From positions 1-64,000 of IMG/VR virus record IMGVR_UViG_3300032242_002232: a DNA stretch of 64,000 nucleotides; one strand, 5' to 3'. Positions 1 through 64,000 of this stretch are shown piece by piece. Position 1 is the first letter of the stretch; every line of letters begins with the position of its first letter. The notes under the pieces are model-generated. The model did no database searches and was not told the DNA's origin. It saw nothing but the letters and a program-made list of their open reading frames with translations. The position numbers were made by a program, and so were the translations under genes. The DNA is from a virus.

Positions 1-1010
1 CGGTAGAGGATTCTTTAGATTATCTATTAGATCAACTTGTTGAGTTTAGGCGTCGTAATAAGTCTATTGATGTAATCCAACAAGCTGCATCTGCAATTGA
101 GTCTGGGGACCATAACTCCGCTATCTCAATTATGGGTAAAGGATATGCAGCTCTTATAGATGAGGGCGTAGTACTTAGCGAAGACATTGATCTTACAGAT
201 CAACCTATGGAGCGTTACAACTCCTATCTAAATGTTAAAACACGACCAAACGGTCTATTGGGTATGGCTACGGGGTTTCAAGTTATGGACCTTGCAACCG
301 CCGGACTTCAAGGCGGTCAGTTGATTACTATTATTGCTCCACCTAAAACAGGTAAGTCGGTGCTAGCAATGCAGATGGCTGTAAACGTCCACAATGACGG
401 CTGGGTTCCAGCATTTCAATCTTTTGAAATGAGCAACACAGAGCAAGAGCACCGCCATGACGCAATGAGAGCTCATATCTCAAATAACCGTTTGGTTCGT
501 GGATGTCTAAAACCCGCAGAAGAAGCGCGATATCAAAAGATGCTTACAGATATGGAGACTATGCATCATTTTTATTTAACAGAGTCTATCTCAGCATATA
601 GTGTGTCTCAGCTTTCTCTTAAGATGGAAAAACTTCGCCCAAACATTTTATTTGTAGATGGTGTTTACTTAATGACTGACGAGATATCCGGAGAACGTGG
701 AACCCCAATTGCTCTTAGAAACATTACACAGTCATTAAAGCGTGTAGCACAGAAATTTGATATACCGGTTGTACAGACCACTCAGGTACTTAATAGCAAA
801 GTACGGGGGGGACAGATTACTGCAGACTCAATTGCGTTTTCATCTTCATTCCATCAAGATTCAGACGTTATCTTTGCCCTTCAACGCCAAGATGAGGAAG
901 ACGATAGTTCTAGATTATTAAAAATCGTAGCAAGCCGTAATACGGGGCCAGCAGAAGTTGAGCTTCTTTGGGACTGGGAAGAGGGGAAGTTCCAAGAATA
1001 TGGGGCTTAA
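1..1010 (+). CDS. dnaB: DnaB-like replicative helicase (5' truncated by window)
   Basis: Frame is open from base 3; Walker A APPKTGKS, SFEMS, FVDGVYLM, TTQ, QDSDVIFAL, ASRNTG. Confidence 0.92.
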   Translation, partial: VEDSLDYLLDQLVEFRRRNKSIDVIQQAASAIESGDHNSAISIMGKGYAALIDEGVVLSEDIDLTDQPMERYNSYLNVKTRPNGLLGMATGFQVMDLATAGLQGGQLITIIAPPKTGKSVLAMQMAVNVHNDGWVPAFQSFEMSNTEQEHRHDAMRAHISNNRLVRGCLKPAEEARYQKMLTDMETMHHFYLTESISAYSVSQLSLKMEKLRPNILFVDGVYLMTDEISGERGTPIALRNITQSLKRVAQKFDIPVVQTTQVLNSKVRGGQITADSIAFSSSFHQDSDVIFALQRQDEEDDSSRLLKIVASRNTGPAEVELLWDWEEGKFQEYGA

Positions 1011-1272
1011 TTTTGAGTACGAGGAGTATCCTTTTAATGGAACGCAACTCTGTAATGAATCTAATTCAGATTTATTTTTTCCTGAAGAGTATGTAGACCC
1101 AAACAAACTTGCCGCAGCAAGAAGTATCTGTAATGCCTGCCCATTAGTAGCAGATTGTTTAGAGTACGCTATTTCTACTCCTTGGTTGGATGGTATTTGG
1201 GCAGCAACAACTCCTCGTCAACGTAGTCGTATGAGAAGTCAACGTAAAAAGAGGGTACAAAGTGGACATTAG
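1000..1272 (+). CDS. whiB: WhiB-family Fe-S transcription factor #1
   Basis: C-x-DLFFP...C-x2-C-x5-C, GIWAA (variant of G[VI]WGG), basic C-terminal helix. Confidence 0.88.
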   Translation: MGLNFEYEEYPFNGTQLCNESNSDLFFPEEYVDPNKLAAARSICNACPLVADCLEYAISTPWLDGIWAATTPRQRSRMRSQRKKRVQSGH

Positions 1273-1477
1273 GGGAGTACCAACGCACGTATGCCCATGC
1301 GGATCCGAACTGTGGAAAGTACAGACTATATTTAAAGATTATCAAGTTGCTATGTATTTTCTTGATATGGAATGCGCTCTTTGCGGAACTATAGCAACTG
1401 CGCCTACACTTGCAGATATGCCTGAAGATTATGCTCCCGAAGAGCCTTTAGAGGAAGAGGAAGATTATGAGTGGTAG
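1262..1477 (+). CDS. small Zn-ribbon protein
   Basis: CPCG...CALCG, acidic tail, translationally coupled. Confidence 0.6.
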   Translation: MDIRGVPTHVCPCGSELWKVQTIFKDYQVAMYFLDMECALCGTIATAPTLADMPEDYAPEEPLEEEEDYEW

Positions 1478-1736
1478 AGCACAATTAGAACATTCAGATG
1501 TGGTGTTTACACGAGCACATGTTCCTGGAAAATGTAAAGGCAATACTTGTACGTTACATAACCGCAGCAATCATCCCTTGCGAGATTGGCCACAAATTTG
1601 GAACTCAACTGTGTATGCAATGGAGCGTTTATGTCCGCATGGTATTGGTCACGTCGATCCAGATGAAACAAATAAAGATATCGTAGTTAAGTTTGAGCAT
1701 GAAGGAAAATGTGATGGCTGCTGCATTCCGAGATAA
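1467..1736 (+). CDS. Cys/His-rich hypothetical protein
   Basis: CPHGIGH, CDGCC; coupled to neighbours. Confidence 0.6.
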   Translation: MSGRAQLEHSDVVFTRAHVPGKCKGNTCTLHNRSNHPLRDWPQIWNSTVYAMERLCPHGIGHVDPDETNKDIVVKFEHEGKCDGCCIPR

Positions 1737-2676
1737 CGAGGTTTACACCGTACTTGTAAAGCTAGGCATTGATGCATATGAGCATGGCCATGAAATATCG
1801 GGCCACTGCCCTATGCATGTTGAGAGAACGGGTAGAGAAGACATAAACCCTTCCTGGTCTGTAAATTCTGAGACAGGTGTACACAACTGTTTTTCTTGCG
1901 GATATAAGGGTTCATTACTTGGACTTATTTGCGACCTGCGTGAGTTTAAAACTTCCTACGGTTTGTCGGACTACGACGCAGCTAAAGAGTGGTTGTCTTC
2001 AAGCATCGATGTAAATCTCCCACAGTTAATTAAACAAATGGAAGAGTCAAAGCTATCCTACATTCGTCTACCGACCGTAGTTCCTATGAGCGAAGCCAGG
2101 TTAGCTGTGTTTACAGACCCACCAGAGTGGGCTTTAGAAGCCCGTCAAGTTAGTCTTGAAGATTGCAAAAAATATTCAGTAAAGTGGTCTGCTTCTTTAA
2201 ATTCTTGGATTCTTCCTATAAGAGAATCTGAAACAGGGAGCCTAATGGGGTGGCAAGAAAAGGGACAATTAGAACGTCATTTTATGAATCGCCCTACCGG
2301 ACTTAAAAAATCTAAATCTTTATTTGGAATAGCCGCTTGGGAAGGCGGAACTATGGTTGTAGTTGAATCCCCACTAGATGCGGTTAAGTGCGGTGGCGTA
2401 GCGCTTTGTGGAGCAACTGTTAGCGATGCTCAGTACGAGCTTATGCGTAAAGCTGAAAAGTTAATTATTGCTTTTGATAACCCTGATGTTGATCCTGCCG
2501 GGTATAAAGCTTTAGAGGATTTTAAGGTAGAGGCAAGAAAACGCGGCATAGAATACTGGGCATTTAATTATGGTGATACAAATGCCAAAGATATTGGCGA
2601 TATGAGCATGAATGCTGTACGCTGGGGGATTGATAACGCCATTCATTGTGTAAAACTAGGGGGCATCTTAAAATGA
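1714..2676 (+). CDS. dnaG: DNA primase (CHC2 Zn finger + TOPRIM)
   Basis: CPMH...PSWSVN...CFSCG; VVESPLD, AFDN, AKDIGD. Confidence 0.88.
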   Translation: MAAAFRDNEVYTVLVKLGIDAYEHGHEISGHCPMHVERTGREDINPSWSVNSETGVHNCFSCGYKGSLLGLICDLREFKTSYGLSDYDAAKEWLSSSIDVNLPQLIKQMEESKLSYIRLPTVVPMSEARLAVFTDPPEWALEARQVSLEDCKKYSVKWSASLNSWILPIRESETGSLMGWQEKGQLERHFMNRPTGLKKSKSLFGIAAWEGGTMVVVESPLDAVKCGGVALCGATVSDAQYELMRKAEKLIIAFDNPDVDPAGYKALEDFKVEARKRGIEYWAFNYGDTNAKDIGDMSMNAVRWGIDNAIHCVKLGGILK

Positions 2677-3224
2677 TTATTGGATTAACTGGATACGCAC
2701 AGTCGGGAAAAGACACGGTTGCTAAAATTTTGGTAGAGGAACACGGTTTTACTAGGGTTGCTTTTGCCGATAAAATTAGAGAGTTTCTTTACGAGACTAA
2801 TCCTATGTATGACACTATTGCTTTTGAACCACGTTTTGTAAAAGAATGCGTAGATAAGGTTGGTTGGGAAGAAGCTAAACAAAACCCACAGATACGTCGT
2901 CTACTACAAACTTCCGGAGTTGCTGCCCGTAAGATATTTGGGGATGATTTTTGGGTAAAGCAATCTTTAGATGGGCTTGGTTTATTTGGAGCATCTAATT
3001 ATGTTATTACTGACGTTCGTTTTGAAAACGAAGCTGAGGCTATTAAAAAATATGATAATGTTCAATTGTGGAGAATCAAACGTAATGGAGTATCGGCCGT
3101 AAATGCGCACGTATCAGAGTCTCAAATGGATGGCTACCCAGTAGATCAAATCTTTACTAATAATGGGACTATTGCCGATTTAGAGGGACTTGTAAACTCT
3201 AGAATGCAAAACCTTTTGGTATGA
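2673..3224 (+). CDS. deoxynucleoside monophosphate kinase
   Basis: IIGLTGYAQSGKDT, AFADKIR, RRLLQ, ITDVRFENE, HVSE. Confidence 0.9.
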   Translation: MIIGLTGYAQSGKDTVAKILVEEHGFTRVAFADKIREFLYETNPMYDTIAFEPRFVKECVDKVGWEEAKQNPQIRRLLQTSGVAARKIFGDDFWVKQSLDGLGLFGASNYVITDVRFENEAEAIKKYDNVQLWRIKRNGVSAVNAHVSESQMDGYPVDQIFTNNGTIADLEGLVNSRMQNLLV

Positions 3225-4834
3225 GCTTTACAGGCACCTTATTGCCTTATCAGGTAGAGGCAGTAGAGGCTATGGTTTCTCGCAAGCGCATGCTTGTTGC
3301 CTATGATCTTGGGCTAGGTAAAACTGTCCTCACAATTGCTGCTTTGGAAGAACTTAGAGACTCCGGAGATATAACCGGTCCTGGTATAATTATCTGCTTA
3401 TCTTCCCTCAAATATCAGTGGAAGCAACAGATTGAGAAATTTACAAATGGATCTGCAAACGTTGTGGTCATTGACGGAACGCCGTCAAAACGAGCACAAC
3501 AATACACAGAGGCTCTCGACTGGGGGCATACACTCGTTGATTACGTCATTATTAACTACGAGCAAGTTGTTAACGACTGGAAGTGGGTTGAACAACTACC
3601 AAGAGAGTTCGTTGTCTGCGATGAAGCAACAGCAATTAAATCTTTTAAATCAAAACGAGCAAAATACGTAAAAAAATTAAAGAGTCCAGTTAAGTATGCA
3701 TTGACCGGAACCCCAGTAGAGAATGGTAAGCCTGAAGAACTTTACAGCATTATGCAGTTTGTAGATGAAAAGGTTCTTGGAAGATTTGATCTTTTTGATA
3801 ACACTTTTATTGTGCGTAATCGTTTTGGTGGCGTAGAGAGATACAGAAACTTACCTCTTCTAACTAAAACTTTAGGTGGAGCATCAGTACGCAAACGTCA
3901 ATCCGATCCAGATGTTGCCCCATATTTACCAGAGTCTTTGCATGCGGAACCAATTTTTGTTCCTTTTGATCGAGCCGGTAAAAAACTATATACACATATT
4001 GTTCGAGACCTCGTTATAAATTTAGATGATGCGATGGATTCGTTTGGTTCTGGGTTTGATATTTTTTCTCATTACGGTCAAAGCGACCAAGGCGGGATGA
4101 TGGACGAGCTTCGGGGGCTTATAATGTCTAAGATGACTTGTTTACGCTTATTATGTGATGATCCTCAATTATTGTTAAAGAGCGCGGACAAGTTTGACAA
4201 CGGATCGGTAGTGGTTGACGGCACCACGTTAAACATTCCGGGTTTTTACGGTGGGTCGGGTTATGCTTCTGAGTTAAAGGCTTTGGGTTTGTTAGAAGGA
4301 ATGACTTCAGGACCTAAACTTGAAGTTTTAAAACAATACATAAATGATTTTTTGTCTCAATACGATCAAAATAAAGCTGTAATCTTTTCAAGTTTTGTAG
4401 GTATGACGTCATTACTGCAGAACTCCTTGCCTTACGGCTCTGTTGTTTACACAGGTCAAATGAATGCAAAACAAAAAGAAGCAGCAAAGATAAAGTTTCA
4501 AACAGATCCCGAGTGTAGGTTGTTTATATCTTCCGATGCCGGGGGATATGGTGTAGACTTGCCTCAGGCAAACTTGTTAGTCAATTATGATCTACCTTGG
4601 AATGCCGGGTTAGCGGTTCAGCGTAATGGTAGGATTAAACGCGCTTCCAGTACTTGGGAGCGTATTGTCGTACAAGACATACTAATGGAGAACTCACTCG
4701 AGCAGCGTCAACGAGAGATGTTGTTGCAAAAGTCTGCTATAGCTAATGCTGTAATAGACGGCGAGGGTATTAATGACCAGGGTGGGGTAAACCTTACCGT
4801 GGGAACCTTGAGGGCGTTTCTACTAAATACATAG
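3221..4834 (+). CDS. SNF2-family helicase
   Basis: LLPYQ, DLGLGKT, CDEA, ALTGTPVEN, GGYGVDL, YDLPWN, QRNGRIKR. Confidence 0.92.
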   Translation: MSFTGTLLPYQVEAVEAMVSRKRMLVAYDLGLGKTVLTIAALEELRDSGDITGPGIIICLSSLKYQWKQQIEKFTNGSANVVVIDGTPSKRAQQYTEALDWGHTLVDYVIINYEQVVNDWKWVEQLPREFVVCDEATAIKSFKSKRAKYVKKLKSPVKYALTGTPVENGKPEELYSIMQFVDEKVLGRFDLFDNTFIVRNRFGGVERYRNLPLLTKTLGGASVRKRQSDPDVAPYLPESLHAEPIFVPFDRAGKKLYTHIVRDLVINLDDAMDSFGSGFDIFSHYGQSDQGGMMDELRGLIMSKMTCLRLLCDDPQLLLKSADKFDNGSVVVDGTTLNIPGFYGGSGYASELKALGLLEGMTSGPKLEVLKQYINDFLSQYDQNKAVIFSSFVGMTSLLQNSLPYGSVVYTGQMNAKQKEAAKIKFQTDPECRLFISSDAGGYGVDLPQANLLVNYDLPWNAGLAVQRNGRIKRASSTWERIVVQDILMENSLEQRQREMLLQKSAIANAVIDGEGINDQGGVNLTVGTLRAFLLNT

Positions 4835-4841
4835 GAGAGTA

Positions 4842-4985
4842 ATGCCGAATTCACCGAAGACACCAACCCGCACTATTCGTGTCTCAAATGAGCTTTGGAA
4901 CGCTGTAAAAGAGAAGGCTGCCGCTGATAAGCGTACAGTTACAGACGTAATCATCCAGGCTCTAAAGCAATACTTGGAGCAATAG
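4842..4985 (+). CDS. 47-aa ribbon-helix-helix DNA-binding protein (not in ORF track)
   Basis: MPNSPKTPTRTIRVSNELWNAVKEKAAADKRTVTDVIIQALKQYLEQ; SD AGGAG. Confidence 0.75.
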   Translation: MPNSPKTPTRTIRVSNELWNAVKEKAAADKRTVTDVIIQALKQYLEQ

Positions 4986-5012
4986 ACTACATCTAAGAGT
5001 CACCTGCCAGAC

Positions 5013-5052
5013 AACCCCCCGGATTTGACACCGGGGGGTTTTCTGTTAGTGT
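5013..5052 (+). terminator. terminator hairpin overlapping a sigma-70/SigA promoter
   Basis: AACCCCCCGG/CCGGGGGGTT stem + T tract; TTGACA (5025-5030) in the loop, TGt-TAGTGT at 5044-5052. Confidence 0.6.
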
Positions 5053-5091
5053 ATGGCATACCAATCGGCACCAGAACTAAAGGAGCACCAA

Positions 5092-5529
5092 ATGCCACAA
5101 ATTGAGTCATCACCACGAAAAATTTCAGCTAACCCACTTCTTGCAAAAGTTCGAGAATACCTCACTTACAAGAAAAAGATTGATGAGCTCTCCAAATCAC
5201 AGTCTGAAATTAAAAACGAATTAATGGAGGAAGTAGAAAACAACGGCGTAGAGGATGATAAAGGCCATCTATGGCTAGAGCTTCCTGAAGAAGTAGATGG
5301 CTATGTGTCTTTACAGCGTCAGCGCCGTGTATCACAAAAGCTTGACATGGATGCTGCGGTGGTTCTATTAGCTACTAAGGGCCTTGCAGATCGTTGTATT
5401 AAAGCTCTTCCAACAGTTGATGAGGATGAGGTTATGGCTTGTCTTTATGAAGGAAAGCTTTCTGAAAAAGATATTGACACAATGTTTCCTAAGACAGTTA
5501 CCTGGGCGTTTGTCCCAAGCAAGAAGTAA
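5092..5529 (+). CDS. hypothetical coiled-coil protein
   Basis: SD AAGGAG before ATG 5092. Confidence 0.65.
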   Translation: MPQIESSPRKISANPLLAKVREYLTYKKKIDELSKSQSEIKNELMEEVENNGVEDDKGHLWLELPEEVDGYVSLQRQRRVSQKLDMDAAVVLLATKGLADRCIKALPTVDEDEVMACLYEGKLSEKDIDTMFPKTVTWAFVPSKK

Positions 5530-5531
5530 CT

Positions 5532-5711
5532 ATGTATGAGCGCAAAGTTGGTAGAGTTTGGGTTCAATGGGGGTTCTTTACTAAAGCCTTTTCACTTGGA
5601 ATACACCTTTCTACTATTCAATGTTCTCTTGATTTGATTTTATTTTGGATACAGGTAGAGTTCCCCCCATCAAAGCGAACACGTAAAAAGTGGGCAAAGA
5701 AATATGACTGA
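5532..5711 (+). CDS. 59-aa hypothetical protein (not in ORF track)
   Basis: MYERKVGRVWVQWG...KKYD fills the gap and overlaps the next start. Confidence 0.5.
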   Translation: MYERKVGRVWVQWGFFTKAFSLGIHLSTIQCSLDLILFWIQVEFPPSKRTRKKWAKKYD

Positions 5712-6171
5712 TGACGTTATAGATGCGATGTTTGGAAACTTAGGTAAAACTTACCCTGGTTCTAAACAAGTGCGAAAGTCTTTAGCGCACCCTGTAAAAA
5801 AGAAAAAAGAAGACGTAGATTCCTGGGAAGAAAATTCCCAGGTTAAAAAACTGCCTAGCGGCAAAGAGGTTGAGTTATTTAGTGCTGGGGCTCTTGCCTT
5901 GGCTCTAGGTAGGCCTCTCGTAACTGTACGACTTTGGGAACGAAAAGGTTATATACCACGTGCACCCTATCGCTTAAAGTCAATTATTGTTGATGGGAAG
6001 AAAAAGCCTGGCTGGCGTATGTACAGTCGTGATATGATTCTCTCAGTAATAAACAGTTTTCAATCTCGAGGGCTTCTTGAAGCCCCCCGGATTGACTGGA
6101 ATCGGCATCCCGATCTATCGGTAGAAATACTGGAGAACTGGACTAAGATTCATACTCAAGAAACTAACTAA
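5704..6171 (+). CDS. MerR-like HTH DNA-binding protein
   Basis: FSAGALALALGRPLVTVRLWERKGYIP...GWRMYS. Confidence 0.75.
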   Translation: MTDDVIDAMFGNLGKTYPGSKQVRKSLAHPVKKKKEDVDSWEENSQVKKLPSGKEVELFSAGALALALGRPLVTVRLWERKGYIPRAPYRLKSIIVDGKKKPGWRMYSRDMILSVINSFQSRGLLEAPRIDWNRHPDLSVEILENWTKIHTQETN

Positions 6172-6205
6172 TACCTATGGCTAATGGCTAAGAAAGGCGT
6201 CTTAA

Positions 6206-6913
6206 ATGACTCCAGATACAACAGTTCGTCAAGTTCCAAATGTAGCAAGTTACATTGGAAATTCACCGGTAGATCCAACAGTTGATGTTGAAGAAGATCT
6301 ATATGTAGAAGATAGCGAAGAAGAATTTCCTGAGCGCTCTTCTGTAATTCAAACTGGTTGGGCAGCAGCAAAGAAAGCTGTGGCTGAATCAAGCCGTTCT
6401 TATACGAATGATTTTAAGTTCGAAGAGGACGTGCAACTTATTAAGTTCCTATCATCCGAACCAATGGTCTTCTTCCAGCACTGGGTAGACCGCAAAGGCA
6501 AGAAGTCCTTTATTGGTTGGGAAGGGGACCCACTAGCACGCGTTGGCAATAAGCCAGAGCGAAAGTTTGCTTTTAGCGTTGTAAACCTTTCAGATGAAAC
6601 ACCAACAATTCAGTTAATGACTGTTGGTATTCGTTTCTGTGGGCAACTAGAAAAGTTAAACTCAGACAAGAAGACCGGGCCATTAGACCGTCCGGATCTT
6701 TACTGGGCCGTAAGCCGTTCAGGCACAGGCACAAAAACTTCATATTCAATTCTTCCTGTTAAAGAGCGAGATCTCTCAGAGGACTGGGAAATTGACCCAG
6801 TTCAAATGTCAGGCGTTATTTCTCAAATGAAACCACTAGGAGCAGACGCATTGCGTATGTCTACTACTGCTGAACTTGAAGAAATCGCACGAGAAATTCT
6901 GGCTGGCCAGTAA
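6206..6913 (+). CDS. single-stranded DNA-binding protein (gp32-like)
   Basis: FQHW, VSRSGTGTKTSY; lies directly upstream of the polymerase. Confidence 0.6.
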   Translation: MTPDTTVRQVPNVASYIGNSPVDPTVDVEEDLYVEDSEEEFPERSSVIQTGWAAAKKAVAESSRSYTNDFKFEEDVQLIKFLSSEPMVFFQHWVDRKGKKSFIGWEGDPLARVGNKPERKFAFSVVNLSDETPTIQLMTVGIRFCGQLEKLNSDKKTGPLDRPDLYWAVSRSGTGTKTSYSILPVKERDLSEDWEIDPVQMSGVISQMKPLGADALRMSTTAELEEIAREILAGQ

Positions 6914-6920
6914 TCGGGGC

Positions 6921-6966
6921 GTTGGGGGACTCTGTTCTTACCTCCTTTGTTTCAGAGTCCCCTAAC
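6921..6966 (+). promoter_or_regulatory. 14-bp hairpin with an anti-SD loop upstream of the polymerase
   Basis: GTTGGGGGACTCTG/CAGAGTCCCCTAAC, loop TTCTTACCTCCTTTGTTT. Confidence 0.6.
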
Positions 6967-6984
6967 TTAACAAGTGAGGGAAAT

Positions 6985-8967
6985 ATGAATTTTATAACTA
7001 GCATCGAAGATTTAAATGATCTTGTCGAGTATTACTCTGGACAAGACGCGTTTTGCTATGACGTAGAAACTATGGGTGATCATCGAGGCGATCCCCGTAG
7101 AAACATGGTTGTGTGGATTGCTATGGCGACCCATGGTCGAGTCGATGTGATTCCTATGGGCCATCCAAATGGTGAATATCTACGTACAGAGTTTCCTTTA
7201 CTTCCCTCAGCAGTGGCAAAAGCTGAGCGCGGGCAAGAACTACGCCCACAGGATTACAGCAAGGATGAAAAGAAAGCTACAAAGATTTTTGATAAACCCC
7301 CGGCTCAATTAACCCCTGCAGAAGTGTTTTTAGCTATTAAGCCTTTACTTAACAGTTCTAAGGTAAAGGTTGGTCACAACCTTAAGTTTGATTTAGAGAG
7401 CGTTACTAAATATAACAAGGGCTTACCTGCAGCCCCTTATTTTTGTACTTTAAATGCTGCGTTTATTCTTGATAATCGTAATCGTATCTCCCTTGGTCTA
7501 GACGACTGTTTAAAGCGTGAGTTTGGTTACGAGATGGTCAAAGGTGTTGGTAAAGAAATTGAGGCCTATTCTTACCAAGATGTGGGTACATATGCCGGGC
7601 TCGACGCCGAGTGGACCTGGAATTTATATTTAAAGTACAAAGATATGATTGTTGATCAAGGACTTAGTCCTATTTTTAATTTAGAGATGGACGTATTAAA
7701 TGTAATCTGCCACATGGAGTTACGAGGTGCCGATATTGATGTAGACCAGCTATCTCAATTAAAGATTGATCTTGAAAAACAAATTGAAGACACAAAAGGA
7801 AAAATCTTTGGCCTTGCAAAGAGAGCTTTTAATATGAACTCCGTACCAGAAAAACAAGAAATTCTTTTTACTTTGCGTAAAGATGGTGGACGAGGACTTA
7901 AACCAAAGACAATGACCCCGGCAGGTCAAAAGCGTATGGACACAGACGCAAATTATAAACCAACATATAGAGATTATTCTGTATCAGAACCTGCTCTTTC
8001 CGTATTTAGAGGTAGAGACTCTTTGGTAGATCAGCTTCTTACCTATTCAGATTTAAATAAGCTTATGACCACTTACGTAATACCTTACTTAGGTGGAGAC
8101 ATTACACGCACTCTTGCGGGTAAAACAAAGATTACAACAAAAGAAAGCCTCATGTACAAAGGCCGAATCCACACAGACTTTGTACAGTACGGTGCAGATA
8201 CAGGAAGATTTTCTAGCAGAAACCCAAATTTGCAGAATGTGCCCGCCCCTCATACTGCAAACGGTAAGGCTATCAGAAATCTTTTTGTAGCCCCCGAAGG
8301 CCATAAACTAGTAGTGGCGGACTACTCACAGATCGAACCTAGAGTTATTGCTTCTTTTAGTAATGACAGGGTTATGGTTGACGCCTATAAGAATGGCGAG
8401 GACATCTACACAACTATCGGTAATACGATGGGTGTAGACCGAAAGGCAGGCAAAGTCCTGGTCCTCGCCCTTGCTTATGGAGTAGGGCCAGACAAGATTG
8501 CGCGTGAGATTGGCTGTTCTCTTACAGAGGCTAGAGATTTATTAGATAACTTTGGTAAGAAGTTTCCTTCTATTGCTCGTTATAAACGTCAAGTTATTAG
8601 CGATTGTAGGCGTCAAACCCCTATACCTTATGTAACTACTTTATTAAAGCGTAGACGATATCTTCCCGATCTTCGTGCAAAAGACCAGTGGACACGGGCT
8701 AAGGCAGAACGTCAGGCATTTAATACTATGATTCAAGGATCAGCAGCAGACCTCATCAAGGTTGCGATGGTTCGAGCCCAGGCAATGATTCCTGTAGAGT
8801 CTAGCCTTATACTTACTGTTCACGATGAACTTGTAACCATTACCCCAGATCACCTTGCTGAGGAGACAATGGAAGCAATTAGAGGAGCTATGGAAGGCAT
8901 TAATGTGTTGTCAATACCTTTGATTGCAGATGTTAAACTAGTGTCCCGCTGGGGAGAGGCAAAATAA
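6985..8967 (+). CDS. polA: family A DNA polymerase with 3'-5' exonuclease
   Basis: YDVET, GHNLKFD, YAGLDA, TGRFSSRNPNLQN, ADYSQIEPR, KVLVLALAYG, IQGSAAD, TVHDEL. Confidence 0.96.
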   Translation: MNFITSIEDLNDLVEYYSGQDAFCYDVETMGDHRGDPRRNMVVWIAMATHGRVDVIPMGHPNGEYLRTEFPLLPSAVAKAERGQELRPQDYSKDEKKATKIFDKPPAQLTPAEVFLAIKPLLNSSKVKVGHNLKFDLESVTKYNKGLPAAPYFCTLNAAFILDNRNRISLGLDDCLKREFGYEMVKGVGKEIEAYSYQDVGTYAGLDAEWTWNLYLKYKDMIVDQGLSPIFNLEMDVLNVICHMELRGADIDVDQLSQLKIDLEKQIEDTKGKIFGLAKRAFNMNSVPEKQEILFTLRKDGGRGLKPKTMTPAGQKRMDTDANYKPTYRDYSVSEPALSVFRGRDSLVDQLLTYSDLNKLMTTYVIPYLGGDITRTLAGKTKITTKESLMYKGRIHTDFVQYGADTGRFSSRNPNLQNVPAPHTANGKAIRNLFVAPEGHKLVVADYSQIEPRVIASFSNDRVMVDAYKNGEDIYTTIGNTMGVDRKAGKVLVLALAYGVGPDKIAREIGCSLTEARDLLDNFGKKFPSIARYKRQVISDCRRQTPIPYVTTLLKRRRYLPDLRAKDQWTRAKAERQAFNTMIQGSAADLIKVAMVRAQAMIPVESSLILTVHDELVTITPDHLAEETMEAIRGAMEGINVLSIPLIADVKLVSRWGEAK

Positions 8968-9401
8968 TGGGTTTATTTAGTCGAAAGAAAAAGAGAAGGA
9001 TTACAAAGCTTATAGAAATTCGTATGCCTATTTTAATTAGGCAAATGATTTACGATTCTATATTTGATGATCCGGAGCACATAGCAGAAGCTATGGGATT
9101 GCCACCAATTTCACAAGAAGTTTCAGAAATGGAAGAACAAGCAAGCGTAGATCGTTTAGCACAGTTTGCGGCTTTAGTACCATTTTTAGAATCTCACGCA
9201 GATATCGCTGCTAGGATTGCAACTGCTGCTTATAGGATTGAAAGCATAGAAGACACTGCATTAGAAAATTTTATGGATGAAGAGCACCTAGATATGATTT
9301 TAAGTTTGTTTAGAATTGTTTCTTTATCTTCTTCGGTTTCTTCTATAGCAACTCTTATGGATTTAGGACTATTAGAGACGGAGGTACACGTCGATGAGTA
9401 A
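8967..9401 (+). CDS. hypothetical protein
   Basis: Coupled ORF in the replication operon. Confidence 0.65.
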   Translation: MGLFSRKKKRRITKLIEIRMPILIRQMIYDSIFDDPEHIAEAMGLPPISQEVSEMEEQASVDRLAQFAALVPFLESHADIAARIATAAYRIESIEDTALENFMDEEHLDMILSLFRIVSLSSSVSSIATLMDLGLLETEVHVDE

Positions 9402-9786
9402 TGCAGATTGGTACGCAAGAAAAATGGGCGCACAAAAACCCCAACAATCATCGCCACCATCATCCCCACCAGCACCTATGCGTTATACACCGCAACAGCG
9501 TCAAGAACCCAATGTTCCAGTTACATACGATCCTTCTGAAGATCAATTAGTTACTAGAGCTCAAAGTGCAAGAGAGTCTGACATGTGCCCAGGGTGTATG
9601 TCTGGAAATTATTTTGCCCCATTAGGGACACAACGTAAACGCTGTTATGATTGCGGATACCCAATAGTTCAACAAGGTTCCGGTTTATCAAGTTCAGGTA
9701 CAGGAAATGGTACTGTTAAGGCAGCAAGACAAGTAGGGCAAGAAGGCGGATTTAACCCAACAACAATCGTAGATCGGATCGGCTAA
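9394..9786 (+). CDS. Zn-ribbon hypothetical protein
   Basis: CPGC...CYDCGYP. Confidence 0.65.
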   Translation: MSNADWYARKMGAQKPQQSSPPSSPPAPMRYTPQQRQEPNVPVTYDPSEDQLVTRAQSARESDMCPGCMSGNYFAPLGTQRKRCYDCGYPIVQQGSGLSSSGTGNGTVKAARQVGQEGGFNPTTIVDRIG

Positions 9787-10847
9787 TGCCAACAATTAAT
9801 TCAGACGCTCTTAAAGTTATGGCAGTTATTAACAAGAAACTTGGCGCAGGTACAGTTGTCTTTGCAGATGAAGTAAATATTCCTGAGCGAATTACTACAG
9901 GATCATTAACTTTAGATACAGTTTTAGGTGGCGGTTGGCCTATGAATCATTGGGTAGAGCTGGTAGGCGAGGCGTCCCACGGAAAGACGGCTTTAGCACT
10001 TAAGACTATTGCAGCAAATCAATCTCGTAACCCAGATTTTACAGCAGTATGGATTGCTGCAGAGCAGTTTGATTCTGGATATGCAGAGATGTGCGGTGTC
10101 GATACAGCACGCGTAATTATTGTAGAGACTAATAGTATGGAGGACGCTTTTGAATCGGTTATTCAATTTATGGAAAGTAAAGCTGTTGACATGGTTGTGG
10201 TTGATTCCCTTCCTGCCTTGGTTCCTAACGCTGAAGATGAGAAGGCTATGGATGAATTCACTGTGGGTCGTGGCGCACTTATTACCAATAAGTTCTTTAG
10301 AAAAGTATCGGGAGTTACAAAGCGACTAATGGATGGGTCAGAACGCCCTATCCTTGGAATTATGATTAACCAGTACCGCATGAAGATTGGAGTTATGCAT
10401 GGGGATCCTCGAACAACCCCAGGCGGATTAGGTAAAGACTATGCCTACTCTATTCGTTGTGAGGTCAAGCGCGATGAGTGGATCGATGTAGGTACGGGTG
10501 AAAACAAGCGCCGTGTAGGTCAGACTATTCGTGTGCGAACCATTAAAAACAAGACTTTCCCCCCACAACAGACCGCTTATATGGATTTTTACTTCTCAGA
10601 AGGTGGAGAAATAGATGCCGGTGCTTACGATAGCGCCAAGGAGATCGTGGCAATGTCCCTAATTAACGGGGTGGTAGAACGTCGTGGCGGATGGATGTAT
10701 TATGGTGACCGTAAGTGGCAGGGTTCTATAAACCTTCTTAACTCTATTCGTGAAGAGGTTGAGCTTAAGGACGAGCTTACTGAGGCAGTTATGAGTTCGC
10801 TTAAACACGGTTCAGCTTCTATCATTGCAGTAGATGATGAAGAGTGA
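9786..10847 (+). CDS. recA: RecA-like recombinase
   Basis: ITTGSLTLD, GEASHGKT, VVVDSLPAL, INQYRMKIG, TTPGG, KNKTFPP. Confidence 0.95.
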   Translation: MPTINSDALKVMAVINKKLGAGTVVFADEVNIPERITTGSLTLDTVLGGGWPMNHWVELVGEASHGKTALALKTIAANQSRNPDFTAVWIAAEQFDSGYAEMCGVDTARVIIVETNSMEDAFESVIQFMESKAVDMVVVDSLPALVPNAEDEKAMDEFTVGRGALITNKFFRKVSGVTKRLMDGSERPILGIMINQYRMKIGVMHGDPRTTPGGLGKDYAYSIRCEVKRDEWIDVGTGENKRRVGQTIRVRTIKNKTFPPQQTAYMDFYFSEGGEIDAGAYDSAKEIVAMSLINGVVERRGGWMYYGDRKWQGSINLLNSIREEVELKDELTEAVMSSLKHGSASIIAVDDEE

Positions 10848-11154
10848 GGGGCAAAAACAGTCTCTTAAGCATGAAAAGCGTTTAGAGAAATCATTAGGCG
10901 GACAGCGCAGCGCTGCCTCCGGTGCTTTTTGGTCGCGCAAAGGTGATGTTAGGACTGACGACTTACTGATTGAACACAAGTGGACTGGAAAGAAAACTGT
11001 GACAATCAAATCGGAGGTTTTAAAAAAGATTACAAAAGAAGCTATCTTAGATAGCCGTATGCCTGTATTAGGGATTCATCTCGACGGTGAGAACTATGTT
11101 ATTTTGGGAGAGGAGGACTTTCTTGAACTACGTAATTCAATTCGAGGTGAATAG
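10837..11154 (+). CDS. Hjc-type (PD-(D/E)xK) Holliday junction resolvase
   Basis: HEKRL...SGA...GDV...IEHK. Confidence 0.75.
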   Translation: MKSEGQKQSLKHEKRLEKSLGGQRSAASGAFWSRKGDVRTDDLLIEHKWTGKKTVTIKSEVLKKITKEAILDSRMPVLGIHLDGENYVILGEEDFLELRNSIRGE

Positions 11155-11475
11155 TTGTACGAAAAAGATACAGTATCTTGGTCTTGGCGATATGAGGCCA
11201 AGTGCAAAGGCGAAGACACAGAAATGTTCTTTCCTCCCCGAGACAAAGCTTTATACAAGCCCATAGCCGATGCCGCTAAAGCTATTTGTTATGGTCGTGA
11301 TGGAAGGCCCGCATGCCCTGTAAAAGATCAGTGTTTAAAAGAGGCTATTAAAAACGATGAACTACACGGGATCTTTGGCGGTATGAGTCACAGAGAGCGC
11401 AATGCTCTTAAAAGGAAGTATACTAAACAAGGATTAACACTTGACCAATGGCTGGCTAAAAACAAGGAGTTTTAA
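11155..11475 (+). CDS. whiB: WhiB-family factor #2
   Basis: WRYEAKC...FFP...C(x8)CPVKDQC...GIFGGMSHRER. Confidence 0.88.
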   Translation: MYEKDTVSWSWRYEAKCKGEDTEMFFPPRDKALYKPIADAAKAICYGRDGRPACPVKDQCLKEAIKNDELHGIFGGMSHRERNALKRKYTKQGLTLDQWLAKNKEF

Positions 11476-11476
11476 A

Positions 11477-12367
11477 TTGAGAGAAAAAGCAGTATCTAGT
11501 ATCAAGTTAAAAAATTACTTGGAGACTAAAAAGAGAGATACTCGCTTGATGGGCGAAATTGAGCGCCACATTTTATCAAAACCTTTTGAAGAGCGCAGTC
11601 AGACTGTTCTACATCCCTCTGATATTATTAAACCTGAGTGGTGCGCTCTCGCGGCCTATCATGCTCTTAATGGAAATTACATAGAGACTCGAGAGCGGCC
11701 CACTCTTCGACTTCAATCTATTTTTGATACCGGGCACGGAGCTCACGCAAAGTGGCAGGGGTATTTACGTGAGATGGGTGTTTTATTTGGTAAATGGCAT
11801 AACCATCGCACAGGAGATTACACTTGGGCTACTTCTAAAGATATTCGCGGCATAGCTTTACGCGATCTTGAGTATGAGGAAGTACCTTTGTATAGTGCTA
11901 AACACCGCATGTCAGGACACTCTGATGGTTGGGTTAAAGGTTTAGGAGAAGATTTTTTAATTGAAATTAAGACAATCGGTGCCGGAACTATACGCATAGA
12001 GGCTCCAGGGCTATTTGGCGGTAGCAATGATTTAGAGACTGCTTGGAGAAACATACGACAGCCATTCAGAACTCATCAACTTCAAGGCCAGGTATATCTA
12101 CATCTTTGCCACATCATGGCTGAAGAGGGCTCTTTACCCTCGGCGCCTAAGGAAATTGTCTTCATGTACGAACTTAAGTCAAATCAAGACTATAAAGAGT
12201 TCTCTGTAACCTACGATCCTGAATTTTCAAAACCTTATTTTGAAGCCGCTTTAGACGTAGTTTGGGCAGTAGAAAACGAACGCCCACCCGTGTGTACTAT
12301 TGATGCTGTGTTAGGATGTTCTCGTTGCAAGCCATTTAGGGGGGAAGATGTTAATGACATCAAATAA
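11477..12367 (+). CDS. Cas4-like PD-(D/E)xK exonuclease
   Basis: HPSD..C, GHSDG, IEIKT, QGQVY, C-terminal C..CSRC; TTG start after AAGGAG. Confidence 0.8.
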   Translation: MREKAVSSIKLKNYLETKKRDTRLMGEIERHILSKPFEERSQTVLHPSDIIKPEWCALAAYHALNGNYIETRERPTLRLQSIFDTGHGAHAKWQGYLREMGVLFGKWHNHRTGDYTWATSKDIRGIALRDLEYEEVPLYSAKHRMSGHSDGWVKGLGEDFLIEIKTIGAGTIRIEAPGLFGGSNDLETAWRNIRQPFRTHQLQGQVYLHLCHIMAEEGSLPSAPKEIVFMYELKSNQDYKEFSVTYDPEFSKPYFEAALDVVWAVENERPPVCTIDAVLGCSRCKPFRGEDVNDIK

Positions 12368-12848
12368 TGTAGGTCTAAGTCAAGAAGCAATCGCTACGCT
12401 TTCTGATAGCGGTTTTAATCTGCCAAAGAAACCAAACTATGAAATTCCAAGTTTACCTCGAGATATTACTGAATTAGATGATCCCGCACTTATGGATTTA
12501 TTTGTGCAATTTACTCAATGGAATGATCACGCTTCAGGCCTATTTGCCGTAGCTGTTATTGATGAGAGAGAAGCTCAGCGGGCATTAGATAATGCAGAAG
12601 CTGTTGCAATTCTTAGTAATTGGACCGGAGCAAAAGGAACCACAGTAACTTTAGTCAAAGCCACAATTGCCGCTTCTCCTGAAATTCAAAAGCTTTCAAA
12701 AGAGCTAGATACTAAGTATGCCTTTCGTAAATTAATAGAGGCTCGTATGGAAAACGTAGAACGAGACGCCGCGCTAGTTTCACGAGAACTTACTCGTAGA
12801 ACCTCTGATGGGGGGATGCGCTCACGACAGCGTAAATTCACGACATGA
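12354..12848 (+). CDS. hypothetical helical protein (possible recombination mediator)
   Basis: Coiled-coil ORF between the nucleases. Confidence 0.55.
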   Translation: MTSNNVGLSQEAIATLSDSGFNLPKKPNYEIPSLPRDITELDDPALMDLFVQFTQWNDHASGLFAVAVIDEREAQRALDNAEAVAILSNWTGAKGTTVTLVKATIAASPEIQKLSKELDTKYAFRKLIEARMENVERDAALVSRELTRRTSDGGMRSRQRKFTT

Positions 12849-13429
12849 AGTCAAAAACTTTGGTATTTGATGGTGGAGTAAAAGATAACGAAAAGGTTTA
12901 CCTTGGTGTTGATCAATCTCTAACACACTACGGTGTTACCGTGATAAGTGAAGACGGTTTACGATACAAAACTTGGGTTTATTCTTCCCCTTTACGAGGT
13001 GTTGATCGTTTACGAGATATCGCCTTATTTTTTGGAGAAAACATTCTTGAGGCATATGTAATCTTGGATTCAGCTATGGAGGGGTATGCTTATTCTTCCA
13101 CCATGGCACATATGGCTGGTGAGGTAGGTGCCATGACTAAGATGGAAATTGCTTGTTTTTGCTACTATGGAAAAGCAAAATACCCTTTGATTGTTTCCCC
13201 ATCAATGGTAAAAAAATATATAACCGGAAAAGGCACAGGAATTAACAAGAACCAAATTCTTTTAAATGTGTTTAAAAAATGGGGGATCGAGTTTACTGAT
13301 GACAACGCCGCCGACTCCTATGGGTTAGCCCGGATAGCCTCGGGCAGGGCAGACACCGCCTATGAAAAAGAAATAATTACTAAGCTAGAAGACCCAAAGT
13401 TTAGAGAAGGAGTCTATACAGGCAAGTAA
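12845..13429 (+). CDS. ruvC: RuvC-like resolvase
   Basis: GVDQSLTHYG, MEGY, KKYITGKG, DNAADSYGLA. Confidence 0.85.
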   Translation: MKSKTLVFDGGVKDNEKVYLGVDQSLTHYGVTVISEDGLRYKTWVYSSPLRGVDRLRDIALFFGENILEAYVILDSAMEGYAYSSTMAHMAGEVGAMTKMEIACFCYYGKAKYPLIVSPSMVKKYITGKGTGINKNQILLNVFKKWGIEFTDDNAADSYGLARIASGRADTAYEKEIITKLEDPKFREGVYTGK

Positions 13430-13518
13430 ATACACCTTTAGACCCTAAACGGGTATAAAACCAGCAATACTTAGTCCTGAGGGCATCACTATAAATCGAA
13501 CCCAAAGGACTACAAACA

Positions 13519-13797
13519 GTGACAGAAGAAACAGAAGATAAACATTTACGCGTTGGAGCAGGTTCTAACGCTCAATCTGTAGGCTCGGCTATTGCCCATG
13601 CCCTTTATGAATCCCCACAAGTTAAAGTACGCGCTGTAGGCGCCTCTGCTGTAAATCAAGCCGTTAAAGCTATCGCTATTGCCAGCGGCTACGTTGCCCC
13701 TCGAGGAGTGCGATTGGCCTGCATTCCAGGTTTTACTACAGTTGACTCAAGAGACGGCCAAATTTCGGCGATTGTCTTTACAATCTTCGGTCTATAA
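13519..13797 (+). CDS. spoVS: SpoVS-family (Alba fold) protein
   Basis: LRVGAGSNAQSVGSAIA...AVGASAVNQAVKAIAIASGYVAPRG...CIPGF. Confidence 0.9.
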   Translation: MTEETEDKHLRVGAGSNAQSVGSAIAHALYESPQVKVRAVGASAVNQAVKAIAIASGYVAPRGVRLACIPGFTTVDSRDGQISAIVFTIFGL

Positions 13798-13845
13798 CGT
13801 ATTCTTGTACTGAGATCTCAACTCAACCTTAAGGAAGTAGAAACT

Positions 13846-14145
13846 ATGGCACGTCAGACAATGGGTAAAGAAGGAGCGAAGTTTTCTTCACCTTCAGCCT
13901 CACCCAAGGCAGGCAAACTTATGCCTAAGAAAGATTCAAAATCAATGGACCCATACGCCCAGCCAATGGGTAAAAAGGGTATGTCAGCTCCAGATAAAAA
14001 TGGTGCTGCCCATACAATTAAAGCTACATATATGAAGCAAAACGAACCGGCAGCCTCTTCAACTCAGGCAAATGGTCGTATCATGAACCCCGCAATTAAA
14101 AGAAGCGTTGACAGCTTCGGCGAAGGAATGAGCACTTCTTACTAA
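13846..14145 (+). CDS. basic low-complexity hypothetical protein
   Basis: ORF with SD AAGGAAG. Confidence 0.6.
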   Translation: MARQTMGKEGAKFSSPSASPKAGKLMPKKDSKSMDPYAQPMGKKGMSAPDKNGAAHTIKATYMKQNEPAASSTQANGRIMNPAIKRSVDSFGEGMSTSY

Positions 14146-14211
14146 AGTAGTGTAGGATTCTATGTAGGGCCTCTTAACCGAGGCTCTACATAAAGTCCTA
14201 GGAGGGGCAAC

Positions 14212-14445
14212 ATGTTAGACGAGCTTTATGAAGAAGCTAAAGATAAAAGCAAAATTAGTAATCATTGCGTAGTGGGTCAGTGGTCTGTTTCTTTGACTGA
14301 TAGTGACAAGGCTGCGTTTAATACATCAATAAATGATGTAGACTTTTCAACTAGAAGTTTATTTAAGCTATATCAAAAAGCAGGGGCAACCTTCGGCCTA
14401 ACATCTCTGCTTACGCACCGAAACGGAGAATGTGGATGTCCCTAG
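14212..14445 (+). CDS. hypothetical protein
   Basis: SD GGAGG; HRNGECGC; preceded by a long hairpin at about 14153-14200. Confidence 0.65.
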   Translation: MLDELYEEAKDKSKISNHCVVGQWSVSLTDSDKAAFNTSINDVDFSTRSLFKLYQKAGATFGLTSLLTHRNGECGCP

Positions 14446-15614
14446 CAGATGAGTATGATTCTATAATTCAATCAGGTAACCAAGGTTCAGATAAAGTAAA
14501 TAAAAGCATTCCGGATGCTTGGCGTCCGCGTTCTGAAATTGGAACAGATGGTGGTTTTGTAGTTTCTACCCCTCGTCCAGATGGTAATACGCCTGGCGCA
14601 GAAGACATACTTCGTGAAGCAAATTTAAATCCCGAAGAGTGGGCAGTAGTTTCTCATCGTCGTTCTCGTTGGCAAACTTTTAATGGCGATTGGTTAGAAT
14701 CTTTTAGAGTTAACGTAGTCCCAGTACAAGGAAGCGTTGAAAAAGATTACGATTTAGAGCAACTACTCGATACTGTTTCTAAATGGAAACCCGGAAAAGT
14801 TACAGAGTTTAATGGAGATCTTACCGCCGTATACAGCATCGGAGATACTCAGTATGGTAAAGACGATACTCCAGCAATCATTGATCGTGTTTTACGTTCT
14901 TTAGATGAGGCTGTAGAGCATCACAAATATCTTTCAAAGAAGTACGATATAGGTCAAATAGCTTTACCTCAGCTTGGTGATTGCATTGAAGGTATGACAA
15001 GTCAAAAAGGTAAAGTAATGGGACGCCACGATATCGGGGTATCAGAGCAGGTACGTGTAGGTCGACGTATGTTGTTAGCTCAGATTAAAGCAATGGCACC
15101 TTTAGCAAATAAGATTATTGTTCCTGTAGTTCCAGGTAATCACGACGAAGTACAGCGTTTCTTAGTAGGTCGCCCAGAAGATTCATGGCAGATTGAGGTT
15201 GTTTCGCAGGTAGAAGACATCTGCAAAGAAAATGATTTTTTACGAGATCGCGTAGAGTTTAGATATCCAGCTGCAGACGACAGCACTATTGCTGTAAATC
15301 TAAGTGGTGTTTTATTTGGTATGGCTCACGGACATCAATCACGCGATATGGTCAAGTGGTGGGGTGGTCAAGCTATGGGACGTTGTGCTGTAGCAAACGC
15401 AGATATATTAAATGTTGGTCACTATCACCATTATTATGCCAAGAGCGTTGGTCCACGCTTATTTATTCAAAATCCAGCTATGGACAACGGTTCTGCTTGG
15501 TTTAGAGATAAGTCTGGTTTAGAAAGCGCCCCAGGCATAGTGTCTATGGTGCTAGGTGATGGTTTTGATCCTCGCCGAGAACTAATTGTTCTTGGTGGAC
15601 ATAACGATCGTTAA
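14436..15614 (+). CDS. calcineurin-like metallophosphoesterase
   Basis: IGDTQ, LGDCIEG, PGNHD, AHGH, GHYHH. Confidence 0.88.
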   Translation: MSLADEYDSIIQSGNQGSDKVNKSIPDAWRPRSEIGTDGGFVVSTPRPDGNTPGAEDILREANLNPEEWAVVSHRRSRWQTFNGDWLESFRVNVVPVQGSVEKDYDLEQLLDTVSKWKPGKVTEFNGDLTAVYSIGDTQYGKDDTPAIIDRVLRSLDEAVEHHKYLSKKYDIGQIALPQLGDCIEGMTSQKGKVMGRHDIGVSEQVRVGRRMLLAQIKAMAPLANKIIVPVVPGNHDEVQRFLVGRPEDSWQIEVVSQVEDICKENDFLRDRVEFRYPAADDSTIAVNLSGVLFGMAHGHQSRDMVKWWGGQAMGRCAVANADILNVGHYHHYYAKSVGPRLFIQNPAMDNGSAWFRDKSGLESAPGIVSMVLGDGFDPRRELIVLGGHNDR

Positions 15615-15895
15615 GCTTTAGAAGACTTTTTCTTTTCTAATATTAAATCTTCTTCTGTTAAAGACTTGCTGTCAATTTGTGAAAAAGCAGCATCAATTTC
15701 AAGTTTATCAAGCTTGCCATCATCTAGAAATGAGCGGGCAAGTCTTTCTACCACTGTAGCTACGCCAGTAATTCCGGCTACAGCAACAGCTTTGATTGTT
15801 GATATGCCGGCCAAGGCTCCAGCACCAATTACTGATAAACCTGAGGCAGCAAATACTGCAAAAATACGGGCAATTGTGTTAGTTAGTTTGTTCAT
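15611..15895 (-). CDS. small membrane protein
   Basis: Two hydrophobic helices, charged tail. Confidence 0.7.
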   Translation of the reverse strand: MNKLTNTIARIFAVFAASGLSVIGAGALAGISTIKAVAVAGITGVATVVERLARSFLDDGKLDKLEIDAAFSQIDSKSLTEEDLILEKKKSSKA

Positions 15896-16064
15896 CTTTT
15901 TCCTTAGGGTTACGTAGACGATATGTTGCTATCCATAAAAATACGGAGATAAGGATTGCATCTCCAACTACAGTTTTAGCACTACCAGTTAATACCAACC
16001 ATGCAGCAAATAAACCTACAAAGGTCCAAATTTGGTTAGCTAAATCTTGCAAGATGCCTTTCAT
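15879..16064 (-). CDS. small 2-TM membrane protein
   Basis: WTFVGLFAAWLVL, ILISVFLWIATY. Confidence 0.7.
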   Translation of the reverse strand: MKGILQDLANQIWTFVGLFAAWLVLTGSAKTVVGDAILISVFLWIATYRLRNPKEKDEQTN

Positions 16065-17782
16065 TAGAATCTCCTTCTTAGTTGTGAAATTCCAGAGGCA
16101 ACAATTGTGGCTACTAGAATCTTTTTAGCTTTTTTACGTGTAACTGGGGACATGTCATTGCCTATGTTTGCCAAAGCAACATACGCATGGTTTAGTGATT
16201 GAATCGCAGCACCTGCACCAGGGATAGCGTCAAGCGCTGCTGGTAGTTCTACAGGTGTTTCTACGATTGGTACGGCAACGTCTGGTGCGTTAAATGTTGT
16301 TCCGCCTGGTTGTCCGATAAATGTGTCCGTAATTGTAATTGCCTCAGGTGGGATAGGTAATCCTGAACCAGGTGGTGGCGGTGGTGGGGTCAAAGTTCCA
16401 TCCTCTTGAATTACCTGCGGTTGACTTTTAGTACCAAAGAACTCAATACCACCGTTTTCTACACCGGGTTTATCTTCCTGTATGTGCGGTATCAGCAGTT
16501 CCTTTGGCGCTTCTTTAGGTGTATCCTCTGGTAATTGGTTAGGGCTATTAGGTACAAGTCCATCTACAACAGGAGGTTCAGGTGCAGGAGCAGGAGCAGG
16601 TAAAGGTTCGGGAGCAGGTGCAGGTTCTGGTGCAGGCTCTGGCGCAGGCGCAGGATCTGGTGCGGGAGCAGGCTGAGGATCAGGTGCGGGTGTTGGGTCT
16701 GGCGCTGGCTCGGGCCCAGGAGCTGGCTCAGGTTGTGGGTCTGGGGCAGGTGCAGGAGCTGGGTCTGGTGCAGGGGCTGGATCGGGAGCGGGAGCGGGCT
16801 CGGTCTGAGGTTCTAGCGCAGGGGCAGGCTCAGGCTCTGGCGCAGGTTGCGGCGCAGGTTCTACAACAGGTGGCTGACTTACAGGCTCCGGCCTTGGAGC
16901 AGGATCCGGTTGAGGATTTACTGGGGCCGGGTCCACTGGTGGAGTTGTAGGCTGTGGAAGAATTGGGTCCGGAGATGGCGCCGGAGACGGCTGAGGCTTT
17001 GGAGAAGGCTGCACAGTTGGCGTTGGCGAAGGCGTTGGCAAAGGCTCGGGAGAAGAGGTAGGTGATGGAGAAGTGGTCACTGTTGCGGTATCTGATACCG
17101 ATGGTTGTATTGACTCCGGTGTGGGGGATGGTGTTGTTTGCGGTGTGGGTTTTATTGAAGAGGAGGGACTAGGAGATGGCGTTGGTTGCTGTGTTGGTTC
17201 TGGGCTTGGGCTCGGGCTTGGTGTTGGGCTATTGGTCGGCGATGCCGAGGGTGAAGCGCTTGCAGAAGGACTCGGATCACTTGTTAGAGTTGGTGATTGA
17301 GTTGGCTGAGGACTTGGCTTGGGAGTGGGGGTTTGAGTTGGTTTGGGAGCCTGTTCTGGAGCAAGACGAATTTTAACTCCATCTGAAAATGCAGAGTAGA
17401 TGTGGTCTGTGTCATCATCAGCCCTAACTCTAAAATCCCACATAGTTGCAGAAGGAACAATTTGATTTAATATTGCAACAGGTATATTAAATTCGGTTTT
17501 TAAAGATTGTTTATCTCCGCCATTACCTGTAGCCATACCAAAACCTGCTCCACAGCCGTTAAAATCTGTAGGGCAGTTAAAAAAAATTGCGTATCTTTCT
17601 ACTTTTCCTGTTTCTGGCGCTTCCCACTGAAGCTTAACAACCCCGTTATTAACTTCTACTTGAAGATTTGTGGGTGCAGAAAGTGTCGGCTCATCACCGA
17701 AGGCTGTTGATACGATTAGTACTGGGTAGAATGCTGCGAATAGTGCGACGGATAATGCTGCGAGTAGGCGCAGTGCTTTTAT
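16064..17782 (-). CDS. surface protein: signal peptide + FnIII-like domain + Pro-rich stalk + C-terminal anchor (ATA start)
   Basis: Frame stays open 82 codons upstream of track start 17536 to an ATA 6 nt after AAGGAG; SAPTNLQV..VKLQWEAP..RY; PEP/PAP repeats. Confidence 0.75.
   Translation of the reverse strand: MKALRLLAALSVALFAAFYPVLIVSTAFGDEPTLSAPTNLQVEVNNGVVKLQWEAPETGKVERYAIFFNCPTDFNGCGAGFGMATGNGGDKQSLKTEFNIPVAILNQIVPSATMWDFRVRADDDTDHIYSAFSDGVKIRLAPEQAPKPTQTPTPKPSPQPTQSPTLTSDPSPSASASPSASPTNSPTPSPSPSPEPTQQPTPSPSPSSSIKPTPQTTPSPTPESIQPSVSDTATVTTSPSPTSSPEPLPTPSPTPTVQPSPKPQPSPAPSPDPILPQPTTPPVDPAPVNPQPDPAPRPEPVSQPPVVEPAPQPAPEPEPAPALEPQTEPAPAPDPAPAPDPAPAPAPDPQPEPAPGPEPAPDPTPAPDPQPAPAPDPAPAPEPAPEPAPAPEPLPAPAPAPEPPVVDGLVPNSPNQLPEDTPKEAPKELLIPHIQEDKPGVENGGIEFFGTKSQPQVIQEDGTLTPPPPPPGSGLPIPPEAITITDTFIGQPGGTTFNAPDVAVPIVETPVELPAALDAIPGAGAAIQSLNHAYVALANIGNDMSPVTRKKAKKILVATIVASGISQLRRRF
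16560..17360 (-). repeat. Pro-rich low-complexity coding repeats
   Basis: PSP/PTP and PAP/PEP/PDP repeats. Confidence 0.85.
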
Positions 17783-17878
17783 CTAAGTCTCCTTCTGTCA
17801 GTACATGAGTTTAGCATTACAAGGTGTATTATTAAGGGCATATTAGTGTCACTGTACCTACAAACCCCGGAGAACTTA

Positions 17879-18211
17879 ATGACCGCTTCTGACTGGGCAA
17901 CAATTGTTTACTCTTATTTTTTTGTAACTGCCGGTATCGGGGGAGGTTTGTGGTTCGTGTTAAAGAAAGCAATCCAGCACGTAGTAGAAGAAAATAGGGC
18001 AAAAACTAAAGAAGCTATGGCAGAAGCCTCTATAGAGCTTCGACACAATGGTGGCAGCTCCCTAGTAGATGTGGTAAAGTTACAACTATTACCACTAGTC
18101 CAAGAGCTAAGAGCAGGCCAAGTAGAAATTGGTCAAACTGTTTCAAAGCTTGAAGGAAAATTTGAACAACATATTGAGGAGCACTCATGGCCAACGCAGC
18201 AACGGTTGTAG
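17879..18211 (+). CDS. membrane protein upstream of endolysin (holin/lysis accessory)
   Basis: N-terminal TM, NGGSSL.D motif, coiled coil. Confidence 0.65.
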   Translation: MTASDWATIVYSYFFVTAGIGGGLWFVLKKAIQHVVEENRAKTKEAMAEASIELRHNGGSSLVDVVKLQLLPLVQELRAGQVEIGQTVSKLEGKFEQHIEEHSWPTQQRL

Positions 18212-18681
18212 CCACAGCAAAGAAGTACGCTGATCAGGCTTACAAAGAAGGAACAAATAACGACACAGTATTTGGTATTTGGTACGGAATGAACCACCAA
18301 CCTTGGTGCGCAATGTTTGTATCTAAATGCTTTGACGAAGCAGGGCTTGCGCCACTGGTGGCCGCTTCTACAAAAAAAGGTTTTGCAGCTTGCAATGCAG
18401 GCTTTGCATGGTTTCAAAAGAATAATCAAATTGTCCCAGTAGGTAAAGCGCAAGCCGGGGATATCGTATTTTTTAATTTTGATGCTGACGTCCATACAGC
18501 AGAACATGTTGGTATCGTCGTATCAAACGATGGTAAGGGGACCCTAACCACCGTAGAAGGAAACACCTCAGGCGAGTCTCATACCGGTGGTTCCCAAGCT
18601 AATGGAGACGGTGTTTTTATTCGTCACCGCGCTTACTCCTTGGTAATGGGCATTGCCCGGCCAAAATATCCTGTAGCTTAG
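18187..18681 (+). CDS. CHAP-domain endolysin
   Basis: QPWCAMFVS, GDIVFF, HVGIV, TVEGNTS. Confidence 0.88.
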   Translation: MANAATVVATAKKYADQAYKEGTNNDTVFGIWYGMNHQPWCAMFVSKCFDEAGLAPLVAASTKKGFAACNAGFAWFQKNNQIVPVGKAQAGDIVFFNFDADVHTAEHVGIVVSNDGKGTLTTVEGNTSGESHTGGSQANGDGVFIRHRAYSLVMGIARPKYPVA

Positions 18682-18716
18682 GTGTAAGATATAGCTACCC
18701 TATCGAAAGAGGAAAC

Positions 18717-18911
18717 ATGAATTCAAAAGCACTTCAGGCACTAGTAGCTTCATATGCTCGTACCGCTGTATCAGCAGCACTTGGTATGTATATGGCTGGT
18801 CATACAGACGTTAAGTCAATTGGTATGGCAGCAGCCGGCGCAGTGGCTGGCCCATTGCTTCGCGCACTTAATCCAAAAGATGCAGCTTTTGGTATTGGCG
18901 CATCCAAGTAA
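18717..18911 (+). CDS. putative holin
   Basis: 2 TM helices, PLLRALNPKDAAFG; follows the endolysin. Confidence 0.7.
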   Translation: MNSKALQALVASYARTAVSAALGMYMAGHTDVKSIGMAAAGAVAGPLLRALNPKDAAFGIGASK

Positions 18912-18926
18912 CATATTAATGTAAAT

Positions 18927-18960
18927 GGCGGGAGGTAAACCCTCCCGCTTTTTGCTTTTA
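18927..18960 (+). terminator. intrinsic terminator
   Basis: GGCGGGAGG-TAAAC-CCTCCCGCT + T tract. Confidence 0.75.
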
Positions 18961-18976
18961 AGCGTAGAATTACAGC

Positions 18977-19522
18977 ATGCCTCAATCACATCAAAACTGG
19001 CAGTACCTTGGAGCTAATGGCTACGTAGGTGCTTACACAACCACAGGCGGTGGCGGTACCCCAGTCATTCCTCGTTCCGATCTTGATTTTTTGCGGCTTG
19101 GTGTTGGTCGTACTCCCGAGGCAGAATATCCAGATGGCTACCTAGGAACTATTCGTTCTCGTCGTGACGATCGTGGTCGCGCATCATCCACATCAGATAC
19201 AGTTTTAGATTCACTTAAGAATAGACAAAATCAACGTGGATACCAACGCGGTGTTCACAAGGGTGAAAGAATTGATCAAGCTCAATATTTTTGGCCTGAA
19301 GGATTAGCGCCAGATCGCAGATTAAAACAAAATCTTTATTCAGTAGAGTATGTAGATGGCGGCATTGCTATGAAAGTAAACCGCAATACCCCTAAGATGA
19401 AGTTAGCTCCAGCCCCACACCTTGTTAACGACGGTAAAGCAAACATTTCAGCTAATGTACCCGCAGAGTTTAACCCAACAGTTTCTCGCCAGTTCACTCA
19501 CCTACGACCACATTGGAACTAA
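18977..19522 (+). CDS. hypothetical protein (leaderless)
   Basis: TAGAAT-6nt-ATG; AEYPDGYLGTI, YQRGVHKGERID. Confidence 0.7.
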   Translation: MPQSHQNWQYLGANGYVGAYTTTGGGGTPVIPRSDLDFLRLGVGRTPEAEYPDGYLGTIRSRRDDRGRASSTSDTVLDSLKNRQNQRGYQRGVHKGERIDQAQYFWPEGLAPDRRLKQNLYSVEYVDGGIAMKVNRNTPKMKLAPAPHLVNDGKANISANVPAEFNPTVSRQFTHLRPHWN

Positions 19523-19885
19523 ATGAATAGCCCAGACGGAGTATATGATCACTCTAAAGGCCGCCCAATTGTTGGTGAAACAAATGAGCAAGAAATTAGA
19601 TATGACTATATTGGCCCATTTGCAACAGTTCAAGACTCTCTTATATCACGAGCGTTAAATGCTATTACAATGCCAGGTGATCGTCTTCAAGAAATTGTTA
19701 GACCAAATCTTCCACAAATACAGTTACTACCAGCTCAAATGGGGTATAGGACTCGAGCACTCGGCATTAGAGATGTTATAAATGTTAATGAAGATTTCTC
19801 ACCAAATCCAGTTCGTGTAGATACCTATGGATCCGCCGGAGCCCAGGGAACAGCTCGCAACGCTCAAGGGCAAGGGTTTTGGTAA
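19523..19885 (+). CDS. hypothetical protein
   Basis: Coupled ORF. Confidence 0.6.
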   Translation: MNSPDGVYDHSKGRPIVGETNEQEIRYDYIGPFATVQDSLISRALNAITMPGDRLQEIVRPNLPQIQLLPAQMGYRTRALGIRDVINVNEDFSPNPVRVDTYGSAGAQGTARNAQGQGFW

Positions 19886-20064
19886 TGGAGCACGAGCAGA
19901 TCTACACAGAAACTATATATGGTGGGTCAAAAGAGTGCCCTGGTTGTGGCTCATCTATGACCCCAGTAGCCTCAACTTTTGCCGGGTCTACCGGTAAGTG
20001 TTCAGACTGCCGCAATCGTGGCCATGAAAAGAATCTTAAAGCCGCAATGGCAAAACCGCGGTAG
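19885..20064 (+). CDS. small Zn-ribbon protein
   Basis: CPGCG...CSDC. Confidence 0.55.
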   Translation: MEHEQIYTETIYGGSKECPGCGSSMTPVASTFAGSTGKCSDCRNRGHEKNLKAAMAKPR

Positions 20065-20122
20065 TTACACAGACAATCTGCCATAATTAAGGGAAAATAC
20101 AAGGATCTAAGGAAGGATTACT

Positions 20123-20644
20123 ATGGCACGCGAGCAGTTTAACCATGAGTGGGACCCAAAAAAGAAGAAAAAAGATGAGTCCGCTAGGGACAAGAAGTAC
20201 CCTCTGAATCCTGATAAGAAGGCTCCTTATAAAGGCACGCCTAATCCTAAGCCTGGTAATAATTATAACGAGCAGCATGATGTTTCTATGGGTGGAAAAA
20301 AAGAACCAAAGCATACAAACCCAGAAAAACCTAAACCTAAACCAAAAAATCCTTACAATGAAATACGCCACGCTTCTGATATGTCACATAAAAAAGATCC
20401 TCATAAAAATCCAGAAAAACCTAAAGGAACAGAAAAACCTAATCCTAAAAAAGGGTACCCTACTGATGACCTTTTCAAAAAGATGCAAGATCATAAGAAG
20501 TCTGTAAAGATTGAGCCACTTAAGAAAAAGACCACAGAGTCTGTACTTAAAGAAAAGATGGAAGCTAAAGAAAAGCTTAAGAAGAAATCTCCTAAGTCTC
20601 GTGCACGCCCAATGTTGCCAAAGACAAAGAAGAAGAAAAAATGA
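20123..20644 (+). CDS. Lys/Pro-rich basic protein
   Basis: SD AAGGA; NPEKPK repeated. Confidence 0.6.
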   Translation: MAREQFNHEWDPKKKKKDESARDKKYPLNPDKKAPYKGTPNPKPGNNYNEQHDVSMGGKKEPKHTNPEKPKPKPKNPYNEIRHASDMSHKKDPHKNPEKPKGTEKPNPKKGYPTDDLFKKMQDHKKSVKIEPLKKKTTESVLKEKMEAKEKLKKKSPKSRARPMLPKTKKKKK

Positions 20645-20856
20645 AAGCTAGATCTCGCAGGGAGGGGCTTCCACGTAGAGAACATGAGTCAAAGCGTAAA
20701 GCTAACCCTGTTCGTGATCACTATAAGACTATGTCTAATTATCATATTAGCCCTATGGTGTTAGAAGATATCTCTAAAGAATCTGAAAGAAAGCACCAAG
20801 AAAAAAATGATGCTGGAATGAAAAAATTAAAAGCATGGGGAGGACCAAACTCATGA
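20641..20856 (+). CDS. basic hypothetical protein
   Basis: ATGA coupling. Confidence 0.55.
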   Translation: MKARSRREGLPRREHESKRKANPVRDHYKTMSNYHISPMVLEDISKESERKHQEKNDAGMKKLKAWGGPNS

Positions 20857-21182
20857 GTAAACCACGTAGAGAGATGGACCCACGCCGTACAGCTAAGTCT
20901 ATTCGTAATCATGAAAAGACTATGCAAGCCTATGGAAATGCTTCCGGTTGGTTAAGATTAAACAGCAAAGCTTTTGATAACAAGTACGAGACTCATGATA
21001 TTGACGCTATCTACCCTTCCGTAGAACGCGGTGACCGGCCTGCCGGAGATGTTATTCACCCTAAGAATAGTAATCCTCGCAGAGACGCGGAAATGGGTGC
21101 TGTTATGAAGTCTGATAGTGAAAAGTCACGTATTGGACATACAATTGGTAAAGGCCACGTAGCTAAAGCTAGAAAAGGATAA
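20853..21182 (+). CDS. basic hypothetical protein
   Basis: ATGA coupling, SD GGAGG. Confidence 0.6.
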   Translation: MSKPRREMDPRRTAKSIRNHEKTMQAYGNASGWLRLNSKAFDNKYETHDIDAIYPSVERGDRPAGDVIHPKNSNPRRDAEMGAVMKSDSEKSRIGHTIGKGHVAKARKG

Positions 21183-21185
21183 ATA

Positions 21186-21458
21186 ATGGCAACTAACGAA
21201 TCACGCTCACTAAACGAGGGCCTCAATGAAGGCTCTACAGATGGCAAGTACCGCAAGGTGCGCCCTAATACAGAGGTAGACCCTGGTATGGGCGATGAGA
21301 TCGTGCGTGCAAATCGCAGTGCTCTCAATCCTTACTGGAACTATGACTACATCGACCAAGAGTCAGCTACTAAGGTGTCTCCAGGAAAGATTACGGCTAC
21401 AAGCTCAACTCGTCGTATTTCAGACTCATACACTAATAAGATGGGCCCAACTCTTTAA
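21186..21458 (+). CDS. hypothetical protein
   Basis: TDGKYRKVRP. Confidence 0.6.
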   Translation: MATNESRSLNEGLNEGSTDGKYRKVRPNTEVDPGMGDEIVRANRSALNPYWNYDYIDQESATKVSPGKITATSSTRRISDSYTNKMGPTL

Positions 21459-21467
21459 GGAGCCGAC

Positions 21468-21638
21468 ATGGCAAAAAAGCCGGGAATAAAAAAATCCCCA
21501 GCCCTTAAAGTTGTTAAGAAAGTGGCCGGACGTTTAGACAACCTTATTATGGGGTCAACACATGATGCTCCGTCATCCCACCCTGTCCATAATAAAGATT
21601 TACTGGATCGCAAATTTAAAGATATGCAGGGCAAATAA
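21468..21638 (+). CDS. 56-aa basic protein (not in ORF track)
   Basis: SD AAGGAG; MAKKPGIKKS...MQGK; TAATG coupling. Confidence 0.6.
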   Translation: MAKKPGIKKSPALKVVKKVAGRLDNLIMGSTHDAPSSHPVHNKDLLDRKFKDMQGK

Positions 21639-22204
21639 TGGCAGGCAAGTCTCAGTTAGATGGTGCTGCCAGCAAAACCTATTCAAGTTGTCACGGTACT
21701 GGTTGCGAAAGTCCTGCTCGTAAAGCTGTAATGCTTACTTCTATTGACGAACAAGGATCTGAAGCTCACATTGTCCCCCTATGTAAAAACTGTGAGACTA
21801 AAGCACATAAAAATGCTGCAAAACGCGGCCTTGCTGCGCCACAATCTACACGTTTGACAAAGCAAATGGCCCAAAACCTTCGAGGTATGGACGGAGACAC
21901 TCGCCCAATTAATCCTCATAAAGCCAATAAAGAAAGACTTCAAGGCAAGCGTCCAGTTAACAGTAGTCGTAAACATCTTGTAGGACAAGCCCCTGAGTCT
22001 ATGACAAAAGCTCATACAATTAAGATTAATCAACTTGACCCAGAAAGAGCTATGCCTATCAGTGCAGTAGATAGTGATACTCCAATTGGTCGTGCTTACA
22101 GAGACCGTCACATGGAGGTAGCAAAACGACGCAGAACACCTCAACAAAGAGCTGAAATTATTAATCAAGCTATTAAGGGTGTTTACGAAGGCAAGCATGA
22201 GTGA
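21638..22204 (+). CDS. hypothetical protein with N-terminal Cys motif
   Basis: CHGTGC...CKNC. Confidence 0.6.
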   Translation: MAGKSQLDGAASKTYSSCHGTGCESPARKAVMLTSIDEQGSEAHIVPLCKNCETKAHKNAAKRGLAAPQSTRLTKQMAQNLRGMDGDTRPINPHKANKERLQGKRPVNSSRKHLVGQAPESMTKAHTIKINQLDPERAMPISAVDSDTPIGRAYRDRHMEVAKRRRTPQQRAEIINQAIKGVYEGKHE

Positions 22205-22634
22205 AAAAAAAGGTAAAAAATCAGCCCGTCTTGTAACTGGCGCTGTCCCTTTAAGAGTACATTTAGAAGCTTTAAAACAATCAAATGACAAGTATTTAAA
22301 AGACACCGGAAAATCCCAGTTTAATATTGATTCCGGTGAAGGTTCCGCTGGAGCTCAAACTCAAGCAGGATACGAATTAGCTAAGAAGTCTAAAGTTTAT
22401 TATTTTAGAAATCCCGGCAGAAATCGATCTGAACGAGAGGCCGGCGCTGTTCAGCCTGCATACATAAAAGAAGAAAAGATGGATAAGGGCCGAGACCAGG
22501 TTGTTAGTGGAGATATTAAGATTTCTAAGCGTCGTAAAGCTTTTGAAGAGGCTATTGCACCCCGTGTTGAGAAAATTGAGCAAGAGTACTTTGCTAATAA
22601 AGCTGCCGCCGGTAAGGAAATTAAGTTTAAATAG
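22197..22634 (+). CDS. basic hypothetical protein
   Basis: Coupled ORF. Confidence 0.55.
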   Translation: MSEKKGKKSARLVTGAVPLRVHLEALKQSNDKYLKDTGKSQFNIDSGEGSAGAQTQAGYELAKKSKVYYFRNPGRNRSEREAGAVQPAYIKEEKMDKGRDQVVSGDIKISKRRKAFEEAIAPRVEKIEQEYFANKAAAGKEIKFK

Positions 22635-22692
22635 GGGTAGATTATCCCCACAACTTATTCTGGTAGAGTAGTTCTCCTATTGAAGGAGTGCT

Positions 22693-23271
22693 ATGAGCGA
22701 TCTATTTGGAAGTGCCAAAAGCCCTGCTGATCTTGGCGGGGAGTATATTGAAGTAAAAGACGACAGCGATAAAATTCGTCTACTTTACTGCTGGGATTGT
22801 AAAACCATCGAGGAATTACCTGATTTTGAAGGAAATCCCGATGATGACATTACTCTAGAATTTGCTATTGAAAAGCATGAGTCTGCTGGAATTAAACATG
22901 CGGGTTCATTACTAAAAGTTGGAAGTGAAACTTGGGGCAAGGAAGCTGCGCGTAAGCAGATAATTAAGAGTTTACGAGATCAAGCAGGAGGCCTAGGAGG
23001 CGGACTTGCAGATATTGATCCAGAGTACTACCACACTAAATCAACCTTTGGTGAAGATGCTATGAAGTGTTACGACCTACACTTGCGCCCTGCAGGAATG
23101 TGCGCAGACTATGGTTCAGACCGCAAGAAGATCGTACCAAAGACTCAGGCAGATCGTAAAGAGTTGGGACTTCCTGTCTCAACCACTAGTATTTACCTGT
23201 GTGACTTCTGTGTAGTGAAGTCGTTCGTAGTAACAAAACAACGTAAACAAGCCGGCATGTATAACGATTAG
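22693..23271 (+). CDS. Zn-binding hypothetical protein
   Basis: CWDC, H..H, C..H..C, LCDFC; SD AAGGAG. Confidence 0.7.
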   Translation: MSDLFGSAKSPADLGGEYIEVKDDSDKIRLLYCWDCKTIEELPDFEGNPDDDITLEFAIEKHESAGIKHAGSLLKVGSETWGKEAARKQIIKSLRDQAGGLGGGLADIDPEYYHTKSTFGEDAMKCYDLHLRPAGMCADYGSDRKKIVPKTQADRKELGLPVSTTSIYLCDFCVVKSFVVTKQRKQAGMYND

Positions 23272-23280
23272 GAGCAACAA

Positions 23281-23580
23281 ATGACAGAAGTAACAGTAGA
23301 TGACGCAACAATTGTAAATGAAGATGGAACAACTAACGATCAGAAGAGTGCATTACCAAATATTAAGTTTGGTTTTGTAGTTCTTGTAGATACAGACGGA
23401 ACAATGTATATTGAACGTAACAAGGCAGCAATTGCTGGAGTAGACGTAGAACGTGACGCCACCCTAATTGAAGTTCGTCGTTATTGCCAAGAGGTTCTAT
23501 TCGATCTCGCAGCACAAGCCGCTGCCGAATACACCACTCTTCGTCTATCCCCACCAGCTTCACAGGAGCCTACTAACTAA
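23281..23580 (+). CDS. hypothetical protein
   Basis: SD AGGAG. Confidence 0.65.
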   Translation: MTEVTVDDATIVNEDGTTNDQKSALPNIKFGFVVLVDTDGTMYIERNKAAIAGVDVERDATLIEVRRYCQEVLFDLAAQAAAEYTTLRLSPPASQEPTN

Positions 23581-23613
23581 GACGTAACGACAAAAAAGGT
23601 AGATAATTAGACC

Positions 23614-24546
23614 ATGGACAAAGACAGGCTTTTGGCTAAATTTGGTGAAGTGGTTGATATATCTCCAGGGTCAACCTCATACTTCAGCACGCCTGATGCG
23701 GGTTTAGATCCAAACCTTTTTATCGGTAATCACATAAAGCCTTGGGTTAGAAATAACATAGTCCGAATTTTATTTGATCACTTATCTCTTCAGTACTCCG
23801 GACCCAGCAAGTGGGCACATGTATGGCTTGCTGGTTCCGGTGTTTCTTACCAATGGTCTGCACACAGAGATCCTGGTGATTTAGACTGCTTGGTTGGTAT
23901 TAATTATCCAGTTTTTAGACAAGCTAACTTAGAATACGCAGGTTTATCCAATGTTGAGATCGCTTCGATGTTCAATGAGGGTTTTAATGAAGACCTCTTA
24001 CCAGAAACCAAAAACTGGAATGGGTATGAGCTCACCTACTACGTCAACCCTCAGTCAGATATCAAGGATATTAACCCGTACGCTGCTTACGATCTTACTG
24101 AAGATAGTTGGACGGTAGAGCCAAACCCATCAGACCACGCACCTTTTTCTCGTGCTTGGGAACAACAAGCTAATCGTGATTACAATGTTGCTATGGAATT
24201 AGTGTCTAGATATCAACTTGCTTTAGCAGATATTAAGTCTGCACCAAACGACGCTTATAGACTTAATGCTGAAAGACGTTTGATGCTAGCGGTGGACCAA
24301 GCAGTAGCAGTGTATGATGATATACATTCTGGGCGTAAAGAAGCCTTTAGCTCTACAGGTGCGGGTTATTATGATTTTCACAACTATAGGTGGCAAGCCG
24401 GTAAAAAATCTGGCGTAGTTCAAGCTTTGAAGGCAATAAAAAGTTATAAAGATGAGATTCAAAAAGAAAGTCAATTAGAACTATACGGCGTGGAACTTCC
24501 AACAGCCCGAACCCTTATTAGAAGAGTAGCGCAGAAGAAAAAATGA
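23614..24546 (+). CDS. Pol-beta superfamily nucleotidyltransferase
   Basis: hG[S] motif WLAGSGVS plus GDLDCLV (DxD); third acidic residue in YELTYY; leaderless GATAAT-6-ATG. Confidence 0.75.
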   Translation: MDKDRLLAKFGEVVDISPGSTSYFSTPDAGLDPNLFIGNHIKPWVRNNIVRILFDHLSLQYSGPSKWAHVWLAGSGVSYQWSAHRDPGDLDCLVGINYPVFRQANLEYAGLSNVEIASMFNEGFNEDLLPETKNWNGYELTYYVNPQSDIKDINPYAAYDLTEDSWTVEPNPSDHAPFSRAWEQQANRDYNVAMELVSRYQLALADIKSAPNDAYRLNAERRLMLAVDQAVAVYDDIHSGRKEAFSSTGAGYYDFHNYRWQAGKKSGVVQALKAIKSYKDEIQKESQLELYGVELPTARTLIRRVAQKKK

Positions 24547-25007
24547 CAGCATTGGTTTCGTTAGATGGAGTTCTACGAACCGAAGTGGGTGATCCAATAC
24601 ATGAGGGTCTAAAGCTTTATCGAGTTCTCCTAACAAGCTATCGAGTAGTTATAGCTACTGATGGTACGAAAGATGAGGCCGAGCATTGGCTGCGAGCTAA
24701 TATGGTTGTTGGCCATGCCGATTTGCTAGACAATACCCTAGCTTATGAAGGGCAAGACCTTAGATTGAGACAGCTGCAGGTTATGCGGTCTTTGGGGGCC
24801 GTTGAGCTCTTTGTTGATGCTGATGTAGACCGTATATCTAAAGCATACGGGTCGGGAGTAACTTCCCTTATGTTTGCCGCACCTAAATTTGTTAGAACCA
24901 AGCGTCAGGTAAAGCCTTGGGATGAGTTAAAAACAGAGTTAGAGAACCAGAAAGAGCTTCGGGCAAAGCTTGCATTTGACGACCTATCCGCCCATAGATG
25001 GGAATAA
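24543..25007 (+). CDS. HAD-fold protein with degenerate motif I
   Basis: VSLDGVL (Ser at nucleophile Asp), IATD, LFVDAD. Confidence 0.65.
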   Translation: MTALVSLDGVLRTEVGDPIHEGLKLYRVLLTSYRVVIATDGTKDEAEHWLRANMVVGHADLLDNTLAYEGQDLRLRQLQVMRSLGAVELFVDADVDRISKAYGSGVTSLMFAAPKFVRTKRQVKPWDELKTELENQKELRAKLAFDDLSAHRWE

Positions 25008-25010
25008 CGG

Positions 25011-26474
25011 ATGGATATTGTATTTTTGGGTGGAGAAGTCCCCTCTCACCGTAAACTCTTAGAAGAAGCTGGCGTAAAGCATATTGGAGTCAATTACTGG
25101 CGCCTTGTGAAGCGAGGCCTACCCACAACTAAAGACTATTTGATCTCAGATCGCTTTGATGATGCCACACATGTATACGTGACCGCAAAGATCAATAATG
25201 AGAAAGAACTGACCAAGGAAGAGCTGGTTGAGTTTGATACCAACTTTGAAGACTGGGTTATTGTAAACAGCGACCGTATTGACATTGCTATTGAGTTTAA
25301 CTCTTCTCTGGGCAAGGCATACCTTGAAGAGTCTCGAGAGACTTTTTGGACTGACTTTGGACATGACCGATTTGTCCCAATTTGGGACCACACTCAAGGA
25401 CATAACGAGCTTCATCGTTTAGCAAAGAAATACCCTAATGTTGGTATTAACGGTCCGTCCATTAATGAGGATAAGGCGCTAGCTGGCGTTACACGAGCTC
25501 TTGTCACACAGTTTGGTACAAAGTTTCACGCCATAGGATTTATGAACCCAGAGAACCTACGACAGATCCCATTTACCTCTGTAAGTACCTTGGCATGGCT
25601 ATCCCCAATGATGAGAGGTGAAACCATTGTCTGGGATGGTAAGAAACTTCATCGTTACCCTAAGCGCATGAAAGATCAAGCTCGTGCACGCTATAAAGCG
25701 GTCATAGAGAAGGCGGGATTAGACTATGATTTGATCCTAGCCGATGACTCCAATGAGGTAACAAAGCTTGCAATTTGGTCGTATCTACAGTTGGAGAATT
25801 CTTTGAATAATGGTTTTAACCCCTTGTTATCTGATAACAGTGAGTTTAGGGATGATCCAGGTGAAGCGGAAACAGGTGGGGTTGAACCTGATAACAGGGC
25901 TATAGACATGCGGAATAATTTAGAGACAAGAGACCCAGAAACCCTCCAACCTTTGCCGGTTTTTGGCATTTCAAGTAAGACGGTTATGGAAAAAGATGAG
26001 TTTGGGCAAACCACAATTCGGGATGTTCCGGTACTAAACAGCTCTACTGTATCGCTTCGACAGTGCAATACCTGCTTTGTGGCAAACAATTGCCCAGCCT
26101 TTAAACCCAACAACTCATGTGCTTTTAATCTCCCAATTGAGGTAAAGACTAAAGACCAATTAAAGGCTTTATTGAATACAATGATTGAAATACAAGGCTC
26201 CCGCGTTGCTTTTGCTCGATTTGCAGAAGAATTAAACGGAGGATATCCTGACCCAAATACTTCCCAAGAGATGGACCGACTCTTCAAATTGGTCAAGCAA
26301 ATGAAGGAACTGGAGGAGAACAAGGAGTTTGTAAGGATGACAGTAGAGCGCCAGACCTCTGGCGGTGTAATGTCTGCCTTGTTTGGGGATAAAGCCACGA
26401 CTCTTCGTGAGCTCCCAAATGATGGGTTATCTGAGACTGCGGTATCGCAGATCCTCTCAGACGGCCTTGAGTAA
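25011..26474 (+). CDS. TGT/DpdA-like TIM-barrel protein with C-terminal Cys4/helical domain
   Basis: IVFLGG, FVPIWD, KFHAIG, IPFTSVSTLAW; CNTC-x5-C-x8-C. Confidence 0.5.
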   Translation: MDIVFLGGEVPSHRKLLEEAGVKHIGVNYWRLVKRGLPTTKDYLISDRFDDATHVYVTAKINNEKELTKEELVEFDTNFEDWVIVNSDRIDIAIEFNSSLGKAYLEESRETFWTDFGHDRFVPIWDHTQGHNELHRLAKKYPNVGINGPSINEDKALAGVTRALVTQFGTKFHAIGFMNPENLRQIPFTSVSTLAWLSPMMRGETIVWDGKKLHRYPKRMKDQARARYKAVIEKAGLDYDLILADDSNEVTKLAIWSYLQLENSLNNGFNPLLSDNSEFRDDPGEAETGGVEPDNRAIDMRNNLETRDPETLQPLPVFGISSKTVMEKDEFGQTTIRDVPVLNSSTVSLRQCNTCFVANNCPAFKPNNSCAFNLPIEVKTKDQLKALLNTMIEIQGSRVAFARFAEELNGGYPDPNTSQEMDRLFKLVKQMKELEENKEFVRMTVERQTSGGVMSALFGDKATTLRELPNDGLSETAVSQILSDGLE

Positions 26475-26521
26475 TAGCTTCACTGTTATCAGATAATAGC
26501 AATATATACCCTTGAAATGGA

Positions 26522-28570
26522 GTGTCCGTGTTTTCTTTTACCCTAAGCGATGATTTTGTAGGTTCTTACCAAGATAAGAAAGTCCCTTGGGGCTATCAAG
26601 ACGCGGCAGGCAACTCCGTAGGTGAGATCATTTTTCTTAGAACCTACTCTCGTCTTAAGGAAGATGGAACCAAAGAGACTTGGGTTGATGTATGCGAACG
26701 CGTCATTAACGGCATGTACTCACTACAAAAAGATCACGCTAAAACCAATCGCCTACCGTGGTCAGACACTAAAGCCGCGGCTTCAGCTAAAGAGGCTTTT
26801 GACCGCCTATTCAACCTAAAGTGGACACCGCCAGGGCGTGGACTTTGGGTTATGGGAACTCCGCTTGTAAATGTTCAAAAGAATTCAGCCGCCCTTCAAA
26901 ACTGTGCTTTTGTATCTACAAACTCTATGACCAAGAACGACCCTGCTAAGCCTTTTGCTTTTCTTATGGAAGCTTCCATGCTAGGAGTTGGAGTTGGCTT
27001 TGACGATAAGGGTGCAGACAAAGAATTTTCAATTTACTCCCCAACAGAAGGAGATGCCTATGTCATCCCAGACACCAGAGAAGGATGGGTCGAATCAACC
27101 TCAGCCCTCATCAATTCCTACCTTAAGCCAGATCAGAAGCGCCCTGTCTTTGACTACTCCGTCATCCGACCAGAAGGGACTCCGATTAAAACCTTTGGAG
27201 GAACAGCAGCTGGAGCAGATCCGCTCATTAAGCTCCATGGACACATTGATAGGATTTTCAAAGATAGATCTGGACAAAAACTTACTCGCGTAGATATCGC
27301 GGACATTGGCAACCTTATTGGTGTATGTGTTGTTTCTGGTAACGTACGTCGTTCAGCAGAGCTTCTTATTGGCCGAATTGATGACCAGGAGTTCTTAGAC
27401 CTAAAGAATGCTGAAAAGTTCCCTGAGCGTAACTCGTATTCTAAGAAAGCTCCAGGATGGGGTTGGATGTCTAACAACTCCGTAGAAACGTCGGTCGGCA
27501 CAGATCTATCGCCCATTATTGAGGGTATCAGCCGTAACGGAGAGCCGGGCGTAATTTGGATGGATGTAACCCGTAAATACGGTCGTTTAGCGGATCCAAT
27601 TAACAATAAGGACTGGCGAGCTGCTGGGTATAACCCTTGCGCTGAACAGAGCCTTGAGTCATTTGAGTGCTGTACTTTGGTTGAGACATACCTCAACCGT
27701 CATGACAGTTTAGAAGACTACAAGCGCACACTTAAGTTTGCATATCTGTACGCCAAGACGGTAACTCTTGTCCCAACTCATTGGGAAGAAACTAACGCCA
27801 TTATGCAACGCAATCGTCGTATTGGAACATCCATGTCCGGTGTAGCTAACTTTGCTGACAACAAAGGTCTACCAACACTTCGTGAATGGATGGATCAGGG
27901 CTATGGAGTTTTGCAGGCATACGATAAGTCTTACTCAGAGTGGTTGGGTATTCGTGAGTCTATTAAGACCACAACAGTAAAGCCATCAGGAACAGTCTCA
28001 ATCCTAGCGGGAGAATCTCCAGGAGTTCATTGGACTCCAGGAGGTAAGTATTTCCTTCGCACTATTCGTTTTGGTAACACAGACCCAATGCTTCCATTAT
28101 TTAAGTTAGCCAATTACAGAGTGGAGCCGGCAAGCGAATCTCCAGATACAACAACTGTGGTGTATTTCCCAATCAAATCAGACGCTAAGCGCAGTGAAAA
28201 AGAAGTGTCTATCTATGAAAAAATGGCTCTCGCTGCAACGGCTCAGCGTTATTGGTCTGATAACTCAGTCTCTGTGACGGTATCTTTTAACCCCAAGACA
28301 GAGGCGGCTTCTATTGGGACAGCTCTTCATATGTATGATGGTCAATTAAAGACAGTCTCGTTCTTACCAATGGCTACTGGTACATACGAACAAATGCCTT
28401 ATACAACTAGCAATGAAGAAGAGTACGAAGAGGGTAGAATGACCCTATTCCCAATTGACCTAAAAGGGGTTTATGAAGGAATGGCCTTTGACGCAATTGG
28501 AGAGGCTTACTGCACAACAGACGCTTGTGAGGTAAAACTAATTAGAGAGGAAAACAAGAGTGCCAACTGA
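26522..28570 (+). CDS. nrdJ: class II (AdoCbl) ribonucleotide reductase, RTPR type
   Basis: PPGRGLW, LQNC, GNVRRSA, NPCAEQSLE, CCTLVE, TVKPSGT, C-terminal CTTDAC. Confidence 0.95.
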   Translation: MSVFSFTLSDDFVGSYQDKKVPWGYQDAAGNSVGEIIFLRTYSRLKEDGTKETWVDVCERVINGMYSLQKDHAKTNRLPWSDTKAAASAKEAFDRLFNLKWTPPGRGLWVMGTPLVNVQKNSAALQNCAFVSTNSMTKNDPAKPFAFLMEASMLGVGVGFDDKGADKEFSIYSPTEGDAYVIPDTREGWVESTSALINSYLKPDQKRPVFDYSVIRPEGTPIKTFGGTAAGADPLIKLHGHIDRIFKDRSGQKLTRVDIADIGNLIGVCVVSGNVRRSAELLIGRIDDQEFLDLKNAEKFPERNSYSKKAPGWGWMSNNSVETSVGTDLSPIIEGISRNGEPGVIWMDVTRKYGRLADPINNKDWRAAGYNPCAEQSLESFECCTLVETYLNRHDSLEDYKRTLKFAYLYAKTVTLVPTHWEETNAIMQRNRRIGTSMSGVANFADNKGLPTLREWMDQGYGVLQAYDKSYSEWLGIRESIKTTTVKPSGTVSILAGESPGVHWTPGGKYFLRTIRFGNTDPMLPLFKLANYRVEPASESPDTTTVVYFPIKSDAKRSEKEVSIYEKMALAATAQRYWSDNSVSVTVSFNPKTEAASIGTALHMYDGQLKTVSFLPMATGTYEQMPYTTSNEEEYEEGRMTLFPIDLKGVYEGMAFDAIGEAYCTTDACEVKLIREENKSAN

Positions 28571-28712
28571 GAACGAAGACTGGGATAAGATTATTGACGA
28601 GTCCGGTTTAGAAGAAGATGAGCTCGCAGAAGAGTACGAATGGGATGACGAAGACCTCGAAGAATGGGAAGAAGCATTCGACGAGGACCTAGAAGAAGAA
28701 GAAGAGGAGTAG
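28560..28712 (+). CDS. 50-aa hyperacidic protein (not in ORF track)
   Basis: MPTENEDWDKIIDESGLEEDELAEEYEWDDEDLEEWEEAFDEDLEEEEEE; SD GAGG. Confidence 0.6.
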   Translation: MPTENEDWDKIIDESGLEEDELAEEYEWDDEDLEEWEEAFDEDLEEEEEE

Positions 28713-28766
28713 TAGGCAGGCAAACGCAAGTGGGCAGACTACACCGCCGCCGCCAACACAAACATT

Positions 28767-29372
28767 ATGGAAATCAACAATAAAGTATTACCTATTGTTC
28801 TCCCACTTGACCTCTTTGAAGAACTCAAGACTTACACAATGACTGAGTTCGCCAAGGAAAGAGCTAATCCAACACTTCGTACCCGTATTCCAAACACACA
28901 CGGACGAGTTATATTGACGTCAAATGATCGTAGATTCAAAGACGATAAAGAACCAAACGTTATCGGAAAAGTTCACGAGTATTTACTGCCATTCGTGCGT
29001 GATCACTTCAATGATCAGACCTTATTGCCAACAAAAGGAACTGTAGGCATTTACTTTGGCCCAAGAGCAGAGTTACAGGCCCATATAGATGATGATGCTG
29101 CTGAATATTCTTTTGATATGGTTATTTATAAAGAAGAACCTTGGCCTATTCATATCGATGATAAGACATTCGATTTAGAAGAGAACCAAGGCGTGTTCTT
29201 TAGAGGCAACCATCAGTATCACGGCCGAGATGCTTTCCCGCATCCAGAATCAAATGTGTACGCCTCTGCATGGTTTTATTATTGCCCTCCGGACCATTGG
29301 TACTTTACTCATGGCCCAGAGTTCTTATATGTTAAGCGGGGAGTAGATCCGAAGATACCTTATCTTCAGTAG
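28767..29372 (+). CDS. 2OG-Fe(II) oxygenase
   Basis: LQAHIDD (HxD), WPIHID, HQYHGR. Confidence 0.8.
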   Translation: MEINNKVLPIVLPLDLFEELKTYTMTEFAKERANPTLRTRIPNTHGRVILTSNDRRFKDDKEPNVIGKVHEYLLPFVRDHFNDQTLLPTKGTVGIYFGPRAELQAHIDDDAAEYSFDMVIYKEEPWPIHIDDKTFDLEENQGVFFRGNHQYHGRDAFPHPESNVYASAWFYYCPPDHWYFTHGPEFLYVKRGVDPKIPYLQ

Positions 29373-29643
29373 GATTAAAGAAAGCATACTCTTCATTTGA
29401 TCGTATGCATTCAATGCAAACGACCTCATCGTCACCATCTTCGTCAGTAAAGACAAAGAAGGAATCATCTACGAAGTTACAATAATCGCAGATGCTGACG
29501 GTGGGGTCTTTTTCATATATGTAGCAAGCGTGACACATCACGCCATCAATATATTCGTCCGGATATGTAAGCGAGTTACCGCAGATACACCAGCCTTGAT
29601 ATTCTTTACCCTCAATCTTCAGGGTTGTACTCTGTGTCTTCAT
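29332..29643 (-). CDS. Cys-rich hypothetical protein
   Basis: Four CxC/CxxC pairs. Confidence 0.55.
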   Translation of the reverse strand: MKTQSTTLKIEGKEYQGWCICGNSLTYPDEYIDGVMCHACYIYEKDPTVSICDYCNFVDDSFFVFTDEDGDDEVVCIECIRSNEEYAFFNPTEDKVSSDLLPA

Positions 29644-29836
29644 CTATCTGTTCTCCTGTGTTCATGTCCTCGAGTAGGACGATGTCTGTCCAACCATTCT
29701 CTTTATCTAGCATTGTTGCTGGGATACCATCATCGATAATCTCCTGAGCAAGAGCTCGAGCTTCCACCACATCTGTTACCTCATGAAACGGAATGTTGTA
29801 GTACTCAACTTTTTTTACTACTACTTGTATTGCCAT
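29612..29836 (-). CDS. acidic hypothetical protein
   Basis: SD GAAGG. Confidence 0.55.
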   Translation of the reverse strand: MAIQVVVKKVEYYNIPFHEVTDVVEARALAQEIIDDGIPATMLDKENGWTDIVLLEDMNTGEQIDEDTEYNPED

Positions 29837-30299
29837 TAGTCACCTTCTTTACTGTAGTTTTGAGTATGCCTTCTTCCTTAGGCCATAGATATGGAAGATC
29901 GTCTGGTCCAGGAAAGTCATAGTGTATTGGATCTTTGCGTTTTAAGTTTGAGCGATGGCTTCGATGAAAGTAACGATTACCTAGCCACCACGGCTTTCTA
30001 TCTATACCGTCTGTAACTTGAGTACGATACTGTTGACTTAATTCAACTACTTGTTCTCTTATAGTATCCTTAAATCCTCGGTCTTCCCACTCATCACACA
30101 TTGCAATAATGTATGCGCATAGTTGCCATTCGTTACCTCGCCACATTACGGCAGCGGGATGATTGCGCCAACCTTTAGTTAAACCAAGGTTAGCTTTGAG
30201 TATTTGCAGGCCTTCAACGCGTTGCTTACCGAGACGCCTATTGTCTAGGGTTTGGGCTGAGCGTTGAAAGTCTGCGTGTGGGAGAAATGTATTAACCAT
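29805..30299 (-). CDS. pyrimidine-dimer DNA glycosylase-like (DenV/MSMEG_6728 family)
   Basis: NTFLP, LDNRRLGKQRVE, GWRNHPA, PWWLG, HRSHRSNL. Confidence 0.88.
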   Translation of the reverse strand: MVNTFLPHADFQRSAQTLDNRRLGKQRVEGLQILKANLGLTKGWRNHPAAVMWRGNEWQLCAYIIAMCDEWEDRGFKDTIREQVVELSQQYRTQVTDGIDRKPWWLGNRYFHRSHRSNLKRKDPIHYDFPGPDDLPYLWPKEEGILKTTVKKVTNGNTSSSKKS

Positions 30300-30435
30300 T
30301 TAAAATCCAGTCTTCATCAGCGCAGTCGGAGCAGAAGTATCGGACTTGTTCAAAGTCTTCATTTTCTGGTCCGTGTGCGTAGACGTATTGCTTTACATAT
30401 GGGGCGATGACCCCACAAGTTGTGCATTCGTTCAT
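30292..30435 (-). CDS. 47-aa Zn-finger peptide (not in ORF track)
   Basis: MNECTTCG...FCSDC; SD GGAGG. Confidence 0.55.
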   Translation of the reverse strand: MNECTTCGVIAPYVKQYVYAHGPENEDFEQVRYFCSDCADEDWILNG

Positions 30436-30443
30436 GTTTCCTC

Positions 30444-30692
30444 CTATCCTATGCTGATGTTATCGTCTTTGGGATCAAAGCCGATTGACCGAAGATCGCG
30501 GTGGATCTCCAGAACTGTGCGTCTATCTTTAGTTCTTCCTGATGAAACTACTACTTGTCTGCCAGTGTTTGTGTTGACGACCCTAATATGGCCGCGAGAT
30601 GTAAGGCTCACATCCATGCCGGATCTTTTAAGGGATGAGACTAGTTTACGCATATGCTTGTCCTTAACCTTCATTGCAAATAACATATTCAT
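30444..30692 (-). CDS. HicA-like small protein
   Basis: LKRSG..V..TSRGHIRV..TGRQVVV. Confidence 0.5.
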   Translation of the reverse strand: MNMLFAMKVKDKHMRKLVSSLKRSGMDVSLTSRGHIRVVNTNTGRQVVVSSGRTKDRRTVLEIHRDLRSIGFDPKDDNISIG

Positions 30693-30813
30693 TGGGGTGG
30701 ATTACTCCTTTCTTTTTATTTGGTATAGTTGTCTTACTCTTAATTAAAGAGTTTTCTCTGTCGAGAGAGAAAGGCCCGCCTACTAATATTAGGCGGGCCC
30801 CCCTTTCCCTTCT

Positions 30814-30886
30814 TGGACCATAGCTCAGTTGGCAGAGCAGGCGACTGTTAATCGCCAGGTCCCTGGTTCGAGCCCAGGTGGTCCAG
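30814..30886 (+). tRNA. tRNA-Asn (GTT), CCA not encoded
   Basis: TGGACCA/TGGTCCA acceptor, GCTC D arm, GGCGA-CTGTTAA-TCGCC, CCTGG-TTCGAGC-CCAGG. Confidence 0.95.
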
Positions 30887-30891
30887 CTAGA

Positions 30892-31092
30892 TTACGACTC
30901 CTCGTTGGAGATATCTTTACACTCGAGTACAGTTATGTACTCACCCGGCCGAAGATCGTCCGAGTTCAAGGCAGAACGTATGAAGTTGTCATAGAACCAT
31001 AAGTCCCAGTTGGATGCTGAGTCATATGGTGGATCTATTCGACCATCGTATACGTTAACTTCAAATGTTAATCGAAGTTTTATCATTGCCAT
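30892..31092 (-). CDS. hypothetical protein
   Basis: ORF in the early operon. Confidence 0.55.
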   Translation of the reverse strand: MAMIKLRLTFEVNVYDGRIDPPYDSASNWDLWFYDNFIRSALNSDDLRPGEYITVLECKDISNEES

Positions 31093-31097
31093 GTGTG

Positions 31098-31766
31098 TTA
31101 CTCCCCGTCGTTGTCGTTATCCTCACTTAGAGTCAACCAAGATTCGTTGAATGGCTCCAAGTGAAGCTTCATTGTCCGGAAACTTGTTGGGTACTGTACA
31201 CGGTGTTTAATTTTACCGTCAATAGCCAAAGCCCATCCAGACACGTCCTCCTCATCACATGCAATGTCAAATGTATAGTGGAACATCACCTTTGGAAACT
31301 TTTTACTTAGTTGGTGATAGATACCGCTGGGTGGCGCCATAGTTGTATCGAACTTGTATGATGCAACGTGTTCGATAAACAACTTCCCGCCTGTGTTTGA
31401 TAGGAACTTTTGAGTCTGAGTTTCAGACATCTCAACTTCACTACGCTCAATGTTAATGGCTTCACGTGGTGTGCACCATTTTTCCATCTTGTATGTATAC
31501 TTGTCAAGTGCTTCCCACTTAGCAAGTACGCTTGGTTTGATATTTAGAGGGTTGAATGTAAGTAACTCCTCTGGTATTGGGGCTACAGCAGCAAATGAAA
31601 AGTCTGAGTCAGGTGTTGCGATGAAGCTTACAGCTTCAAGCACATCAGCTTTTGGACCAGCCATAGTCATTGTGTTGGTGCAGTCGTATTGTTTGTGTCG
31701 GCGAAGCGAGGAGGAAATGTCATTAGTCTCCTCATCTTTGCCCCTTTCAAACGCGAACTCAGCCAT
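31098..31766 (-). CDS. YubB/DUF1281 ferredoxin-like domain protein
   Basis: FSFAAVAPIPEEL, YKFDTTMAPP...LSKKFPKVMF. Confidence 0.6.
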   Translation of the reverse strand: MAEFAFERGKDEETNDISSSLRRHKQYDCTNTMTMAGPKADVLEAVSFIATPDSDFSFAAVAPIPEELLTFNPLNIKPSVLAKWEALDKYTYKMEKWCTPREAINIERSEVEMSETQTQKFLSNTGGKLFIEHVASYKFDTTMAPPSGIYHQLSKKFPKVMFHYTFDIACDEEDVSGWALAIDGKIKHRVQYPTSFRTMKLHLEPFNESWLTLSEDNDNDGE

Positions 31767-32014
31767 TAGTCATCTCCATGTTCTGCTTTGTGTTTGGATA
31801 TGAGTGCTTCCTCATACTTTGTGATGCGGTCTTGCGACCAGGTGAGCATCTCAAGTAAGATGCCTTCTTTCTCAATCGTGTCCATTAACCAGGTATTCAT
31901 ACCGATCAATGCTTCCATCACCACAGGCTTTAGTGGTTCAGGAACACGATTTATGTCATAGTTAAGAGTTGGTTGCATGATCTCGCTAAAAGATTCAAGG
32001 TCATCCTCGTCCAT
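31766..32014 (-). CDS. hypothetical protein
   Basis: Coupled ORF. Confidence 0.55.
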   Translation of the reverse strand: MDEDDLESFSEIMQPTLNYDINRVPEPLKPVVMEALIGMNTWLMDTIEKEGILLEMLTWSQDRITKYEEALISKHKAEHGDD

Positions 32015-32037
32015 AACTACACCCCCTTTTTCTTTTG

Positions 32038-32607
32038 TTAGTTGATTTGACCTACAGTTTGAAACTGTTGTTCATACTCAGAGATAAGATTGGGAAGGTC
32101 TGAGTAGAACTTAGCATCTAAGAACTCTTCTGCTGATTGCTCAAACAAAGAGATGTATTGGCAGATGCGTTGATAGCGACTAGGTATTTCTTTTTTACCG
32201 TCGCTTGTAACCATAAAAGCTGGCTTTATGGCATTACTTAATTGAGTAAGAGAATGACCTGATACTTCAATTGATGCTTCTCTTGGTGGGAAGTTTGGTA
32301 TGTCGTGTAAGTCTATGTTTATAGTAAACATTCCATTTTCATACCAATTTTGATGCCATTGATTATCAAACCGAAGCGTGGATTCAGTAACAAGTAAATG
32401 ACGAACTTTGTCCCAATTATCTCTGGCCCATTGTTCCACTCGTTTCCTGTCCCACGCATTTGCATCTGCTGCACCAAGCGCTTCATGCTCTCGCACTTGT
32501 TTGTAAGAAGCTTCAAGCCAATCTTTATTAGCAGTCAACTTCTTTACAATCTCAGTTCGTCGCACTAAAAACGGAGATGCTTCTATCTTCTTCGTGGCTG
32601 TTGCCAT
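32038..32607 (-). CDS. hypothetical protein
   Basis: SD GAAGGGG. Confidence 0.6.
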   Translation of the reverse strand: MATATKKIEASPFLVRRTEIVKKLTANKDWLEASYKQVREHEALGAADANAWDRKRVEQWARDNWDKVRHLLVTESTLRFDNQWHQNWYENGMFTINIDLHDIPNFPPREASIEVSGHSLTQLSNAIKPAFMVTSDGKKEIPSRYQRICQYISLFEQSAEEFLDAKFYSDLPNLISEYEQQFQTVGQIN

Positions 32608-32797
32608 CTGTTTCCCCTTCCATAGGCGTGTTATTTAGAACCCAATCTTCAGGTTCCCATAGTGTTTGTATGTCAAATGCCATACCACCATCAGGATCAA
32701 GCAAGTCGCTGGCCTCCATTGTGAAGGCCAGCGCTTGATCCTCAGTCTTGAATGGACCGACTGTTTCGCCGGTTAGTACATCTTTAGCTACGTACAT
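32552..32797 (-). CDS. hypothetical protein
   Basis: TAATG coupling; VGPF. Confidence 0.55.
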   Translation of the reverse strand: MYVAKDVLTGETVGPFKTEDQALAFTMEASDLLDPDGGMAFDIQTLWEPEDWVLNNTPMEGETDGNSHEEDRSISVFSATN

Positions 32798-33252
32798 TAC
32801 TCAAAATCCTCATTGATTAATGTTTCTAGCATATCGATGCGACGAATTGCGCTTTCCAATCCATCTGTAACAATGTCTTCACGCTTTGGTAAACCATCAA
32901 GCGCACCAACTTCGCTAAGCATTGCTGCTTTACCGATAGTCTGGAGCACGGGATGTTCCTTACGCAAAGACATGCCACGCATGAGTGCGTCTTTTGCACG
33001 CTTCATGTCATGGTGTGCACCATCAAAGAAGAACTGTGAAGCTGAGATAGCCCATAGTCCAAGTGATAGTTCGGGTGCGTCTGAGTTTGTGCTTACATCG
33101 TCAGCAAGTTGAAACCAATACTCTGGATCATACTTGGTGAAGTTTGCGTAGTCACAGAACTGAGGTTTGTAGTCAATGAGCACGATCATCTGTGCTACAT
33201 CGGCTTTAACCGCATCCCGCCCTAGCGCCTTGTCCAGAATCTCTCTGAACAT
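32797..33252 (-). CDS. hypothetical protein
   Basis: SD GGAGG. Confidence 0.6.
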   Translation of the reverse strand: MFREILDKALGRDAVKADVAQMIVLIDYKPQFCDYANFTKYDPEYWFQLADDVSTNSDAPELSLGLWAISASQFFFDGAHHDMKRAKDALMRGMSLRKEHPVLQTIGKAAMLSEVGALDGLPKREDIVTDGLESAIRRIDMLETLINEDFE

Positions 33253-33262
33253 ATTGCCTCCC

Positions 33263-35236
33263 TTACCTGCTTATTCTGCGCTTTTTAATAGCGCCTACAA
33301 CTACCGCTTTGGCAAGTTGTAGTAGATCTTTGCCACCCTTAACTCGAGCAAACAATTCAGCACCATGATCTAGATCATAACGCGGAGGTTGTCCTGCGGC
33401 AATGGCCGCTGCGTTCATTTCTGTGAACTGGGTGTAGTCGCTGTCGCTCATGATTAAGACAAGCGTAGTAAGAACACCACGCTTAGACAGGCGCTTGATG
33501 ATGTCATTGTTTTTATTACTGTCAAATACGCCGTCAGTAATAATGAACATCATCTTGTTTGCACGCTGAGACATCATAAAGTTTTTCTCAGCTTGCAGTA
33601 GTGATACGTGGGGATCAGTACCGCCGTTACCAAAGATGAACTTGTATTTAGTACGCTCAGCTTTGGTGTGTTTTGTATAGGCAACCTCATTCTTGTCATC
33701 AAAGGCATAAACTGTTACCGGGCAATCGATGCTCTCAAGAGCACGCTTGATAGTCCAGCAAGCAATAGAAGCCTTACGATCATTACGATCAGATGACATA
33801 GAACCAGAACGATCGACGAGAATTACGGCTTCGATATCAGTGCTATCGTCGCCTTCGGTCCATCGATCAAATGATTTATCTATATCCGCACCACGCATTA
33901 CGCGTAGCACATTTAACTTACCAGAAACAGTCTCACGCTCCCAGCCTGGCTCAGCTTCATCTTTAAGCTTGCGTAATTCATTGGCAAACTTACGATAGTC
34001 AAGCAGAGCATCGGCAGGAACACCAGTGCTTTCAAACTTACCAAGCGGGTTATCTTCGTCCCAGTTTTCATCACCATGGACGATGATATTTTGCTTGCGC
34101 TTGATGTCTTTGATAACTTCCTTGCGGTTATAGATAGATTGGAGATTGTTGTTCATGGCTTCTTTGAGGTCTTTAGGAAGACCACCTTTGCTTTCTACAT
34201 GGCCTTGACCATGTTGTGCTTTGGCTTTGTCTGTCTCATTGAAGCGTTCTTCTCGCTTAGCAAGTTGTTCATCTGCTGTGCTTGAAGTGTCATCGGCACG
34301 ATCTGTACCAGGTGTATAACCAGTAGGACCATTACCTTCGCCTTCACCCTCACCTTGTCCCTCCCCTTGCGGAGCTGGTGTACCACCCTGAGGTGGCGGT
34401 GTTTGTGTTGGTTGGGCTGGTTCTTTGGCTATGTACTCAGACTCTCGCTTGCCTTGGTTGGCAGCGACTCTAGCATCTCGCTCTTGTGCTTTGCCGGGCT
34501 CTGGTCTACCTTTCTTAATTGGTAGACGCGTGTCGCAATTACCAAGACCACACATGGGTGGGATATCCATTTGGGATATAACCAACTCATGGAACTCTTT
34601 GATAAGTGCTTCAGCTCGTTTGTAGTCACGAGGAAATGCAAGTGACCGATACTCATTAGTAATACGTTGAATATCGGGGATGAGTTCTGGCTTGTAGAAC
34701 AGATCTCTAAACGCCTCTCTGATCTCGACATCGATATGTCTACGACCAGCAATGAGAGGATAGTTAGTGAACGCCATATCTTCTGAACCAGTCAGCCATA
34801 CTAAAGCTGCGGCTTGAAGATAGGGCATGATACTTGGATACCTAGCACAGAGTAAAGACTCGATGCGTTGATCCTCCAAGATATTAAATGCGGTATATAA
34901 GTCTTGCGCTATAACCGATTTAACTAACGTAGTTCCTTCTCGAGGAGTATAGAAGTGATGTGCTAGCTCATGATAGTTGAGACCAGATAACTGGGTCAAC
35001 GTCTCCATAGTCATTTCACCTATATGCTTTTCGTTGATGTAGATATTTTCACCATCAGACCAAGTAACCGCTGGACCGTCTGGTACAACATGTACGTTGA
35101 CGGGATCACCAGTGAGGATGCGGTCAGCACCCTCGTAGACCCGAGACATAGCTGAGAGTTGTAACGCTCTCAGCTGTGCCTTTTCGGTCTTGGTTACCAT
35201 GTAATGAGCATCGTTCTCATCTACTTGATAAGCCAT
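33263..35236 (-). CDS. vWA (MIDAS) protein with N-terminal HExxH domain (CobT-like MoxR partner)
   Basis: YHELAH, NILEDQRIE, DRSGSMS, GGT, ITDG. Confidence 0.88.
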   Translation of the reverse strand: MAYQVDENDAHYMVTKTEKAQLRALQLSAMSRVYEGADRILTGDPVNVHVVPDGPAVTWSDGENIYINEKHIGEMTMETLTQLSGLNYHELAHHFYTPREGTTLVKSVIAQDLYTAFNILEDQRIESLLCARYPSIMPYLQAAALVWLTGSEDMAFTNYPLIAGRRHIDVEIREAFRDLFYKPELIPDIQRITNEYRSLAFPRDYKRAEALIKEFHELVISQMDIPPMCGLGNCDTRLPIKKGRPEPGKAQERDARVAANQGKRESEYIAKEPAQPTQTPPPQGGTPAPQGEGQGEGEGEGNGPTGYTPGTDRADDTSSTADEQLAKREERFNETDKAKAQHGQGHVESKGGLPKDLKEAMNNNLQSIYNRKEVIKDIKRKQNIIVHGDENWDEDNPLGKFESTGVPADALLDYRKFANELRKLKDEAEPGWERETVSGKLNVLRVMRGADIDKSFDRWTEGDDSTDIEAVILVDRSGSMSSDRNDRKASIACWTIKRALESIDCPVTVYAFDDKNEVAYTKHTKAERTKYKFIFGNGGTDPHVSLLQAEKNFMMSQRANKMMFIITDGVFDSNKNNDIIKRLSKRGVLTTLVLIMSDSDYTQFTEMNAAAIAAGQPPRYDLDHGAELFARVKGGKDLLQLAKAVVVGAIKKRRISR

Positions 35237-35250
35237 AATCTATTCCTTTT

Positions 35251-36645
35251 CTACTTACTTGTCTTTAGCCAAGCATCGACTTCTTCACCGATGTTTGATG
35301 CTTCAGGTTTCTGTTCTTCTGTCTCAACGAGACCGAAGTCCTCCTTGATGTTGAACTCATGGGTCATCATGACAAGAGCAACTTTTTCTTGCTCTTCTTT
35401 ATCAAAGTGTGCTACGAAATTAGCAATTGCAAACTCATAGTTGAACTTGATAAACTTTTCCAACTCCATGAACATGTTGGTTGATACTGGAGTCTCAAGG
35501 TCACCCTTGGAAGCCTCAGCACGAAGCTGCTTCGCAATAACGAGAAGCGACTTGTGTGTGATGAGCTTAGACTCTACGTCATCATCGTAATCCCACGGGA
35601 CCTGCAACTCAAAGCGATTACGCATCGCAAAGTTGAGTGGCGTTGTACCGGTGTAATCAGGATTCATAGTTGCAAAGATTGCAAGGTCTGGGTGTGCCTG
35701 AATGGTCTCACCATGATGATCGAGCAGGATCAAGCAGCGTCGTCCATCAAGAAGTGAATACAGAATTGTGTAGATTTTTGGCGAGATAAAGTTGAGCTCG
35801 TCAAGAATAAGAGTACCGCCGTTACGTACAACGTCAGTTACTGGACCGTCAATCCACTCGAACCCACCGCTTCCATCTGGTACATATTTACCGATGAGTT
35901 GGCTAGGTTCTAGAGCAGCATTGCCAGATACAGCAGCTAGACGACGTTTACGTGAGGCAGACCATGCAACAATAGACGTAGTCTTACCAGGGCCGGTAGG
36001 GCCGTAGATAAGCGTGGTCAATCCATTATCTAACGCGTAATCAAATAGGTCAAAGTCAAGAATGTCACCCGTAAGTTTACGGTTGACGTACTTGTTGGCT
36101 TGTTCGATTGGGGGAATCGTAGCTAATGCAATCCGAAGTTTTGAGGTTGAGACAAGCTCTGTCTCTTCGACCTCAGGGGCTGCGGATGTTTGTGTTGGCA
36201 TGAATTGCGCTTCTTCTTGTGAGTCTCGTTCACGACGTAGGTCGTTAACATACTCAGTCAATGAAGGATCCACTACATTCACTCTGTTGTATAGCGCAGT
36301 GATGCGGCTTGGTACTGAACCAAACTCTTCATCTTTATCTGCTTTAGCATACGCTGCCATTGCTTTAGTAGACAACACAGGAGACCAACCGGTCTGTGAT
36401 ATTGCCTGCTCATCAGCAAGAGTAACTGTTATGCCAACAGGTGTAGTAGTGATGTATTCATTGCTTGAGATACTCGCAAGCAACTCAGGTAATGATGTGA
36501 TGTCCCAACGATTTGATTTGCCAGGACCACCATCAGTGAGTCTTGAATAGACCTTTGTCTCATCGTTATGAGGTACGAAAAGTATTTGACGCTTCTCGTC
36601 TCCCATCGATGGTTCATAAGTCTCTACGAACATCGCTATATTCAT
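35251..36645 (-). CDS. MoxR/CbbQ-family AAA+ ATPase
   Basis: GPTGPGKT, WIDGP, ILDELN, ATMNP.Y, AMRNRF. Confidence 0.92.
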   Translation of the reverse strand: MNIAMFVETYEPSMGDEKRQILFVPHNDETKVYSRLTDGGPGKSNRWDITSLPELLASISSNEYITTTPVGITVTLADEQAISQTGWSPVLSTKAMAAYAKADKDEEFGSVPSRITALYNRVNVVDPSLTEYVNDLRRERDSQEEAQFMPTQTSAAPEVEETELVSTSKLRIALATIPPIEQANKYVNRKLTGDILDFDLFDYALDNGLTTLIYGPTGPGKTTSIVAWSASRKRRLAAVSGNAALEPSQLIGKYVPDGSGGFEWIDGPVTDVVRNGGTLILDELNFISPKIYTILYSLLDGRRCLILLDHHGETIQAHPDLAIFATMNPDYTGTTPLNFAMRNRFELQVPWDYDDDVESKLITHKSLLVIAKQLRAEASKGDLETPVSTNMFMELEKFIKFNYEFAIANFVAHFDKEEQEKVALVMMTHEFNIKEDFGLVETEEQKPEASNIGEEVDAWLKTSK

Positions 36646-36693
36646 ATTGCCTTTCCCTTCTCACTGGAGAACCCCGATGGTTCTCTCAGCTAG

Positions 36694-36737
36694 TGTGCTA
36701 TCAGGATTCGAACCTGATTACTGCACCACGCTAGCAC
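36694..36737 (-). ncRNA. 44-nt anticodon-less tRNA-like element
   Basis: GTGCTA-GCGTGGTGCAGTAA-TCAGG-TTCGAAT-CCTGA-TAGCAC-A. Confidence 0.65.
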
Positions 36738-36747
36738 TGAGAAAAGA

Positions 36748-36786
36748 GTAAGGACCGGCGCCGATATCAGACACGCCGGTCCTTAC
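36748..36786 (-). promoter_or_regulatory. 13-bp perfect hairpin (terminator/processing site)
   Basis: GTAAGGACCGGCG/CGCCGGTCCTTAC, then TCTTTTC on - strand. Confidence 0.6.
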
Positions 36787-36947
36787 ACCTATTTACTGCT
36801 TACTCAATGAAGAGGATACTTAGTTGGCATAGAAGACCCGATACTCCACGCTATAGACTAAACCGCGATGACCGATATACAGACGTCAATCGTTGAATAG
36901 CTGCTATGACTGATACTCTCTTCCGACCCTGTTTTCCAATAAAGAGC

Positions 36948-37610
36948 CTAGCCCTCAATAGGTTCTTCCTGTGACATCTCACCAGTTACGATATTGAGCC
37001 GTAATGGTTTGGTGATGTCCCACTCCGATAGGATGAACTTACCACCCCATGGAACTTTACCTTTCCCACCACATCTATGACAGTCTGCCTGTTCACGATG
37101 CGGGACATTTCTTGTTTCTCCTTGTTTAGTACAGTTAAGATTGATATGGAATGTTTTATTACGACTGTCAGTGACTGGTCGCCACCCATCTTGTCCTGTA
37201 CACAAGAACGTGTGTCTCTTTTGTCCACTGCAATTGCCACAGCGTCTCTCTTTCAAAGGAGTTTTAGCTGAAGCAGCGGTAGATATCAACAGCTTTTGTT
37301 TACGATAGATTAGATCATTTAAGTTAGCGTAGTTAGCAACTGCCCTACGCCACGATGCTCTCATGAACATAGTTACCGGAGGAATGACAACCATTCCATT
37401 TGGTTCGTAGATAACAAGCGGGTTATCTTTTGACCAATAAGGTGCAATAGATACCTGATCATTCTCTAGTCTAAATGCGTAAAGGCTACGCTCATACAAT
37501 GGGCGCTTGCCTTCTGGATCTTTACCTTCTTCGATATGTTTAATGGCTGAGTCATAGTCATACACTCTCAGCCATTGATTATGGGGAAGAAGTTGAGCTT
37601 TGTCTACCAC
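36948..37610 (-). CDS. protein with DnaJ-type CxxCxGxG Zn motifs
   Basis: CGNCSGQK, CHRCGGKG. Confidence 0.6.
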   Translation of the reverse strand: MVDKAQLLPHNQWLRVYDYDSAIKHIEEGKDPEGKRPLYERSLYAFRLENDQVSIAPYWSKDNPLVIYEPNGMVVIPPVTMFMRASWRRAVANYANLNDLIYRKQKLLISTAASAKTPLKERRCGNCSGQKRHTFLCTGQDGWRPVTDSRNKTFHINLNCTKQGETRNVPHREQADCHRCGGKGKVPWGGKFILSEWDITKPLRLNIVTGEMSQEEPIEG

Positions 37611-37899
37611 GTATATATTCCCTTCTCTCGTCTTCTGTTAAACCACCCCACATGCCGTGGGATTGGTTGGTTCTTATTGAGAAGTCAAAGCATTCCTTTG
37701 TTACAGAGCAGGCATTGCAGATAGCTCTAGCTTTTGCTATTCTATCGGCTTTATCCCCACCCCTTTCTTGGTCTTCATAGAAGAACACGTCCGAATCAAC
37801 TTCCCTACACAACCCGCGTTGTTGCCAATCCCATTGGTTCGGTCTTGGGTCTAACGGCATTGTGTTAGAAGGATATGACTCATACTTTTTCCTAGACAT
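37579..37899 (-). CDS. whiB: WhiB-family factor #3
   Basis: WQQRGLC...VFF...ICNACSVTKEC...HGMWGGLTEDER. Confidence 0.92.
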   Translation of the reverse strand: MSRKKYESYPSNTMPLDPRPNQWDWQQRGLCREVDSDVFFYEDQERGGDKADRIAKARAICNACSVTKECFDFSIRTNQSHGMWGGLTEDERREYIRGRQSSTSSP

Positions 37900-37901
37900 A
37901 A

Positions 37902-38303
37902 TTACATCATGTCTAAGATTTGTTTAGTGATACTGATCTCTTCCTCAGTAGATAGACGAAGAGTAGTCAATAGCTTTTCTCTATGTCCATTGATATGTCC
38001 ATAACCATATCCATTTGTATATAGGTTATTAGACCAATCAGCGGAACGGCTTAGTTGTGGCATTGAAGGTAGGCTTACAGTCTTATCAAAAGTAATGCTT
38101 ATTCCTTTACCATAATTAAGTGTATCAATCTCACACTTGCCTTCTTTTAAAAGCTCAGCAATAGCATTAACATACTTTGTCTTTTCAGCTTCGTATGTAT
38201 CTCTTGCTGTTTTAGCTTTTGCTTTAGCTTCAGCTATGCGTACAGCCTCTGCTTCTTGTTTAGTTTCAAGTTCTTTAATGAACTCTAGTCTATTCAGCTT
38301 CAT
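37902..38303 (-). CDS. hypothetical coiled-coil protein
   Basis: SD GAAGGG. Confidence 0.65.
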   Translation of the reverse strand: MKLNRLEFIKELETKQEAEAVRIAEAKAKAKTARDTYEAEKTKYVNAIAELLKEGKCEIDTLNYGKGISITFDKTVSLPSMPQLSRSADWSNNLYTNGYGYGHINGHREKLLTTLRLSTEEEISITKQILDMM

Positions 38304-38328
38304 GCTTTTCCCTTCTGATATGAGTAAT

Positions 38329-38394
38329 GAGCCTTTTTACCTTAGGTCATGCTCAGGACCAAGTAGCAGTTTTAGTTATCATGCTCAGGATAAT
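38329..38394 (-). ncRNA. two tandem H-type pseudoknots with identical CUGAGCAU loop
   Basis: TTATC-CTGAGCAT-GATAA-CTAAAAC-TGCT and GGTC-CTGAGCAT-GACC-TAAGGTAAAAAG-GCTC. Confidence 0.7.
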
Positions 38395-38456
38395 TGGTGT
38401 AGCGGAAGCGGAGATTTCGACACGCAGTGTCTCCCAATCCAAGTCGCGTACCAATA

Positions 38457-38624
38457 CTATGAAAGAGAGATAGGTTCGCTATCCTCTTTACGGTTAGCTC
38501 GAAGAGTATCGAGCTTTGCATTAAGTGCTTCAAGATCTTTTGTCATTGCATCAAGCTCACGCTCAATAGACTCAAGATATTTGTTGATGTTCTTCATGAA
38601 CTCATTCAGTTCTTCAGGGGACAT
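38457..38624 (-). CDS. small coiled-coil protein
   Basis: MSPEELNEF..., SD GAGG. Confidence 0.6.
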   Translation of the reverse strand: MSPEELNEFMKNINKYLESIERELDAMTKDLEALNAKLDTLRANRKEDSEPISLS

Positions 38625-38626
38625 AA

Positions 38627-38731
38627 CTACCTCTTTCTCCTGTTGATGATTGATGTGAGCACGATAGTAATGCTTAGCATTACCATAATGCAAACGATTG
38701 AGTTCTCAGATATATCAAACGATACTGACAT
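38627..38731 (-). CDS. 34-aa single-TM peptide (not in ORF track)
   Basis: MSVSFDISENSIVCIMVMLSITIVLTSIINRRKR; SD GAAGGG. Confidence 0.55.
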   Translation of the reverse strand: MSVSFDISENSIVCIMVMLSITIVLTSIINRRKR

Positions 38732-38754
38732 ATTGATCCCTTCTATCTACCACG

Positions 38755-39007
38755 ATGGCAGATAAGTACACCAACCTGATATCCCGAATCTATTGTCCAG
38801 ACACGAGTTTTTTACGGACTCATTGTTTTGACTTCTACTTCGTTAGTAGAGACGCGTTTCGGCTACGCCTAACGCCTTCAATGCGTGTCCTCAAGCTGAT
38901 CAATGCTAGATTACAAGGTCTTTTTCCAACATAGAGTTATAGTCAGTTGTGCGCCTATGCCGGGGAAAACGGCGATGTTCAACCAGGTTGATGTACTTAC
39001 CTGCCAT
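38755..39007 (-). ncRNA. about 250-nt structured RNA closed by a 24-bp stem
   Basis: 38755-38778 vs 38984-39007; both mismatches are G-U only on the - strand. Confidence 0.65.
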
Positions 39008-39014
39008 AATAATG

Positions 39015-39166
39015 AGGAGCAAGGCTATGGAAAAGGGAGGAACGTCACCAGCAGCTCCTCTAGCTTTTATTGCACATTCCTTCGAGTTCCGCTGGTCTAC
39101 CAATATGTGGCTGGATATATCGGGGAATATAGAACCACCTAGCATCCTAGTCATAGCCTTGCTCCT
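39015..39166 (-). ncRNA. about 150-nt structured RNA closed by a perfect 15-bp stem
   Basis: AGGAGCAAGGCTATG/CATAGCCTTGCTCCT; strand inferred from the operon. Confidence 0.6.
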
Positions 39167-39196
39167 GCCCTACATTCTGTCTGACGGGACAGAACC

Positions 39197-39298
39197 CTAT
39201 TTGTGCTCTCTCATATGATTCATGAGAGTCATGTATGCAAATGAAGATCTAACCTCAATTTGTTTTTTACATACTTCACATATAACTATTTTGCTCAA
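39197..39298 (-). CDS. 33-aa C2H2 zinc-finger peptide (not in ORF track)
   Basis: MSKIVICEVCKKQIEVRSSFAYMTLMNHMREHK; TTGA coupling. Confidence 0.6.
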   Translation of the reverse strand: MSKIVICEVCKKQIEVRSSFAYMTLMNHMREHK

Positions 39299-39558
39299 GA
39301 CAAGAGCCGTTTCTTGAAGTCTAATGACGCCTCTTCGATTGTCTCAAAATAGTGACCCCAATAACAGCGACCACTTTCATGATGATAAATCCATGTAACA
39401 AATGGGTGATAGGTGCTGGCAGGAGCATGACATAGGATTACATCACACTCGATATCAGCACTAACCTTGTTTGCAAGAATAGTGGCGCCTGTAGAGACAC
39501 CACCATCTCCCTGTAATACTGTGCCTACCTGAATGGTAGATACTATAGGCCGGCTCAT
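39295..39558 (-). CDS. hypothetical protein
   Basis: PFVTW...YWGHYF. Confidence 0.65.
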   Translation of the reverse strand: MSRPIVSTIQVGTVLQGDGGVSTGATILANKVSADIECDVILCHAPASTYHPFVTWIYHHESGRCYWGHYFETIEEASLDFKKRLLS

Positions 39559-40184
39559 ATTGCCTCAATCTCTGCTTTAGCAGCATCAAGTGCTTCTTGC
39601 TGTAATGCTAGTTCAGCAAGCTTGGCTTCTTTGAGCTTTACCTTAGCTGTGCTTAGATAAGACACCAACTCTTCAGCCTCTTGTAGACTGATAGTAATTG
39701 TCTTACCTTTCGTAACTTCAATCTTGTTAGAGTGTGGGTTGATCTCATAACTGAGAGCACTGTCACAATAACAATATGATGAACGACATTTGCACATAGG
39801 TTTATCCTCCTCTTCCTTTTCTTGATTATAGAATTGGGGCTTCTTATCACCCTCTTCTATTAGCCTGATATTACTAAGCCACATAGTTCTACGAACTACG
39901 TTGGCACCTTCTTCATTAGAGCCATAAGACCAGTAGCGGTCGTACATACCAGATTTGTTTGTATATCGGCTGGGCATTTCCATCAGCACAGCGACATCAC
40001 GATTTCTAGCACCTACGGCTACTACCTTCCATTTATGTGTTGCGTACCTATCACGATTAGAGGTGACAGTATCGCCGGGGAATATTTTTGATATACCCCA
40101 GTAGTAATACCGATTCTCTTCTAACTCAGGATAGTCTTTACGAAACCGCTCTAATGTCATAGCATTTGGTAATACTCGACCCAT
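39555..40184 (-). CDS. hypothetical protein
   Basis: SD AAGGAG. Confidence 0.65.
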   Translation of the reverse strand: MGRVLPNAMTLERFRKDYPELEENRYYYWGISKIFPGDTVTSNRDRYATHKWKVVAVGARNRDVAVLMEMPSRYTNKSGMYDRYWSYGSNEEGANVVRRTMWLSNIRLIEEGDKKPQFYNQEKEEEDKPMCKCRSSYCYCDSALSYEINPHSNKIEVTKGKTITISLQEAEELVSYLSTAKVKLKEAKLAELALQQEALDAAKAEIEAI

Positions 40185-40198
40185 TAGAGTCTCCTTTA

Positions 40199-40315
40199 CT
40201 AGTCGTTACACGTCTTATTGTGTAACCTATAAAACAGCGAGTCAACTACTGGAATTTTCCACCAAATTGACCACCATTTATTGTGGTTGTACATACTGCA
40301 GATGAGACTGCTCAT
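40199..40315 (-). CDS. 38-aa peptide (not in ORF track)
   Basis: SD GGAGG; MSSLICSMYNHNKWWSIWW... Confidence 0.4.
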   Translation of the reverse strand: MSSLICSMYNHNKWWSIWWKIPVVDSLFYRLHNKTCND

Positions 40316-40325
40316 GCACCCTCCT

Positions 40326-40469
40326 TTACTTGCAATTAGAGCAATAGTTCATAACTCTTACTTCAGACGGGGCAACAGAATAGACGCGGGAACAATGAGA
40401 GCAGGTAACCTGTGTCATTGGAGTCTTAGTCTTAGGTGTAAACCCCACCTTGATAGATATATGGAACAT
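40326..40469 (-). CDS. Zn-ribbon peptide
   Basis: SD AAGGAGG; CSHC...CSNC. Confidence 0.6.
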   Translation of the reverse strand: MFHISIKVGFTPKTKTPMTQVTCSHCSRVYSVAPSEVRVMNYCSNCK

Positions 40470-40645
40470 AATGCCTCCTTCCACTCCCATAAGGAGTGGG
40501 GGATACACAAGGAAGAATACCTACACACTCATCAAAGAGTCTCAGTAGTAAGTCTTATGTATCCTCCACCTCATACGGAACAGCAGCGCAGCCTTTCGCG
40601 GGGAAAATAGGGGCGAGAGGGCGAACTCATAGTTAAAATGGCAAT

Positions 40646-40692
40646 AAAAAAAGCCCCAGTCATATAGCAATTACACTATACAACTGGGGCTT
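40646..40692 (-). terminator. intrinsic terminator
   Basis: AAGCCCCAGTTGTATAG/CTATATGACTGGGGCTT + T7. Confidence 0.75.
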
Positions 40693-40716
40693 ACGTAAAA
40701 AAAGGGCGGGGGGAAA

Positions 40717-40872
40717 CTAATCTATGGGACTATCATCTATAGAGAGAGCATAAGACTCATCTGCTACACCAGCCTCATAGCCATCCCACCATGCTGTCCT
40801 GTATGTAAAGAACCATACAAGGAAGCCTATAACTAGATCAATCAAGAGATTGAATCCATTGTAGAACATCAT
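40717..40872 (-). CDS. small membrane protein
   Basis: SD AGGAGG; one TM helix. Confidence 0.6.
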   Translation of the reverse strand: MMFYNGFNLLIDLVIGFLVWFFTYRTAWWDGYEAGVADESYALSIDDSPID

Positions 40873-40999
40873 ACCTAACCTCCTAACTAAGAGAAGGAGG
40901 CAAGGCATAGAGGCAGAGCACACTTAGTGATTTAAGCTAATAGCACCTCTACACCTGCCAACCATCTTTTCACCCTCTGAGATAGAGAGTCATAAGCCA

Positions 41000-41015
41000 T
41001 GTTTCACGTGGAACA
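41000..41015. promoter_or_regulatory. parS: parS centromere-like site
   Basis: TGTTTCACGTGGAACA; reverse complement TGTTCCACGTGAAACA fits consensus TGTTNCACGTGAAACA; intergenic. Confidence 0.8.
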
Positions 41016-41124
41016 TAGCCTATGGCAAACTACCTGATAAGAGCAGTCCGCCCCCTCTCCAGAGCTGGTTATATAGATGGAGAGAGGGCAGACCGCTTGA
41101 GCAGTGGCTTTTATTTCCTGCCGA

Positions 41125-41679
41125 TTAGATAATGGCGCTAATCAACGCTTGGACTGCACGGAGTTGAGCCTTCTCAACATCCGAGATGTCCTGACCTAGA
41201 ATTGCCTCAAGTGATGACTTGAAAGCGGGTGTTGTCTCTCCAAGAGAAGCCTTAGAAGCCTTGAGAGCCTCTGACTGAGCCTTCTTAGCAAGAGCAACCT
41301 CAGCAGCGCGTGAGGCTAGAACCTCTGCTGCATCAGCCTTACCGAGTTGAGCCTTGATTTCCTCCCAATGAATTGAGGTGAAAGCGGCAACAACATCAGC
41401 GTCAATGCCCTGAGCAATAAGAGCACCGAGATAGACAGGTCGTTGGAAGCCATTGGTGAGGAACTTCTTATCAACAGACTCAGCGTCTGTCTTGTCCCCA
41501 CGATTAGTCATGGCTTCAACTACCTGAACACGGACATCGCTCAGGATAGAGTCGGGTGTATCCCCACCCATAATGGCGTCCGCAACTGCACGGCGAACCT
41601 CAGGGGCAGAGAGATTAGCATTACCAGCGTCAAAGACGCGGGTTGCTACTGATACACGGGTATCTGTCATTGTAGACAT
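41125..41679 (-). CDS. first gene of the leftward early operon, Ala-rich helical protein
   Basis: SD GAAGG before ATG 41679. Confidence 0.7.
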   Translation of the reverse strand: MSTMTDTRVSVATRVFDAGNANLSAPEVRRAVADAIMGGDTPDSILSDVRVQVVEAMTNRGDKTDAESVDKKFLTNGFQRPVYLGALIAQGIDADVVAAFTSIHWEEIKAQLGKADAAEVLASRAAEVALAKKAQSEALKASKASLGETTPAFKSSLEAILGQDISDVEKAQLRAVQALISAII

Positions 41680-41740
41680 AGTATTACCTTCTAGGAGTAG
41701 GGGTATCCATACACGGTGTATGCGATAGAGCCTACGCCCG

Positions 41741-41813
41741 TGTGCTGTGTGGAATCGAACAGGTAAAGGGAATACCCCCCATAAGGGCACATGGCTAGTC
41801 ACCAGACCAGCAC
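41741..41813 (-). ncRNA. second, degenerate tRNA-like element
   Basis: GTGCTG...GTC-TGGT-GAC...GTTCGATTC-CACA-CAGCAC-A. Confidence 0.4.
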
Positions 41814-42165
41814 GAAGGCAGGATAGAACGCGAGCACACTTGGTAATTTATGGAATAAAAAAACCACAGCGATAACGATTGCCAGAAAATAGGCATAGTT
41901 ATCCTGTGGAGTGTGCGGGCTACATCATCAACCGCGTTCACATATATTCTATTCTTGTTACCATCTTGTCTTTTATGCCCCCTATGGGTTAAATGTGACT
42001 TATGTAACTTATCGCCAGGTGAGACAGGCAACCATGACTATGATTTGTGGGGCAGTGGCCTAAAAATTTTCAAGGTCGGGGGAATTTCAGGCAGTGGCTA
42101 GGAATAAATTCGCTGGGGAAGGTGTTATTGTTAGCTGTCCTGCCCGATCGGGGGGATAAAACAAC

Positions 42166-42185
42166 TTCTCGTCTAAGGAGAGAAA
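42166..42185 (+). promoter_or_regulatory. ROSE-like SD-sequestering hairpin
   Basis: TTCTC(G)TC-TAAG-GAGAGAA masks AAGGAG of hsp20. Confidence 0.5.
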
Positions 42186-42187
42186 GA

Positions 42188-42619
42188 ATGCATACTCATG
42201 TCTACACACCAACACCTAATCTCAACTCTATTTATCCTGGGATCAATCGCTGGGCTATTGGATTTGATCCTCTATTTCAAACGCTGGGGCAAATTTCTCA
42301 AGCTAAAGATACGTATCCGCCATATAACGTCCGTAAAGACGGGGAAAACTACATCCTAGAGATGGCTGTGGCCGGTTTTGCCAAGGATGAGCTATCAGTT
42401 ACAGTCAAGGAGCAGACTCTTACTGTCAAAGGCTCTAAGGAGGACTCAGAGGCTGAATACCTACATCAGGGAATCAGTGCTCGTGACTTCTATCGTGACT
42501 TTGCTTTGGCTGAATACGTCTCTGTCAAGTCAGCAAAGATAGTTGACGGGCTGCTGACAATCGTTCTTCTTCAAGAGTTGCCAGAGGAGAAGAAGGAAAA
42601 GATCATCACTATCAAGTGA
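42188..42619 (+). CDS. hsp20: small heat-shock protein Hsp20/IbpA
   Basis: IGFD, YPPYNV, EMAVAGF, YLHQGIS.R.F.R.F.LAE, DGLLTI, PEEKK. Confidence 0.95.
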   Translation: MHTHVYTPTPNLNSIYPGINRWAIGFDPLFQTLGQISQAKDTYPPYNVRKDGENYILEMAVAGFAKDELSVTVKEQTLTVKGSKEDSEAEYLHQGISARDFYRDFALAEYVSVKSAKIVDGLLTIVLLQELPEEKKEKIITIK

Positions 42620-42631
42620 TATGCTTCGGTA

Positions 42632-42757
42632 ATGACTGAACTTACTAATGTAGAGGGCACTATCAAGGTTTGCAGGGTCTGTAGCCCAACAGCTAAGACG
42701 CCTTGTCAGCTAGCGGCCACAATTTGTCCGTATAGAGACATTAATACTCTAGCTTAA
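42632..42757 (+). CDS. 41-aa Cys4 peptide, leaderless (not in ORF track)
   Basis: TATGCT-6-ATG; CRVC...C...CPY. Confidence 0.45.
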   Translation: MTELTNVEGTIKVCRVCSPTAKTPCQLAATICPYRDINTLA

Positions 42758-42767
42758 GTCATTACCT

Positions 42768-42838
42768 TCCCAGATCGTCTAATGGCAGGACGGGTGCCTC
42801 TGGAGCATCTAATCGTGGTTCGAGTCCATGTCTGGGAG
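42768..42838 (+). tRNA. tRNA-Gln (CTG), CCA not encoded
   Basis: TCCCAGA/TCTGGGA, GGTGC-CTCTGGA-GCATC, CGTGG-TTCGAGT-CCATG. Confidence 0.92.
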
Positions 42839-42842
42839 CAAG

Positions 42843-42871
42843 TTGCGATACAAAATAGTTAATGTTAGGAT
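42843..42871 (+). promoter_or_regulatory. SigA-type promoter for leaderless HNH gene
   Basis: TTGCGA-17-(TGt)TAGGAT-6-ATG. Confidence 0.65.
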
Positions 42872-42877
42872 TTCTTC

Positions 42878-43327
42878 ATGGCTAAACTTAATTACAACGT
42901 ACTTACAGAATCTAACCTTACTGAGGCCTTTTGGTCTAAAATTGAGAAGACAGACAGCTGCTGGTTTTGGAGAGGTCGTCTTGATGATGGATATGGAAGA
43001 GCTCCCCTAGTAAAAGGAAGCCCCTCTCTCTATGGCGTCCATAGAGCTATGTTTGCTATCTTCAACGAACCCACTAAACCTGGTCTGGTAGTAGATCACA
43101 TCTGTAGACAACGCGCCTGTTGCAACCCCGCCCATCTACGCCAAGTCACCATCTCAGAAAATACCAAAGGCCATATACCCAACTCATTCAAAGATATCTG
43201 CCCCAATGGCCATTTCCTCTCTGGAGATGATGCTGAGGTCTATTACAGCATGCGTAAGCCCCGCCATGGAGATGCTGAGGTCTTGCACCTTGTCTGCTCC
43301 ATATGTAACTATCCTCAAGTAGCATAG
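42878..43327 (+). CDS. HNH endonuclease
   Basis: FWSKI..CWFW.G..GYG..VHR..VDHIC..CCNPAHL..EN. Confidence 0.9.
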   Translation: MAKLNYNVLTESNLTEAFWSKIEKTDSCWFWRGRLDDGYGRAPLVKGSPSLYGVHRAMFAIFNEPTKPGLVVDHICRQRACCNPAHLRQVTISENTKGHIPNSFKDICPNGHFLSGDDAEVYYSMRKPRHGDAEVLHLVCSICNYPQVA

Positions 43328-43362
43328 ATGTAAGTACCAAAATCCCCGCGAAAGGTGGCTCC

Positions 43363-43524
43363 ATGCCAAATTATGATTACAAGTGCAGCAGCTGTGGGAT
43401 GACAAGAGAGATCTACCGAGAATTTGGTGAGGACTCTGTACCGACATGTTGTCAGAGCTCTATGGACCGAGTGTGGTCTGCGACACCTACGATCTTCCGT
43501 GGCGGTGGGTGGGGAGGACAATAA
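43363..43524 (+). CDS. FmdB-family Zn-ribbon protein (not in ORF track)
   Basis: MPNYDYKCSSCG...PTCC..MDRVWS...IFRGGGWGG. Confidence 0.8.
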   Translation: MPNYDYKCSSCGMTREIYREFGEDSVPTCCQSSMDRVWSATPTIFRGGGWGGQ

Positions 43525-43571
43525 AGTCCCCAACGTGCTAGGATACTCTCAACAATAACGAGAGGGTATTT

Positions 43572-44138
43572 GTGACTACACTTGCCGCCATTCAAGGCGA
43601 TGGCTGGGCTGTAATTGGTTGCGATTCCCGCGCATCTGATGAGGATGGTCGTTATATGAATCTTGCAACATCAAAGATCATTGATAACTCCGGAGTATTG
43701 ATTGCTGTCTCTGGCGCATCCCGTGGTGGAAACATTGCACAGTTTGGTTGGAAACCACCAAAACCTCGTGTCACTGAAGATTTAGATCTTTTCATGACAA
43801 AAAAGTTTATTCCCTCCCTTCGTGAAGCTTTTATTAAATCTGGCTTTGAAGGTAAGGAAGATGGAGATGCCGCCTGGCACGACTCCAATCTTCTAGTATG
43901 TGTGCGCGGCGTCATCTACCCAATCTTTAATGATTATTCTTGGGACCGTGAAGCCCGCAATGTATACTATGCCGGATCTGGTGGAGACATCGCTCTCGGC
44001 GCTTTAGAAGTTCTTGACTACCAAAAGATTAAATCACCTGCGGCCGCCGAAAAAGCTTTGCGACGTTCCATTGAAGCAGCCATCAAACACGACATCTACT
44101 CTGGTGGAGAGATTCACACTTACGTCCAAGAGGCGTAA
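43572..44138 (+). CDS. HslV/proteasome-beta Ntn peptidase
   Basis: MTTLAA (Thr nucleophile), CDSR, SKI, GSGG..ALGAL, DIYSGG. Confidence 0.85.
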   Translation: MTTLAAIQGDGWAVIGCDSRASDEDGRYMNLATSKIIDNSGVLIAVSGASRGGNIAQFGWKPPKPRVTEDLDLFMTKKFIPSLREAFIKSGFEGKEDGDAAWHDSNLLVCVRGVIYPIFNDYSWDREARNVYYAGSGGDIALGALEVLDYQKIKSPAAAEKALRRSIEAAIKHDIYSGGEIHTYVQEA

Positions 44139-44196
44139 TCACAAAAGTCCCCGCGTTTCGACTAATATATTAAAGATAAACCTGAGACTATTAGCC

Positions 44197-44466
44197 ATGG
44201 CATTAGAAAAAGATCAACTCAAACACGACAAAAAAAGAAAACATCTTATAGTCGGAGGGGTTGTTGTTCCCACATTTAGTTTTTGGGGTGGTGGCTACTA
44301 CAATCAAAATGGGCTGACTATGGCTACACAGGGCGAAGAAGCCCACGAATCCGCTCAAACAGAAGCTTCAGAAAACGAGTCAGGAGAGACCAGTGCTACA
44401 ACATCAGGATCAGCCGCTGCTGGAGGAGACGCCTCAGCCGGTGGAGGAGCTGGGAGCGCGATGTGA
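44197..44466 (+). CDS. hypothetical protein
   Basis: Probably leaderless; low-complexity tail. Confidence 0.5.
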   Translation: MALEKDQLKHDKKRKHLIVGGVVVPTFSFWGGGYYNQNGLTMATQGEEAHESAQTEASENESGETSATTSGSAAAGGDASAGGGAGSAM

Positions 44467-44608
44467 CCGGTGCTCTGCTAGAGCGCTAGTCCTATGCACC
44501 CTTCCTGCGGGAAATCTATACTTCTGCATGCATCATTACAATGATTTCTCCCTTGTCCTTACAAAACAGGGCGCGGTTGCTAAACTTCTTACTTCTGATA
44601 ACAGTTAG
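44393..44608 (+). CDS. small Zn-binding protein
   Basis: RCDRCSA...LYFCMHH. Confidence 0.6.
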   Translation: MLQHQDQPLLEETPQPVEELGARCDRCSARALVLCTLPAGNLYFCMHHYNDFSLVLTKQGAVAKLLTSDNS

Positions 44609-44617
44609 GACGTAGGG

Positions 44618-45244
44618 ATGCCGAATAACAATCCTGGCAACAACCGTTTAGGTTGGTCAGTAAACGCCGGTAACGGATCCGGTAGAGTAATGGGCGGCAT
44701 TTTTGGCGCAGCACTTGGTGCTCTTGGCGACGCTCGTCGTACACAACAGCGTCTCCATGAGTTTGATTACAAAGAAAATGCAAAGCGCGAAACATATATG
44801 CAGCGCAAAGCAGCTGATGCTGCAACTCACTCTATGCGTGTAAACACAAATGAGCAGAGTGTGCTTAAAATAGCGGACATTCATAAAGATAAACAAAATT
44901 TTAATTACAACGCATCCAACGGAAGCATTAACTATTCACAACCATCTGACTATGCTGATAAGATGCAAAAGATTGCTGAAACAAACCTTGCAGCACAGAA
45001 GCTACGTAATCAACCAAGGCCTGACGCTAAAGATGCGGAACCGGCTACTGGAACTAAAAAAGCTCGCTCAACTAAAAAAACAGAAGCAGCAGCTAATGCT
45101 GGGGATGCTTGGGCCGCACAGCCTGTTGCTTCTCGTACTACATCTAACATTACGCCTCCTGCAAGCAATGCAGCACCTAGAGTAAGAAAACCTCGCGCAC
45201 CTCGTGCACCTAAGAACCCTGGACAATCCGGAGGAATGCAATAA
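44618..45244 (+). CDS. hypothetical protein
   Basis: Gly-rich N-terminus, basic tail. Confidence 0.6.
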   Translation: MPNNNPGNNRLGWSVNAGNGSGRVMGGIFGAALGALGDARRTQQRLHEFDYKENAKRETYMQRKAADAATHSMRVNTNEQSVLKIADIHKDKQNFNYNASNGSINYSQPSDYADKMQKIAETNLAAQKLRNQPRPDAKDAEPATGTKKARSTKKTEAAANAGDAWAAQPVASRTTSNITPPASNAAPRVRKPRAPRAPKNPGQSGGMQ

Positions 45245-46950
45245 TGGCAAATCGTGTAATGAAGCAAAAGGATGAAAAAGGAAAGAAGCAAGCTCGCGAT
45301 GCTAGTGAGGCACGTAAGTATGGTGTTAAAGATACAGCTTCTTATCGTAAAGAGATGCTTCATACCACTGAGCGTCCTAAGAAAAAAGACCGCGAAGCTC
45401 AAGACATTGAAGACTCGCAAAGCCGTGCTAAAGCCGTAGACTCTGTTGCCTCAAATAAAGCTAAGCTAAAGCCATTAGAAATTAAAGAAAGTGATCGTGA
45501 GCTTTCAAATAGTGCTGGGCATCAAGATGTAAAACCTGTTGTTAAAAAAACCGCTACTCGTATGCTTTCTGAGCGTGCTCTTGGAATGGGTATGGCACGT
45601 GTAGGTAAGAGTGGCGAAATTCAACCATTAGTTGGTAGAGAAGCACAAGTAGTTAAAAATGATCTTGCTGTAAATGATAAGCAGCTAACAAAAGAAGCTA
45701 ATAAGCGTGCCGCAGCTCGTGATGAAAAAGTCTCTAAAGTAGACAGAACCCCAGAGCAAAAACAAGCTCGTTTAAATATGTTAGCGGGATCCGCAGAAAA
45801 GAAAAAAGCAGCAGCAGCAGCTAAACCTGTAGGTAGCCTTCCAGAGGCGCAAACAGATCGCCCATCAACCAGGCCACTTACAGTTAAACAAGTTAACGGC
45901 AAAAGAATTGTTACCGGTGGAGCGCAAATAATTCCTGGTGAAGGTAATGCGGGTATTCTTAATCCTGGAAATGTGGCCCGTACCGCTGGTACTGTATCCC
46001 AGGGTAAACGTCGACGCATTGAGCGTAAAGCTGCATATAACGCAAAAAAATCTGGAGCTACTAAGGGTTACACCGAGGCATCTAAGTTTGGTTCTAGAAC
46101 TTCTGAAGCAATCAATGCAAAAAATGAAGCAACTAGCATTAAGCTTGATACAAGTGCACGTACTCGTGCCGCAAGAAAAGATGCTAACAAAGAAGCACTT
46201 AAAAACAGCATTCTTAAAAAAGCAGAGAAAATGCCAGAAGGCGCAGCAAAATCTGCAGCAATTCGTTCTGGTGAATCTATTATTCAACCACCAAAGGTTA
46301 ACGGTAAGCGTGGGGGCATGACTGAGGTCAGCTCACGTCCTGATGAAAGAGATATTACAAAGGTTAATACTCGTCCTCGTCCAGTAGGTCAGGGCAGATT
46401 AACTGATGTAGTTGATTCAATGGGTGAAAAGCGTGATGCTCACGGTAAGTCTACGGGAGAAAAAGAACGCCTAAAGATGAGCCAACAAGGCGAAGTTAGC
46501 GTTCAACCAGCTAAAGCTAAAGCAACTCCTCTTGGCGTACTTGCAAGCCATGAAGATCGACTACACAGAATTACAAAAGACTTTCAAGTGCCTGCTGGAA
46601 ATAAAAGCCACGATATCGAGCCTGTACATCTTCGCAGCTATTTAAAGTCTAAAGCGGAATCTTCTGGAGTTCGTTATAACGAACAAGATATGGTTGGTGC
46701 TGTATTTCACGCTAAACATAATAGTCCTGAAAAATATGCGTCTATCCATAAAGAAGCTCTTGCTCATAGAACTAAACGTATTGGTCAGATGACAGAGCAG
46801 CGCGAAACTGCTGCTGCAAAGGCTAAGCAGACACGTGCTATGACAGCGGCTGATCGTGGAGGTAAGCGTCAAGCCTCTAAGGCAAAGCGCGTTGTATCTA
46901 ACGTTCAAAACCGCTTTACAGAGGTGCCTAATGGCGGCAAGGAAGCGTAA
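45244..46950 (+). CDS. large Lys/Arg/Ala-rich protein
   Basis: 568-aa ORF, TAATG coupling. Confidence 0.7.
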   Translation: MANRVMKQKDEKGKKQARDASEARKYGVKDTASYRKEMLHTTERPKKKDREAQDIEDSQSRAKAVDSVASNKAKLKPLEIKESDRELSNSAGHQDVKPVVKKTATRMLSERALGMGMARVGKSGEIQPLVGREAQVVKNDLAVNDKQLTKEANKRAAARDEKVSKVDRTPEQKQARLNMLAGSAEKKKAAAAAKPVGSLPEAQTDRPSTRPLTVKQVNGKRIVTGGAQIIPGEGNAGILNPGNVARTAGTVSQGKRRRIERKAAYNAKKSGATKGYTEASKFGSRTSEAINAKNEATSIKLDTSARTRAARKDANKEALKNSILKKAEKMPEGAAKSAAIRSGESIIQPPKVNGKRGGMTEVSSRPDERDITKVNTRPRPVGQGRLTDVVDSMGEKRDAHGKSTGEKERLKMSQQGEVSVQPAKAKATPLGVLASHEDRLHRITKDFQVPAGNKSHDIEPVHLRSYLKSKAESSGVRYNEQDMVGAVFHAKHNSPEKYASIHKEALAHRTKRIGQMTEQRETAAAKAKQTRAMTAADRGGKRQASKAKRVVSNVQNRFTEVPNGGKEA

Positions 46951-47218
46951 CCAGCGCCCTGCAGCTGGTGAGCTAGCCAAGAAAACAACAAACCTTGGTG
47001 ATGTTAAATGGCATAAGGACGAGCAAAAGCATAGCTGGACCTGCGATAACTGTGGGGAAACCATAAAAGCTGACCCATCTATGCACAATAGCCGCCTTAA
47101 TCTAAGTCAGTTTGCAAAAGAAAATCACACAAACGTTATCTGGGGCAAAGCAATGGACCATGTTCGTAGAAACTGTGGGCCAGAGCCACGTCCCGCACCT
47201 AGAAAAGATCTTGACTAA
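46931..47218 (+). CDS. hypothetical Zn-binding protein
   Basis: SD GAGG; CDNC...H...C. Confidence 0.55.
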   Translation: MAARKRNQRPAAGELAKKTTNLGDVKWHKDEQKHSWTCDNCGETIKADPSMHNSRLNLSQFAKENHTNVIWGKAMDHVRRNCGPEPRPAPRKDLD

Positions 47219-47520
47219 TGGCAACTAAAAAGAAAGCCGTTGCTGGTGGGAAAGTCTACAAAGGGTCTGCTCAAAATGGTGGTCGTGAGATTGTTGTCAA
47301 ACACTATAAAAAAGACGGTAAGTGGCATACCACCTCTACCAATGCTGCTCGTGAGCAGTATGAAAAAGAACACGGCAAAATTAAGTCTAAAAATAAGACT
47401 GTAGACCATAAGAATAACAAGCACAGCGATAATAAGAGTAGTAACCTACAGATATTGGATAAAGGCGCTAATACCGCCAAAGAGAACAAACGACGAGCTG
47501 GTAAGAAGGGTACGAAGTGA
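47218..47520 (+). CDS. HNH-motif basic protein
   Basis: VDHKNN..DN..SNL....N. Confidence 0.65.
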   Translation: MATKKKAVAGGKVYKGSAQNGGREIVVKHYKKDGKWHTTSTNAAREQYEKEHGKIKSKNKTVDHKNNKHSDNKSSNLQILDKGANTAKENKRRAGKKGTK

Positions 47521-47669
47521 ATACTAATCCTTCCTCTAATGTGCGTAAGCGCGATGATGATATTCCAGAAAATGGGGATTGGGCAGCTCTAGAAGCTCAG
47601 GCTCGTAAAGATATGAAGGCAAGTAAAGATTCTATTGAAAGACGTAGAACAACTGATGAGGAATACTAA
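47517..47669 (+). CDS. 50-aa peptide (not in ORF track)
   Basis: GTGA and TAATG coupling on either side. Confidence 0.5.
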   Translation: MNTNPSSNVRKRDDDIPENGDWAALEAQARKDMKASKDSIERRRTTDEEY

Positions 47670-47836
47670 TGGCTAAGAAAAAAGAAGTTTGGGATACTCC
47701 GGATCCAAAGAAAAAAAGCAAACCTTTATCTTCAAAGAAGAAATCTGCAGCTAAAGCACGCGCTAAAGCAGCGGGCCGCCCTTACCCTAATCTTATTGAC
47801 AACATGGCGGCTGCTAAAAAGAAGAAGGCCAAGTAA
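47669..47836 (+). CDS. 55-aa basic peptide (not in ORF track)
   Basis: AKARAKAAGRPYPNLIDNM. Confidence 0.65.
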   Translation: MAKKKEVWDTPDPKKKSKPLSSKKKSAAKARAKAAGRPYPNLIDNMAAAKKKKAK

Positions 47837-48099
47837 TGCCTAAAACTGCTGCTTGGACTCGCAAAGAAGGCAAGAACCCTAATGGTGGGTTAAATGCTAA
47901 AGGACGCGCATCAGCTAAAGCTGAAGGCCATAATTTAAAACCCCCTGTAAAAAAAGCTGAGGCTGCTAAGTCAAAGAAGTCTGCTGCTCGTCGTAAGTCT
48001 TATTGTGCCAGATCTGCCGGCCAAGCTAAGATGTTTCCAAAGGCCGCTAAAGACCCAAATAGCCGCTTAAATAAAGCAAGACGTGCTTGGGATTGCTAG
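47836..48099 (+). CDS. small basic phage protein
   Basis: WTRKEGKNPNGGLN...RKSYCAR...WDC. Confidence 0.75.
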   Translation: MPKTAAWTRKEGKNPNGGLNAKGRASAKAEGHNLKPPVKKAEAAKSKKSAARRKSYCARSAGQAKMFPKAAKDPNSRLNKARRAWDC

Positions 48100-48165
48100 A
48101 TAAACTTATCTGGTCCCTACGCGCATGGGATTGTTAAACCCCCCTCTATATAGAAAAGGTAAATA

Positions 48166-49113
48166 ATGGCCACAAATAACCTAGGTAACTTGCTTGATTC
48201 ATCAGGCAACGTAGCCGTAGATTTCGTATGGGGTAACTTTGCCCCTCAGCCTAACGACGAACGCACAGATGGAACTGCTGTTGAGAAGGTTGCAAACAAT
48301 GCAGCTCAGAACAAGAGCTGGTCTGGCTACTCTGTAAAGCCAAGTGCACGTCTAGATTTCACGCTCGACAGCCACGCTATTCAAGAAGCGGGTTGGTCAA
48401 ACTACCCTTCATTCATTGCTGCTACAGGAAAGTTCAACATTACCCAGGTTTCTGGCGATGGAACAACCGTTCGCTTTGAGTCATACAACACCCTAGCAGA
48501 TGGGGATGTCGTTACTATCACAGGATGCGACACATTCAACCTCTCATCAGCTACAGTTGCTAAGGCTACACGTGATTACTTCACAGTAACCAATTCAACA
48601 ACAGGTTCCCTTATCAACATCAACAACGGTATCGTACAGCTTTCAAATGCTCTTTCAGCAGCTGACGGCGCATTTGTATCCGGAACTGCCTATGTTCGTG
48701 TTCCAAATGTTGTTGGCCTTACAACAACAGCGGCTCAAGATGCCCTTGCTGACGCAGAACTCACAGTTACAACAGCTTCTGGCGTAACTCCAGCTATCTC
48801 TAACGTAGTCCTTACAAGCAACGTAGCAACAATTACTACAGCAGCCGCACACGGATTTGCAGTAGGCGACCTTGTCACAGTTGCGGCCGTTACAGCTACA
48901 ACAATTAACGCAACACTTGCTCCAATCACAGCGGTTACCTCAACAACCTTCTCATATGCTAAGACAGCAACAAACGTTGTTTCAGCAGCAGATACAGGTA
49001 CAGCAAAGGTTCCTGCACGTTTCAGCACAATCAAGACTCAGTCTATTGCTGCAGGCGCTGCCTCAACAGCGATTGGTGCTGCAATTACAATCACACCTTA
49101 CGCAGCCTCATAA
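48166..49113 (+). CDS. Thr/Ala-rich virion protein with PASTA-like segment
   Basis: VPNVVGLT..AQDAL; HGFAVGDLVTV; biased codon usage. Confidence 0.7.
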   Translation: MATNNLGNLLDSSGNVAVDFVWGNFAPQPNDERTDGTAVEKVANNAAQNKSWSGYSVKPSARLDFTLDSHAIQEAGWSNYPSFIAATGKFNITQVSGDGTTVRFESYNTLADGDVVTITGCDTFNLSSATVAKATRDYFTVTNSTTGSLININNGIVQLSNALSAADGAFVSGTAYVRVPNVVGLTTTAAQDALADAELTVTTASGVTPAISNVVLTSNVATITTAAAHGFAVGDLVTVAAVTATTINATLAPITAVTSTTFSYAKTATNVVSAADTGTAKVPARFSTIKTQSIAAGAASTAIGAAITITPYAAS

Positions 49114-49126
49114 TCTCAACACAAAC

Positions 49127-49160
49127 AAAAAGCCCCCAGCTAATAACTGGGGGCTTTTTA
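49127..49160. terminator. bidirectional terminator
   Basis: AAAAAGCCCCCAG/CTGGGGGCTTTTT between convergent genes. Confidence 0.85.
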
Positions 49161-49169
49161 CTTTGTTTA

Positions 49170-49709
49170 TTATCCGGGAAATTTAGATAACCAGATTGTC
49201 ACAGCTGGTTCTGAAGAAGACCCGTCGTATGCGTTAGGGCCTACGCCCCAAGATCCGAAGTCATCCCCATGGGAGCTCATATAGTATGCGGCTTGAGCAT
49301 TTGTAACTGGGTCGAACAGTTCGGCATCTTTAGTGATACCAAACTTTGCTCTTCGTTCTGATCCTAGGCTTCCTCGCATGTTAATTTGAAAAAGCCCATA
49401 AGAATCGTCGCCAGTTGATGCGTTTCCATTATGGGATAGGGGGTGGCCGTGTGATTCTTTCATAACCACAGCCCAGGCCGTTCTTAGAGACTTTCCTGAA
49501 AAACCTACTAACTTAAGTAGATCTATCAGTTGGGTATCTGAGAGGCTTGTTGCTCCCCGATATTGGTCTAAGCCTGTCTTTACTTGTGTAGTTGCGGTTG
49601 ATCCGTCATTAACGGGACCTGCCGGTTCTGCCGCTAAAGCCGATTGACTTAGGGGAAGTAAAACCGTTAAAGCTAATATGCTTACTTTACGTTTTCCATT
49701 AAAATTCAC
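49170..49709 (-). CDS. secreted lytic transglycosylase (SLT/lysozyme fold)
   Basis: Signal peptide, KESHG (catalytic Glu), SYGLFQIN, DPVTNA. Confidence 0.85.
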   Translation of the reverse strand: MNFNGKRKVSILALTVLLPLSQSALAAEPAGPVNDGSTATTQVKTGLDQYRGATSLSDTQLIDLLKLVGFSGKSLRTAWAVVMKESHGHPLSHNGNASTGDDSYGLFQINMRGSLGSERRAKFGITKDAELFDPVTNAQAAYYMSSHGDDFGSWGVGPNAYDGSSSEPAVTIWLSKFPG

Positions 49710-49930
49710 ACTATCTCCTAGGCTAGAGGACCAATCCTGACCATTCTATAACTGTCACTTATAGACTAGCAATTCGGCCTATTTCTACCGAATTCGGTTG
49801 CAATCCTTTTCGTTACATAGATGCGTGATGGCCCAGTTGCCTGGGCCATGGATAAACCCTAGCAGTAGTTACAGGGGGTCTGCAACCGTTATTAGGGTGT
49901 AAACTTATATTTCTTTGAAAGGATTAATAC

Positions 49931-50293
49931 ATGGCAAACCCTGCTAAGAAACCAGAACCAACGGTTGATCCAGTGATTAGTGTAACAAAATGTGATATGT
50001 GCGACAAAGCCGCGGACTTTAAGGTCAGCAACCCTAGCGCAAGAGATCAAAACGTATGTAAGGCCCATTTGCCTTGGATCTACAATATTAACTTTTTACC
50101 TGAAAACGTATCAGCACTTAACTCAGCTAACCAAATCTATGCATCCGCACTTAAAGAAAAAGCATCACGATCTGAAGGAGGTTATAGAGTAGATGAGAGT
50201 GGAGAGAATTCAGACCAAGCAAGCACATCCGGTACCGAGCAAGGTGACAGCCCCAAGGGGACCTTTCCCGCCGGAGATACTGGCGGAAACTAG
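49931..50293 (+). CDS. Zn-binding hypothetical protein
   Basis: CDMC...CKAHLP. Confidence 0.6.
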   Translation: MANPAKKPEPTVDPVISVTKCDMCDKAADFKVSNPSARDQNVCKAHLPWIYNINFLPENVSALNSANQIYASALKEKASRSEGGYRVDESGENSDQASTSGTEQGDSPKGTFPAGDTGGN

Positions 50294-50456
50294 AATAACC
50301 CACGACTACGCTCGTCAAGATGACAGCGGTGGTCAAGACCTTCCTTTAGGAAGCACTGCCCAAAACGATTTTAAACCTACAAGATGGTTTAGCTGCAATG
50401 ATTGTAAAGTTATCGTATCAGAGGCACAACTAGAGACACATACCTGCGGAGACTAA
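50193..50456 (+). CDS. hypothetical protein
   Basis: SD AAGGAGG; CNDC...HTC. Confidence 0.6.
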   Translation: MRVERIQTKQAHPVPSKVTAPRGPFPPEILAETRITHDYARQDDSGGQDLPLGSTAQNDFKPTRWFSCNDCKVIVSEAQLETHTCGD

Positions 50457-50459
50457 TAA

Positions 50460-51068
50460 ATGGCGGATTCAAGAGCAGATAGGGCGGGAAGATTAGCTCG
50501 TCACGCCTTAAATCGTTTCTCTGCAAATGATTCTCAACAAGTAGATGCAATACTTAGTCAAGAAGTTCAAAATCAAGTTAGAAAACAAAGGGCCTCATAC
50601 AATGAAGCCGCTACTTTATTTGGAACAACTGAACCCGGGTACACAACAAATGTGATTGATTCTAGGTATGACACCCGACAATACTATGGTGATGGGGCGG
50701 ATATCATTGAGCCCGACCTCAATGATTTACATGCACCGGTAGATTTTTCAGGCAAAGATGTGCAGGCACCTACCACTACGGGAAAAATTGATCGTCCAAG
50801 AACATTTGCAGCAGCTTTTGATGAAAATAGGTCTATTTTAACTATCGTATTTAGTACCGGAGTTATATACAACTACTATGATGTTGATAGAGACGAATGG
50901 GAAGGGTTTAAGGGGACAATATCAAAGTGGGAATACATCCGCGATGTTCTTGACCCAAAACCTAGAGGATACGCAAGTACCTCAGATGTGCCACCATTGT
51001 TGCAAGCTTATGCGGCTAGGGCTTACAGAACAAGTCAAATTGCTAAATATCTAAATAAAGGGAAGTAA
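50460..51068 (+). CDS. KTSC-domain protein
   Basis: AAFD...LTIVFSTGVIYNYYDV..EWEGF. Confidence 0.7.
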   Translation: MADSRADRAGRLARHALNRFSANDSQQVDAILSQEVQNQVRKQRASYNEAATLFGTTEPGYTTNVIDSRYDTRQYYGDGADIIEPDLNDLHAPVDFSGKDVQAPTTTGKIDRPRTFAAAFDENRSILTIVFSTGVIYNYYDVDRDEWEGFKGTISKWEYIRDVLDPKPRGYASTSDVPPLLQAYAARAYRTSQIAKYLNKGK

Positions 51069-51376
51069 TGGCACGGACACACGACATTGGGTATACATAT
51101 TGGCATACAATAGTTTACGGATTAAGGCCAAAAGAATTGTTTGAAAGGGCTGAAAGTCAAGAGATTGAGCGACCTTTTCGTAAAGGACGTGGAATAGCTA
51201 TTAGACTTCCGTTTACAAGACTAGGTTTAGTAATTGGTAGATGGAAAGATACTCATTTTGATGAAGGTCAAGCCTTAACTTACGCGGTCAATGGTCGCGG
51301 GTTAACTACAAACGAGGTAGACTGGGACTACATAAGATATGGGGCAAAGAATGAATCTACGGTTCAAGAAGCGTAA
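51068..51376 (+). CDS. hypothetical protein
   Basis: TAATG coupling. Confidence 0.6.
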   Translation: MARTHDIGYTYWHTIVYGLRPKELFERAESQEIERPFRKGRGIAIRLPFTRLGLVIGRWKDTHFDEGQALTYAVNGRGLTTNEVDWDYIRYGAKNESTVQEA

Positions 51377-51593
51377 ATCAATAAAACGTGAGGTATCTCG
51401 TGTCCAAAAACGTATTCAACTACTTCCGGACCGAGACATAGTAGCTTGGGCTGAAAGCTCTATTTATGACATTGCCAGAAATTTATCTGCTTGGCAAAAG
51501 AAACAAGATCAGTTTTACTTGAATGAAGCCACCTTGGCTGCCGAGGTCTTATATGAGGCACTTGAGACCGTAAAGAGGAGAACTGATGCGTGA
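51351..51593 (+). CDS. hypothetical protein
   Basis: Directly upstream of terminase. Confidence 0.55.
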   Translation: MNLRFKKRKSIKREVSRVQKRIQLLPDRDIVAWAESSIYDIARNLSAWQKKQDQFYLNEATLAAEVLYEALETVKRRTDA

Positions 51594-53271
51594 TGACTTT
51601 GAATTTAATGACGTTGAGCAAGAAGACGATGAAGAATTTGATATTGAATCAATTCTAGAATATGGGGAGGACGATGATGAAGAAGAAGACGAAAATCTTG
51701 CTATTGATGATGGTGATGATGATCCTGACGGTTTTACTCCCCTACACGAAGAAGATCTTGAGAACCAAGATGATGAAATGGATGAGCTTTCTAGAGAATT
51801 CGTTGCATCACTTGTAGAAAAAATTATGTCTTTCATGAAGCTCCTTGTGGGCCATGATCTACACCCATATCAAAAACCTTTAGCCCGTAGAATTATAGAA
51901 TCCGTTATTATTAACGATGGTGAAGAGATAACCGCTCTTGCATCCCGTCAGTCAGGTAAATCAGAGACTGTCGCAGATACTGTGGCAACTTTAATGGTAA
52001 TTCTCCCAAGACTAGCAAAAATGTATCCAGACCTACTGGGTAAGTTTCAAGACGGTATCTGGGTTGGTATGTTTGCTCCAGTTCAAGCACAGGCAGAAAC
52101 TCTTTACTCTAGAACTGTATCTCGCTTAACTAGCGAGCACGCACTGGAGATTTTGGGTGACCCTGAAATTGACGATGTTACTGCTAAGTCCCCGGGAGTA
52201 ACAAGAAACATTAAACTAAAGCATTCTGGTTCTAGTTTAATGATGATGACAGCTAACCCTAGAGCTAAAATTGAATCTAAGTCATTTCACTTAATGATTA
52301 TTGATGAGTGTCAAGAAGCCGATGACTTTATTGTTTCTAAGTCTATTGCCCCTATGGGTGCGTACTACAACGCAACCATGGTAAAGACGGGAACACCTAC
52401 AACGCATAAAAACAACTTCTATAGAGCAATCTCCCTTAACAAAAGAAGACAGGTGGGTAGAAATGGAAAACAAAATCATTTTCAATGGGACTGGAAAGAC
52501 GTTGCAAAATTTAACCCAAACTACGAAAAGTTCATTCGTAAAGAGATGTTACGAGTTGGTGAAGAATCGGATGAGTTTCAACTTTCATACAACTGTAAAT
52601 GGTTGTTGGAGAGAGGGATGTTCGTCACATCCTCGATTATGGACGACCTCGGAGATACAAGCCAGGAGATTCAGAAAAGCTACCACGTCTCGCCAGTCGT
52701 GGTCGGCATTGACCCGGCACGAAAGATGGACTCAACAGTAGTAACTGTTGTTTGGGTTGACTGGGATAGGCCAGATGAGTTTGGTTACTACGACCACAGA
52801 ATTTTAAACTGGCTTGAAATCCAAGGCGATGACTGGGAAGAACAGTATTTTCAGATTGTAAACTTTTTAGGTAACTATGACGTCTATGCCGTAGCTATTG
52901 ACGCCAATGGTGTTGGTGACGCTGTAGCGCAGCGACTTAAGATGCTTCTACCTAGAGCTGAGGTAATCTCAATTACATCTAGCCCCACTGAGCAATCAAA
53001 GCGGTGGAAGCACCTTCAGGCTCTTATTCAACGTCAATTGATCTCTTGGCCAGCTCACGCCAAAACACGGCGCCTGCGTACTTGGAAGCGGTTCTATCAA
53101 CAGATGACTGATGCCGAAGTTCAATACAAAGGACCTAACTTTTTAGTTGCTGCCCCTGAAGAAGCCCATGCGCACGATGACTTTGTGGACTCATTGTCAC
53201 TAGCTTGCGCTTTAACCCAAGAACTAGTAATGCCTACTGTAGAGGTTAGCTCCTCTCCGTTCTTTAAATAA
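51586..53271 (+). CDS. terL: terminase large subunit
   Basis: HPYQ, ASRQSGKS, IIDECQ, TGTP, GIDPA, IDANGVG, HDDFVDS. Confidence 0.93.
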   Translation: MRDDFEFNDVEQEDDEEFDIESILEYGEDDDEEEDENLAIDDGDDDPDGFTPLHEEDLENQDDEMDELSREFVASLVEKIMSFMKLLVGHDLHPYQKPLARRIIESVIINDGEEITALASRQSGKSETVADTVATLMVILPRLAKMYPDLLGKFQDGIWVGMFAPVQAQAETLYSRTVSRLTSEHALEILGDPEIDDVTAKSPGVTRNIKLKHSGSSLMMMTANPRAKIESKSFHLMIIDECQEADDFIVSKSIAPMGAYYNATMVKTGTPTTHKNNFYRAISLNKRRQVGRNGKQNHFQWDWKDVAKFNPNYEKFIRKEMLRVGEESDEFQLSYNCKWLLERGMFVTSSIMDDLGDTSQEIQKSYHVSPVVVGIDPARKMDSTVVTVVWVDWDRPDEFGYYDHRILNWLEIQGDDWEEQYFQIVNFLGNYDVYAVAIDANGVGDAVAQRLKMLLPRAEVISITSSPTEQSKRWKHLQALIQRQLISWPAHAKTRRLRTWKRFYQQMTDAEVQYKGPNFLVAAPEEAHAHDDFVDSLSLACALTQELVMPTVEVSSSPFFK

Positions 53272-53354
53272 GCTGCGTTTAGCACAAAAAATACACCGAA
53301 TGGCATCAGAATTACACCTGAGGCCCTCAATCTCAACCCTATAGGAGAAAACAA

Positions 53355-53753
53355 ATGGCAATTGCACCAATCCCAGGATCACCTGAGCGAGTAGGCGCTA
53401 CCTACGAACGCAAGATGTCCCCTGCAACACCAGGTCTTCGCGGACCACTTCGCTTTGAAGAAGGCGTAGCAACAGACACAGACGTTCCAAATGAATTCCA
53501 AACAGGAATCAACCAAGGCTACGATGTAGCGCCAAGTCGTCCTAACCATAACTTGGCAGTACATACAAAGTCAGCAGAAGAAACAATGGGCGAGCGTGCT
53601 CACGTTGGTTCAGCTGCATGGGTAGAAGCACCTACTTATATTTCTGAATATGAGTCAGGTAACTTTTCAGATTACGCGGAAGCGTCATTTGAGGAAGTTA
53701 ACCGCAGTGGATCACGTTACCAGCGCCCTAACCCAGCACGAGTTAACGACTAA
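53355..53753 (+). CDS. hypothetical head-region protein
   Basis: GPLRFEEGVATDTDVP. Confidence 0.7.
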   Translation: MAIAPIPGSPERVGATYERKMSPATPGLRGPLRFEEGVATDTDVPNEFQTGINQGYDVAPSRPNHNLAVHTKSAEETMGERAHVGSAAWVEAPTYISEYESGNFSDYAEASFEEVNRSGSRYQRPNPARVND

Positions 53754-53830
53754 ATAAGATACACTAAGGCGGTACCCGGTCTTGTACCCCTTCTCCGAGA
53801 CCGGGCACCCCTTTCTTATTAGGAGATTAA

Positions 53831-54103
53831 ATGGCTGATAAAGTTCCAATGAACGAACAGCTTTGGAATAGCCTTATGCGTCAAGCTAAGGCTAAATATC
53901 CAATTAAAAATCCTAATGCAAAAACAAGTTTTCCAATTAATGAGTGGGTGTCAAAAGAATACGCAAGACAAGGTGGGCAGTACGTTGAGTCTAAATCTCA
54001 AGTGCCACTTAAAATGAGAGATCAAAAAGCTCGTGAAGAGACGAAGAAAAAAGCAAAAATTTCAAAAGCAAAACGAGACAAGAAAAGGGCGGGGTTAATC
54101 TAA
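53831..54103 (+). CDS. basic hypothetical protein
   Basis: SD AGGAG; KEYARQGG. Confidence 0.65.
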   Translation: MADKVPMNEQLWNSLMRQAKAKYPIKNPNAKTSFPINEWVSKEYARQGGQYVESKSQVPLKMRDQKAREETKKKAKISKAKRDKKRAGLI

Positions 54104-54104
54104 T

Positions 54105-55817
54105 ATGAGTGTTGATTTTAGCCCACCGTCGTATAGAGCGGCATCCTCTGATTTAACTATTTCTATTTCCCCACTTGGTCTTGTAGAGCTTGCAGATGAA
54201 GAGTTTGAAGTACACGGCCCTAGACTAAATAGATACTCTCTTAACTGGGCAATGTACCTTGGTCACCACTGGCCATATCGTCGTGAAGTTGGCGAAGCAC
54301 AGATGGTGTACAACTATTACCGAGCTTTTTCAGATTACTTAATTAACTTCACTTTTGGTCGCGGAGCATCATTCCGTAGTCCACATGCAACAGAGGCAAT
54401 TGTTCCGGATATCCTAAAACGTGTTTGGGAAATTGACAACGACAAAGGCGGAGTTCTTTGGGAGATGGGTCAACAGGGCGGAGTCTCTGGGGACTGTTTT
54501 GTTAAGGTAGCTTATGAAGAACCTTTTGTAGATCCTGTTGGCCGTAAACATCCCGGTAAGGTTAGAATCCTCCCACTAAACGCATCTTTTTGTTTTCCAG
54601 AGTTTCACCCCCACGATCGCTCACGCCTTATCCGGTTTAAGCTAAAGTATCGTTTCTGGGGAACTTCCCTAGAGGGCACTCGTCAGGTATATACATATAC
54701 CGAAATCCTCACAGATGAACGAATTGAAGAATATATTAACGATGAGCTAATTGACTCTAGACCAAACCCAATTGGGTTAGTACCTATTATTCATATACCA
54801 AATGTAAGAATCTCAGGCTCCCCATGGGGTCTTTCTGATTGTCACGACGTAATTGTGCTTAACCGTCAATATAACGAAGTAGCTACCGACATAGCAGACA
54901 TCATTAACTACCATGCGGCGCCCGTTACAGTAATTACCGGCGCTAAGGCCTCGTCCCTAGAAAAGGGACCTAAAAAGGTCTGGGGCGGTCTTCCTAAAGA
55001 CGCCCAAGTCTTTAATCTAGAGGGCGGCGGTGCCGGGCTTACTGGCGCCATGCAATATCTAGAAACAGTAAAACGTTCTATGCATGAGATGATCGGTATT
55101 CCTGAATCGGCTTTGGGCCAAATTCAACCTATCTCAAATACTTCTGGAACAGCGCTTGCTATTCAATTCCAACCATTGATGAATCGTTATCAGCAAAAGT
55201 TGGTTCAATATTCAGAGGGTCTTCGTAGAATTAATGAGCTAGTTCTTATGACCATCGGCTTAAAAGAGCCGGAGATGTTCGTATACAACCCCATGTTTAA
55301 CGGGCCGATAGCCAAGGATCAGCTTACACAACTAGACCCTAATGACCCACAAACATATCAGTCTGTGGTTCATTTTCCACAACCACTTCCCCTTGACAAG
55401 CTTATTGTTCTTAATGAAATTCAGAGTAAGATGCAGCTTAACCTTGAAAGCCGTAAGGGTGCTCTACGTACCCTTGGCGAGGAATTCCCAGCTGAGAAGC
55501 TTGAAGAAATTCGTATAGAGCTTATAGAGGATGCTAAATCAGATGGCGCCCTTAACTTACTTCGATCACAGATTAATGCAGCAATTGCATCATTAACCGG
55601 AATCCTTCCAAAGGATGGCGGAGAGATGCCTCCAGGCGCAGAGCCTGGTGATGGTACCGGCCCAGGACCTTCTGGTCAGCCAGGAGTTATGACTCCTTTT
55701 GAGGCCGCAACTATCGACGAGATGACTTCCGAACTAGTAACCAAGGCATATGGAACAACGATTCCAAAAAACCGTGGGGTAGATACGGAAGAGAACAAAT
55801 ACCCAGGTAATGGCTAA
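54105..55817 (+). CDS. portal protein (SPP1 gp6-like)
   Basis: NPIGLVPIIHIPN, WGLSD, SGTAL; between terL and scaffold. Confidence 0.85.
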   Translation: MSVDFSPPSYRAASSDLTISISPLGLVELADEEFEVHGPRLNRYSLNWAMYLGHHWPYRREVGEAQMVYNYYRAFSDYLINFTFGRGASFRSPHATEAIVPDILKRVWEIDNDKGGVLWEMGQQGGVSGDCFVKVAYEEPFVDPVGRKHPGKVRILPLNASFCFPEFHPHDRSRLIRFKLKYRFWGTSLEGTRQVYTYTEILTDERIEEYINDELIDSRPNPIGLVPIIHIPNVRISGSPWGLSDCHDVIVLNRQYNEVATDIADIINYHAAPVTVITGAKASSLEKGPKKVWGGLPKDAQVFNLEGGGAGLTGAMQYLETVKRSMHEMIGIPESALGQIQPISNTSGTALAIQFQPLMNRYQQKLVQYSEGLRRINELVLMTIGLKEPEMFVYNPMFNGPIAKDQLTQLDPNDPQTYQSVVHFPQPLPLDKLIVLNEIQSKMQLNLESRKGALRTLGEEFPAEKLEEIRIELIEDAKSDGALNLLRSQINAAIASLTGILPKDGGEMPPGAEPGDGTGPGPSGQPGVMTPFEAATIDEMTSELVTKAYGTTIPKNRGVDTEENKYPGNG

Positions 55818-55935
55818 TAAGTAGTTTAGCCTGACAAAAACCCTTGTATTTGCGACGCTATACACCACCTAAATCAATCCGCAGGTCATCGTGGCACTAA
55901 TTCGGACAACGACCTCTTACACCTAAGGAACAATT

Positions 55936-56703
55936 ATGTCAGAAGAAACATCTGTTGTTGATTCTCCTGTAGCTATGGAAGCTTTTCAAGCTGAAGTTAA
56001 TGCAGCAGTTGAAAACACACAAAACGTTACACCCATTCAACCACAGTCTAATAAATCTTATACTGAGATGGATATACAGCGGGCGCGTGAGCAAGAGAAA
56101 TCTAAGCTCTACCCTACTATCGATTCACTCAAAGAAGAGGTAAATCTTCTTAAGAAAGACCGTGAAGAACGACTCGCTTTAGCGGAGTTATCTAAAGCCG
56201 AGCAAGAAGCTGAAAACCGTAAAAAGGCCGAAGCTGAGATGGATGTCCGCCAACTCCTTGAAAATAAGGAAAAAGAATGGGCGGAAAAATTAGAAGCCGA
56301 ACGCTCAGAGCGCGAAAAGGCATTCCTACTTTTAGATCGTGAGCGTCAGTATTCAGAACTTACTGAGTACCGTAATGCACGACTTCAACAAGAGCAAGAC
56401 AATATTCTTCCTGAATTGCTTGATCTTATTACTGGTAACAACCAAGATGAGATTGAAGCCAGCATTTCAGGGCTCAAGGAGCGATCATCTCGTATCCTTG
56501 ATTCAGCGCAAGCTGCTACCCAGAGCTTGCGTCGAGAGATGACAGGGACAAGAACTACTTTGCCCCCAACCCTGGAAAATAACTCGGATCAACAACAGTT
56601 TACAGCGGACCAAATTGCCGCTATGTCGGTTGCTGACTATGCAAAATACCGTTCAAAGCTACTTCCAAATGTAGGTGCGAATGGCAAGGGAATCTTCGGG
56701 TAA
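55936..56703 (+). CDS. capsid scaffolding protein
   Basis: Glu/Lys coiled coil, MS..DYAKYR tail, upstream of MCP. Confidence 0.75.
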   Translation: MSEETSVVDSPVAMEAFQAEVNAAVENTQNVTPIQPQSNKSYTEMDIQRAREQEKSKLYPTIDSLKEEVNLLKKDREERLALAELSKAEQEAENRKKAEAEMDVRQLLENKEKEWAEKLEAERSEREKAFLLLDRERQYSELTEYRNARLQQEQDNILPELLDLITGNNQDEIEASISGLKERSSRILDSAQAATQSLRREMTGTRTTLPPTLENNSDQQQFTADQIAAMSVADYAKYRSKLLPNVGANGKGIFG

Positions 56704-56754
56704 GAAAAAGCAATTCAACTTCAATTAATTAATTAACTAAGGAGTAAAACCGAC

Positions 56755-57831
56755 ATGGCATCAGCCGTAACAGGTACCGGCAATCTAGCCGCTGCCCCAA
56801 CAGCGTATTCTGGCGCTAACAGCCAGCTTACACAAGCAATTCAGACCATCTGGTCTAAGGAAATTCTATTCCAGTCAATGCCAATTCTACGCTTCGAGCA
56901 GTTCGCTGTTAAGAAGACAGAACTTGGAGTTGCACCTGGTCTCCAGATCAACTTCATGCGTTATAACAACCTCGGATTTGCATCTTCACTCGTTGAAGGT
57001 GTCCGTATGTCAACAAACGCATTGACAGCACAGCAGTTCTCAATCACTGTTGCTGAGCACGGATACGCAATCGCAGTATCAGAGCTCCTACTTAACGCAT
57101 CATTTGATGACGTTATGGCATCAGCTTCACGTCTTCTTGGACGTAACATGGCTCTCTACCTTGATGGCCAGGCTCGTGACACACTTATGGCAGCATCTTC
57201 TGTCATCTACGGCTATGACCGTACAGGTGTTTCAGGAACTAACTCATGGTACGACGCAGGAACAGCAGCAACATCACGTGCAGAGCTCACAGGTACTTCA
57301 TACCTAACAACAGCAACCGTTAAGGACGCAGTTGAGACTCTAGCAACCAAGAACATCCCTCGCCTAGGTGAGACATATGTTGCTTTCGTTCACCCTCACC
57401 AATCTCGTCGTCTTCGTGACAACGCAGAATTCATCGAAGTTACAAAGTACGCAGCTCCAGGTAACTTCATGCTCGGTGAAATCGGTCGTCTATACGACAC
57501 AGTATTCATTGAAACAACACAGGTACAGAAGGTAACTAACGGAGCTGGCTCAGGCTACTCTGCAGATACTAACGTAGCTGCATCATCAATCGTTTACCCA
57601 ACTGGTGGAGGATACACAACACCAGTAACAAAGACAGGTAATGGTAACAAGGATCGTTACTCAGCTATCTTTATTGGTGACAACGCATTTGGTCACGCTA
57701 TCTCTCTTCCAGTCGAACTCCGCGATGGCGGTATTCTTGACTTCGGTCGTGAGCATGCGCTTGCTTGGTACGCTATCTACGGTCTCGGTCTTATTACTGA
57801 CCAGTCTGTATTGATCGCAGAAACCAACTAA
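56755..57831 (+). CDS. major capsid protein (N4-gp56 type)
   Basis: WSKEIL, LVEG, EHGYAI, FVHP, GEIGRL..FIET, DFGR. Confidence 0.9.
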   Translation: MASAVTGTGNLAAAPTAYSGANSQLTQAIQTIWSKEILFQSMPILRFEQFAVKKTELGVAPGLQINFMRYNNLGFASSLVEGVRMSTNALTAQQFSITVAEHGYAIAVSELLLNASFDDVMASASRLLGRNMALYLDGQARDTLMAASSVIYGYDRTGVSGTNSWYDAGTAATSRAELTGTSYLTTATVKDAVETLATKNIPRLGETYVAFVHPHQSRRLRDNAEFIEVTKYAAPGNFMLGEIGRLYDTVFIETTQVQKVTNGAGSGYSADTNVAASSIVYPTGGGYTTPVTKTGNGNKDRYSAIFIGDNAFGHAISLPVELRDGGILDFGREHALAWYAIYGLGLITDQSVLIAETN

Positions 57832-57901
57832 TTTAAGTAAGGGGAGGCTGGGCTTTAAAATCCAGCCTCCCAACACAAACAATCCAAGGAGAATAATAAT
57901 C

Positions 57902-58267
57902 GTGGCAAAAGCAAAAGTAACAGACGTAACAGGCCGTCAGCGTGAAGAACAGATCAAGGCTAACGCCGAAGAGATCCAAAAACGCGCTTCAGAAATGTCA
58001 ATGGCTTCTATGGAAGCCCAGGCAAAACTAGACACAGAAGTCGTCGACTTAACAGTTGAGGGCAAAGCAACAGTAATTGATGAAGTAGAAGATCTGGGAG
58101 TAGACCTCGCAGATGACACAGCCGTCATTCGTGTTGCAGAAGACCTAGATTTCGTAACAATCGGCGTAGGAAATCATTTTTCTTTTAAAGCCGGACAGAA
58201 GTACAAAGTTGCAAAGCACGTAGCAGTACATTTGCAGGAAAAGGGTTACTTGTACGACCGTCTATAA
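57902..58267 (+). CDS. hypothetical virion-associated protein
   Basis: FKAGQKYKV...HLQEKGY. Confidence 0.65.
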   Translation: MAKAKVTDVTGRQREEQIKANAEEIQKRASEMSMASMEAQAKLDTEVVDLTVEGKATVIDEVEDLGVDLADDTAVIRVAEDLDFVTIGVGNHFSFKAGQKYKVAKHVAVHLQEKGYLYDRL

Positions 58268-58286
58268 CCTGCTACACATCTAGATC

Positions 58287-58334
58287 GCCCAACTCCGACG
58301 ACTGCCCTCTTGTCGGGGTTGGGCCCTTTATTTT
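58287..58334 (+). terminator. terminator hairpin
   Basis: 15-bp stem GCCCAACTCCGACGA/TTGTCGGGGTTGGGC + T tract. Confidence 0.7.
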
Positions 58335-58392
58335 AGGCAGACTATCTTCTTGTATTGCAGGATGATAAGCCCATAGCTATCTGGAGGATTAA

Positions 58393-59481
58393 GTGGCAAC
58401 GATTCAAGTTCTTTCTAATCGGCTTAGAGCTGAGATCGGCGACTTAGGAAGATCGTTTACTGAAACATTTACCGGTGATGGGGTTACTAAAAGATTTCAA
58501 CTCCCTTACGCTCCAGTAAATGGAAGAAGTCTAAGAGTTACAGTAAATGGTTCTGACCAATCCCCAACAACTTCAGTAGAAGAAGTTAACGGTCTATTTG
58601 AGTTAAGCATTATCCCATCTAACAATGCCGTCATCAGTGTTTCCGGCGTTGCTTATAAGTATTTTACCGACACTGAAATTCAATACTACATTAGCCAAGC
58701 TTTCTATGAGCATGCCCATACAGCCACAGATAGCAATGGAAGCCTAAATACCCTAGCTAGCATGCCCTTTGTAGAAGAATATCCGCTAGTAACTCTTGCC
58801 ACCTCTATGGCACTTTATACGCTGGCTACCGACGCCTCTTTTGATATTGACATTGCCTCGCCTGATGGGGTCACTATCCCCCGTTCACAGCGATATCGCC
58901 AACTAATGGAGATGGTACAAAGCAGAAAAGAACAATATAAAGAACTTTGTTCAATGCTGGGTGTCGGTATGTTTAGGATCGAAGTGCAGACTCTTCGCAG
59001 AATTAGCCGACGCACAAACCGTTATGTACCTGTTTATCGTCCTCAAGAACTTGATGACGGATCCCTCCCAATTAGAGTTTCATTACCTATGCCTACTTAT
59101 GGGGACATGACTCCTCCGGGACCCGCGGAACCTAAAGATCTATTTGTTGTTGCCGGAGATAGTTTTTCTAAATCATTTGTTTTTGATCATGATCTTACTA
59201 CCTACACACCAGCGGCCCAATTACGTTTATTTCCCGAAATTCCGGCGGATCAAGTTGGCCCACTGCTTCTTGCAAACTTTACCATTACAAAGTCAGCTTC
59301 AGTTGTGGGGGGCACCTTAAACACCCTAACGCTATACTTAAGCGGTACAGCTACAACAGACTTGCCACGCACATGCTACTGGGATCTTCAGATGACTAAT
59401 AACTCGGACGGAACTGTTAAGACATACGTGTCTGGCAAGTTCTTTACTAAACCTCAAGTTACTACCACCCAAGGAAATTAA
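58393..59481 (+). CDS. head-tail adaptor/neck protein
   Basis: LRAEIGD, FTDTEI, YWDLQ; position after MCP. Confidence 0.6.
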
Positions 59482-61649
59482 TGGCTAACACACCTAATTT
59501 AATCGGAATGCCGGATGATGCAAGTAATGATCCTTCGGTCTATCTCCTTGGAATAAATAACTCTAACGGAGCTACTGGCCCAACAGGAACACAAGGTCCA
59601 CAAGGACCAACAGGACCTACAGGTTCTAAAGGCGCAACCGGTGCTACCGGTGTAGGCGCAACCGGTGCAACTGGTCCATCTGGACCATCAGGTCCAACAG
59701 GTTCTACAGGTCCGCAAGGAAATGTAGGTCCAACAGGTAATACTGGTCCTACCGGTATTCAAGGAAATATTGGAGCAACAGGCCCTACAGGTGCCGCGTC
59801 AACAGTTCCAGGTCCTACAGGTTCACAAGGCTCTACTGGCCCAACAGGTCAACAAGGGCCGACAGGGCCGACAGGATCTAAGGGTGATACTGGTTCAATC
59901 GGTGCTACCGGTTCTACTGGCGCAACTGGTCCTATTGGGCCACTCGGAGCAACAGGTACTCAAGGTCCCACAGGACCAACTGGCTCTACAGGTGCAACAG
60001 GTTTGCAGGGTGTTACTGGACCCTCTGGCCCAACAGGCGGACAAGGAATTCAAGGATCAACTGGTCCTTCAGGAGCTACAGGTGTAGCTGGTCCACAAGG
60101 AAATACAGGACCTACAGGTTCTAAAGGCGACACAGGTCCACAAGGCGTAACAGGTCCACAAGGTCCTTGGGGCGTAACTGGACCTACAGGTTCACAAGGT
60201 ACCCAAGGTTTACAGGGTAATACTGGTCCTACTGGTGCCACTGGTGGTCAAGGTCAAATTGGACCAACAGGTGTAACGGGACCAACAGGCGCTACTGGTG
60301 CTGCATCAACAGTGCCTGGCCCAACTGGTGCACAGGGACCAACAGGTCCACAAGGTATTTCAATCAAATACCAAGGAACACTTGGTAGCGTTGGAGCACT
60401 TCAATCTATTACAGGCCAAACTATAAATGATGCATACATCATTGGTAAAGATCTTTGGGTTTGGGAAGGCAACACTTGGGATAACGTAGGTGCAATTGTT
60501 GGTCCAACTGGTCCTATTGGTTTAACTGGTCCTACTGGAGCTACGGGCTCCACTGGTGCCGCATCTACCGTTGCTGGGCCAACAGGATCAACAGGACCTA
60601 CTGGTTCTGTGGGACCAACAGGTTCTACTGGTCCGCAAGGTACCCAAGGTATTCAAGGTGCAACCGGATCTACTGGCGCAACAGGATCTACTGGTCCTAC
60701 TGGCGCCGCTAGCACAATCCCAGGACCAACGGGATCAACTGGCGCTACCGGTGCCGGACTTAACGTACTCGGCACATACTCAACTCTTTCAGCGCTTCAA
60801 GCTGCGCGCCCAACAGGCACTGCTGGTGATGCATATATTGTTGCAGGCAGTTTATATGTTTGGAATGGTTCTGCATGGACACTTGGTGGAAACATTCAAG
60901 GACCAACAGGCGGTACCGGTGCAACGGGAGCAACAGGATCAACAGGTGCAACAGGTTCTACTGGATCAACTGGCTCTAAAGGTGATACTGGTCCAGGTAA
61001 ATTTACATTTGCAACAACCCCACCATCTAACCCTGTACTCGGAGATCATTGGATTGAAGATGCAACGGGAATTGAATATACATGGAGCACAGATGGCGTA
61101 AGTACTTTTTGGGTAGAGCTTGTTCCTACAGGTTATTTAGGACCTACTGGCCCACAAGGTCCTACCGGAGCAGCCTCTACAATACCTGGCCCTACAGGTC
61201 CGACAGGTAATACCGGTGCTACAGGAGCAACAGGCGCCAGCGTTACTGGCCCACAAGGACCTACAGGTTCTACTGGCGCAACAGGGGCAACCGGCTCAAC
61301 GGGGTCTATCGGCGCTACAGGTCCAGGATCTACATACACAATTTCTTATCCTTCCGGGTCTTATATTGTTACAACTGACGACACAGCCACCTCGTTCTAT
61401 ATGGCCTCAAATACTTCGGTAAACTTTCAGTTGCCGGCTAATATATCTTCACCTATACCTATTGGGTCAACAGTAACAGTTACTCAGTATGGTCTAGGTC
61501 AGGTGACTATCTCCGCCTATTTAGGTACAGCATCTATTGTCTCTAATGCATCTACAGCAAATTCTCCTAAGCTTAGGGCGCAATTTTCTTCAGCAACATG
61601 CGTAAAAATTGGATTAGATTCGTGGCATGTAATTGGAGACATAATTTAA
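59481..61649 (+). CDS. collagen-like fibre protein
   Basis: Long G-X-Y (GPT/GAT/GST) runs with beta-rich inserts. Confidence 0.9.
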
Positions 61650-62533
61650 TGAGGAGCGCGCTGTACATAGCTTCTCAATCCTCACGCCACACAGGGGTTG
61701 TCTATAGACCAGTTAATATGATCCCTACTCCCGTGAGTAACTTTCAAGTTAGGGTTGTATTAACACCTTCCAACTTTAACTACTCCAAAGCAAGGAGTGA
61801 TGGAAGAGACATTAGGTTTTACGAAAATACCAACTTCTCATCACCATTACCTATGTGGTTAGAGTCTTGGAACTATAATGGAAATTCTGCAATATGGGTA
61901 AAGGTCGCGTCACAAAGTAAATCCCTTATGTACATGACCTATGGCAGCTCTTCTTTAACCTCCATATCTAATATTGATACCGTTATGGAAAATGGTATGC
62001 AGTTTGGTTACTTTGCAAGTACCGTACAGGGAGCCGGAGTTGGGGCTTTTAATAGCCTTCAATTTTCTGGTATAGACCCTGTTATGAGCACTGATTGGGG
62101 TTCCGGCACAGTATCTATTAACGGGTTGGGAAGCCTAGCTGACTATGTCTCAATAAGATGGCGTGGATGGGTGAAGCCTTATGAGTCCGGAAACCATACA
62201 TTTTATTTCACAACAGATGATGGAAGCCGAATGTACATAGGCCCAGATTCCTCATATAATTCAAACCCAGCTTGGACAATAAATAGCTGGATTGATCAAG
62301 GTCCAACAGAATATTCAGGAACCGTGTCTATAACCGACGGTGTTCCGAGGTATATGCAAAAAGAGTGGTTTGAAACTGGTGGTGGTGCAACGGCCTTGAC
62401 TGGATGGGCAACCCCTAGCGTACTTAAAGTATACCCAATTACATCTGGTTACTTAAAGGCACCAAAATATGACTCTTCTTATTCAGATTCTTTTGGTTAT
62501 TCCGCAACCGTTGGTTCAGAAATTACTATCTAA
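61649..62533 (+). CDS. DUF2341 + PA14 domain protein (putative glycan binding)
   Basis: DGRDIRF..WLESW..IWVKV; SIRWRG..TTDDGSRM..W.DQG. Confidence 0.75.
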   Translation: MRSALYIASQSSRHTGVVYRPVNMIPTPVSNFQVRVVLTPSNFNYSKARSDGRDIRFYENTNFSSPLPMWLESWNYNGNSAIWVKVASQSKSLMYMTYGSSSLTSISNIDTVMENGMQFGYFASTVQGAGVGAFNSLQFSGIDPVMSTDWGSGTVSINGLGSLADYVSIRWRGWVKPYESGNHTFYFTTDDGSRMYIGPDSSYNSNPAWTINSWIDQGPTEYSGTVSITDGVPRYMQKEWFETGGGATALTGWATPSVLKVYPITSGYLKAPKYDSSYSDSFGYSATVGSEITI

Positions 62534-62555
62534 GAGAGCGTAAGGTAAAAAATAA

Positions 62556-62918
62556 ATGGCAATTAGTTTCCCAGCGTCCCCAACGCTTAATCAAGTCTAT
62601 ACATACGGTAATCGTAGTTGGAAGTGGACAGGTACAGCTTGGGTTTCACAAAGCGTATCTACAGCCCCAACAGGTCCAACAGGCCCAACTGGAGCAACTG
62701 GATCTGCATCTACAGTTCCTGGACCACAGGGACCAACTGGTGCGACAGGATCTACCGGAGCAACAGGCGCCACGGGAGCTGCATCTACAGTTGCGGGACC
62801 GACAGGTTCAACGGGACCAACGGGTGCTCAAGGGTATAGTATTGTCAACTTAGACGGTGGATTTCCAGATAGTACGTATGGTGGAATCACAGCAGTAGAT
62901 CTTGGAGGAGTTAGCTGA
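62556..62918 (+). CDS. short collagen-like fibre protein
   Basis: [17 protein letters not shown] + G-X-Y + LDGG. Confidence 0.8.
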
Positions 62919-63322
62919 TGGCAGTTCAATTTCAGTTTAGACGCGGTACAGCCTCTCAGTGGACCGCAGCTAACACAATTCTTGCATCTGGTGAGCTTGG
63001 ACTAGAATCCGACACAAACAAATTTAAGATTGGTAACGGCACTTCCGGCTGGAATGCGCTATCATATGCCTCAGGTACTGCAGGTGCAAATGGAGCTACA
63101 GGAGCTACCGGAGCAACTGGAGCATCAGTAACTGGAGCTACAGGAGCTACAGGGGCCACCGGTTCAGTTGGAGCCACAGGTCCTGCGGGAACTCCCGGTG
63201 ATTCAAATCTAAACAAAAAAGTAATTGATGATGCATTTCTTGGAACTAACTTTTACTTCAACAAGCAGTTTTTAACATCAACTGTTGCTCAAACTACTAT
63301 TTCACCGATTACGTTAATCTAG
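62918..63322 (+). CDS. Mtd/hyaluronidase N-terminal domain + collagen
   Basis: QFRRGTASQW..N.ILASGELG.E.DT.KFKIGNG. Confidence 0.82.
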   Translation: MAVQFQFRRGTASQWTAANTILASGELGLESDTNKFKIGNGTSGWNALSYASGTAGANGATGATGATGASVTGATGATGATGSVGATGPAGTPGDSNLNKKVIDDAFLGTNFYFNKQFLTSTVAQTTISPITLI

Positions 63323-63334
63323 GAAGGACGTTAA

Positions 63335-64000
63335 GTGTCAAGAAACGTATTATTGGAGTTGGATTATACATTCAACCCAAACACCTATACCCTGGTAGTT
63401 CGCAGATGGATTCCTCAGGAACGCATCATGCTTATTACAAACGTAACTCGAAACGTAGTTTATTATAATTTTTCTGACCCTACAAAATCATTAACATCTG
63501 TAACTAAACTTGATGTTGGTGATGGGCTTCTACATACTCAAATCGTATTAAATCCAGCTTCATTTGCCGGAACAACCAATCTTTCTACAGATAAAATCCA
63601 AGTTTATATTGATGAACCTGCTCAAGTATTTGTTCCAGAAGAAACATTTACAGATGCCGCTCAAAAGCAGCGAGTAACAACCCCACAATCTTTAATTGAT
63701 ACTGACTTTGAGTACTCAATTCAACCTTCTAAATGGGAAACAATCTTTCTTGTAAATAACTACCCATCATACTTCCCTAAGCCTAACGGCGGTAACGCTA
63801 TTACAGCAACCTCTATTTTAGGCGACGGAGATTCACCACGTTCTCTAATTACAGTAACTTCATCTCTTCCGCATGGTTTTGTTGCAGGTAATATCGTAAA
63901 CGTTCAAGAAACTCTAAATTATCGTGTAGAAGGAACTTTCCTTATCACTTCCGCACCTACAGTGTATTCTTTTACATACCGCGCACGCGGCGTTGTATCT
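63335..64000 (+). CDS. virion structural protein (3' truncated)
   Basis: GTG start; YTFNP..LITNVT..YNFSD..RVTTPQSLIDTDFEY, open to window end. Confidence 0.7.
   Translation, partial: MSRNVLLELDYTFNPNTYTLVVRRWIPQERIMLITNVTRNVVYYNFSDPTKSLTSVTKLDVGDGLLHTQIVLNPASFAGTTNLSTDKIQVYIDEPAQVFVPEETFTDAAQKQRVTTPQSLIDTDFEYSIQPSKWETIFLVNNYPSYFPKPNGGNAITATSILGDGDSPRSLITVTSSLPHGFVAGNIVNVQETLNYRVEGTFLITSAPTVYSFTYRARGVVS

What the first reader, a model, noticed from the sequence alone, without database searches (positions are those of the whole stretch)
38755..39166. Two adjacent large ncRNAs sharing a UUCCCCG loop motif
Seen: a ~250-nt domain closed by a 24-bp stem lies 7 nt from a ~150-nt domain closed by a perfect 15-bp stem, and neither has a convincing ORF. 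On the - strand each carries UUCCCCG in a small 5'-proximal hairpin (GCCG-UUUUCCC-CGGC; UAUAU-UCCCCG-AUAUA). Domain 2 also has UUCCUCCCUUUU next to its closing stem. Known: C-rich loops of actinobacterial 6C RNA and Firmicute RsaE/RoxS pair with G-rich ribosome-binding sites, and end-paired rods of this size also recall 6S/Ms1 RNAP-binding RNAs. Inference: phage sRNAs that silence host mRNAs or sequester RNAP.
Basis: partly seen in the sequence, partly recalled or inferred. Interest (0 to 1): 0.8.

Follow-up and report, generated by a model that had tools for sequence, protein, structure and literature searches.

The report
Conserved structured RNA in freshwater actinophages

Summary
Both end-paired domains are real and sit at the stated coordinates. 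G·U pairs place them on the - strand, the sense strand of the flanking early genes.

Only domain 2 ("B", window 39015-39166, plus a small hairpin at 39175-39194) is conserved. I found six distinct copies in three lineages of ~100-kb phages that carry WhiB, a MoxR-like ATPase and a VWA protein.
- A covariance model aligns all six end to end.
- 96% of cells pair, and 23 of 35 pairs show compensatory change.
- An 8-bp helix (P4) closes a 34-nt purine-rich loop that is identical in all six but for one A/U site. Flanking proteins are only 44-74% identical.

Rfam 15 has no match (6S, Ms1, 6C, RsaE, tmRNA, GOLLD, ROOL). The 82-aa ORF is not conserved.

The UUCCCCG hairpins occur only in the window's lineage. 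The one in domain 1 lies in a stretch that is rewritten even in close relatives.

Domain 1 ("A") is a lineage-specific accessory domain closed by a long stem. Such domains differ in number, order and sequence between lineages.

The invariant loop ends in a canonical SD, 6 nt before an NUG codon. That codon opens a 7-codon ORF ending in P1 in five of six copies.

Best reading (moderate confidence): a new RNA module of the early transcript that loads ribosomes onto a minigene. The function is untested.

The parts
39175..39194 (-). h0: small hairpin (7-9 bp) directly 5' of domain B, present in all three lineages.
   Evidence: The stem is kept with a G-C to A-U change in the L004 lineage and a G.U pair in L010.
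39015..39166 (-).
   Evidence: Model R1 finds six distinct homologues end to end, E 4e-14 to 8e-45. 96.3% of cells pair, 23/35 pairs have changes on both sides, and 0/500 shuffles reach this.
39152..39166 (-). P1 5' arm. It pairs with 39015-39029 (15 bp, perfect).
   Evidence: 13 of 15 pairs have changes on both sides across lineages.
39107..39138 (-). P3 hairpin. The outer helix is conserved; the tip is variable and, in this lineage only, carries the UAUAU-UCCCCG-AUAUA loop.
   Evidence: helix 2: 4/6 pairs with changes on both sides; the tip is replaced in the other lineages.
39089..39096 (-). P4 5' arm. It pairs with 39047-39054 (8 bp).
   Evidence: 5 of 8 pairs have changes on both sides and 100% of cells pair.
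39055..39088 (-). Invariant 34-nt purine-rich loop, ending in the SD AGAGGAG. One A/U polymorphic site among six sequences.
   Evidence: Single copy in the phage. Absent from 185,579 bacterial and archaeal species genomes apart from one chance 23-mer.
39025..39048 (-). Candidate minigene: GUG plus 6 codons plus UAG (MTFLPFP). The start overlaps the outer two pairs of P4, and the stop lies at the start of the P1 3' arm.
   Evidence: A 7-codon frame is present in 5 of 6 sequences, with an SD spacing of 6 nt in all, and the Thr codon is ACG, ACA or ACC. Suggestive only.
38755..39007 (-).
   Evidence: It has no sequence similarity to the accessory domains of the other lineages.
38874..38967 (-). 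Hypervariable interior of domain A. It contains the GCCG-UUUUCCC-CGGC hairpin.
   Evidence: Replaced by 87-93 unlike letters in the contigs of four runs (table 5). 49.5% identity to L009.
39197..39298 (-). Flanking gene: a 33-aa CxxC...HxxxH mini-protein, directly upstream of the RNA.
   Evidence: tblastn matches in L009, L010 and L005. Many synonymous differences can be read in the sequences.
38627..38731 (-). Flanking gene: a 34-aa hydrophobic peptide with its own SD, directly downstream of the RNA.
   Evidence: One search lists the ORF. It is 82% identical in L009. A similar 37-aa peptide sits in the L002 lineage, read.

Best explanation
The gap holds a multi-domain structured RNA that is part of the leftward early polycistronic transcript of a ~99-kb freshwater phage carrying WhiB.

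The conserved unit is the hairpin h0 plus domain B. In B, a 15-bp closing helix (P1) and a variable hairpin (P3) frame an 8-bp helix (P4). P4 displays an invariant 34-nt single-stranded purine-rich loop.

I propose the loop is a ribosome-loading site. It ends in a canonical SD placed 6 nt before an NUG codon at the foot of P4. From there a 7-codon minigene runs through the pyrimidine-rich junction and stops in the first bases of the 3' arm of P1. Translation would then melt P4 and P1. When folded, the long perfect stems of B and of the neighbouring accessory domains (13-30 bp) are the kind of duplex that host RNase III cuts. On this reading the module couples processing or stability of the early transcript to ribosome traffic.

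Shown here:
- the RNA structure;
- its strand;
- the invariance of the loop;
- the SD/NUG/stop geometry.

Inferred, not shown:
- translation of the minigene;
- RNase III cleavage;
- the coupling between the two.

Domain A is a lineage-specific accessory domain, not a second copy of the same kind of RNA.
For: Structure:
- A covariance model built from two sequences recovers the four other distinct homologues end to end.
- 96.3% of cells pair, 23/35 pairs carry compensatory change, 0/500 shuffles reach this, and slid controls pair 35-47%.
- P4 has five different sequence versions, all 8 bp.

Strand:
- In stems of 13 bp or more I counted about 24 G.U against 5 A.C from the listing. Collapsed by lineage this is roughly 12 against 4.

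Selection on the RNA rather than on a protein:
- The 36-nt block is identical in all six except one site.
- Neighbouring proteins are 44-74% identical between lineages, and the adjacent mini-ORF shows many synonymous changes.

Minigene:
- The AGAGGAG-6 nt-NUG spacing is present in all six.
- Five of six have a 7-codon frame with the stop at the P1 3' arm.
- Third-position-only differences occur in ACG/ACA/ACC, in ACA-CGU-GCU against ACC-CGA-GCC, and in CCU-UUU-CCA against CCC-UUC-CCU.

Transcription context:
- No promoter or terminator above chance lies inside the gap, and the RNA has the orientation of the flanking genes.
Against: - There is no expression data.
- The L004 lineage frame runs on for 33 codons, and L010/G003 start with CUG.
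- Within lineages I count about 3 synonymous to 4 non-synonymous events, which is not significant.
- The variable N of NUG is also explained by P4 covariation, and part of the junction can pair with the 5' junction strand (UAGG/CYUA).
- An SD explains only 7 of the 34 invariant bases.
- B is 100-450 nt away from the next gene, and that gene differs between lineages. This argues against simple control of a downstream start site.
- RNase III cleavage is pure inference.
- The pair counts were made on an alignment fitted to the model.
Confidence: 0.4

Rival explanations
1. Trans-acting stable RNA. B is cut out of the early transcript at P1 or protected by it. Its invariant loop is a docking surface for a conserved host or phage partner, either a protein or another RNA. 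The 7-codon frame is incidental.
For: - 34 invariant bases are far more than a start site needs.
- The flanking genes differ in the L004 lineage, so B behaves as an independent module.
- Closing stems and the 5' hairpin h0 would stabilise an excised RNA.
- The peptide sequences differ between lineages.
Against: - B has no promoter or terminator of its own.
- I found no complementary target of more than 11 nt in the phage, and no copy or complement of the core in bacterial genomes.
- No partner has been identified.
Confidence: 0.3
2. Ligand-binding or catalytic RNA. The invariant loop together with the conserved junction bases (ACU, GA, UGAC) forms an aptamer or ribozyme core.
For: The pattern of invariant unpaired bases framed by freely covarying helices is that of riboswitch and ribozyme cores.
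Against: - No Rfam model matches.
- There is no expression platform such as a terminator.
- The downstream genes are not conserved.
- The loop has little predicted internal structure.
Confidence: 0.1
3. DNA-level element: an origin, a packaging or attachment site, or hairpin-bounded mobile cassettes.
For: - The invariant core is single-copy.
- The accessory domains are bounded by inverted repeats that share GGCAG...CUGYC, and they have swapped interiors.
Against: - Mismatches in the stems are mostly G.U on one strand.
- Helices covary with wholly different sequences.
- The core is absent from bacterial genomes, so it is not an attB-matching core.
- The motif is not dispersed in the genome.
- The region lies far from the terminase gene at 51586-53271.
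Confidence: 0.05
4. One reading: two sRNAs whose C-rich UUCCCCG loops silence host mRNAs (6C/RsaE-like), or a 6S/Ms1-like RNA that sequesters RNA polymerase.
For: The C-rich hairpins and end-paired shapes exist in this one genome.
Against: - The C-rich loops are not conserved.
- No match to 6S, Ms1, 6C or RsaE at E <= 10.
- The conserved loop is purine-rich.
Confidence: 0.03
5. Protein-coding: the 82-aa ORF at 38906-39154 (-) is a gene.
For: An AGGAG-7 nt-ATG sits at its start, and the frame is open in the window and in L009.
Against: - All 9 codons that differ between the window and L009 are non-synonymous.
- There is no synonymous change in the 12 core codons across three lineages.
- The L002 lineage has a stop and no start codon in that frame (all three points read).
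- PHROGs and Pfam have no hit.
- Its start codon and SD are buried in P1.
Confidence: 0.02

Closest known systems
Minigenes and leader peptides: phage lambda bar minigenes, 3-8-codon toxic minigenes, erm/cat-type leader peptides, the pentapeptide ORF inside 23S rRNA
   Same: A canonical SD sits in front of a frame of a few codons inside a structured RNA, and the stop codon sits where a ribosome would open a helix. Minigenes of 3-8 codons are known to act through peptidyl-tRNA and ribosome occupancy (PMC2490762). A minigene also acts as a regulatory element in an operon (PMC8708949). The lambda bar, erm/cat and 23S examples are from my own knowledge.
   Different: 27 further invariant bases lie upstream of the SD. 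No regulated gene follows directly. The peptide is not conserved across lineages, and one lineage lacks the early stop. Nothing has been tested.
RNase III-processed stems in phage early transcripts (T7 early mRNAs, lambda N leader) and in rRNA precursors
   Same: Long, nearly perfect stems bracket functional RNA segments inside a polycistronic transcript, spaced a few nucleotides apart. The T7, lambda and rRNA examples are from my own knowledge.
   Different: Cleavage is not shown here. The stems enclose 100-300-nt domains, one of which has a conserved core.
Dual-function sRNAs (SgrS/SgrT, RNAIII/hld, SR1/SR1P)
   Same: A structured regulatory RNA that also carries a small translated frame (own knowledge).
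   Different: Those have their own promoters and terminators and known base-pairing targets. Here there is neither.
6C RNA and RsaE/RoxS (C-rich loop sRNAs)
   Same: C-rich hairpin loops exist in this one genome.
   Different: The loops are not conserved in the relatives, and no covariance-model match was found.
6S RNA / Ms1
   Same: An end-paired shape of 150-250 nt.
   Different: No model match. There is no central bubble with two long flanking helices. B is a three-way junction with an apical loop.
Large ornate phage-associated RNAs (GOLLD, ROOL)
   Same: Phage-borne, multi-domain, of unknown function, and found in lake metagenomes (10.1101/2024.12.08.627333).
   Different: No Rfam match. 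The conserved part is much smaller, at about 170 nt.

Membership tests
6S RNA (Rfam 6S and related models) | Match to the covariance model; a long closing helix, a large central bubble and a terminal helix | tested here: not met
   No match at the gathering score or at E <= 10 on 38600-39350. The covariation-supported structure is a three-way junction.
Ms1 RNA | Match to the Rfam model; actinobacterial RNA that binds the RNA polymerase core | tested here: not met
   No match. Binding cannot be tested with these tools.
6C RNA | Two hairpins with conserved C-rich loops | tested here: not met
   No model match. The C-rich loops are absent from two of the three lineages, or lie in a hypervariable stretch.
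RsaE/RoxS | Conserved UCCC motifs in unpaired regions; model match | tested here: not met
   No model match, and the motifs are not conserved.
tmRNA | A tRNA-like domain plus an internal tag frame | tested here: not met
   ARAGORN finds only tRNA-Asn and tRNA-Gln elsewhere in the window. No Rfam match.
GOLLD / ROOL / other Rfam 15 families | Covariance-model match | tested here: not met
   Only two tRNAs reach gathering scores in the window. The best sub-threshold hit in the region is DABA-DC-AT at 21 bits against a cut-off of 56.
Translated minigene / leader peptide | An SD at 5-9 nt from a start codon | tested here: met
   AGAGGAG, then 6 nt, then GUG, AUG, UUG or CUG in all six sequences.
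Translated minigene / leader peptide | The frame is conserved in length and shows purifying selection | tested here: inconclusive
   Five of six sequences have 7 codons, and L004 has 33. There are several third-position-only differences, but too few sequences to test them.
Translated minigene / leader peptide | Ribosome occupancy, or a detected peptide | not testable with these tools
   No RNA run holds the stretch.
RNase III processing site | A duplex of about two helical turns or more without large bulges | tested here: met
   Stems of 15, 26, 24-25, 13-18, 16 and 30 bp.
RNase III processing site | Cleavage in vivo or in vitro | not testable with these tools
   This needs an enzyme assay or mapping of RNA ends.

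The most novel reading that the evidence does not exclude
The invariant loop is a decoy or trap for the host translation machinery. On this reading an abundant early phage RNA captures 30S subunits on an exposed SD and runs them through a 7-codon minigene. This would shift host translation (for example SD-led against leaderless mRNAs, or the pool of particular tRNAs), or would sense ribosome availability to time early-transcript processing. It would be a takeover device built from RNA rather than protein.
Probability: 0.12. Interest if true: 0.8.

Novelty: new variant of a known kind. Interest (0 to 1): 0.55.

Why it matters
Few structured RNAs are known from phages of the abundant, hard-to-culture low-GC freshwater Actinobacteria. 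This one has strong comparative support from only six sequences. Its 34-nt loop has stayed frozen while everything around it changed, which means it touches something highly conserved. If that partner is the ribosome, through an embedded minigene, it would be a natural case of a phage using a minigene-bearing RNA module in its early programme. Minigene effects of this kind have so far mostly been studied as artefacts, such as lambda bar. The modular array of stem-closed domains, with interiors that turn over fast, is also a useful model for how phage non-coding RNA evolves. At minimum it is a clean new family for RNA databases.

Tried and rejected
- **Rfam.** Nothing at gathering scores or at E <= 10.
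- **Phage GenBank collection.** blastn of the region found no match.
- **Exact-pattern scans with three sub-patterns of the core in IMG/VR.**
  - They recovered only the same two other contigs.
  - All other hits were chance, including a recurrent 17/18-nt match at the 3' end of an ORF in nine prophage records.
- **Metagenome scan.** Four further distinct variants and one chance hit.
- **Genome scan of 185,579 species.** One chance 23-mer in a WWE3 MAG. So there is no host copy and no attB-like core.
- **Search for a target inside the phage.**
  - No complementary stretch longer than 11 nt.
  - No similar start region elsewhere in the genome.
- **Dispersed DNA motif.** TATCTRYC and GGCAGRTAR are not enriched.
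- **Similarity between accessory domains of different lineages.** None.
- **Expression.** No RNA holder is listed among public runs. The four runs laid are DNA contigs.
- **Widening the family through the neighbouring ATPase.**
  - This gave seven loci. The model matched only the two lineages already known.
  - Whole-record searches of five related records gave nothing.
  - G003 holds the locus, but its contig ends cut through B.
  - G002 has tightly packed small genes at the syntenic place instead.
- **Protein search with the 87-aa neighbour.** Only 5 clusters.
- **Published survey.** A survey of candidate phage RNAs (PMC10690425) holds no supplementary text to check.
- **Motifs considered and dropped.**
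  - Not supported by a tool: a tmRNA and a CRISPR-repeat mimic (only a loose resemblance of h0).
  - Judged by eye only, not tested with a tool: a hammerhead core, a CsrA site (the family is generally absent from Actinobacteria) and a prfB-like UGAC shift site (a stop lies 4 codons upstream in that frame).

Full report
**Setting**

The window is the first 64 kb of a 99,213-nt IMG/VR virus record rated complete. Genes between about 29.3 and 42.0 kb run on the - strand. They include a WhiB regulator, a MoxR/CobS-like AAA ATPase and a protein with a weak, sub-threshold VWA match. The rightward block holds Hsp20, HNH, an HslV-like peptidase, terminase, portal and tail genes. GC is about 43%. Together with WhiB and the freshwater origin of every related contig and run, this points to a phage of low-GC freshwater Actinobacteria. 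The host is inferred, not shown.

The finding lies in a gap of about 450 nt on the - strand. Upstream is a 33-aa CxxC...HxxxH mini-gene (39197-39298). Downstream is a 34-aa hydrophobic peptide gene (38627-38731). Both are real genes:
- They recur in relatives.
- The mini-gene shows many synonymous differences (sequences).

**Checking the observation**

- 24 nt at 92% complementarity, with 205 nt between the arms.
- 15 nt at 100% complementarity, with 122 nt between the arms.
- The two domains are 7 nt apart.

As - strand RNA, the two mismatches of the long stem are G.U pairs and the helix extends to 26 bp. Both domains fold better than shuffles. Domain 2 has z = -4.4. Domain 1 has z = -6.35 on the - strand and -5.46 on the + strand. 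The UUCCCCG hairpins and the UUCCUCCCUUUU run are present.

**Relatives**

The 87-aa upstream neighbour led to a second phage, L002. Its equivalent gap shares only two stretches with the window: the mini-gene, and a 38-nt stretch that is 97% identical.

Pattern scans with that stretch gave these distinct sequences:
- L004 (identical to L007 and L011).
- L006.
- L009.
- L010 (identical to L012).

With the window and L002 this makes six distinct sequences in three lineages:
- The window plus L009.
- L002, L006 and L010.
- L004.

Proteins of the syntenic block are 80-98% identical within the window's lineage and 44-74% identical between lineages.

Two further complete relatives were checked:
- G003 has the locus, but its contig ends cut through it.
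- G002 (ATPase 58% identical) has tightly packed small genes at the syntenic place instead.

So the element is an accessory of one sub-group of these phages.

**What is conserved: domain B**

Its parts are:
- **h0:** a hairpin of 7-9 bp.
- **P1:** a closing helix of 13-15 bp whose inner half has unrelated sequence in each lineage.
- **P3:** a hairpin with a conserved outer helix and a free tip.
- **P4:** a helix of 8 bp in every sequence.

P4 closes a 34-nt loop. The 36-nt block that includes the innermost G-C pair is identical in all six sequences except one A/U site.

A covariance model was built from the window and L009 only, with P1, P3 and P4 as its structure. It finds the other four end to end at E of about 1e-14 to 1e-16. 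On that alignment:
- 96.3% of cells pair.
- 23 of 35 pairs have changes on both sides (13/15 in P1, 4/6 in P3, 5/8 in P4).
- 0 of 500 shuffles reach the observed values.
- Sliding the partners by 1-3 columns drops pairing to 35-47%.

The alignment is fitted to the model, which inflates these figures somewhat. P4 was also recovered by RNAalifold on a plain MAFFT alignment, and P1 by a simple helix enumeration.

**Strand**

In stems of 13 bp or more, G.U pairs on this strand far outnumber A.C mismatches. I counted about 24 against 5 from the listing, or roughly 12 against 4 when collapsed by lineage. The structure therefore belongs to RNA in the sense of the flanking genes.

**Not protein-coding as an 82-aa ORF**
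- All nine codons that differ between the window and L009 change the amino acid.
- The twelve core codons show no synonymous change in three lineages.
- The L002 lineage has a stop and no start codon in that frame (all three points read).
- PHROGs and Pfam have no hit.

**Not a known RNA, and not a DNA-level element**
- Only two tRNAs pass Rfam thresholds in the window.
- At E <= 10 the region gives only a 21-bit DABA-DC-AT hit, against a cut-off of 56 bits, and two snoRNA chance hits.
- ARAGORN finds no tmRNA.
- The core is single-copy in the phage.
- The core is absent from one genome of each of 185,579 bacterial and archaeal species, apart from a chance 23-mer. It is therefore neither a host-derived sequence nor an attP core.

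- The UAUAU-UCCCCG-AUAUA tip of P3 is kept only in the window's lineage. L002-type phages have a 40-nt branched insert there, and L004 has a 14-nt hairpin.
- The GCCG-UUUUCCC-CGGC hairpin of domain 1 lies in 38874-38967.
  - Contigs from four sequencing runs replace this stretch with 87-93 unlike letters (table 5).
  - The same stretch is 49.5% identical in L009, against 93% for B.

The shared C-rich loop is therefore a coincidence of this one genome, and the 6C/RsaE analogy falls with it.

**Domain A and the other accessory domains**

Domain 1 is a real RNA structure within its lineage. The window and L009 differ by eight compensatory pairs, including a C-G to U-A change in a conserved inner hairpin. 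In L009 the closing stem is lengthened by a change on both sides.

It has no counterpart by sequence in the other lineages. Those carry other stem-closed domains in other numbers and orders:

| Lineage | Order, 5' to 3' | Accessory domains |
|---|---|---|
| Window | B, then A | A: 253 nt, 26-bp stem |
| L002 | A', then B, then C | A': 229 nt with a 24-25-bp stem; C: 105 nt with a 13-18-bp stem |
| L004 | 15-bp mini-hairpin, then B, then C, then A | C: 145 nt with a 16-18-bp stem; A: 307 nt with a 30-bp stem |

Several of these stems share GGCAG near the 5' arm base and CUGYC in the 3' arm. h0 is the same duplex with the loop at the other end. The motif is not dispersed in the genome. I have no explanation for this box beyond a common recognition or processing signal.

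**A candidate minigene**

The invariant loop ends in AGAGGAG. This resembles the SDs of neighbouring genes, for example GGAGAAAGAGG before 38624. Six nucleotides later, at the foot of P4, stands an NUG codon:

| Sequence | Codon |
|---|---|
| window | GUG |
| L009 | AUG |
| L002, L006 | UUG |
| L010, G003 | CUG |
| L004 | GUG |

It is followed by an invariant AC. In that frame, five of six sequences have exactly seven codons and then a stop that falls at the first bases of the P1 3' arm:
- **Window lineage:** MTFLP(F/L)P.
- **L002 lineage:** MT(S/G/R)ADLF.
- **L004:** runs on for 33 codons.

Several differences between lineages touch third positions only:
- Thr as ACG, ACA or ACC.
- ACA-CGU-GCU against ACC-CGA-GCC.
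- CCU-UUU-CCA against CCC-UUC-CCU.

Within the window's lineage the variable sites are GUG/AUG, UUC/UUU and UUU/CUU/AUU.

This is suggestive, not proof:
- The N of NUG is also a covarying P4 position.
- The junction is pyrimidine-rich, so some of the apparent synonymy is cheap.
- Part of the junction can pair with the 5' junction strand.
- Within lineages I count about three synonymous to four non-synonymous events.

**How it most likely works**

I commit, at about 0.4, to the following. B is a module of the early polycistronic transcript, since no promoter or terminator above chance lies in the gap. Its loop loads ribosomes onto a minigene. Translation of the minigene opens P4 and P1. When folded, the long stems of B and its neighbours are RNase III-type duplexes. 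Processing or stability of the early transcript would then depend on ribosome traffic.

- **Shown:** the structure, the strand, the invariance of the loop and the SD/NUG/stop geometry.
- **Inferred:** translation, cleavage and their coupling.

The main rival, at about 0.3, is a stable trans-acting RNA whose loop docks a conserved partner. It is favoured by the 27 invariant bases that an SD does not explain, and by the change of flanking genes in the L004 lineage. An aptamer or ribozyme core (0.1) and DNA-level readings (0.05) are less likely, for the reasons given under the rivals.

**Comparison with what is known**

In working principle the nearest things are:
- Minigenes and leader peptides. 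Minigenes of 3-8 codons act through peptidyl-tRNA and ribosome occupancy (PMC2490762), and a minigene can regulate an operon (PMC8708949). Lambda bar and the erm/cat leaders are from my own knowledge.
- RNase III-bracketed segments of T7 and lambda early transcripts and of rRNA precursors (own knowledge).

It is a member of none of them. It fails every family test that I could run (6S, Ms1, 6C, RsaE, tmRNA, GOLLD/ROOL). A published survey of candidate phage RNAs (PMC10690425) could not be checked, because no supplementary data were held.

**Verdict**

This is a real, new, well-supported structured RNA family of narrow distribution and untested function. Interest is 0.55. A frozen 34-nt loop with an embedded SD and minigene is unusual and directly testable, but there is no expression or functional evidence and only six sequences.

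**Limits**
- No RNA run holds the stretch.
- The host is unknown.

Noticed in passing
window 39197-39298 (-): A 33-aa mini-protein with CxxC...HxxxH spacing, overlapping the stop of the 87-aa gene. It is conserved in two lineages with many synonymous changes, so it is a real gene. A possible zinc-binding micro-protein next to the RNA.
   Followed up: partly
window 38627-38731 (-): A 34-aa hydrophobic single-helix peptide gene with its own SD, directly after domain A. The L002 lineage has a similar 37-aa peptide at the same place (L002 3891-4004).
   Followed up: partly
window about 38326-38396 (-); also L009, and L003 about 2555-2690: Two tandem copies of a box containing CCUGAGCAUGA, each followed by an A-rich stretch. 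It recurs in a more distant phage (L003) that lacks domain B.
   Followed up: no
L002 3757-3861; L010; L044 1-160: In the L002 lineage, the stem of accessory domain C covaries while about 70 nt of its interior are nearly identical in four sequences. The interior holds a frame starting AUG ACA AUG (20-33 codons, no SD), with one synonymous ACA to ACU change in G003.
   Followed up: no
L048 end / L044 start (G003, IMGVR_UViG_3300032328_000581): The two ends of this 98,886-nt record fall inside domain B, and about 150 nt of B are missing. The assembly probably broke there because of strain variation.
   Followed up: partly
L031-L033, L035, L037-L040: Nine prophage-like IMG/VR records share a 17/18-nt match to the core, at the 3' end of an ORF ending ...RECAVKA. 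Several of the matches lie near contig ends. I judged this a chance similarity.
   Followed up: partly
window 40185-40716: A second gap of about 530 nt in the same leftward block, with AT skew of opposite sign to its surroundings and a 109-aa + strand ORF (40281-40610). Model R1 finds no second copy of B in the window.
   Followed up: no
all lineages: stems of domains A, A' and C, and hairpin h0: Stem bases share GGCAG(R)...CUGYC. h0 is the same duplex in the reverse arrangement, so the 3' arm of one domain could also pair with the 5' arm of the next. Unexplained.
   Followed up: partly
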